From NCBI GenBank assembly GCA_035462225.1, contig DATHUM010000142.1:1-34337 (forward strand): a DNA stretch of 34,337 nt. Direction: 5' to 3'. Shown here piece after piece: positions 1 to 34,337 of this stretch. The notes beneath the pieces are model-generated. The model had not been told where the DNA came from. It saw nothing but the letters and a program-made list of their open reading frames with translations, and did no database searches. A program made the translations under genes and the position numbers. Position 1 is the first letter of the stretch; each line of letters starts with the position of its first letter. Source of the stretch: Jiangellaceae bacterium. GTDB lineage: Bacteria > Actinomycetota > Actinomycetes > Jiangellales > Jiangellaceae.

Positions 1-138
1 CGCCACGCACGGTTGGACCTTCCCCTGATCCGGATCGGGCGGATACAGCCACACCCGCCCGGCTAGCAGGCGCATGATCGGCACCTAGCCAAGGATAGGG
101 CTGCCGTGACTACTCGCGGTGACCGCTCAGGGTCGACG

Positions 139-204
139 AGAACCGTTATCAATGGGGAGTTGCTCCCGGCAACCCGAGCGCAACTCCCCATTGATAACGG
201 TTCT
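139..204. terminator. Perfect 25-bp inverted repeat (AGAACCGTTATCAATGGGGAGTTGC / GCAACTCCCCATTGATAACGGTTCT) with a 16-nt loop. Probable intrinsic terminator or stem-loop element 3' of the epoxide hydrolase gene.
   Basis: Arms 139-163 and 180-204 are exact reverse complements. The element lies 17 nt past the TAG stop (221-223) of the minus-strand gene. The arms are AT-richer than the flanks. No U-tract follows. Confidence 0.5.
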
Positions 205-220
205 AAGAAGGCCGCTGGCG

Positions 221-1381
221 CTACCTCCCAGGTCGTACTGAGCCGAAGAAGGTCCGGACGTCGGCCACCAACAGGTCGGGAGTTTCCAGGGCGGCGAAGT
301 GCCCGCCGGTGTCGAAGTCACTCCAGTGGACGATGTTGTTGCCCTGCTCGGCGTACCGGCGGATGGCAATGTCTTCCGCGAACACGGCTACCCCGGTCGG
401 AGTGGTCGACGGTGTAGGCCACAGCCCCGAATGCATGTTCTCGTAGTACATGCCGGCCGCCGAGCCGGCGGTGCCGGTGAACCAGTAGATCGCGACGTTG
501 GTGAGAATCCGATCACGATCGACGGAGTGTTCCGGCAGCTCGCCGTGGGTCCATTCCTTGAACTTCTCCACGATCCAGGCGAGCTGTCCGACCGGCGAGT
601 CGGCGAGGCCGTACGCGATCGTCTGCGGGCGGGTCGCCTGCATCTGGAAGTAGCCGTTTCCGTCGCTCAGGTAGGCATCGCGACGCGCGATCCGCTCGCG
701 CTCGACGTTGCTGAGCTCGCCCTGCGTCGCGTCGTCGACCGGTCCGAACGGGATGAACCCTATCGTCGCCGCATTGACATGCACGCCGACGACATGGTCA
801 CCGTCGATCCGTCCCATATCGGGAGCGATCAACGCGCCGAGGTCGCCACCCTGCACGCCGTACTCGTCGTAACCGAGCCGACCCATCAGCTCGGCGAACG
901 CCTGCGCCACCCGGCGGGTGTGCCACCCGGCCTGCCGGGTCGGCCCGGAGAACCCGAAGCCCGGAATCGACGGGATCACAACGTGAAACCCCGGAGCACC
1001 GGGCGACCCGTGGCCTTGCGGGTTGGTGAGTGGGCCGATGACGTCGACGAACTCCATGAACGACCCTGGCCAGCCGTGCACGAGCAACAGCGGCGTTGCG
1101 TCCGGGTCCGCGGAGCGGACGTGGACGAAGTGGACGTCCTGGCCGTCGATCTCTGTCATGAACTGCGGGAGTTCGTTGAGAGCGGCCTCGTGCTTGCGCC
1201 AGTCATACGACGTGCGCCAGTCGTCGGCGAGTTCCTGGAGGTAGCCGAGCGGTACGCCCCGCTCCCACCCCGTCCCGGGCAGTTCGCTCGGCCAGCGCGT
1301 GGCGGCGAGCCGGCGGTCGAGGTCGTCGAGGTCGGACTGGGCGATGTCGATCCGGTACGGGCGGATCTCTGTTGTTGTCAT
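221..1381 (-). CDS. Epoxide hydrolase (alpha/beta-hydrolase fold with N-terminal EHN domain)
   Basis: 386 aa. N-terminus [26 protein letters not shown] is typical of the epoxide hydrolase N-terminal domain. HGWPGS oxyanion-hole motif and GGDLG nucleophile elbow are present. Confidence 0.9.
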
Positions 1382-1443
1382 GACTCGACGGTATGAAGGC
1401 TTGCGGACAACTTCTGTCCTCGAGCCGTGTGAGACTTTCGTTC

Positions 1444-2403
1444 ATGTTGGAAACCTCGGCGCGGTTACTCCAGCTGCTGGCATTGCTGCAGGCCCGCCGC
1501 GATTGGTCGGGCGCAGAGCTTGCCGACCGGTTGTCCGTCACCCCCCGGACGGTGCGGCGCGACATCGATCGCCTGCGGGGCCTCGGCTACCCGGTCGACT
1601 CGGCCTCCGGCACCGCCGGCGGTTATCGGCTCGGTCCGGGCGGCAAGCTTCCGCCGCTGCTCATCGACGACGACGAAGCCGTGGCGATCGCGATCGGCCT
1701 GCGCACCGCTGCCACGGGCGCAGTCAGCGGCATCGAAGAGGCCTCGGTGCGCGCACTGGTCAAGCTAGAGCAGGTCTTGCCGTCCCGGTTACGCCATCGG
1801 GTCACGGCACTGCACGGGGCCACCGTGCCCATGACGGGTTCCGCACCGGCCGTCGATCCGAGCGTCCTGGCCGTGATCGCCGCAGCCTGCCGTGACCACC
1901 AGCGGCTGCGGTTCGGCTACCAGAGCCGTGACGGGTCGCCCCGGCCGAGGCACGTGGAGCCGCACCGGCTGGTACACAGCCCCCGCCGGTGGTATCTGCT
2001 CGCGTGGGACGTCGATCGGGCGGACTGGCGCACGTTTCGCGTCGACCGGATCGCCGGCCTGCCCGCACCGGGTGCCCGGTTCTCGCCCCGTACGCCACCC
2101 CCGGATGCCGCGGCCTATGTATCGCAGGCGGTGTCCTCGGCGCCGTACCGGTACCAGGCCAGGATTCTTCTGCGCGCGCCGCTGTCAGTGGTTGCCGAGC
2201 GCTCCTCACCCACGGCGGGACGGCTCGAGCCGGTCGACGATCACTCCTGCCTGCTGCATACCGGGTCGAACTCGCTCGACGAATTGGTCATCTATGTGGC
2301 CGCCAAGGGCGTGGACTTCGAGGTGCTGGACCCTCCGGAACTCGTCGCGCACCTGGACGTGGTGGCGAGCCGCCTCGCCCGGGCCGCACGGCGATCGCGG
2401 TAG
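1444..2403 (+). CDS. YafY-family HTH plus WYL-domain transcriptional regulator
   Basis: N-terminal HTH (RLLQLLALLQARRDWSGAELADRLSVTPRTVRRDIDRL) and a literal WYL motif (RRWYLLAWD). Divergent from the epoxide hydrolase gene. ATG at 1444 preferred over the ORF-track start at 1393. Confidence 0.9.
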   Translation: MLETSARLLQLLALLQARRDWSGAELADRLSVTPRTVRRDIDRLRGLGYPVDSASGTAGGYRLGPGGKLPPLLIDDDEAVAIAIGLRTAATGAVSGIEEASVRALVKLEQVLPSRLRHRVTALHGATVPMTGSAPAVDPSVLAVIAAACRDHQRLRFGYQSRDGSPRPRHVEPHRLVHSPRRWYLLAWDVDRADWRTFRVDRIAGLPAPGARFSPRTPPPDAAAYVSQAVSSAPYRYQARILLRAPLSVVAERSSPTAGRLEPVDDHSCLLHTGSNSLDELVIYVAAKGVDFEVLDPPELVAHLDVVASRLARAARRSR

Positions 2404-2496
2404 CGGTGCTGAGGAGCATGTTGACGCGCTGCGTCCGCGCACCGACCACGTGACCGCCCTGACGACACCAGGCCCGTCGGCTGAGACGATCGTCTC

Positions 2497-3501
2497 GTGG
2501 ACGACACAACGGACCTGGTCGCGGCAGCACGCCATGGCGACTCCGGCGCGTTCGAGCGTCTCGTCGCTCCGCGCCGGCGGGAGTTGTACGCGCACTGCTA
2601 CCGCATGCTCGGATCGGTTCAGGATGCGGAGGACGCCGTGCAAGAATCCCTCCTGGCCGCATGGCGAGGGTTGCCCGGCTTCGAGGGCCGCGCCACGCTT
2701 CGCGCATGGCTCTACCGAATAGCGACCAACGTTTGCCTACGGCTGATCGACCGGCGCCCCCGGCGAGTCTTGTCTCCCGAGTACGGCCCGCCCCGCGCCG
2801 ACACCGCCGATCTCGGCGAACCGGTGACCGAACCGATCTGGCTGGAACCGATCGTCACCGATATCCAGGACGACGCCCAGGACCCGGAAACCAGGTACGT
2901 CCAGCGCGAGAGCATAGAGCTGGCCTTCGTGGCCGCGCTGCAACACCTGCCGGGCACTCAGCGCGCCGTGCTGATCCTCCGGGACGTCCTGCAGTTCTCC
3001 GCCGCCGAGGTCGCCGCACACCTGGACACCACACCGGTGTCGGTCAACAGCGCCTTGCAGCGCGCCCGCAAGTCGCTGGGTGAGCGCATCCCTCGTGACA
3101 GCCAGCAAGCCGAGCTGGCCGCCCTCGGCGCGGAGGGCCGGCGCGAACTCGTCGAAGCCTTCGTCACGGCGTGGGAACGGGCCGACATCGCCGCGCTACT
3201 GGAACTGCTGACCGAGGACGCACGGTTCACCATGCCGCCGCTGCCGGCCTGGTTCCTGGGCCGTGACGACGTCGGCCGGTTCTTCACCGACCGGGTGTTC
3301 GCTACTTCGTGGCGGTTGATACCGCTGAGCGTGAACGCCCAGCTGGGCTTCGCGTGCTATTTGCGCGAGTCCGGCGCCGACACCTTCCGCCTCGGCGCCG
3401 TCAACGCCCTGACGCTGCGGGACGGAAAGATCGCAGTGATCAACGGCTTCATCGACCCAGACCTGTACCGGCATTTCGGGCTGTCACATGAGCTCTTCTA
3501 G
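2497..3501 (+). CDS. ECF (sigma-70 family) RNA polymerase sigma factor with C-terminal NTF2/SnoaL-like extension (SigG / TIGR02960-like)
   Basis: 334 aa. Region 2 (AEDAVQESLLAAWRGLPGFEGRATLRAWLYRIATNVCL) and region 4 HTH (QRAVLILRDVLQFSAAEVAAHLDTTPVSVNSALQRARKSL) are followed by about 130 extra C-terminal residues. GTG start. Confidence 0.88.
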   Translation: MDDTTDLVAAARHGDSGAFERLVAPRRRELYAHCYRMLGSVQDAEDAVQESLLAAWRGLPGFEGRATLRAWLYRIATNVCLRLIDRRPRRVLSPEYGPPRADTADLGEPVTEPIWLEPIVTDIQDDAQDPETRYVQRESIELAFVAALQHLPGTQRAVLILRDVLQFSAAEVAAHLDTTPVSVNSALQRARKSLGERIPRDSQQAELAALGAEGRRELVEAFVTAWERADIAALLELLTEDARFTMPPLPAWFLGRDDVGRFFTDRVFATSWRLIPLSVNAQLGFACYLRESGADTFRLGAVNALTLRDGKIAVINGFIDPDLYRHFGLSHELF

Positions 3502-3546
3502 GCCACAACCCGTCCCTTCCGACGCGCGAAGGGGCTCGGTCGGCCG

Positions 3547-3754
3547 CACCAAGATTCCACGGTGTCGCGATCCTCTGACACCAAGCCTCCGCGGTGCGGT
3601 GGACTGTTCACACCAAGCTTCCACAGTGCGGCGGGGTGTTAGCACCAAGCTTCCACGGTGCCGCCGTCCATACACACCAAGCTTCCACAATGCGGCTATT
3701 GCAGCATTGTGGAACCTTGGTGCCACCTCATAGCGACTCCGTGGAAGCTCGGTG
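3547..3754. repeat. Phased array of seven copies of an 18-bp motif (consensus CACCAAGCTTCCACGGTG): five direct copies and two inverted copies, all on a 32-bp register
   Basis: Direct copies start at 3547, 3579, 3611, 3643 and 3675. Inverted copies lie at 3705-3722 and 3737-3754. Each copy has 0-3 mismatches to the consensus, and the 14-bp spacers are unrelated. Located between the convergent sigma-factor and DHFR-like genes. Confidence 0.9.
3675..3722. terminator. Long hairpin formed by array copies 5 and 6 (19-bp stem with one mismatch). Candidate bidirectional terminator.
   Basis: CACCAAGCTTCCACAATGC (3675-3693) pairs with GCATTGTGGAACCTTGGTG (3704-3722). Sits between the 3' ends of convergent genes. 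Confidence 0.45.
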
Positions 3755-3786
3755 CCGAGCACGCCGACGGCGAAGCCCGGCCGCGA

Positions 3787-4383
3787 TCAGCGAGGCGAAG
3801 GGTCGGGCAGAGCGGCATATTGGGCCAGCAGAAGGCTCGACCCGTGCCAGGTCCGGGTGCCGACAAGTCGCAGAGACGACGCTGGTTTGCCGTCGAAGAT
3901 CGGCGTCCCGTCACCCAAAACACCGGCGCCGATCATCAGATGCAGCTCGTCCACCAGGCCGGCCGACAGCAGGTCGTTCCACAGCGTATGGCTACCGAAG
4001 ATCAGGATGTCACCGCCGGGTTCGCTCTTCAGATCCGCCACCCGTTCCATCGCCTCAGCGCCTGGGACGATCGTGGTGTTGTGCCACGGTGCGGTCTGCT
4101 CCAGCCGCAGGGTGTTCGAGACGACCACCTTGTCGATGGCGTCGTTGAGCCGCGATATCTCCCGCTCCACCGGCGGGGCATCGGGGTTATCGGCGACCGG
4201 CGGCCAGTAGCTTCTGAACAGTTCGAATGTTTTGCGACCGAGCAGCAGCGTGCTCGCCGCCCGCAACCGTTCGGCGTTGTAGTCGTCGAACCCCACATCG
4301 AACGGCAGTGCCATCACATCGCCGCCAGGCGCCTCGTACCGGCCGTCGAGCGACATGATGTTACAGACGATCAGCTTTCGCAT
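3787..4383 (-). CDS. Dihydrofolate reductase family protein (RibD C-terminal domain type)
   Basis: 198 aa. MRKLIVCNIMSLDGRYE...LLLGRKTFELF...ILIFGSHTLWNDLLSAGLVDELHLMI matches the RibD_C/YwjB-like pattern. Confidence 0.85.
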   Translation of the reverse strand: MRKLIVCNIMSLDGRYEAPGGDVMALPFDVGFDDYNAERLRAASTLLLGRKTFELFRSYWPPVADNPDAPPVEREISRLNDAIDKVVVSNTLRLEQTAPWHNTTIVPGAEAMERVADLKSEPGGDILIFGSHTLWNDLLSAGLVDELHLMIGAGVLGDGTPIFDGKPASSLRLVGTRTWHGSSLLLAQYAALPDPSPR

Positions 4384-4475
4384 CTGGGCGTCTCCTTCCG
4401 GATGGGCGCGTTCGGCCCGACCATCCGTTGAGAGACAGCCCGGTGCGCTGATTCACCGGTCCTGGCGGAACTTCT

Positions 4476-5543
4476 TCACCGTTTTCCGGCTTCCGCGGCC
4501 TCCGCCTCCGCCTTGGCGTTGCTCACCGCTTGCCGAGCATCCTTGACCGCTTGATCGGCGGCGGACTCCGCGTCCATGGCGAGTTGATCACCTGAAGTCA
4601 GCTCACGCGTGCTCTTCTCGCCTTCGAGCGATTGCGCAACTTCCTCCGCGCCGGCTTCGGCGACCGGCGCGCCCGGACCGGTGTCGCGGCTGAACGCTTC
4701 GGTGATCGTCCGCACGGCTTGAGTCAGCTCGCCTGGGATCACCCAGAACGTGTTTCCGCTCTGGGCGAGCTCCGGCAGCGTCTCAAGGTACTTGTACGCC
4801 AGCACCTTCGGATCGGCATCGTGGCGGTGCACGGCCTTGAAGACGAGATCGACGGCTTTGGCCTCACCGTCGGCTCGGAGAATGGAGGCCTCACGGGCAC
4901 CCTGCGCCTCGAGGATCTGCTGCTGCCTGGTTCCCTCGGCGGTCAGAATCTTGGACTGCCGGTCCCCCTCGGCATGCAGGATCGCCGCACGCTTGTCGCG
5001 TTCGGCGCGCATCTGCTTTTCCATCGCTTCCTTGATGGTGGACGGCGGGTCAATCGCCTTTATCTCGACCCGGTTCACCCGGATTCCCCACTTGCCGGTC
5101 GCGTCGTCCAGCACAGTGCGCAGCCGCGTGTTGATCTCCTCACGCGAGGTCAGGGTCTGCTCGAGGTCCATGCTGCCGATGACGTTTCGCAGGGTTGTGA
5201 CGGTGAGCTGATCGATGGCCTGCAGGTAATCGGCCACCTCGTACGCGGCCGCGCGCGGATCGGTGATCTGGTAGTAGAGCACCGTGTCGATGTTCACCAC
5301 CAGGTTGTCCTCGGTGATCACCGGCCTGGGATCGGACGAGTACACCTGCTCGCGGACGTCGAGTTTGGTGTTGATCCGATCCGCGACCGGGACGACGAAG
5401 TTGAGGCCCGGCTGCAGGGTGGTGCGGTACCGCCCGAATCGCTCGACGTTGTACCTGCGCGCCTGGGGAACGATGCGGACCGTGGAGATCACCAGGAATA
5501 CCATCAGGACCGCTGCTATGACGAGAGGTATCAGAAGTTCCAT
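4476..5543 (-). CDS. SPFH/band-7 (stomatin/QmcA-like) membrane protein
   Basis: 355 aa. N-terminal TM helix, then VRIVPQARRYNVERFGRYRTTLQPGLNFVVP and NRVEIKAIDPP...AMEKQMRAERDKRA, with a coiled Ala/Glu-rich tail. Confidence 0.92.
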   Translation of the reverse strand: MELLIPLVIAAVLMVFLVISTVRIVPQARRYNVERFGRYRTTLQPGLNFVVPVADRINTKLDVREQVYSSDPRPVITEDNLVVNIDTVLYYQITDPRAAAYEVADYLQAIDQLTVTTLRNVIGSMDLEQTLTSREEINTRLRTVLDDATGKWGIRVNRVEIKAIDPPSTIKEAMEKQMRAERDKRAAILHAEGDRQSKILTAEGTRQQQILEAQGAREASILRADGEAKAVDLVFKAVHRHDADPKVLAYKYLETLPELAQSGNTFWVIPGELTQAVRTITEAFSRDTGPGAPVAEAGAEEVAQSLEGEKSTRELTSGDQLAMDAESAADQAVKDARQAVSNAKAEAEAAEAGKR

Positions 5544-5570
5544 ATCTCCTCGCTTCTCATTGGGACGCCA

Positions 5571-6008
5571 TCACGGCAGCAGCTCGCGTGGGTAGACAAC
5601 CGCAGTGGCGCCGTCGATCTCCATCACGTCGACCAGAGACCCGACAGGTATGACCTGATGCTCGTCGAAGGCGCGGGCCGACCACTCCTCGCCTGCAAGC
5701 TTGACCAGCCCGCGGAAAGCGGTGACCTCCTCGACAACGATGGCCTGCTTTCCCAGGAGGGCCTCACTGCCGTCGCGGCTGAGGGGAGGCTGAAACATAT
5801 GCCTCCTCGCGATCGGACGCACGATCAGCAACCCGCCGGCGGCGGTGATCGCGAAGGCGAGCACCTGCACGATCAACGGCAGGCCGACGCCGGCCACGAC
5901 AGCGGCGATCACCGCAGCAGCGGCCAGGATCCCGAACCCTAAGGTCAGCGTGAAGAATTCCGCGGCGCCCAACGCTGCGGCGGCTGCCAACCATACAAGC
6001 CACGACAT
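5571..6008 (-). CDS. NfeD-family membrane protein (SPFH partner)
   Basis: 145 aa. Hydrophobic N-terminal half plus a C-terminal OB-like segment (GKQAIVVEEV...GLVKLAGEEWSAR...GSLVDVMEIDGATAVV). Lies 27 nt upstream of the SPFH gene, the classic nfeD-SPFH operon order. Confidence 0.88.
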   Translation of the reverse strand: MSWLVWLAAAAALGAAEFFTLTLGFGILAAAAVIAAVVAGVGLPLIVQVLAFAITAAGGLLIVRPIARRHMFQPPLSRDGSEALLGKQAIVVEEVTAFRGLVKLAGEEWSARAFDEHQVIPVGSLVDVMEIDGATAVVYPRELLP

Positions 6009-6131
6009 TTCGATCCGACCTCCCCTGGGGGGTGGCTAGCCATTAACCGTACCTCCGAAATCTCCGTGAGAATCAATCAACAGCAAACGTGCGACGGGCC
6101 GTTATGCGATCGAAACTGGCAGGCTTGTCCC

Positions 6132-6524
6132 ATGGATAGGCAGCACGTGATGAACTGGGTGGCGGCTTACGAACGGGCGTGGCGGACCCCCGGGACGAAC
6201 ACCCTCGGCTCGATATTCACCGAGTCCGCCAGCTACGTTCAGGCACCGTACGCCGAGCCGGTGCACGGGCTGACGGCCATCGCGAAGATGTGGGAAGCGG
6301 AGCGCGATGGGCCGGCCGAGATCTTCGAGCTGACCAGCAGCATCGTCGCCGTCGATGGAGACACCGCAGTGGTGCGGGCGGAGGTGTCCTACGGGCCGCC
6401 GACCAACCAGGATTTCCGCGACCTCTGGATCATCCGCTTCGCGGAGGACGGCCGCTGTTACGCATTCGAAGAATGGCCGTTCGCACCTCGCAAGCCGGCG
6501 ACTGCGGCGGCGGACGGCGGCTGA
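6132..6524 (+). CDS. NTF2/SnoaL-like family protein
   Basis: About 130 aa. VMNWVAAYERAWRT...DGDTAVVRAEVSY...FRDLWIIRFAEDGRCYAFEEW resembles an NTF2-like fold. ATG at 6132 preferred over 6066. Confidence 0.7.
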   Translation: MDRQHVMNWVAAYERAWRTPGTNTLGSIFTESASYVQAPYAEPVHGLTAIAKMWEAERDGPAEIFELTSSIVAVDGDTAVVRAEVSYGPPTNQDFRDLWIIRFAEDGRCYAFEEWPFAPRKPATAAADGG

Positions 6525-6584
6525 ACTCCCACCGACACCGTGTCGAGACCGAAGGCGTACGATCGCGACGGCGGGCGCCCGCGG

Positions 6585-7145
6585 TCACGGCCGGATGCGG
6601 TAGCGCAAGTACACGACGCCGGCGTCGAATCTCCGCTCGTGCTGCAACTCGAGCCCGACTCGGACGTGACCCGGGAACACCTGCACCCCGCCACCCACGA
6701 TGATCGGCGTGACGAACAAGTGGCACTCGTCGACCAGGCCGGCCAGGAACGCCTGCGCGGCCAGTTCGGGGCCGCCGATGGAGATGTCACGCTCCTCGGT
6801 AGTCTTCAGCCGCCGGACGGCGTCGGGGTCGAACTCGCGCTCTATCCGCGTCCGCTCCGAGGAGACCCGTTCCAGCGTCCTGGTGTACACGATCTTGTCG
6901 GTGGCCTGCCAGATCGCCGCGAAATCACTCATCACGGCCGGCAGGTCGGCCTGAGTATCGACCCCATCCCAGCCGGCCATCACCTCGTACATGCGCCGCC
7001 CGTACAGGTACGTCCCGATCGGCCGCTCGAGATCGTTGATGAAGGCGTGCACCTCATCGTCCGGCACCGCCCAGTCGAAGTTGCCGTCCTTATCGGCGAC
7101 GCGGCCATCGAGCGAGGTGATGGCGGAGTAGATCAGCTTGGCCAT
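6585..7145 (-). CDS. Dihydrofolate reductase family protein (RibD_C type), second divergent paralog
   Basis: 186 aa. MAKLIYSAITSLDGRVADKDGNFDW...YLYGRRMYEVM...ISIGGPELAAQAFLAGLVDECHLFVTPIIVGGG. Confidence 0.85.
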   Translation of the reverse strand: MAKLIYSAITSLDGRVADKDGNFDWAVPDDEVHAFINDLERPIGTYLYGRRMYEVMAGWDGVDTQADLPAVMSDFAAIWQATDKIVYTRTLERVSSERTRIEREFDPDAVRRLKTTEERDISIGGPELAAQAFLAGLVDECHLFVTPIIVGGGVQVFPGHVRVGLELQHERRFDAGVVYLRYRIRP

Positions 7146-7209
7146 GCTGCCTAACCTTCTACAGATCCGCTGACTCCGCCACAGCTCAGCGCGCGGCCGC
7201 GGGCGCTAC

Positions 7210-7563
7210 TCACTTGGCGAAGAACGCCAGAGCATTGCCGTCCGGGTCTTTGATCAGAAACTCGCGGGCGCCCGAGCGTTGCCTCCGGGGCTCGGTCGAC
7301 GGCGTGAAGCCGTTGGCCAATAGCGCGCCGTAGTAATCATCGATGTCGTCGACCTTGAGGTACAGAGCAGGGCCGGGTTCCGGCTCGCCCGTGGCTGCGT
7401 CGGCGACGAATCTCAGCCAGAACCAGTTGACATAACACGTGGCCTCGTGATCGTCGCGCTTGCCGACCCGGAAACCCAGTGACTCGTAGAATTCCACCGT
7501 CTTGTCCAGGTCACGCACCCGATAGACAAGACCCGAGATACTGCTGATCTTCATGCCCACCAC
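7210..7563 (-). CDS. VOC (glyoxalase/bleomycin-resistance) family protein
   Basis: 117 aa. LVYRVRDLDKTVEFYESLGFRV...FLIKDPDGNALAFF. Confidence 0.85.
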   Translation of the reverse strand: MVGMKISSISGLVYRVRDLDKTVEFYESLGFRVGKRDDHEATCYVNWFWLRFVADAATGEPEPGPALYLKVDDIDDYYGALLANGFTPSTEPRRQRSGAREFLIKDPDGNALAFFAK

Positions 7564-7833
7564 TCCTTCTGCGGCTCGACCGATCCGTCACTGCCCTGAC
7601 GGATGGGACGCCGAAGATGTGACGGCCGGTAGGACGGAATCCCTGACGCAGACATGAAGGCAAGTGGCCGTCCGATGGTAGGGTCACCTACAGCGTCGAT
7701 TCCCAGCAGGCTGAGCCGTGCCGACAAGAGGCCCTCAGACCCCTCGACCGGTGACCTTGGCCTCGTGATCGACGGCCGATCAACTGCCATGATCATTATA
7801 GCGGTCGTATGCCCTCGGAAGGGAGGGGTCGCG

Positions 7834-9330
7834 ATGCGTACCGAAGTGGCGACGTCGCAACCCGGATCGGTCCAATTGAAGCGCGAACTCGGTACTGGAA
7901 CGTCCACCGCGCTGGTAATCGGAAACATGGTGGGGTCCGGGGTGTTCTTGCTGCCCGCCTCGCTGGCTGGGGTTGTCCTGATCTCAGGGTCGGGGTCGCT
8001 GCTGGCCTGGCTGCTCGGCGGGATGGCGGCAATGCTCCTTGCGTTGGTGTTCGCCAACCTGGGGCGGGCCTACCCGAAGACCGGAGGACCGTACGCGTAC
8101 TCGCGGCGAGCCTTCGGCGACTTCATCGGCTTCTGGATGGCCTGGGGTTACTGGATCGCGGCCTGGGTCGGCAATGCGGCCATTACCGTGGCCTTCGTCG
8201 GCTACGCGTCGGTGTTCTGGCCTGAGCTGGGCACGAACAACCTGCTCGCAGCGCTGGTTGGGATCGCGGTGGTCTGGCTCCTCACGGCAGTGAACGTGCT
8301 GGGCGTCCGGCAAGGCGGCATGGTGCAACTGGTGACCACGATCCTGAAATTCGTCCCGCTGGCGGTCATCGGGATCATCGGGCTGTTCTTCATCGACGGC
8401 GGGAACTTCACTCCAGTCGCTCCGAACGGGTGGGGTCCCGGCGACGGCGTGCTCGGTGGCATCACCGCTGCTGCTGCGCTCACGCTGTGGGCCTTCATCG
8501 GTCTGGAGTCCGCGACTGTCCCGGCCGAGGAGGTCAAGGACCCGGAGCGAACGATCCCCCGGGCCAGCATCCTGGGAACCGGAGTGACCACGATCGTCTA
8601 CATTCTGGCGACCATTGCCATCGTGGGGATCATTCCCGTCTCCCAGTTGGCCGAGTCGACCAGCCCGTTCGCCGACGCGGCCGGGGAGATCTTCGGCGGC
8701 AACTGGGGCAAGGTCATCGCGTTGGTGGCGATGATCTCGACGTTCGGGGCACTCAACGGCTGGATTCTGATCCAGGGCCGCATCCCGATGGCAGCGGCCA
8801 GGGACGGTCTGTTCCCGAAGGTGTTCGCCAACCTCACCCACCGCGGCCGGACTCCATGGGTCGGCCTCGTGGCGTCCTCGGCTCTCATCACCGGCCTGAT
8901 GCTGATGAACTACTCCAAGGGACTGGTCGAGCAGTTCACGGCCATCATCTACCTGGCCACCCTGACCACGCTGGTTCCCTACGCGTTCTCGGCGGCGGCG
9001 CAGGTGTACCTGCTGTTCACCGACCGCGAGCGGTTCGAGGGACGCCGGCTGACCCGCGACTCCATCGTCGCGCTCGTCGCGTTCGCCTTCTCCTTCTGGG
9101 CGATCTACGGGGCCGGGCTGGAGTACGTCGGTCAGGGCTACCTGCTGCTGCTGGCCGGGGTGCCGGTCTACCTGTTCCTGAAGTGGCGCCAGTCCCGAAC
9201 AACAACCCCACTGCCGGCCGTGGTGGTGCCGCCCGAAACGGACGTCGGTGCGCCCGAAATGGACGTCGGTGCGCCCGAAATGGCGTCGATGACCACCGGC
9301 AGCGAGCCCGGCCGGGTCGCGGTCAAGTGA
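7834..9330 (+). CDS. APC-superfamily amino acid permease
   Basis: About 498 aa and multi-TM. Signature LGTGTSTALVIGNMVGSGVFLLP. ATG at 7834 is preceded by GGAAGGGAGGGG. The upstream 60 aa of the ORF-track frame do not look like protein. Confidence 0.9.
   Translation: MRTEVATSQPGSVQLKRELGTGTSTALVIGNMVGSGVFLLPASLAGVVLISGSGSLLAWLLGGMAAMLLALVFANLGRAYPKTGGPYAYSRRAFGDFIGFWMAWGYWIAAWVGNAAITVAFVGYASVFWPELGTNNLLAALVGIAVVWLLTAVNVLGVRQGGMVQLVTTILKFVPLAVIGIIGLFFIDGGNFTPVAPNGWGPGDGVLGGITAAAALTLWAFIGLESATVPAEEVKDPERTIPRASILGTGVTTIVYILATIAIVGIIPVSQLAESTSPFADAAGEIFGGNWGKVIALVAMISTFGALNGWILIQGRIPMAAARDGLFPKVFANLTHRGRTPWVGLVASSALITGLMLMNYSKGLVEQFTAIIYLATLTTLVPYAFSAAAQVYLLFTDRERFEGRRLTRDSIVALVAFAFSFWAIYGAGLEYVGQGYLLLLAGVPVYLFLKWRQSRTTTPLPAVVVPPETDVGAPEMDVGAPEMASMTTGSEPGRVAVK
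9231..9283 (+). repeat. In-frame 21-bp tandem duplication (2.5 copies) in the permease C-terminal tail
   Basis: GCCCGAAA[C/T]GGACGTCGGTGC occurs at 9231-9251 and 9252-9272, with a partial third copy. It encodes PETDVGA PEMDVGA PEMA. Confidence 0.85.
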
Positions 9331-9343
9331 CCAACCGAGCAAC

Positions 9344-9371
9344 CCTTCGCGCCGCCGTCGCGGCGCGAAGG
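9344..9371 (+). terminator. GC-rich hairpin between the permease and GTPase genes (terminator or attenuator)
   Basis: CCTTCGCGCCGC (9344-9355) / loop CGTC / GCGGCGCGAAGG (9360-9371), a 12-bp perfect stem. Confidence 0.45.
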
Positions 9372-9414
9372 CGTGCTCCTGCGAATGGATGACGACCAAC
9401 AAGGAGGCACGGAG

Positions 9415-10743
9415 ATGACGAGGCGAGTGCTGATCATGGGAGCCGCAGGCCGCGACTTTCACAACTTCAACACGGTGTACCGCGACGATCCGGACGCCGA
9501 TGTCGTGGCGTTCACGGCCACCCAGATTCCCGGTATCGAGGGCAGAACCTATCCATCCGCGCTGGCCGGCACCCGATACCCGGCGGGCATCGCGATCCAC
9601 CCGGAGGAGGAGCTCACCCGGCTGATCCAGGACCTCGACGTCGACGATGTCGTCTTCGGCTATTCAGACGTATCGCACGAGTACGTCATGCACCGGGCGA
9701 GCCAGGCGCTGGCCGCGGGGGCCAACTTCGTCCTGCTCGGTCCCGACGCCACGATGCTCAAGTCGCGGGTGCCGGTGGTGTCCGAGTGCGCGGTGCGCAC
9801 CGGAGCCGGCAAGAGCCAGACCACCCGCAAGGCGGCTCAGATCCTCCGCGAGGCGGGACACCGGCCGGTCGTGGTCCGGCATCCGATGCCCTACGGAGAT
9901 CTGGTGGCCCAACGCGTCCAGCGATTCGCATCGAAAGACGATCTCGACGCCGCCGACGTGACGGTCGAGGAACGGGAGGAATACGAGCACCACATCGCCG
10001 AGGGGACCGTCGTCTATGCCGGCGTGGACTACCGCGCCATCCTGGACCAAGCCCAGGAGGAAGCGGACGTCGTGCTGTGGGACGGCGGGAACAACGACCT
10101 GCCGTTCTTCCGGCCCACCGTGCACGTGGTGGTGGCCGACCCGTTACGGCCCGGGCACGAGAGGGCGTACCACCCTGGGGAGGCGAACCTGCGCATGGCC
10201 GATGTGGTGTTGATCAACAAAGTCGACACCGCGACCCCGGCTCAGGTCGAGCAAGTCCGCGCCTCGGTGAAGGAACTCAATCCGAAGGCCATGGTCATCG
10301 AGGCCCGCAGTAACGTCACGGTCGACCACCCCGAGCAGATCCGCGGAAGGCGCGTCGTGGTGATCGAGGACGGCCCCACCCTGACGCACGGAGAGATGAA
10401 ATTCGGGGCCGGCGTGGTGGCGGCTCGTCGCGAGGGTGCGGCCGAGATAGTCGACCCCCGGCAGTACGCCACCGGCAGTCTGCGCACGGTGCTGGACCAC
10501 TATGACGTCGGACCTGTGCTGCCGGCCGAAGGCTACTCTCCCCAGCAGGTGGCCGAGTTAGAGGCGGCGATCGACGCTGTCGATGCCGACGTGGTGGTGA
10601 TCGCGACGCCCATCGATCTTCGGCATGTGGTCCACATCGACAAGCCCGCTGTTCGCGTGACCTACGAACTCGACGAGGTCGAAGGATCACCGACGCTTGC
10701 CGATGCGCTGACCCCGGTGCTCCAGTCCCCGGTCCCTGGCTAA
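9415..10743 (+). CDS. COG2403-type GTPase (cyclic 2,3-diphosphoglycerate synthetase-like family)
   Basis: 442 aa. MTRRVLIMGAAGRDFHNFN, a P-loop-like TGAGKSQTT, WDGGNND and an NKVD guanine-specificity motif (VVLINKVDTA). AAGGAGG RBS lies 8 nt upstream of the ATG at 9415. Confidence 0.8.
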   Translation: MTRRVLIMGAAGRDFHNFNTVYRDDPDADVVAFTATQIPGIEGRTYPSALAGTRYPAGIAIHPEEELTRLIQDLDVDDVVFGYSDVSHEYVMHRASQALAAGANFVLLGPDATMLKSRVPVVSECAVRTGAGKSQTTRKAAQILREAGHRPVVVRHPMPYGDLVAQRVQRFASKDDLDAADVTVEEREEYEHHIAEGTVVYAGVDYRAILDQAQEEADVVLWDGGNNDLPFFRPTVHVVVADPLRPGHERAYHPGEANLRMADVVLINKVDTATPAQVEQVRASVKELNPKAMVIEARSNVTVDHPEQIRGRRVVVIEDGPTLTHGEMKFGAGVVAARREGAAEIVDPRQYATGSLRTVLDHYDVGPVLPAEGYSPQQVAELEAAIDAVDADVVVIATPIDLRHVVHIDKPAVRVTYELDEVEGSPTLADALTPVLQSPVPG

Positions 10744-10798
10744 GCGACACGCGGAGAACCTGAACTGGTACGCCTGACCGATCAGACGCCCCATAACG

Positions 10799-10829
10799 TC
10801 GCCCCCTCCGAGATCGTCGGAGGGGGCGA
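10799..10829. terminator. Intrinsic terminator hairpin between convergent genes
   Basis: TCGCCCCCTCCGA (10799-10811) / loop GATCG / TCGGAGGGGGCGA (10817-10829), a 13-bp perfect stem followed by a T-rich TTCATCGTTGTGTG. Confidence 0.65.
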
Positions 10830-10845
10830 TTCATCGTTGTGTGAA

Positions 10846-11523
10846 TCAGATGCGAGACATCAGCCGAGCCGCCTGAGCGGACGCCCAGCCGAATCCGAGC
10901 ACCATAGCGGCCCAGAGTGGGATGAAGTTGAGGCTCAGGTTGGACATCGCGCCGAGGACCTGGATGAAGATGCCCGTGAAGATGCTCCACGCGGCCCACC
11001 GGCGTTGCCCCAGCCGCAGCGACCGGCGAGCGAATACGAAGCACGCCAGGCTCAGCGCCATGAATCCGACCACCGGTGCAGCAGCGTGCACGATTGCGTG
11101 CCAGCTGAGCTCGTCGGGAACGCCTTGCGGTGTCCCGGGCGGGAAGCCCAGCCCGGGGTCGGTTACGAAGACGCCCCCGACGATGAGCGCAGCACCGAAC
11201 GCGCCGATCAATCTCGGACCCCAAACCGACGCGGGGCCGGGGCTCAACACGCGCCGCATTCCGACCGCAGCAGCGAGGAACAACAGACCGCAGAGGACGA
11301 AGTTCGCGATCTGGATCCAGCCCAGATCGCCGACGCTGAGCAGACTGAGCGGGTGCTCGACCGGGTCGAAGCCGGTCCGCGTCCCCGCCTGGATCATGGC
11401 GACCGCGATGAAGATCGGGCTAGCCGCGGCGCCGCCGCCGAGCAGCGTCCGGGTGCGCCTGGCTTCGCCGGCCGCGACCGGAAGTCCGGCCCTCACGTCC
11501 ACCGGAGTCACGTTTGTAGTCAT
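10846..11523 (-). CDS. DUF998-like integral membrane protein
   Basis: About 225 aa with 5-6 predicted TM helices. The sequence pattern (HPLSLLSVGDLGWIQIANF...) resembles the DUF998 family. ATG at 11523 chosen; it lies 11 nt past the upstream gene's stop. Confidence 0.65.
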   Translation of the reverse strand: MTTNVTPVDVRAGLPVAAGEARRTRTLLGGGAAASPIFIAVAMIQAGTRTGFDPVEHPLSLLSVGDLGWIQIANFVLCGLLFLAAAVGMRRVLSPGPASVWGPRLIGAFGAALIVGGVFVTDPGLGFPPGTPQGVPDELSWHAIVHAAAPVVGFMALSLACFVFARRSLRLGQRRWAAWSIFTGIFIQVLGAMSNLSLNFIPLWAAMVLGFGWASAQAARLMSRI

Positions 11524-11534
11524 GGCACTCTCCC

Positions 11535-12050
11535 CTACTCCGCGAAGACCTTGCCGGTCTCGAGCAAGGTCTTGAGCTCGCTGAGCACCCACGCGTGGCC
11601 GCCGCCGGCGCCGTACTCCTCCTGATCGCCGCGGACCAGTGACGCGAGGTTCGGCGCGCCTTCGAGCTCATGAGTGAGGGTGAGTGAGCACACCTTGTCG
11701 TCCAGTTCCTTGATCTCGTAGGTGAGGCGGGTGTGCGGCTCGGCAGCCATCCCTGGATCCATCAGCATCCGGAACGTGTGGACGAGCTTGCGCGGCGGAT
11801 CGGCCTCCAAGACCTCTCCGTCGATGATCACCTCGGGCAGTTCGCCGCCGAAGTTGGCCTCGCTTTCCTTCTTGAAAGCCTCTGTGGGGCGCACCTTGTA
11901 CGCTCCGCCCGGCCGCAGATCGAAGTCGACCAGGCCGGTATAGCCGTAGCGCTCCGTCCACTCCGGCTTGGTGATCGCGTCCCAGATCGCTTCCGGGCTC
12001 GCCTTGATGTAGACCCGGTAGACCTGGGTCGTCTCGGCCTTGGCGGTCAT
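11535..12050 (-). CDS. SRPBCC (AHSA1/START-like) family protein
   Basis: 171 aa. VYRVYIKASPEAIWDAITKPEWTERYGY...CSLTLTHE. The ATG overlaps the ArsR stop as ATGA (12047-12050). GGAGGA RBS present. Confidence 0.85.
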   Translation of the reverse strand: MTAKAETTQVYRVYIKASPEAIWDAITKPEWTERYGYTGLVDFDLRPGGAYKVRPTEAFKKESEANFGGELPEVIIDGEVLEADPPRKLVHTFRMLMDPGMAAEPHTRLTYEIKELDDKVCSLTLTHELEGAPNLASLVRGDQEEYGAGGGHAWVLSELKTLLETGKVFAE

Positions 12051-12376
12051 GATTCCTCCAGCTTGGTTTTCAGTTCGGTGAGCGCCGACACGTGACGCTC
12101 TCGGAATTTGTCGATCCACCTGTCGTGGATCAGTCGGATGGGTACGGGGTTGAGGTAGTGCAACTTCTCTCGCCCCGACCGTTGCGTGACGACGAGGCCG
12201 GACTCCTCGAGTACGCGAAGGTGCTTCATGACACCGAAACGCGTCATCTCCAGTTCTGACTCGAGCTCGGTGAGCGTGCGGCCGTCGCGCTCGAAGAGCA
12301 GGTCTAACAAGAACCGGCGAGTCGGGTCGGCCAGCGCCTTGAACACCGCGTCGTCGTCATTCACGCGAGGAAGCAT
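12047..12376 (-). CDS. ArsR/SmtB-family HTH transcriptional regulator
   Basis: VFKALADPTRRFLLDLLFERDGRTLTELESELEMTRFGVMKHLRVLEESGLV. ATG at 12376 preferred; the GTG at 12394 is also possible. Confidence 0.88.
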   Translation of the reverse strand: MLPRVNDDDAVFKALADPTRRFLLDLLFERDGRTLTELESELEMTRFGVMKHLRVLEESGLVVTQRSGREKLHYLNPVPIRLIHDRWIDKFRERHVSALTELKTKLEES

Positions 12377-12414
12377 ATGTGACCCATAGGTCACGTGTCA
12401 ATACGGTCACATAT
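12375..12414. promoter_or_regulatory. Candidate ArsR operator: three GTGACC/GGTCAC half-sites
   Basis: Reads ATATGTGACC-CATA-GGTCAC-GTGTCAATAC-GGTCACATAT. The outer 10-bp arms (12375-12384 and 12405-12414) are exact inverted repeats. The inner palindrome is GTGACC-N4-GGTCAC. The site abuts or overlaps the regulator's start codon. Confidence 0.4.
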
Positions 12415-12502
12415 CGAGCGCGTATCGCCGCCGAGCGGCTTTACGGCGCCTGAGATGAAGCTCGCATCGTCCGAGAGAAGGTAGGCCACCGCTGCGGCGA
12501 CG

Positions 12503-13084
12503 TCAGCCGATGCTCAGATCGTCGTAGACGTACCACGCACTTGCGTCGAGCACGTCGGCCGGTCGCAGCGGTCGCCCTAGAAGTGCCACCATCGTGCCGT
12601 TGAGCCGGTGGCCCACTGGCGCATCGGCGTCGGCTTGGTCGGGCCGAAAGTCCCGCCCATGGTCCACCATCCATGCCTCCCCATCCGGTCCTCGTTGCAG
12701 TGGTTGAGATAGAAGGCCGGATCATTCGGAGACGTGCCGGGCCACATTTCGCCACCAACCCACATGTGCACGCGATTGTGGAGTTGCGGCCCGGCTTGGC
12801 CCGGGTCGTCGGGAGTCGGTGGCCGCCTCAGCCAGCCCTCCACCGTGTTGCGGAAGCTGTTCGAGGCGGTGTCCCATCGTGGGCCGTCGTAGTTCGGGTC
12901 GCTGATCGCCCAGCGAACGTCGGCGGTGGTGGGAAGCGTCGGCGCGCGGCATGAATTCGCGTAGTTGCTCGTACACGTCGAGTGCCGTGATCTGCGGGTC
13001 CGGTCGGCTCAGTTCCACGACACCTTCGAGGTATCGGTCTCGGGCGTCCTTCGACTCGAGAATGTTGCGCCTCGTCACACTCAT
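12503..13084 (-). pseudogene. Tyrosinase (MelC2-type, type-3 copper) pseudogene with an internal deletion and at least two frameshifts
   Basis: Three fragments in different frames. N-terminus: MSVTRRNILESKDARDRYLEGVVELS. CuB region: FRNTVEGW...LHNRVHMWVGGEMWPGTSPNDPAFYLNHCNEDR. C-terminus: RPADVLDASAWYVYDDL. The CuA histidine region (about 100 aa) is absent and there is no MelC1-like caddie gene upstream. Confidence 0.8.
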
Positions 13085-13170
13085 TGCTCGCCCTCCTCGA
13101 TCAGAGGCCCTCCGAACGCGCGCGTAGGTGGAGCCGTCCGGAGTACGCTCGGCTCAAGGGGGTGATTGGA

Positions 13171-13557
13171 ATGCTTAGCGACTACCCGGTATACGCCACG
13201 ATTGCTACTGCCGACCTCGCGAGGGCACGGTCGTTCTACGAGGAGACGCTGGGATTCCGCATTGTGACGGAGGATCAGGCAGGCGGGGTCTATTACCAGT
13301 CAGGTACGACCCGCTTCTACCTGTACGAGAGCCAGTTCGCCGGCCACGCCCAGCACACTCTGGCCTCGTGGGAGGTCGACGACATCGCGTCGGTAGTGGA
13401 CGAGCTTGAGACCCGGGGTGTGGTGTTCGAGAAGTACGACTTGCCGGGGCTCAAGACCGACGAGCGAGGTGTCGCCGACCTCGGCGAGATGAAGGCCGCG
13501 TGGTTCACGGATCCGGATGGCAACATCCTGAACGTCGGGCAAGCGCCCACCAGCTAG
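13171..13557 (+). CDS. VOC (glyoxalase) family protein
   Basis: 128 aa. PVYATIATADLARARSFYEETLGFRIV...AWFTDPDGNILNV. ATG at 13171 follows AAGGGGG. Confidence 0.85.
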   Translation: MLSDYPVYATIATADLARARSFYEETLGFRIVTEDQAGGVYYQSGTTRFYLYESQFAGHAQHTLASWEVDDIASVVDELETRGVVFEKYDLPGLKTDERGVADLGEMKAAWFTDPDGNILNVGQAPTS

Positions 13558-13568
13558 TCCGAAACTCA

Positions 13569-13604
13569 TTCGCCGGGCCGACTGCAACGGGTCGGCCCGG
13601 CGAA
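13569..13604. terminator. Bidirectional intrinsic terminator hairpin
   Basis: TTCGCCGGGCCGAC (13569-13582) / 8-nt loop / GTCGGCCCGGCGAA (13591-13604), a 14-bp perfect stem between convergent genes. Confidence 0.65.
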
Positions 13605-13619
13605 CGTGGCTGACGTGCG

Positions 13620-14717
13620 CTACGTCCCGCAGGGGACTGCCTGTGGGAACGGGATGTCGTCGAAGCCACTGATATCCACATCGGCCAGCGACCCGTCGGC
13701 GACCGCGGCCAGCAGCGCCTTCGTTGGCCTGACATGAGTCTCGACGAGTAGGCCGCTGCTCTTCTGCCCGACCGAGCGGAACTCGAAGAACAATGCACCG
13801 TCGACCCGGTGGTCAGGAACCTGTTCGCCGGGCGGGGCGCTGTCACCGAGGAGCATCGTGCTGATCACGGCGTTGGGAATGTGGAACGCCGGGTTCTGAG
13901 CCGGACCGTAGAGCGTCGGAGTGATCACTCCGAGGCTCTGCACAGCGTCGTAGACGACCATCGACATGGCGCGGTTGGTCCGCCACTGCTCGTCCGTGAA
14001 GGCCGAGATGGCGATCGGCCGGTGGCCGATCTGAAGCTGCGTGAGGTCATCGGTGCCCTGCACCACGTGCGCCTCACCCACGTGGTGATAGTCGAGCGCA
14101 TAGTTCGGCAGCGTCTCGGCGAACAAGGCCCACCACGCCCGCGACTCAGGCTGAGCAAAGGAGCCCTGTTGGCCGAATCCCGGCGCCGGCTGCGGACCCC
14201 AGTCCCGGTTCAAGTCGAGATTAAAGTTCGGCGTCACCGACCCGCGAATGCCGCGAAGTCCCGATGCTGTGACGAATTCGGCGCCATCCGGGTTGTACAT
14301 CGGGATGACGATGACGGTCAGCTTCTCCCTGATCATCTTGGCGTCCGGGTGGCCAGAGGTCAGCCAGCTAAGAAGCCGAAGCGCGGACTGGGTGCCGAGC
14401 CGCTCGTTACCGTGGATGCGGCCCTGAATCCAGAAGACCGTCTCGCCGGTGCCGACCGTCGCGTACAACAGCTCGCGACCCTGGCCGGACTGCCCGGCAC
14501 TCTCCACTGTGACGAGGCCCTGGCTGGCCCGCTCGATCTGGTCGAGCGCCTTGACCACGTCCTCGTAGAAGTAGATGCTTTCCAGCGACTGGTGCTGGTT
14601 GGGCTGGATACACGGCCCGCCGGGGTTGTGCGGCGGATCTGCCGCGGCCGGCGCGGCGGTCAACCCGGTAGCAAGTAGGACGGCGGCGGCTAATCCGCCC
14701 AATAGACGTCGCATCAA
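13620..14717 (-). CDS. Secreted M14-family zinc carboxypeptidase
   Basis: 365 aa. Signal peptide MMRRLLGGLAAAVLLATGLTAAPAAA. Zinc-binding HxxE motif in WIQGRIHGNERLG. Also LNRDW. Confidence 0.88.
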   Translation of the reverse strand: MMRRLLGGLAAAVLLATGLTAAPAAADPPHNPGGPCIQPNQHQSLESIYFYEDVVKALDQIERASQGLVTVESAGQSGQGRELLYATVGTGETVFWIQGRIHGNERLGTQSALRLLSWLTSGHPDAKMIREKLTVIVIPMYNPDGAEFVTASGLRGIRGSVTPNFNLDLNRDWGPQPAPGFGQQGSFAQPESRAWWALFAETLPNYALDYHHVGEAHVVQGTDDLTQLQIGHRPIAISAFTDEQWRTNRAMSMVVYDAVQSLGVITPTLYGPAQNPAFHIPNAVISTMLLGDSAPPGEQVPDHRVDGALFFEFRSVGQKSSGLLVETHVRPTKALLAAVADGSLADVDISGFDDIPFPQAVPCGT

Positions 14718-14912
14718 TGATCGCCTCCTATGGTGTTGGACCGTTGACGCCGACTTCAGGCCGCAACCGATAGCTGCATCGCGCTATGACACGGCTTCAG
14801 TCAACGTACGGCCGGGCGTAACAGCCGTCAATGTCCGGCCGACCGTGATCGTGTCGACTCCTCGCCGCTACCGCCATACACCTCGCCACCGATCGGAACA
14901 GCGCGACCTTGA

Positions 14913-15104
14913 CATGCCACCGATCCGGACTCGACGTTCCACATCCAAGCGGCGGCCAGCGCCTGCCTGGCCGCCATGCACACGGCATTGGTGCGCTGGG
15001 CCGAGGACGACGGACGGACTGAGCTGCCCGAATTGATCGCGAAGGCGCTCGCTGCCGCCTTCGGCGATGACATCGTGGACACCGGTCAGAACGGACGCCG
15101 CTGA
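14913..15104 (+). pseudogene. Possible C-terminal remnant of a TetR-family regulator
   Basis: Start-less open frame reading HATDPDSTFHIQAAASACLAAMHTALVRWAEDDGRTELPELIAKALAAAFGDD...; it looks like a TetR_C helix pair, with no N-terminal HTH upstream. Confidence 0.3.
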
Positions 15105-15218
15105 CGCCGACGGTAGCGTCCCAACATGCGCCTGAAGCTGGGTCGTCCGGATATCAGGCGAGTCTTCACCGAACTCGCGACTCGGCAGGACGTCGCCCTC
15201 CACTTCCCGACCAGACCG

Positions 15219-15650
15219 TCAGGCTTCGCGGAGGCCTCCCGCTGCGGCGAACCGGCGCCCACTGATCGTCGCTGGTTCGATTCGAATGAATATCGGCTTT
15301 GGCGCAGGATCCCACGGCACGAGCGGGAGTTCCTGGGCGGCGTAGACCTCGTTGAGCTTCTCGAGGACAAGTGCAGTTCCACCAACAACAACACTCCACG
15401 CGAGGCCGCTAACCGCGTCGAACCCATCGACCTCGAAGGCAACTTGCGGATTGGCCGACACGGCAGCCAATTTGGTCCCCTCCGCGGTCCGGATTAGTAC
15501 TGTCCGGTTATCGGTCACGAAGTTCACCGGGAAGATCTTCGGACGACTACCGATGCAGACGGCCAGTCGGCCAATTTCACTACGCACCATTAGCTCCCAG
15601 CATTCATGCTCCGTGAGAACACTCATCCCAGGGTCGAGAAAGTCCGCCAT
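15219..15650 (-). CDS. Pyridoxamine 5'-phosphate oxidase (PPOX/F420-type split-barrel) family protein
   Basis: LTEHECWELMVRSEIGRLAVCIGSRPKIFPVNFV...VLIRTAEGTKL...VAFEVDG. Start uncertain (ATG at 15650 or 15626). Confidence 0.85.
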   Translation of the reverse strand: MADFLDPGMSVLTEHECWELMVRSEIGRLAVCIGSRPKIFPVNFVTDNRTVLIRTAEGTKLAAVSANPQVAFEVDGFDAVSGLAWSVVVGGTALVLEKLNEVYAAQELPLVPWDPAPKPIFIRIEPATISGRRFAAAGGLREA

Positions 15651-16194
15651 GCCGCCGACTCTGCCCCTCACGCGCGGTCGTCGCATCAGCCAAAGGTCCC
15701 GCCGTCGGCGGCCTTTGGCCTCGTCTTCGCGCATCGATACTTGAAGGCGGGCCCTTTCCACACCGGCCGACCTATCCCCACTGCGCGGCGACCTCACCGG
15801 GTGGTGTCATGAGCGCTGGCGTCTCACTCTGCGCCAGGTCTCCGGCATTGCCTAACCGGAGGAGTGGTCAACTGGTCGATCGACACTTGCTCAAGATTCG
15901 CTGGCCGTTGCCAGCTGATCTCTCGTTACGCGGGCTCTATTCAGCACCTCATCAGGGGTCGCGCAACGGCATATTCCATCAGCCGCCGCCCCTTGCAATA
16001 TCCACCAGAAGTCGTAGAGTTCAAATCGCGTTGCTGGCCGCACAGGGGCTTCTTCAATCCCGGATCCCTCCAAACATATCGGCCTGGGCAACGGCAGCAG
16101 CACCTTGCGAAGGGGGTGATGCGCCTGAATGGAGTCGCCTCGCCCGGGCGATGCGGGCGAGGATCCGGGCGGATTCATCTCGACGGAGGTGCTC

Positions 16195-17796
16195 ATGCGA
16201 AAGTTGATGGGATTCGTCGTCCCGAGCGTGCTCGTCCTCGGATCGCTGACGCTGGCTTGGCCCGCGGGCGCCGGTCACGTCCCCGACCAGAGCAAGCGTA
16301 TGTTCGAGGAATTCACGTCCCCCAACCAGGCGACCAACTCGGACCTGGCATTCTGGGGGACTCATGCGTTCGTCGGCTACTACACCGGAGATTTGGGGTT
16401 CCCGCCCGGCACTGGGCCCCGCGGCGGTGTGCGGATCTTCGACATCTCGAACCCGGCCAGCCCGAAGCTGGTGAGGGACTTTGCGTGTGACGGCCTCCAG
16501 GCGGACCCGATCGTCTGGGACCGGAACGGCAACGGCGTCGCCGATCTACTGTTGCTGGCGGTCGACCGCACGATGGCTTCGCCGGAGTGTGGAGCTCCTC
16601 GGTCGGCGCACAACGACCCGATGGGCTGGGAGGGCGTCCGAGTCTTCACGATGAGCGACGACCCGGCCAACCCATTTACGAACATCGAGCAGGTGAAGGC
16701 GGTCTACACCGACTGCGGCGCGCACACGATCACTGCATGGCCGAAGGACGACGGGAGCGGCCTGCTCGTCTACGTCTCCTCGTATCCGCTGCGGCCGGGG
16801 CCCACATGCGGCTCCATCGCGCCCGCAAGCGGTATCCCGCCGTACCAGAACACGGCCAACCCGTACGACGAGGACCCGGGGAGCCCGGACAGCCCACTCC
16901 ACGGTGTGATCCAGATTGTCGACGTGCCGTTCGCGAACCCGGCGGCGGCCAACGAGCTCGACGTACAGCCTGAGATCAGCTACCCCGGTGACCCCGACGG
17001 CATCAACGACTGGACCGAGCGTGGCCTCGTCGCGCCGGGGGTGCTCGAGCCCGCCGCGATCGCCTGCCACGACATCGTCGTCCACGTCGAGCACCGCCTC
17101 GCCGGCGCCGCCTGCGCGGAGCAGGGCCAGGTGTGGGAGATCGATGAGAACGGGATCCCCGACACCCAGAACCCGATGTCAATCGGCGACGATGAGGTCA
17201 CCTCGGGTGGCACGGGGCAGCTCCCCGGAGCGGTCGACTTCTTCCACTCGGTGATGTTCGACAACGAGGGCGAGGTCGTGAACTGGGTCGACGAGTCCTT
17301 CGGATCCGGCTGCCCACCCATGACGACCTATCAGCCACGGCCGTGGAACCCGGCAGGCGGGACCCACAAGACCGGCAGCATGTTCTTTACCGACATGGAG
17401 GGGAACTTCCTGAGCGAGTTCCACGTCGGGGACCTGCGGCCTGACCCGTCGCCTGGCGAGTACTGCTCGGCGCACATGGGCATGGCCATCCCTGGCATCA
17501 ACGACGATCTGCTCGTGAACGCCTGGTACACCGGCGGGGCAAACGTCATCGATTTCTCGGACGCCAGCAACCCGCGGGAGATCGCCTACTACGACCCGCA
17601 GCGCAACTCGGGCACCTGGTCCGCGTACCCGTACACCGGGCCGCTGTACAAGAACGGACCCGGTATCCCCGTCTATGCGTCGGACGGCGTGACCAACAAC
17701 GGCTTGGCGCAGGGGATGGTGGTGTACCGGACCATCGTCCAGAAGCCTGGCAAGCCCCACGTGATGGATCACATGAACCCCCAGACCATGGACTAG
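16195..17796 (+). CDS. Secreted LVIVD-repeat (beta-propeller) protein
   Basis: 533 aa. Signal peptide MRKLMGFVVPSVLVLGSLTLAWPAGA. LVIVD-like unit GGVRIFDISNPASPKLV. ATG at 16195 follows GACGGAGGTG. Confidence 0.7.
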   Translation: MRKLMGFVVPSVLVLGSLTLAWPAGAGHVPDQSKRMFEEFTSPNQATNSDLAFWGTHAFVGYYTGDLGFPPGTGPRGGVRIFDISNPASPKLVRDFACDGLQADPIVWDRNGNGVADLLLLAVDRTMASPECGAPRSAHNDPMGWEGVRVFTMSDDPANPFTNIEQVKAVYTDCGAHTITAWPKDDGSGLLVYVSSYPLRPGPTCGSIAPASGIPPYQNTANPYDEDPGSPDSPLHGVIQIVDVPFANPAAANELDVQPEISYPGDPDGINDWTERGLVAPGVLEPAAIACHDIVVHVEHRLAGAACAEQGQVWEIDENGIPDTQNPMSIGDDEVTSGGTGQLPGAVDFFHSVMFDNEGEVVNWVDESFGSGCPPMTTYQPRPWNPAGGTHKTGSMFFTDMEGNFLSEFHVGDLRPDPSPGEYCSAHMGMAIPGINDDLLVNAWYTGGANVIDFSDASNPREIAYYDPQRNSGTWSAYPYTGPLYKNGPGIPVYASDGVTNNGLAQGMVVYRTIVQKPGKPHVMDHMNPQTMD

Positions 17797-17824
17797 GGGT
17801 TCGCCCAGCTGACGATGCACCATC

Positions 17825-17854
17825 GGACCGGCCTTCGGCGACGAGGGCCGGTCC
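17825..17854 (+). terminator. Terminator hairpin after the LVIVD-repeat gene
   Basis: GGACCGGCC (17825-17833) / 12-nt loop / GGCCGGTCC (17846-17854). Confidence 0.5.
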
Positions 17855-18019
17855 GTCGTTCGCGACGCCGTGACGCTCGCTCCAGCTCAGAATCGTCTAC
17901 CGGTAAGACGGCTGCTCATCGAGTGGGTCGGCCGAGGCGACGTCCAACCCCGCCGGCTACGGTCAAACGGTCTTTTCCCGGGCCGGCCGAGGGGCTGCAG
18001 AACAGGTACACGCCGACTG

Positions 18020-18625
18020 TCACGCCGCGGCATACGGCTGCCTGATGATAGTGCGCAGTCTTTCCGGAGCCGACCGGCGTGGATCGCCGAGGTAGATCTC
18101 ATGGTGACGCCCGTCCAGGGTGAACCCCTGAGCTTGGATGAACTCGTGCAGGCGCGCGATCGTGGGACCCTCGGTGTCGTACGGCCCGACATGCAGCACC
18201 TGTGCGGCGGCGCCTTCCTCGAACGAGATCAGCCGCAGCTCCTTGGCGACGGGCATCGACTTGTTGGCGGCCACCTCGTCCGCCAGGCGCGTAACCAGGT
18301 CGCCGGTGACCGCGTCGGGCTGGCGGATCATCATGGTCCAGTCCCATTCGGACTTGTCGCCGGTCAGGAAGGTGCTCATGTCCGCTGCCCACCACAGGCC
18401 CTCGAGCGGGGATACCTTGAATTCCGGTCCGCCGGCCTTCTTGACAGCGAACTTGGCGGCGTAGGACACCGAGTACAACGCCTGAACCGCGGCGCCATAC
18501 GCCCGGCTGGTGTTCGGGTCGCCGTGCCCGTCGAGGCACAGGAACCGGAGCGCAGGTACCTGCACTAGCTGCGGCTTGGTCGTGGCGCGGTACAGCCGGT
18601 CGACGGCGTCGCCTTCGGTCGTCAC
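18020..18625 (-). CDS. GyrI-like small-molecule-binding domain protein
   Basis: 201 aa. LVQVPALRFLCLDGHGDPNTS...PLEGLWW...QVLHVGPYDTEGPTIARLHEFI...HHEIYLGDPRR. Confidence 0.85.
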   Translation of the reverse strand: MTTEGDAVDRLYRATTKPQLVQVPALRFLCLDGHGDPNTSRAYGAAVQALYSVSYAAKFAVKKAGGPEFKVSPLEGLWWAADMSTFLTGDKSEWDWTMMIRQPDAVTGDLVTRLADEVAANKSMPVAKELRLISFEEGAAAQVLHVGPYDTEGPTIARLHEFIQAQGFTLDGRHHEIYLGDPRRSAPERLRTIIRQPYAAA

Positions 18626-18658
18626 CTCAGAACCTCCCCGCGGGGCACCGTAACACCG

Positions 18659-19563
18659 TCAGGCCAGATCGCGTCGGCGCATGGTGACCGCCGCCGCTAC
18701 CACGAACGCGACCAGGTACGCGGTCAGCAAGGTCGCCGACTCCGCGCCGGTCAGTACTGTCAGCACGCCTGGCGCACCCTCGCCCTCACCCTCGGCCGTT
18801 GCTCCCAGCGCGCCGGCCATCGAACCGGCCGCAGTGCCGGGTAGTACGTTCGTCACGTACTCCAGCTCATTGATCAGGTTCGCCACGCCCCGCAGCAGGT
18901 TCTCGACGACCAGCGACCACCCAGTCCCAGACCCACGGCCAGCGCCGGGCTTCGGGTCAGGACGCCGATCAACACGCCGGCAGTCGCCCACATGGCACTT
19001 ATCAGCAGGCCACCGCCGACGGACTGGGCGAGCTCGCCGGCGTCCGGCCAGACGAGAGCCTGCGACTCTACGGTCGCGATGAGCGCCGATGCGCCGGAGT
19101 CGAGAACTAGCTGGCCGGCAATGATCGCCACGATGACGACACTCAGAGCCACCAGCGTCCCCGCGAACGCGACCAGCCGGCCAGGGCCCTGGGTCAGCAC
19201 CGTCTTCCAGGTTCCCCACCCGAAGCCACTGCCTGCCGCCAGCGCGCCGAGGATCATCATGATCGCACCGCCGAACATCGGCAGCCCGCCGGTGTAGATG
19301 CGCGGGATCGCCTCCGGAAGCAGATCGGCCAGCAAGCCGTCAGTCGCCTCACCGGTTCCGAAGTTGCCAGATCCGGTCGTGTAGGCGATGTAGTTGAACA
19401 CGTAGGCGAACGTCAGGTTCAACGCGAGCCAGACGCCGCCCAGCACCCAGACCGTCGGCCACTTGCGCAGCCGTAGCAGCTCGGCTCGCACACTCGCGCC
19501 CAGGGCGCGGATGCCCGTCGGCTCAATCGCCGTCCGCATGGGCCTTGCCTCCATCGTCGTCAT
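18659..19563 (-). pseudogene. ABC-2 type transporter permease interrupted by a -1 frameshift near 18919-18922
   Basis: The N-terminal about 215 aa are in one frame (...VLTRSPALAVGLGLG). The C-terminal about 87 aa, WSLVVENLLRGVANLINE...AYLVAFVVAAAVTMRRRDLA, continue in another frame. The start overlaps the ATPase stop as ATGA. Confidence 0.72.
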
Positions 19564-20483
19564 GGCCGTAGCTCCCCACTGCCGCCGTTGCGTTCTCCGG
19601 CCGTCATCTCGAAGAAGACGTCCTCGAGGGAACGCTCGGACGAACGGATCTCGTGAATGTCGACACCGGCCGTGACGAGCTCACGCGCCAGCTCCGGGAC
19701 GCGCCCGGCCTCCAGGTCGAGGTGCACGCCGCCGTCCTGCAACCGCACCGCGTCGGCTCCCGCCACCTGCATGGCGGCCGCGAGCGTCCGGTCGATCGGG
19801 TCGGCCCGGACCAGAACGGTGCTCGCGCCGCGCAACTCGGCCACAGTGCTCTCGGCGAGCAGCCGGCCACGCGAGATCACGCCGACCCGGTCGCAGATCT
19901 CCTGGACCTCACCGAGCAGGTGGCTGGACAGCAGCACCGTCTGGCCCTGCTGCGCCAGCCCGGCGATCAGCCCGCGCATGTCCGCCATCCCGGCCGGGTC
20001 GAGCCCGTTCGTCGGCTCGTCCAGCACCAGCAGCTCCGGACCGCCGAGCAGCGCCGATGCCACGCCGAGCCGCTGTTTCATGCCCAGCGAGTACGAGCGG
20101 AACGCATCACCGCACCGGCCGGCAAGATCCACCCGCTCAAGGGCGGAGTCCACGGCAGCGTCAGTGACGCCCTGGTAGCGCGCCATCACTCGCAGGTTGT
20201 CGCGACCGGACAGGTACGGAAAGAAGCCGGGGCCTTCGACCAGCGCTCCCGTCCGTGCGACGGCGGCCGGATGGCCCGGGCGCGCGCCGAGAATCGTCGC
20301 GGTGCCCCGCGTTGGACGGACCAAGCCAAGCAGCATGCGCAACGTCGTCGTCTTACCGGCGCCGTTCGGTCCGAGGAAGCCGTAGACCTCACCGCGACGG
20401 ACGGTGAGGCTCACGTCGTCGACGGCGATGTGGTCGCCATACTTCTTGGTCAAGCGGTCGGTGACCACAATGGTTTCGGTCAT
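19560..20483 (-). CDS. ABC transporter ATP-binding protein
   Basis: Walker A GPNGAGKTT, signature YSLGMKQRLG, Walker B LLVLDEPTNGLD. ATG at 20483. Confidence 0.93.
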   Translation of the reverse strand: MTETIVVTDRLTKKYGDHIAVDDVSLTVRRGEVYGFLGPNGAGKTTTLRMLLGLVRPTRGTATILGARPGHPAAVARTGALVEGPGFFPYLSGRDNLRVMARYQGVTDAAVDSALERVDLAGRCGDAFRSYSLGMKQRLGVASALLGGPELLVLDEPTNGLDPAGMADMRGLIAGLAQQGQTVLLSSHLLGEVQEICDRVGVISRGRLLAESTVAELRGASTVLVRADPIDRTLAAAMQVAGADAVRLQDGGVHLDLEAGRVPELARELVTAGVDIHEIRSSERSLEDVFFEMTAGERNGGSGELRP

Positions 20484-20639
20484 GTGGCCAGCCTCGCCGC
20501 CGCAGGCGTACCCGCGCGTCCGCCGCAGAGCGGCTCGTGCACTACGCAAATCCGCGTAGCCGGGATACGCGAGTCGACCGATGCCATCGACCGCCTTCTC
20601 GCCCTATGGTCGAGATGACCCGACCGACCGAGGTGAAAG

Positions 20640-21818
20640 TTGAAGCCCTGGCGACTTCGTGAGCTGGTCCAAGACACCGGCGTCACGGCAGTGCTGCTCT
20701 TCGTCGGCCTTGGCGGCACCCACCCGGCAAGTCAGGACCAGCTCGAATGGAGCCGTGCTCCGGACGGCTGGGCATACCTGCTCGTCGTTCTGGCCACGCT
20801 GCCATTCGTCTTGCGCCGGCGCTACCCGATTCCGGTGGCCGTCGTCAGCGGCGCTGCGGTGCTCACCTACCTGACGGTCGACTACGCGTACGGGCCGATC
20901 CTGTTCACGATCCCGATCGCCGCCTACACACTCGGTTCGATGCTGCCGAGGCGAGCGGCGATGCGCTGGATCGGTGGCTACTACCTGCTCACGCTCGCCG
21001 TCACGCTGTCGCGGACGTTCCGCGACGACGGAGACGACTTGTGGCGGCAGATCGCCGTCTGGGGCGTCGTGTCGCTGGCGGCGTTCGCTGCGCCGCTCGC
21101 CATCGGCATCGCCAGTCGGGTCCGCCGCGAGTCCGAAGCCGGCGTTCGGACCGCGCTCGCCCGCCGCGCGGTGACCGAGGAACGGCTGCGCATGGCGGCC
21201 GAACTGCATGACTCGGTCGGGCACGGGCTCGCCGTGATCGCCATGCAAGCCGGGGTCGCACTGCACGTCCTGGACCGCGAACCGGCCAAGGTCAAAGAGG
21301 CGCTCGAAGCCATTCGCGACACCAGCCGCCGATCTCTCGACGGATTGCGCGCACAACTTCAGCAGATGCGCGAGCCGGCCTCCGACGAGGCACCCCGGCG
21401 ACCGTCCGTCGGACTCGCCGAGCTCGACGTCCTCGTCGATCGGATCCGCGCCGGCGGGCTGGACGTCCGGACAGACATCGACCCGACCGTTCTGGACGGC
21501 CACCTGCCACCTGACCTCGACGTCGCCGCATACCGGATCGTGCAGGAGTCACTGACCAACGTGCTCCGACATGCCGAGGCCAGTCGCGCCAGCGTGACGA
21601 TCCAACGCAGGGACGGTGCCGTCGTGCTCGACGTGGTGGACAACGGGACGGCCGCCGCCGGCCTCGGAGCCGACGACTCCGGCACCGGCATCGCCGGAAT
21701 GCGCGCCCGCGCACATGCCCTCGGCGGGACGCTCGAAGCGGGGCCTCGGCCTGACGGCGGGTTCGCCGTGCGCGCAAGCCTTCCGACCGACACGAACATG
21801 CCAGGATCGGAACTGTGA
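20640..21818 (+). CDS. Sensor histidine kinase (HisKA_3 / NarL-partner type)
   Basis: N-terminal TM helices, H-box AAELHDSVGHGL, HATPase N-box QESLTNVLRHA and G-box DNG...GTGIAGMRARA. TTG start at 20640, so the start is uncertain. Confidence 0.9.
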   Translation: MKPWRLRELVQDTGVTAVLLFVGLGGTHPASQDQLEWSRAPDGWAYLLVVLATLPFVLRRRYPIPVAVVSGAAVLTYLTVDYAYGPILFTIPIAAYTLGSMLPRRAAMRWIGGYYLLTLAVTLSRTFRDDGDDLWRQIAVWGVVSLAAFAAPLAIGIASRVRRESEAGVRTALARRAVTEERLRMAAELHDSVGHGLAVIAMQAGVALHVLDREPAKVKEALEAIRDTSRRSLDGLRAQLQQMREPASDEAPRRPSVGLAELDVLVDRIRAGGLDVRTDIDPTVLDGHLPPDLDVAAYRIVQESLTNVLRHAEASRASVTIQRRDGAVVLDVVDNGTAAAGLGADDSGTGIAGMRARAHALGGTLEAGPRPDGGFAVRASLPTDTNMPGSEL

Positions 21819-22480
21819 TCAAAGTCGTGGTGGTGGACGACCAGGCGCTCGTCCGGATGGGCCTGCGAACGCTGCTGGAGTCCGAACCCGACACCGAACT
21901 GGTCGGCGAGGCGGCCGACGGGCAGGCCGGGCTGGATCTAGTGCGCCGGCTGCGACCGGACGTCGTGCTGATGGACGTGCGCATGCCGGTGCTCGACGGA
22001 CTGGCCGCGCTGCGCGAGATCACCGCCGCCCCGGACCTGGCGGCCGTGAAGGTGATCGTGCTCACCACGTTCGAGATGGACGAGTATGTCTTCGAAGCGC
22101 TGCGCGGCGGGGCCAGCGGGTTCGTTCTCAAGGACGCCGACCCGGCCGAGTTGTTGCACGCGATCCGGGTGGTGTCGGACGGCGGCTCCCTGCTGTCGCC
22201 GACTGTGACACGGCGGGTCATCGAGCAGTTCAGTGCCCGCTCGGTGCCGGCCAGCGCGGCTCATCCTGAGATCGGCCGGTTGACCGAGCGTGAACGCGAG
22301 ATCGTCGCCTGGGTCGCGACCGGCCGGTCGAACGACGAGATCGCCGACGAACTCGTCGTGAGCCCGGCGACGGTGCGCACCCATGTCAGCCGCGCGATGA
22401 TCAAGCTGCACGCCCGCGACCGGGCGCAGTTGGTCGTGTTCGCCATCCGGTCCGGGTTGACCGTGCCTGACCAGCGGTGA
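21815..22480 (+). CDS. NarL/LuxR-family response regulator
   Basis: Receiver domain (VVVDDQALVRMGL...VVLMDVRMP) plus LuxR HTH (LTEREREIVAWVATGRSNDEIADELVVSPATVRTHV). The GTG start overlaps the kinase stop (GTGA). Confidence 0.93.
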   Translation: MIKVVVVDDQALVRMGLRTLLESEPDTELVGEAADGQAGLDLVRRLRPDVVLMDVRMPVLDGLAALREITAAPDLAAVKVIVLTTFEMDEYVFEALRGGASGFVLKDADPAELLHAIRVVSDGGSLLSPTVTRRVIEQFSARSVPASAAHPEIGRLTEREREIVAWVATGRSNDEIADELVVSPATVRTHVSRAMIKLHARDRAQLVVFAIRSGLTVPDQR

Positions 22481-22496
22481 CATTAGTACGGCGGCA

Positions 22497-23918
22497 TCAG
22501 CCGGCCTCAGCTGTGCGGACGGTGTCGACGACGTCGGCAAGTAGCGTGATCCCCTCGACGATCTTGCGTTCGCTGAGACCGGCATAGCCGAACAACAGGC
22601 CACCCGCCCCGCCGCCGTGCATGCGATAGGGCGACAGTCCGTAGACACCGACACCTCGCCGTCCAGCAGCGTCCGCGACCGCCGCCTCATCGACGTCGTC
22701 GGGCAGCCAAGTGAGCACGTGCAGGCCGGCAGCGATACCGACCGGCCGAAGGTCCGGCAACATTTCGTGCAGCGCGTCGAGGAGCGCGTCACGGCGGCGA
22801 CGGTAGATCGCGCGCATGCGACGCAGGTGCCGGTCGAATTCGCCATGAGAGAGGAAGTCGGCGAACGCCAACTGGTCGAGGACTGCAGATCCGAGGTCCG
22901 CGGCGAGCTTGGCGGCAGCGACGGAGTCGACGAGACCACGCGGTACCACCAGCCAGCCAAGCCGGAGGCCAGGCGCGAGGGTCTTGCTGGCCGAACCAGC
23001 GTAGACGACGTGGTCCGGAGCGAGTCCCTGTATCGCGCCTACCGGGGCCCGGTCGTACCGATACTCCGCGTCGTAGTCGTCCTCGATCACGAGCCCGTTG
23101 TGGCGGATCGCCCAGTCGACGAGCGCGGTCCGGGCCCCCGGGGAGAGCACAGCGCCGGTCGGGAACTGGTGGGCGGCAGTGACGAGTACGGCGTCGGCGC
23201 CGGAGCGCTCGAGCTCGTCGATGCGAATGCCTTCCTCGTCGACTGGGACGCCGACCACGTCGAGGCCGGCTGCCAGCGCGATGCTGCGCACATTCTCGTC
23301 TGACGGATCCTCGACCGCGAGCCTGCGGCGGCCATTCGCCATCAGGACCCTGGTGACGAGTGTGAGCCCTTGCGCGAAGCCGTTGCAGATGATCACGTTC
23401 GTCGGCTGTGCCGCCGTGCCCCGTACCCGGTTGACGTAGTCGGCCAGAGCCTGGCACAGCTCAGGTGCACCGTGGCCATCGAGATAGTTCAGCCGGTCGT
23501 GAGGCGCGCCGTTCAGCGCCCGCCGCAGTGAACGCAGCCACGCTGCTCGCGGGAACTGCGACACGTCTGGGCGACCGTAGCGGAAGTCGATGGCCGGCCC
23601 GCCAACCGGCGACCTCGAGGCGGGGTGCGGCGGCGCCGCGGCCGTCGTAGCGACCTCGGTATACCCGCCTGGCCGGCTGACCAGATATCCCTCCGCGACA
23701 AGCTGTTGGTAGGCCTCCACTACTACGCCGCGCGAGAGGCCGAGATCAGCGGCAAGGGCACGGCTCGAAGGCATCCTGGTGCCGTCTCGAAGCCGGCCAT
23801 CTCTGATACCGCGCCGGATCTGGCTTTCGATCTGCTGATGGAGCGGAACCGCAAGATCGCGACGCAGTTGGACGAGCAGCTCGCCCTGGCGTCTCGAACT
23901 GGTCCTGGATTCGGTCAC
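22497..23918 (-). CDS. MocR-type regulator (GntR HTH fused to a PLP-dependent aminotransferase-like domain)
   Basis: HTH MPSSRALAADLGLSRGVVVEAYQQLVAEGYLV and PLP-lysine motif GSASKTLAPGLRLGWLV. GTG at 23918 chosen because the longer ORF-track N-terminus does not look like protein. Confidence 0.88.
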   Translation of the reverse strand: MTESRTSSRRQGELLVQLRRDLAVPLHQQIESQIRRGIRDGRLRDGTRMPSSRALAADLGLSRGVVVEAYQQLVAEGYLVSRPGGYTEVATTAAAPPHPASRSPVGGPAIDFRYGRPDVSQFPRAAWLRSLRRALNGAPHDRLNYLDGHGAPELCQALADYVNRVRGTAAQPTNVIICNGFAQGLTLVTRVLMANGRRRLAVEDPSDENVRSIALAAGLDVVGVPVDEEGIRIDELERSGADAVLVTAAHQFPTGAVLSPGARTALVDWAIRHNGLVIEDDYDAEYRYDRAPVGAIQGLAPDHVVYAGSASKTLAPGLRLGWLVVPRGLVDSVAAAKLAADLGSAVLDQLAFADFLSHGEFDRHLRRMRAIYRRRRDALLDALHEMLPDLRPVGIAAGLHVLTWLPDDVDEAAVADAAGRRGVGVYGLSPYRMHGGGAGGLLFGYAGLSERKIVEGITLLADVVDTVRTAEAG

Positions 23919-23991
23919 AGAACTGGACCTTATCGAAGTACCGATTCGATGCCAGGGTCTTACTACGAGATCCGTCCCAGAGGAGCCAGCA

Positions 23992-24411
23992 ATGACCACA
24001 ATGCAGACGATCCCCAGCACCCCATCGGCAAGCGTTCCCGAAGATCCTGACTTCCGCGCCGTCCTGCGGGCCGTACACCTCGAGGTCGCCGCCATCATTG
24101 CCGAATTCGATCTCGGCGATACAACCCTTTGGGCGAAGACTGCCGAAATCGTCTCGGACGTCGTCACCGAAGCCGGCGACATGGCAGCTTTGCTGGCCGG
24201 TGTGCCGTCCGAGACGCCCGCGACAGGTGCACCGCCGGTCGTGCGGGTCAGAGAACTCGCGGCCGCGCAGCGCCGCCTGTTCGGTGTGCTGGACGCTGAG
24301 ACTCCTGTCGATCGGCGGCCGGCCCTCCTGGAATCTGCTGACCGAGTTCACGGACTCGGCCAGTGGCTGGCGCACGTGGCGCTGCAAACAGACGTGGGGA
24401 GCCGGCGATGA
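23992..24411 (+). CDS. Hypothetical protein (139 aa, no recognisable domain)
   Basis: GAGGAG RBS upstream of the ATG, coding-like codon usage, and the stop overlaps the downstream ATG as ATGA (24408-24411). Confidence 0.55.
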   Translation: MTTMQTIPSTPSASVPEDPDFRAVLRAVHLEVAAIIAEFDLGDTTLWAKTAEIVSDVVTEAGDMAALLAGVPSETPATGAPPVVRVRELAAAQRRLFGVLDAETPVDRRPALLESADRVHGLGQWLAHVALQTDVGSRR

Positions 24412-25784
24412 CGAGCCTGCGTAATGCCCTGGCGAATTCGCTGCAGGGCAAGGTCGAGGGACATGTACTCGTCCCTGGCGACGAGGGGTACGACAGTGCC
24501 CGCGCGGTCTGGAACGCCATGGTCGACCGGCGACCCCGAGTCATCATCAGATGTGCGAGTGTCGCCGACGTGGCGACGGCAGTCCGCTTCGCCAGGGACA
24601 ACGACCTCGAGATCGGCGTGCGATGCGGCGGCCATAGCGTGCTCGGGATAGCGGTTCCGGAGAACGGCGTGATGATCGATCTGACCTCGATGGGCCAGGT
24701 CAGGGTCGACCCGCAGCGCCGACGAGCGTGGGTACAGGGCGGTGCATTGCTCGGAGCTCTCGACCAGGCAAGCGTGCCGCACGGCTTGGCCACGACAGCC
24801 GGCAACGTGTCGCACACCGGCGTCGGCGGGCTCACGCTCGGCGGCGGGATGGGCTGGCTCGCCCGGCAACACGGGCTGTCCTGCGACAACGTGGTGTCCT
24901 TCGAGATCGTGACCGCCGACGGACTCACCATCCGAGCAAGTGCGACCGAGAACCCCGACCTGTTCTGGGGGTTGCGCGGCGGAGGCGGCAACTTTGGCGT
25001 CGTGACCGAGTTCGAGTTCCAACTCCACCCCATAGATGGCCGGACGCTCGCCGCGGACCTCTGGTTCGATCTGGACGACGCGGCTGCGGTGTTCCAGGGC
25101 TGGCGTGAGCTCAGCGCCGCTGCGCCCCGCGAGGCGACATTCACGGCGTGGGTTGGCGAGCTGAACGGCCGGCCGCTGGCCAGCGTCGGCTTCGTGTGGA
25201 GCGGCGACCCGGCCGCCGGCCGGCGGCTACTGCCGCCGCTGCGCGCCCTCGGCCGGCCGGTCGACGAGCGCGTCGCGGAAAGGTCGTACGTCGAGCTTCA
25301 GCGGATGGACGACAGTGTCGAAGGACATGCCTTGCGCAGGTACTGGAAGGGCCATTACTTCTCCTCGTTGCCCGCTGACGCGATCGAGGCATTCCTCCTC
25401 CGCGGTACGCCGGACGGCCGAGGTGATCATCTGCCCGCGGCCAGTCTCCAGGCGTACGGCGGCGCGATCGCCGACGTGCCGGACGCCGAGACCGCGTTCA
25501 GCCACCGAGACACGCTTTTCGAGTTCGTCGCCGCAGCCCGCTGGTCAGAACCCGAGGAGGACGAGGCCAGGATCGCAGCGGCTCGGCGGTACGCCGCCTC
25601 GCTCGACGGGTTCGCGCGCGGCGCCTCCGTCAATGTGCTCACCGACGAGGGACAGGCCGGCGTGCGGCGCGCGTACCCGCCGGAGAAGTTGGCCCGGCTC
25701 ACCGCACTCAAGGACACCTGGGACCCGGACAACGCCTTCCACCTCAACCACAACGTCCGGCCCAGCAGCCAGCAGGCGGGCTAG
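24408..25784 (+). CDS. FAD-linked oxidase of the VAO/BBE family
   Basis: FAD_binding_4 features (PRVIIRCASVADVATAVRFARDNDLEIGVRCGGHS) and a C-terminal BBE-like motif (WDPDNAFHLNHNVRP). Confidence 0.9.
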   Translation: MTSLRNALANSLQGKVEGHVLVPGDEGYDSARAVWNAMVDRRPRVIIRCASVADVATAVRFARDNDLEIGVRCGGHSVLGIAVPENGVMIDLTSMGQVRVDPQRRRAWVQGGALLGALDQASVPHGLATTAGNVSHTGVGGLTLGGGMGWLARQHGLSCDNVVSFEIVTADGLTIRASATENPDLFWGLRGGGGNFGVVTEFEFQLHPIDGRTLAADLWFDLDDAAAVFQGWRELSAAAPREATFTAWVGELNGRPLASVGFVWSGDPAAGRRLLPPLRALGRPVDERVAERSYVELQRMDDSVEGHALRRYWKGHYFSSLPADAIEAFLLRGTPDGRGDHLPAASLQAYGGAIADVPDAETAFSHRDTLFEFVAAARWSEPEEDEARIAAARRYAASLDGFARGASVNVLTDEGQAGVRRAYPPEKLARLTALKDTWDPDNAFHLNHNVRPSSQQAG

Positions 25785-25785
25785 A

Positions 25786-25802
25786 CGCGGGGAACCCCCG
25801 CG
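25786..25802 (+). terminator. Short GC hairpin after the FAD oxidase gene
   Basis: CGCGGGG / AAC / CCCCGCG, starting 2 nt after the stop codon. Confidence 0.3.
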
Positions 25803-25861
25803 CTCGATAACCAGCCGGCGCAGGAGCACGATGAGAACAAGGCGTACGAGGAGGGGTGGAT

Positions 25862-26212
25862 ATGGACGTTCAGAGCGTCATGTCACAAGCCAGGGACGCG
25901 ATCACGGTCAAGAGGGTGTTCGGCGAGCCGTACCAAGCCGAAGGTGTCACGGTGATTCCGGCGGCCAAGGTCATCGGCGGCGCGGGCGGCGGTGAGGGCG
26001 AGCGTCCCAAGGAACAGGAGAAGGGTGCGGGCAGCGGATTCGGCGTGGTAGCCCGGCCGGTCGGCGCCTACCTGATCCGTGGCGATCAGGTGAGCTGGCG
26101 GCCGGCCGTCGACGTCAACCGGATCATCCTGGGTAGCCAGGTCGTCGTGGCCATTGCGCTGCTCACCGTCAGAGCCATCGTCAAGGCACGCGCCCGGGCC
26201 GGAACGCGATAG
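25862..26212 (+). CDS. GerW/YtfJ-family protein
   Basis: VKRVFGEPYQAEGVTVIPAAKVIGGAGGGEG...GFGVVARPVGAYLIRGDQVSWRPAVD, with a C-terminal TM helix. ATG at 25862 follows GAGGAGGGG. Confidence 0.78.
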   Translation: MDVQSVMSQARDAITVKRVFGEPYQAEGVTVIPAAKVIGGAGGGEGERPKEQEKGAGSGFGVVARPVGAYLIRGDQVSWRPAVDVNRIILGSQVVVAIALLTVRAIVKARARAGTR

Positions 26213-26300
26213 CCGTACGGAGGTGGATCCGAACTGGCCAACAGCGATCTTGACGGGCTTGGCCGGTGCATACTGGTGACACGGTCTTTCAGGGGGATCC

Positions 26301-26885
26301 ATGGACGCCACAGTGCCGCCGCAACGGGTCGACATCGCGCAGGTCGTCGGGGAGTTCCAGGGCAAATCACCCCGGCGTGCTCTCCGGGACGCCGAAGCAG
26401 TGGCAGAGCCGCCGAGCCACCGGCCTCGGGAGGTACCGGCCGGCCCGTGGTACGTGGTGATCGACGATATCCTCGAGGGCAGGGTCACCCTCGAGGCGTG
26501 GCCGTGGCCGGCGGTCAACCCGGCCACCGGCTACCTGAGCTTCGACCTCGCTCTGACCCGCAGGTTCATGCGCGAAGCAAAGGACGTTCACCGCGTCGTC
26601 ACCGAGCACCGCCGCGCCCATGAGGACGAGGCAGCCGCAGCGCGGCCGCTGCGCATCGGTGACGTGTTCGAGGTGAGCACGACGGACGTTGCCGACCTGT
26701 CCACCTGGACCGACGTCAGTGACCACACCCGCGAGAAACGGGCCGAGGCACGTGCGGCGCTCGATGCCATGGCCACTCAACCGCTCGCGACGGAGCAGGC
26801 CGAGCAGCTCGAGCGGCTGGCCCGGGAGCAGGAGCCCGAACCCGAACCAATCGTCCAACTGAGCAGCGCGCACCCGGCGGTGTGA
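26301..26885 (+). CDS. Hypothetical protein (194 aa, acidic/coiled C-terminus, no recognisable domain)
   Basis: AGGGGGA RBS 6 nt upstream of the ATG. The stop is 1 nt before the next ATG. No motif recognised. Confidence 0.6.
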   Translation: MDATVPPQRVDIAQVVGEFQGKSPRRALRDAEAVAEPPSHRPREVPAGPWYVVIDDILEGRVTLEAWPWPAVNPATGYLSFDLALTRRFMREAKDVHRVVTEHRRAHEDEAAAARPLRIGDVFEVSTTDVADLSTWTDVSDHTREKRAEARAALDAMATQPLATEQAEQLERLAREQEPEPEPIVQLSSAHPAV

Positions 26886-26886
26886 G

Positions 26887-28077
26887 ATGGCAGTTCCAGT
26901 CGCACCCAAGTCGCGGTTCGCTTCGGCCGACTTTTGGTCAGCGGTCACACCAGAACACCTTCTCTACTTCTGCCTGAACGTCGGGGACGCGGACGCCCAG
27001 GTGCTGATCTTGCCCGCCGTGCCCACCGGTGAGGTCGATGCGCAGGGCCGCCAGGTGCTGCGCCGGCCGGTCCTGGTCGTGGACGCCGGAGCCCCCAACC
27101 CGTCCTCCCCTACTAAGCTGCGGCGGTTCCTGGACGAGATACCGTCCGCGTCCGATGGTCGCATTCCACCGATCGACACCATCGATGTCGTCGTGGCCAC
27201 TCATCCGCACGGCGACCACATCGCCGGGCTACCCGACCTGCTCGACACATATGACGGGAAGATCGCAGAATACTGGGACCCTGGCTACTTCCATCCGACG
27301 GGCACCTACTTCAAGATCATGGAACGGCTCGCTCGCCAGACCGGTGTCGTGTACGTGCAGCCGACCTCGGGCCTGCGCCGGTTCATCGGCAACACCGAGG
27401 TCACGGTCTTGACGCCGTCGGTCGGGCTCCGAAACCGGTACGACACGTACGGCGTAGACATCAACAACGCGTCGATCTCGATGCGGGTGGCGACCCCGGC
27501 CGGCCGCGCCAAGTTCGTGCCCGGACAGTCGTGGCAACTGCTCGACGGAGTTGACGAGAGGCACCAGTTCAGCCTGGTTCTCGGCGCCGACTCGCAGACC
27601 GAGTCATGGTCACAGGCGCTCAGCGATTTTCCTCAGTTGATCAAGTCCGAGTCCGAGATCGCCAAGGCCATCGGGGCCGCGACCAGCGACCGCGACCCGC
27701 TGCGCGCCGACGTTCTCAAGGTCGCCCACCACGGCTCGAAGAAGGGGGTGAGCTACGAGCTCGTCGAACGGATGAACCCGGCATTCTTGATCGTCTCGTG
27801 TGCGGCCAGCAGCGGGCACGGCTTTCCGCATACGCTTAACCAGCACATCCTCCGCGAGGCGAAGTTGAACCTGGCCAAGTCCGGCGGAACACATCGCCCG
27901 GAGGAAGACCACCTCCGCGGGGTGTTCTACACGGCGCAGCGAGACAGCGCCGCCGAGACCCTCGGATCGGTTGCCGTCATCGGCAGCATGTCCAGCGATG
28001 TGCAGCTGTGGCGGCTCGGCGACCGTCCCGGCGAACTGCCTGACTTCGCCAAAGCTCGGCGCTGGGTAAAGAGCTGA
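26887..28077 (+). CDS. MBL-fold metallo-hydrolase of the ComEC-C-terminal type (cytoplasmic, standalone)
   Basis: FCLNVGDADAQVLILP entry strand, HxHxDH motif (VVATHPHGDHIAGL) and a late KVAHHGSKKG motif. No TM segments. Confidence 0.85.
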   Translation: MAVPVAPKSRFASADFWSAVTPEHLLYFCLNVGDADAQVLILPAVPTGEVDAQGRQVLRRPVLVVDAGAPNPSSPTKLRRFLDEIPSASDGRIPPIDTIDVVVATHPHGDHIAGLPDLLDTYDGKIAEYWDPGYFHPTGTYFKIMERLARQTGVVYVQPTSGLRRFIGNTEVTVLTPSVGLRNRYDTYGVDINNASISMRVATPAGRAKFVPGQSWQLLDGVDERHQFSLVLGADSQTESWSQALSDFPQLIKSESEIAKAIGAATSDRDPLRADVLKVAHHGSKKGVSYELVERMNPAFLIVSCAASSGHGFPHTLNQHILREAKLNLAKSGGTHRPEEDHLRGVFYTAQRDSAAETLGSVAVIGSMSSDVQLWRLGDRPGELPDFAKARRWVKS

Positions 28078-28145
28078 CCGCGGGTCGCTGTTCGAAGGCG
28101 ACGGTGACCAAGCGTGCGCCGCGAAAGGCCGCCAGCTATCGAGCC

Positions 28146-29078
28146 CTATCCCCTCCGGCGGACGATGTCGGCGACGTCGAACCGCTCGCCGGTGGCCCGC
28201 TCGGAGTACACCCAGAGGTTCTGACCCGCCCGGCCGGGACGGCCCAGAGCCGGGCGCCGGACCGGCGCGCCGAGAGTGAACCATCGCGGGCCGTACAACT
28301 CGCCACCTCGCGCCGCGGGGTCGGTCGCGGCGCGCAGCAGGACGAGTGCGGCGCGCTCCGGAGACATACCCGTCCGCCGAGCGGCGATTGCCCAGAACCT
28401 CGAGACCGCGCTGCCCGTCTCACGCACACTCCGCTTCTGCAGATCTGTGTGCGCCAGCCCGGGGTGAGCCGCAACGCTGCGGACCCCTGCACCCGCGGCC
28501 GCCAGCCGCTGCTGCAACTCCATCGCGAACTGCAGGTTCGCCAGCTTAGCCCGGCCATATACGGTCCATGTCTCGTATCTGCTCGGCTGCGGAGGATCGT
28601 CAGCGCGCACGCCCCGGCCGACGAATCTGGCGAAGCTGGTGACACTGACCACGCGGCCCGCCGTCCCGGCGAGCAGGGCAGGCAGCAGGTGGCGAGTAAG
28701 GACGAAGTGGCCGAGGTGGTTCACGCCGAGTTGCATCTCCAGCCCGTCCGCCGTGGATTGCCGGGGAATGCCCATGACTCCGGCGTTATTCACCAGCAGG
28801 TCGATCCGGGGATGATCGGTGAGCACGGCGGCAGCGCAGGCCCGCACCGAATCCAGCGCCGCGAGATCGAGTTCGTACAGCTTCAGGTCGGCATCGTGGA
28901 CATCGGCGGCGATCTCTTGCAGCGCGGCGCGGGCCTTGGCCTGGTTGCGCGCCGCCATGAGCACACTCGCCCCCTTGCGGGCAAGCTCGCGGGCGACCTC
29001 CAACCCGAGACCACCGTTCGCCCCTGTCACGACGGCGACTCGGCCATGCTGGTCCGGGATGGCCTTGGCGGTCCACAT
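28146..29078 (-). CDS. SDR-family oxidoreductase
   Basis: TGxxxGxG (VVTGANGGLGLE), NNAG, and YxxxK (YGRAK). Confidence 0.92.
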   Translation of the reverse strand: MWTAKAIPDQHGRVAVVTGANGGLGLEVARELARKGASVLMAARNQAKARAALQEIAADVHDADLKLYELDLAALDSVRACAAAVLTDHPRIDLLVNNAGVMGIPRQSTADGLEMQLGVNHLGHFVLTRHLLPALLAGTAGRVVSVTSFARFVGRGVRADDPPQPSRYETWTVYGRAKLANLQFAMELQQRLAAAGAGVRSVAAHPGLAHTDLQKRSVRETGSAVSRFWAIAARRTGMSPERAALVLLRAATDPAARGGELYGPRWFTLGAPVRRPALGRPGRAGQNLWVYSERATGERFDVADIVRRRG

Positions 29079-29131
29079 GGAACCGATTGTTCACCCGCGC
29101 GAACCCGATCAAACGACCGCCCGGCAGGTGC

Positions 29132-29998
29132 TCAGCCCTCGAGGGTGGACCGCGTGGCGGGTACGACCTCCTCGGCGAACCGGCGCAGTTGATCTTGGCC
29201 GTCACCCCAGAAGACGAACGTCTGACCACGGAACTCCGTTGCCAGACTCGAGAGCTCGTCCACCCATTGGTTCACCGGACCCCGAAGAAATCCCTCGGAG
29301 GCGCCGTCCGTGATGGCGCCGATGACGTTGAACACGCGCCGGATCGAACCCGGGTCACGCCCGGCTTCCACTGCCCCCGCGTCCACCCGGTCGTTCATCT
29401 CAGCCAGCCTCCCGAGCGTATCGCCGCGGATGGACGGCACCCAGCCGTCGGCCAGCCGTCCGGTCAGCCTGAGCGCGCGAGGACCATATGAGCCCACCCA
29501 GATGCCGATCTCGTGTACCGGCAGCGGACCGGAGTGGACGCCGCGCAGGTGGTAGTAGTCGCCCTCGTAACGCAACCCGCGTTCGCCGCTCCACAGTCGC
29601 CGTATAACCTCGATTCCTTCGGCGAGCTGGTCTAGCGACTCCCCTGGCGCCCGCCTGGTCCCGCCGTACCCTTCGATGGCGTCCCAGAACGAGCCGGCGC
29701 CGAGGCCCAGGTCGAATCGCCCGCCGGAGAGCACACCCAGTGACACCGCAGTCTTGGCCAGGACTCCGGCCGGCCTGAGCGGGAGGCAGGCCACGTCCGG
29801 GAAGACCCGCAACGTCGTCGTTCGGGCGAGGATCGCACTCATCAAGGCGAAGGTGTCGACGAACCGGCGCTGGTACGGATGGTCCTGGATGCCTACGCAG
29901 TCCAAGCCGAGGCGCTCGACTTCACTTGCGATGTCTAGAAGCGGATCCGCCGCGTTCGGGACCAGGAAGTACCCGAACGTGATATCGCGAGCCACCAT
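29132..29998 (-). CDS. LLM-class (luciferase-like, probably F420-dependent) oxidoreductase
   Basis: ITFGYFLVPNA...LGLDCVGIQDHPY...LSGGRFDLGLGAG. Confidence 0.88.
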   Translation of the reverse strand: MVARDITFGYFLVPNAADPLLDIASEVERLGLDCVGIQDHPYQRRFVDTFALMSAILARTTTLRVFPDVACLPLRPAGVLAKTAVSLGVLSGGRFDLGLGAGSFWDAIEGYGGTRRAPGESLDQLAEGIEVIRRLWSGERGLRYEGDYYHLRGVHSGPLPVHEIGIWVGSYGPRALRLTGRLADGWVPSIRGDTLGRLAEMNDRVDAGAVEAGRDPGSIRRVFNVIGAITDGASEGFLRGPVNQWVDELSSLATEFRGQTFVFWGDGQDQLRRFAEEVVPATRSTLEG

Positions 29999-30107
29999 CG
30001 GCCCGACCCCTTTCGTGAAACCGTCTCGTGCGCGGGAACCAAGATCGCGCCCGGCCTATTCCGCCAGGTCCGTAGGTCTGGGCGTACGTCGAGAACCAGC
30101 GGCGAGG

Positions 30108-32489
30108 TCAGGCCTTCCGGACGGCGGCATCGGGCTTGATCACCAGGGCCGGCCCGGGGGCGAGCACCTGAGGCTCACCGCGGATGACGACCTCGAGCGG
30201 CTCTCCTTCGGCCATGGCGTAACGCTCCTCGTCATGGGTCAGCTGGACTCGGATCTGCCGACGGAAGAACCGCAGCGAGAACGAGAGCTCGCTCCACACC
30301 CGCGGTAACCGGGGATCGAACGACAGCCGGCCCTCGTGGTCGCGTACACCGCCGAAGCCGAATACGAGCGCCGACCACATACCCGCCGCGGATGCCAGGT
30401 GGACCCCACCGGTGGCATTGCCGGAGAGATCGGCGAGGTCCATGAGCAGCGCGTAGTCGAAATACTCGACGGCCTGCCTTTCCTCGCCGATCTCCGCAGC
30501 GATGATGCTCTGCACGCACGCCGAAAGGGACGAGTCGCCGGTGGTCAGCGCGTCGTAGTACTCGTAGTTGCGGCGCTTCTGATCGGCCGAGAAATCATCG
30601 CCGAGCAGAAACATCGCGAGCACGATGTCGGCCTGCTTGATCACCTGGTGGCGATAGATCACGAGCGGGTGGTAGTGCAGCAGAAGCGGGAAGTTCTCCC
30701 GCGGCGTCTGCTCCAGATCCCACATCTCCCGTTCGAGGAAGGTGCTGTCCTGTGGGTGGATGCCCCGCTTCTGGTCGAACGGAATGTGCATCGCGCCGGC
30801 GGCGCGCTCCCACTCCTCGATCTCGCCTTCGCGCAACGCGACTTCGTGGACCAGTGCGGTGTAGTCGTCCGGTCGTTCGTCGCGCAGTCGGCGCACCGAA
30901 GACGCGGCGTAGTTGAGGTTCATCCGGGCCATCAGGTTGGTGTAGGCGTTGTCGTTGACGACAGTGGTGTACTCGTCGGGCCCGGTCACGCCGTGGATGT
31001 GAAACTGCTCGTCGCTGCCGTAGAAGCCCAGGTCGGCCCAGAGCCGGGCGGTTTCTACCAGGATTTCGGCTCCCACCTCACCCAGCAGTCCGACGTCGCC
31101 CTGAACGTTCGTGTAGCGCATGATCGCATACGCGATGTCGGCGTTGATGTGGTACTGGGCAGTGCCGGCCAAGAAGTTGGCCGAGGCTTCCTCGCCGTTG
31201 ATCGTCCGCCACGGGTACAGCGCTCCCCGCAGGCCCATCTCCTGGGCCCGCGCTCTGGCCTGGTCCAGCATGCTGTGCCGGTGACGTAGGAGATTGCGGG
31301 CTATCCGCGGCCGGGTGTAAGCCAGGAACGGCAGGAGGTAGGTCTCGACGTCCCAGAAGTAGTGGCCGTCGTAACCCTGTCCGGTAAGACCCTTTGCCGG
31401 GATGCCGGTGCCTTCGGCTCGCCACGACGCTTGATTGACCTGGTAGAGGTTCCACCGGATGGCCTGTTGCTGCCGGACCTGGTTGCGATTCGATCCAACC
31501 CGGACGTCGGCACGGTCCCAGAACCGGTCCAGGTGCTCGCGCTGGATCGTCAGCAGGGCGTCGAAGCCGTCACGGAGGCCGCGATCGAGCGTCCGCTGGC
31601 ACCGGCCGACGAGCTCGCTGGGCGGGATGCTCCGCGACGTCTGGTAGGCCGCGTATTTGGTGATCCGGATCGGCACGCCGGGCCGCGCGTCCGCGGTGAT
31701 GAGCAACTCGCCGGCGTCCTCGTCGAGCGATCCGTCCACCACGCACGGGCATTCGGTGTCGACGACGTGATCGACGCCGACGCCCAGCGACATCTTGCTG
31801 TTGGTGGTGGTGTATCCCAGCAGGATTCGGTCTCCTGTGCGGTCGGTGATACGGGCGTTGAGCACCCGGCCGGGCATCACGGTCGCCAATCGCGGATCGT
31901 GCGGACGGTCCTCGGTCAGCTCGTCGGCAGGCCGGCTGTCCTGGCGATTCACCACGAGCGAGGAGATCGCGACAGGTGCCTCGCGGTCCAGCAGTGTCAC
32001 CTCGTACGTCATGGCCACCAGGTGGCGGTGTTCTAGCGAGACCAACCGGCAGGACCGGACCCGAACGTGCTTGCCGGCGGCCGTAGCCCAGACGAACTCG
32101 CGGGTCAGGGTCCCTGCCCGCATGTCGAGGATTCGGCAGTAGTCATGGATTCGAGCCGTGGGAAGGTACAGCGGCTCATCGTCGACGTAGAGCTTGAGAA
32201 CCGTCGCATCGGGGACGTTGACGATGGTCTGACCGGTGCGGGCGAGGGCATGGGCCTGTTCGGCGTGCACGATGGGCCACGTCTCGTGGAAGCCGTTGAT
32301 GAACGTACCCGGAGCCGTCGCGGGACGCCCTTCCTCGAACGTGCCACGCACCCCGATGTAGCCGTTTCCGATCGAAAAGATCGCTTCGGCGCGGTCGACG
32401 AGGTCGTTCGAGTAGCGCGCCTCTACCAGGCGCCACTCGTCCGGCGGATAGATGTGCTCCGGTGGCAGCACTAACCGGCGCTTCAACAT
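30108..32489 (-). CDS. Glycoside hydrolase family 65 disaccharide phosphorylase (maltose/trehalose/kojibiose phosphorylase-like)
   Basis: 793 aa. FSIGNGYIGVRGTFEEG N-terminal motif and the catalytic-region motif GQGYDGHYFWDVETYLLPF. Confidence 0.92.
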   Translation of the reverse strand: MLKRRLVLPPEHIYPPDEWRLVEARYSNDLVDRAEAIFSIGNGYIGVRGTFEEGRPATAPGTFINGFHETWPIVHAEQAHALARTGQTIVNVPDATVLKLYVDDEPLYLPTARIHDYCRILDMRAGTLTREFVWATAAGKHVRVRSCRLVSLEHRHLVAMTYEVTLLDREAPVAISSLVVNRQDSRPADELTEDRPHDPRLATVMPGRVLNARITDRTGDRILLGYTTTNSKMSLGVGVDHVVDTECPCVVDGSLDEDAGELLITADARPGVPIRITKYAAYQTSRSIPPSELVGRCQRTLDRGLRDGFDALLTIQREHLDRFWDRADVRVGSNRNQVRQQQAIRWNLYQVNQASWRAEGTGIPAKGLTGQGYDGHYFWDVETYLLPFLAYTRPRIARNLLRHRHSMLDQARARAQEMGLRGALYPWRTINGEEASANFLAGTAQYHINADIAYAIMRYTNVQGDVGLLGEVGAEILVETARLWADLGFYGSDEQFHIHGVTGPDEYTTVVNDNAYTNLMARMNLNYAASSVRRLRDERPDDYTALVHEVALREGEIEEWERAAGAMHIPFDQKRGIHPQDSTFLEREMWDLEQTPRENFPLLLHYHPLVIYRHQVIKQADIVLAMFLLGDDFSADQKRRNYEYYDALTTGDSSLSACVQSIIAAEIGEERQAVEYFDYALLMDLADLSGNATGGVHLASAAGMWSALVFGFGGVRDHEGRLSFDPRLPRVWSELSFSLRFFRRQIRVQLTHDEERYAMAEGEPLEVVIRGEPQVLAPGPALVIKPDAAVRKA

Positions 32490-32562
32490 AGCTGAACGCT
32501 AGCCGAGAAGCCGCGACCCGCCCACGACGCGACCAGGGCGACGGCGGGATAGGTTTGGCGGC

Positions 32563-33765
32563 GTGTCGTTCGATGTGAAGGAGATCCGGGCCGCATACCC
32601 CGCGCTGTCGGACGGTTTCGCCTATCTCGACGGCGCGGCCGGCACACAGGTGCCGCACGCGGTGGTCGAGGCGATCGCAGCTGCCTACCGCGGGGGAATC
32701 GGCAACGTCGGAGGTGCGTTTCCGGCCAGCGATCGGGCTGGACGGATCGTGGCCGAATGCCGTCAGGCGATCGGTGATCTGCTCGGCGCAGATCCGACCG
32801 GCGTCATCCTCGGCCCGAACATGACCTCACTCACCTACCGGCTGGCGTACACGCTGGCGAAAATGTGGCAGCCGGGTGATGAGATCGTCGTCTCCCGGCT
32901 GGACCACGACGCGAATGTTCGACCGTGGGTGCAGGTCGCCGAACGTGCGGGCGCGACCGTCCGGTGGGCCGAGGTCGACGACAACTGCGAGCTCCCCGTC
33001 GAGCAGTACGACGGGTTGCTGAGCAATCGCACCCGCCTTGTCGCCGTCACCGCCGCCAGCAATGTCCTCGGCACTCGCCCGGACGTCGCCGCCATCACCG
33101 CGAAGGCCCACGCCGCGGGAGCGCTCACCTACGTGGATGGCGTCCAAGCGAGTGCGCATGGGCCGGTCGACGTGGCGGCGCTGGGTGCGGACTTCTATGC
33201 GACGAGCGCGTACAAGTGGTGCGGCCCGCACATCGGTGCCGTCGCGGGCGCACCGGCCCTGCTGGCCGAGCTGCGGCCGGACAAGCTCGCCTCGTCCCCG
33301 GACTCGGTGCCAGAGCGCTTCGAGACCGGCACCTCGCCGTTCGCCGACCTGGCCGGTGTGACCGCGGCAGTCGACCACCTGGCCGGCCTGGACGACGGCG
33401 CGACGGGGAGCCGCCGCGAGCGGCTACTCGCCTCGATGGCCGCGGCGGAGGCACACGAACTCGAAGTGTTCGAGGTGCTCTTGTCCGGGCTCGGGTCGAT
33501 GCAGCAGGTGCGGATGTACGGCGCTGCCCGCCACCGGACCGCCACAGCGTACTTCACGGTCGCCGGGCTGACCCCACGCCAGGTCGCCGAGCACCTCGCG
33601 GCCGCCGGTATCAACGTCTGGAACGGCCACAACTACGCGTGGGAGGTCACCAAGGTGCTCGGAATCCGCGACAACGGGAGCGCGGTGCGGGCGGGCCTTG
33701 TTCACTACAACAACCGCGACGACGTGGACCGGCTGCTCGACGCCGTCGCCGACCTGTCCGGGTGA
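32563..33765 (+). CDS. Class-V aminotransferase / cysteine desulfurase-like protein (VC1184-type subfamily)
   Basis: 400 aa. YLDGAAGTQVP..., DFYATSAYKWCGPHIG (PLP-lysine context), RAGLVHYNNRDDVDRL. Confidence 0.85.
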   Translation: MSFDVKEIRAAYPALSDGFAYLDGAAGTQVPHAVVEAIAAAYRGGIGNVGGAFPASDRAGRIVAECRQAIGDLLGADPTGVILGPNMTSLTYRLAYTLAKMWQPGDEIVVSRLDHDANVRPWVQVAERAGATVRWAEVDDNCELPVEQYDGLLSNRTRLVAVTAASNVLGTRPDVAAITAKAHAAGALTYVDGVQASAHGPVDVAALGADFYATSAYKWCGPHIGAVAGAPALLAELRPDKLASSPDSVPERFETGTSPFADLAGVTAAVDHLAGLDDGATGSRRERLLASMAAAEAHELEVFEVLLSGLGSMQQVRMYGAARHRTATAYFTVAGLTPRQVAEHLAAAGINVWNGHNYAWEVTKVLGIRDNGSAVRAGLVHYNNRDDVDRLLDAVADLSG

Positions 33766-33783
33766 CCCACCCGCGCCGGCGGG

Positions 33784-34092
33784 TCAAGACTCGCCGTGCA
33801 CCACGAAGTGGTTCACCCGCGTCTCGCGGTCGACCAGATAGTTGTCGTCCTCGGGGTAGAACACGGCGACCTCGATGTCGTCACCGGCGAAGCCGCGAAT
33901 GCTGTCGAAATCGTCCCACCAGCTCACGGTGATCACCTCAGTGGTGCCGTCACCGAGGTCTCGCGTCCACATCTGGGCGCCCTGATTGCCAGGCGTCTGC
34001 CGGTACTCCTTGATCCCGGTGCCGTCGATGTACTCGACGTACGCCGCGACGTCGTCAGTACGGATCTTGCCACGCCACATTCGGGCGATCAC
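33784..34092 (-). CDS. ABM-like (antibiotic biosynthesis monooxygenase/dimeric alpha-beta barrel) small protein
   Basis: 102 aa. IARMWRGKIRTDDVAAYVEY...VITVSWWDDFDSIRGFAG. Confidence 0.65.
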   Translation of the reverse strand: MIARMWRGKIRTDDVAAYVEYIDGTGIKEYRQTPGNQGAQMWTRDLGDGTTEVITVSWWDDFDSIRGFAGDDIEVAVFYPEDDNYLVDRETRVNHFVVHGES

Positions 34093-34131
34093 GTCGTCTC
34101 CTCTACCCGTTTGCCGTTTCGAGCCGTGAGC

Positions 34132-34308
34132 TCAGTCCAGGGCTCCGAACACCTCGTAAACCATAAAGGCCGGCCACAGCAGACCCTGCACTACGGCGAG
34201 CACGTATTCCCAGAACGAGTCCGCCTGCTGCCAGAAGTAGACCAACGCACCAAAGATACCCAGGCCGTAGATGGCACCACCAGCCGCGGTGCCGGAATTG
34301 TTGCTCAC
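34132..34308 (-). CDS. Small (58 aa) two-helix membrane protein, below the ORF-track length cut-off
   Basis: My translation of the minus strand gives (V)SNNSGTAAGGAIYGLGIFGALVYFWQQADSFWEYVLAVVQGLLWPAFMVYEVFGALD*. GTG start, hydrophobic, codon usage like the neighbours. Confidence 0.45.
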   Translation of the reverse strand: MSNNSGTAAGGAIYGLGIFGALVYFWQQADSFWEYVLAVVQGLLWPAFMVYEVFGALD

Positions 34309-34337
34309 TCTCGATCCCGCCCTTCGTCGGCGCTTAT

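Follow-up and report, generated by a model that had tools for sequence, protein, structure and literature searches.

Two convergent genes lie near the left end of the window, by which we mean the whole stretch of 34,337 nucleotides analyzed here. Pfam scans identified one as a gene for an ECF sigma factor with a SnoaL_2 C-terminal domain and the other as a gene for a RibD_C-family reductase. The 285 bp between them hold an array of seven copies of the 18-mer CACCAAGCTTCCACGGTG, each with 0 to 3 mismatches. The two genes are given as context; the features of the locus are as follows.

2497-3501, + strand: ECF sigma factor gene with a SnoaL_2 C-terminal domain (Pfam); context, outside the repeat
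3502-3786 (285 bp), no strand: intergenic region holding the whole array, between the sigma factor stop (3501) and the RibD_C stop (3787)
3547-3564, + strand: unit 1 core, CACCAAGATTCCACGGTG, 1 mismatch, the unit farthest out toward the sigma factor gene (weight-matrix score, 32.8 bits)
3579-3596, + strand: unit 2 core, CACCAAGCCTCCGCGGTG, 2 mismatches (motif search, weight matrix)
3611-3628, + strand: unit 3 core, CACCAAGCTTCCACAGTG, 1 mismatch (motif search, weight matrix)
3643-3660, + strand: unit 4 core, exact consensus (motif search, weight matrix)
3675-3692, + strand: unit 5 core, the inner "AATG-type" unit CACCAAGCTTCCACAATG (motif search)
3693-3704, no strand: center spacer CGGCTATTGCAG, 12 nt, near-palindromic
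3705-3722, − strand: unit 6 core, inner AATG-type unit in reverse (motif search, weight matrix)
3737-3754, − strand: unit 7 core, outermost unit on the RibD_C side (motif search, weight matrix)
3675-3722, no strand: central hairpin, a cruciform-capable palindrome with 22-nt arms (3675-3696 and 3701-3722) that are 91% complementary and a 4-nt loop
3642-3755, no strand: second foldback tier, enclosing the central hairpin through pairing of units 4 and 7 (87% complementary)
3787-4383, − strand: RibD_C-family reductase gene, convergent with the sigma factor gene (Pfam); context only

Five forward units thus follow one another at 32-bp steps, a single 30-bp step spans the orientation flip because the center spacer has 12 nt instead of 14 nt, and two reverse units complete the array. 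The 18-mer matched seven times, compared to 0.06 matches expected from dinucleotide shuffles, and had no further match anywhere in the 34-kb window. A 25-bp weight matrix built from other loci only found the same seven sites alone, and TRF reported a period of 32 (score, 119). These results agree with the first-pass annotation of this DNA as to the number, coordinates, orientations, and mismatches of the units and as to the uniqueness of the motif within the window. The 32-bp phasing that it described holds for the same-orientation steps and breaks down at the flip. Its description of the spacers as unrelated needed amendment, in that the conserved unit extends into the spacer edges (CnR ahead of the core and YCGC behind it) and two spacers are identical at 9 of 14 positions; apart from this, the description stands. 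Pfam and the 285-bp gap also bore out the placement of the array directly downstream of the ECF sigma factor gene in a convergent gap. The two open reading frames (ORFs) that span the array had been dismissed as spurious and the array taken to be noncoding, and this was upheld: neither ORF has a Pfam match, and both failed the codon-position GC test.

The genes of the window are otherwise ordinary chromosomal genes with metabolic and regulatory functions, as judged from Pfam scans of the main ORFs. The same scans found no rep, par, mobile, plasmid, phage, transposase, or integrase gene and, as the annotation had also stated, no cas gene. A WYL/HTH regulator gene and the sigma factor gene adjoin the array (Pfam). 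Elsewhere in the window, a stand-alone SnoaL_2 protein (6066-6524, + strand) and a second RibD_C paralog (6585-7145, − strand) form a pair (6066-7145) that echoes the SnoaL tail of the sigma factor and the RibD_C gene beside the array. Three tandem copies of a 21-bp unit (9225-9288, 93% matches) lie inside the 3′ end of an amino acid permease ORF; this repeat is in frame and so would be a 7-residue peptide repeat.

Folding predictions pointed to extensive secondary structure in the array as a whole. Folded as DNA, the central hairpin formed by units 5 and 6 gave −21 to −24 kcal/mol (z = −7.3 and −8.4), and the second tier, with the spacers as internal loops, gave −40.9 kcal/mol (z = −8.7). Folded as RNA, the whole intergenic region (3502-3786) had z scores of −6.5 (+ strand) and −6.75 (− strand). 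A single unit folded no better than its shuffles (z about −0.5). A promoter and terminator scan found no terminator-like site, no promoter, and no T-run after the hairpin; of the two parts of a canonical intrinsic terminator, the GC-rich hairpin is present and the U-tract was not found. Since actinobacterial terminators often have no U-tracts, the hairpin may nevertheless function as a terminator. Scanning positions 3000 to 4500 against Rfam 15 returned one sub-threshold chance hit, to a plant microRNA model (24 bits, compared to a gathering score of 110 bits).

Two other hairpins in the window also follow genes. A near-perfect palindrome at 139-204, just downstream of an epoxide hydrolase gene (221-1381, − strand), has 31-nt arms (AGAACCGTTATCAATGGGGAGTTGCTCCCGG and its complement) that are 94% complementary and a 4-nt loop; its sequence is unrelated to the array, and it is kept at the orthologous position in locus L060 (13839-13859). 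The other (9337-9378), whose arms measure 19 nt and whose loop measures 4 nt, directly follows the permease gene (7654-9330, + strand) and resembles a terminator without a T-run. Given these two cases, hairpin-type gene ends seem to be usual in this organism.

The search of genomes and relatives that the first-pass annotation had proposed revealed a dispersed family. We found 47 further arrays of the same motif in public Jiangellaceae genomes and metagenomes, for a total of 48 arrays and 224 units. Scanning one genome per species for the exact pattern yielded 33 loci, and a metagenome scan yielded 29 more arrays. Hit contigs were most numerous in samples with IDs beginning Ga0299913, Ga0299914, and Ga0299907. 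Matches within the Jiangellaceae were clusters of units, located on at least 20 contigs of Jiangellaceae metagenome-assembled genomes (MAGs) and in the genera Phytoactinopolyspora and Haloactinopolyspora. The MAGs with clusters were SMAG_U1797 (about 9 contigs), SMAG_U2157, SMAG_U1784, and CMU_early.final.5, and clustered units were also present in Phytoactinopolyspora endophytica and Haloactinopolyspora alba, whose arrays (L012 and L016) are short. Matches outside the family were isolated single units, in about the number expected by chance. Viral contigs contained 0 motif matches, and BLAST of the array against plasmid and phage collections gave no match. About 8 to 9 arrays were detected in the best-sampled MAG. 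Because the exact pattern catches only about half of the arrays (detection probability, about 0.5), we estimate that a genome carries ~15 to 20 arrays, or about 100 units, a rough figure given that the MAGs are incomplete. This amounts to tens of arrays per genome and not to the hundreds of copies that characterize REP/BIME families. The annotation had set against its own reading a family of hundreds of REP/MITE-like units dispersed at gene ends with no preferred register; the units did prove to be dispersed at gene ends, in tens of arrays and with the 32-bp register kept.

Many of the contigs break at these arrays. Metagenome contig L001, which is identical to the window, terminates within the array. 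Contigs L039, L042, L048, L052, and L053, like L001, begin or end inside an array or within tens of bases of one, and L057, L058, L067, L070, and L076 begin or end at or near one. Contig ends inside arrays are expected for a multicopy repeat, and short-read assembly of these genomes is evidently interrupted by it. In SMAG_U1797, an array together with about 200 bp of adjoining DNA occurs in two or three copies with 78% identity (L025 5108-5526, L027 3057-3496, and L030; L027 and L030 are 93% identical), which suggests either segmental duplication of array-containing DNA or a mixture of strains in the bin. A literature search on Jiangellaceae repeats, on REP or REPIN/RAYT elements in actinobacteria, and on sites phased at 32 bp found nothing relevant. 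With no description of such an element retrieved, the repeat family is apparently new.

Comparison across loci defined the anatomy of the family. The conserved unit reaches beyond the 18-mer to about 25 bp (C-n-R-CACCAAGCTTCCACRRTG-Y-n-G-C in the logo). The invariant bases of the core are C1 A2 C3 C4, G7, T10 C11 C12, and T17 G18. Its frame, CnR-CACC-N10-GGTG-YnG (C-n-R-CACC-AAGCTTCCAC-GGTG-Y-n-G(C)), is pseudo-palindromic and internally asymmetric, and it leaves about 7 free bases per 32-bp unit. Among 205 distinct units, no candidate pair of positions within the unit covaried; Watson-Crick counts were those expected from the marginals, with a mutual information of about 0. Since a unit shows neither a fold of its own nor covariation, it is a sequence motif and not a stem-loop of the REP type. 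In the 48 arrays, same-orientation steps measured 32 bp in 100 cases, 31 bp in 24, 30 bp in 18, and 33 bp in 3, and where the spacer was unique within its array, 49 of 61 steps were exactly 32 bp. The 32-bp register noticed in the window, corresponding to about three helical turns, is therefore a genuine, constrained property of the family.

Orientation is also regular. Forward-to-reverse junctions measured 30 bp in 21 cases and 62 bp in 7 (one unit missed), and reverse-to-forward junctions were seen only twice, so that a typical array consists of n forward units, a center, and m reverse units. Nearly every array has one 12-nt center, with the near-palindromic consensus YCGC-wATr-GCGR, and the units beside the center are usually of the AATG-type variant (...CAATG) across the family. 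The cores of opposite arms are complementary; their spacers are not, with no complementarity beyond the 4-nt unit edge. Spacers are locus specific, and no spacer types common to nonorthologous arrays, comparable to the linkers of BIMEs, were found. Some arrays (L038/L081, L056/L059, L018, L048, L033, L012, and L014) have all units in one orientation and still contain exactly one 12-nt spacer of the center type. The phased frame with one center is universal, and the foldback is common but not universal. Chimeric units also occur (for example, CACCAAGCTTCC-TTGGTG). Several resemblances were considered and judged to be partial or coincidental: DnaA boxes (TTCCACA compared to TTGTCCACA), −35 elements of ECF promoters (GGAAC, present in about 20% of reverse units), an RSS-like CACAGTG, and site I of serine recombinase res sites (12+4+12).

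By a crude GC3-based gene call, nearly every array lies no more than about 100 nt from a gene stop codon. Where both neighbors were called, 11 arrays lay between convergent genes, 8 between tandem genes, and 1 between divergent genes; in tandem contexts, the polarity of the units relative to transcription was mixed. The neighbors are core genes, among them genes for a DEAD-box helicase, an L,D-transpeptidase, RelA/SpoT, Dxr, DinB, ZnuA, TyrS, trigger factor (tig), RNase E/G (rne), and aminotransferases. In about 45 sampled neighborhoods, we found no transposase, integrase, recombinase, rep, par, or cas gene, and no transposase or RAYT gene was among the sampled neighbors. None of the 48 arrays is paired with another around a gene, and the flanks of 44 arrays showed neither a target-site duplication nor a terminal motif past the unit frame. 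Gene families that recur as neighbors are explained by orthologous loci; the presence of RibD_C beside three arrays was set down to coincidence, the paralogs being only 31 to 40% identical.

Orthologous loci allowed us to follow individual arrays. At three loci syntenic with the window, L031 (SMAG_U1797), L051, and L060, an array occupies the same site between the sigma factor and RibD_C genes, with the following numbers of units (RibD_C side + sigma side).

Window: 2+5
L031: 5+4
L051: 3+6
L060: 2+3

Many spacers can be recognized from one of these loci to another. In addition, individual lineages have their own runs of near-identical spacers, the mark of recent tandem duplication; recently duplicated units with identical spacers occur in L007, L031, L018, and L070. 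These comparisons show that arrays grow and shrink by whole 32-bp units, in the manner of a variable-number tandem repeat (VNTR). Orthologous arrays can differ in unit orientation as well (L011 compared to L038 and L019 compared to L028). At the same time, the sigma/RibD_C site is polymorphic for presence of the array. Among more distant orthologs of the gene pair, L091 has a gap of only 2 bp between the two genes and no array, although the MAG has arrays elsewhere; in L088 and L089, a 48-bp gap contains an unrelated perfect hairpin and no array; and L090 has only a degenerate two-unit doublet. Since relatives with the same gene pair do without the array, it is dispensable at this site. The hairpin of L088 (3218-3266; L089 1367-1415) reads GATCTTGAGACAATCCACA..CTGTGGATTGTCTCAAGATC, its inner part (TCCACACTG-TCG) is faintly like the inner end of an array unit, and the L088 sigma factor is 82% identical to that of the window. 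The converse was observed in L029 (SMAG_U1784, 4353-4991), where the sigma factor and RibD_C genes are both gone. What has been retained, again between convergent genes, is a 2+2 array whose spacers are related, together with about 30 nt of its flank. There, the array now lies between a small ORF (about 80 amino acids, with a signal-peptide-like start) and a WYL regulator gene.

Alignment of the orthologous intergenic regions, which had likewise been proposed, compared divergence in cores, spacers, and third codon positions.

Window versus L051: core, 9%; spacer, 12%; third codon position, about 4 to 11%
Window versus L031: core, 8%; spacer, 32%; third codon position, 26 to 36%
Window versus L029: core, 11%; spacer, 45%; third codon position, 30 to 41%

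Core divergence thus stayed at 8 to 11% while that of spacers rose from 12% to 45%, in step with that of third codon positions. The core changes fall at positions that the logo shows to be tolerant (5, 8, 9, 13 to 15, and 17). At the level of sequence, these alignments, together with the prevalence of exact 32-bp steps where spacers are unique, show that the core keeps its invariant positions and the spacer its length while the spacer sequence is free to drift at neutral rates. Such a pattern would be expected if a phased array of protein-binding sites were under purifying selection. Core-restricted gene conversion could mimic part of this signal, and since cores (9%) and spacers (12%) have diverged to about the same extent between the window and L051, the closest orthologs, the apparent constraint may in part reflect conversion among units.

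Taken together, these data leave little doubt that the array belongs to a chromosomal family of intergenic repeats that is dispersed at gene 3′ ends in the Jiangellaceae, and that iteron, centromere, CRISPR, and local operator array are the wrong labels for it. The first-pass annotation had suggested an iteron, a parC-type centromere, or a locus-specific regulator array; the evidence does not support that assignment, since the motif is dispersed behind housekeeping genes and the window holds no rep or par gene. The exclusion of a plasmid origin, a centromere, and a CRISPR-like locus is in our view the key negative result. As a full explanation, we favor, with modest confidence, a REP/BIME-like and VNTR-like family whose units are putative protein recognition sites phased around a dyad center. 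The units would be bound by a sequence-specific DNA-binding protein, perhaps one of the host's own or else the enzyme by which the element was originally dispersed, and this protein would sit on one helix face every three turns. In the window, the central inverted pair would form a 22-bp hairpin and might provide a bidirectional transcription stop or an insulator between the sigma factor and RibD_C genes; at convergent sites, the central hairpin and the bound array would act together as a two-way stop or insulator. The existence of all-forward arrays and of orientation differences between orthologs means that a terminator-hairpin role cannot explain the whole family. The family presumably reached tens of loci by some copying step and then expanded locally by slippage or unequal recombination. 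Because copying to tens of loci is needed, a mobile phase is implied whether the units are protein sites or selfish DNA.

The main rival, which we consider less likely but a serious contender, is that the family is purely selfish or neutral. The arrays would then be a nonautonomous foldback or MITE/REPIN-like element, mobilized in trans (for example, by a Y1/HUH enzyme, with no target duplication) and expanded by slippage, with cores conserved by recent spread and conversion and with no host function. A 25-bp motif cannot recur by point mutation, and its tens of copies at unrelated loci are readily accommodated by such an element, as are the presence or absence of the array at the orthologous sigma/RibD_C site and the recent tandem duplications with identical spacers. 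Chimeric and reoriented units suggest the conversion or recombination that it invokes, the similar divergence of cores and spacers between the closest orthologs (the window and L051) is in keeping with it, and avoidance of divergent (promoter) regions is typical of tolerated selfish repeats. It fits less well with the flanks, in which neither a target-site duplication nor any terminal motif outside the unit frame was seen, or with the neighborhoods, about 45 in number, none of which has a transposase or recombinase gene or a pair of arrays that flanks a gene in the way that REPs flank RAYT genes. Persistence also speaks against it: arrays have lasted at orthologous sites over 30 to 40% synonymous divergence with the invariant core positions and the 32-bp length intact and the spacers randomized, and L029 has kept its array after the loss of both neighboring genes.

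Quite unlikely, in our judgment, is a role confined to RNA or single-stranded DNA, with the foldback serving as a bidirectional intrinsic terminator or 3′-end stabilizer for the sigma factor and RibD_C transcripts and the repeats being mere stem material. Three of the seven units in the window, and whole arrays elsewhere, are unpaired direct repeats, opposite-arm spacers are not complementary, units show no internal covariation, there is neither a U-tract nor an Rfam match, and a hairpin has no need of a strict 32-bp register. These observations have to be set against the strong central hairpin with its two-tier foldback, the position of the array at convergent 3′ ends, the long hairpins just after other genes of the window (139-204 and 9337-9378), and the unrelated perfect hairpin at the orthologous site in L088. 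Finally, a purely local role in the service of a neighboring gene (such as that of the ECF sigma factor or the WYL regulator), be it as an iteron, as a parC-type centromere, or as cooperatively bound operators, would suit phased direct and inverted sites on one helical face beside sigma factor and WYL/HTH regulator genes, but it is highly improbable and largely refuted by arrays at many loci with unrelated neighbors, by the lack of rep, par, or plasmid genes in the window and of matches in plasmid, phage, and viral collections, by the location of arrays at gene 3′ ends instead of promoters, and by sigma factor orthologs without an array and, in L029, an array without the sigma factor gene.

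A more specific version of the favored explanation, that of protein recognition sites phased around a dyad center, is unlikely as it stands, and we put it forward tentatively: the ~15 to 20 arrays of a genome might be phased landing pads for a putative protein that polymerizes every three turns from the dyad center and forms a nucleoprotein barrier at gene 3′ ends. If so, the arrays could be roadblocks to transcription or replication, or insulators of supercoiling or domains between convergent genes, and would constitute a class of genome-organizing sites not described in Actinomycetota. Even in the more general form, units that are protein sites would offer a handle (the 25-bp motif, the strict 32-bp register, and the single dyad center) on how transcription unit ends are marked or how the chromosome is organized in a little-studied and mostly uncultured actinobacterial lineage. 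Were the family selfish DNA after all, it would still be a clean example of a nonpalindromic phased intergenic repeat. The VNTR behavior should be useful for strain typing, and the assembly breaks matter for the binning of Jiangellaceae genomes.

In kind, the family appears by analogy to be closest to REP/BIME and MIRU-type intergenic repeats and not to iterons or centromeres. With the REP/BIME elements of enterobacteria and pseudomonads (including the REPIN doublets mobilized by RAYT), it shares short units of 20 to 40 bp, a strictly extragenic location at gene 3′ ends and in convergent gaps, clustering in direct and inverted orientation, strain-variable copy number, and hairpins formed by inverted pairs. 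REP/BIMEs bind host proteins (gyrase and IHF) and affect termination and mRNA stability. The Jiangellaceae family differs from them in that its unit is not a palindrome or stem-loop, its orientation is blockwise around one center instead of alternating, and its register is a strict 32 bp; moreover, it forms tens of arrays and not hundreds of units, has no unit-flanked RAYT gene at the sampled loci, and resides in an actinobacterial host. MIRU-VNTRs of Mycobacterium and BOX elements of Streptococcus pneumoniae are likewise modular, dispersed intergenic arrays whose tandem unit number varies between close relatives. However, MIRU units measure 40 to 100 bp, are all direct, and are often translationally coupled within operons, BOX has distinct A, B, and C modules, and neither is known to have a dyad center or an 18- to 25-bp core with free spacers.

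Other systems resemble the arrays in layout. Plasmid iterons and parC/sopC-type centromeres consist of asymmetric 17- to 22-bp sites in helical phase (22 or 33 bp) to which one protein binds cooperatively, and binding to the Jiangellaceae units would be comparable, if it occurs. In contrast to the chromosomal, dispersed arrays at gene 3′ ends, those are single loci beside rep or par genes on their replicon. Neither the window nor the sampled loci had the rep gene next to which an iteron-type origin lies or the adjacent parAB or parMR genes of a parC/parS site, and the family occupies many dispersed loci where a centromere has a single locus or a few near the origin. Transposon ends with subterminal transposase sites (Tn7, Mu, and Tn402 types) also set a block of direct sites against a block of inverted sites, and the arms of eukaryotic Foldback elements are also built of short tandem units. 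The Jiangellaceae arrays differ from both in that they enclose no cargo, lack TG...CA tips, and are not bordered by target duplications; a cognate transposase was not seen, and unit numbers change in situ. As for MITEs, which have terminal inverted repeats and a target-site duplication, the arms of the arrays are inverted, but the 44 arrays with analyzed flanks had no duplication or terminal motif. The arrays do resemble MITEs in being present at some orthologous sites and absent from others. CRISPRs share regularly spaced conserved repeats with variable spacers; they are direct repeats of 23 to 55 bp in one orientation, with unique spacers of 21 to 72 bp and cas genes nearby. The exclusion of CRISPR in the first-pass annotation was sound: the Jiangellaceae repeat is 18 to 25 bp with a variable part of 7 to 14 bp, orientations are mixed, neighboring spacers are often duplicates, and the genomes contain tens of small arrays, with no cas domains in the window.

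Two minor repeats were seen beside arrays at other loci. A duplicated ACATCAAA(G/A)TGTCAA motif lies to the left of the L027/L030 array (L027, about 2990-3050; L030, about 70-135), and about 3 tandem copies of the 14-bp sequence CAAGTCGACAAGGT lie to the right of the L019 array (about 1050-1095).
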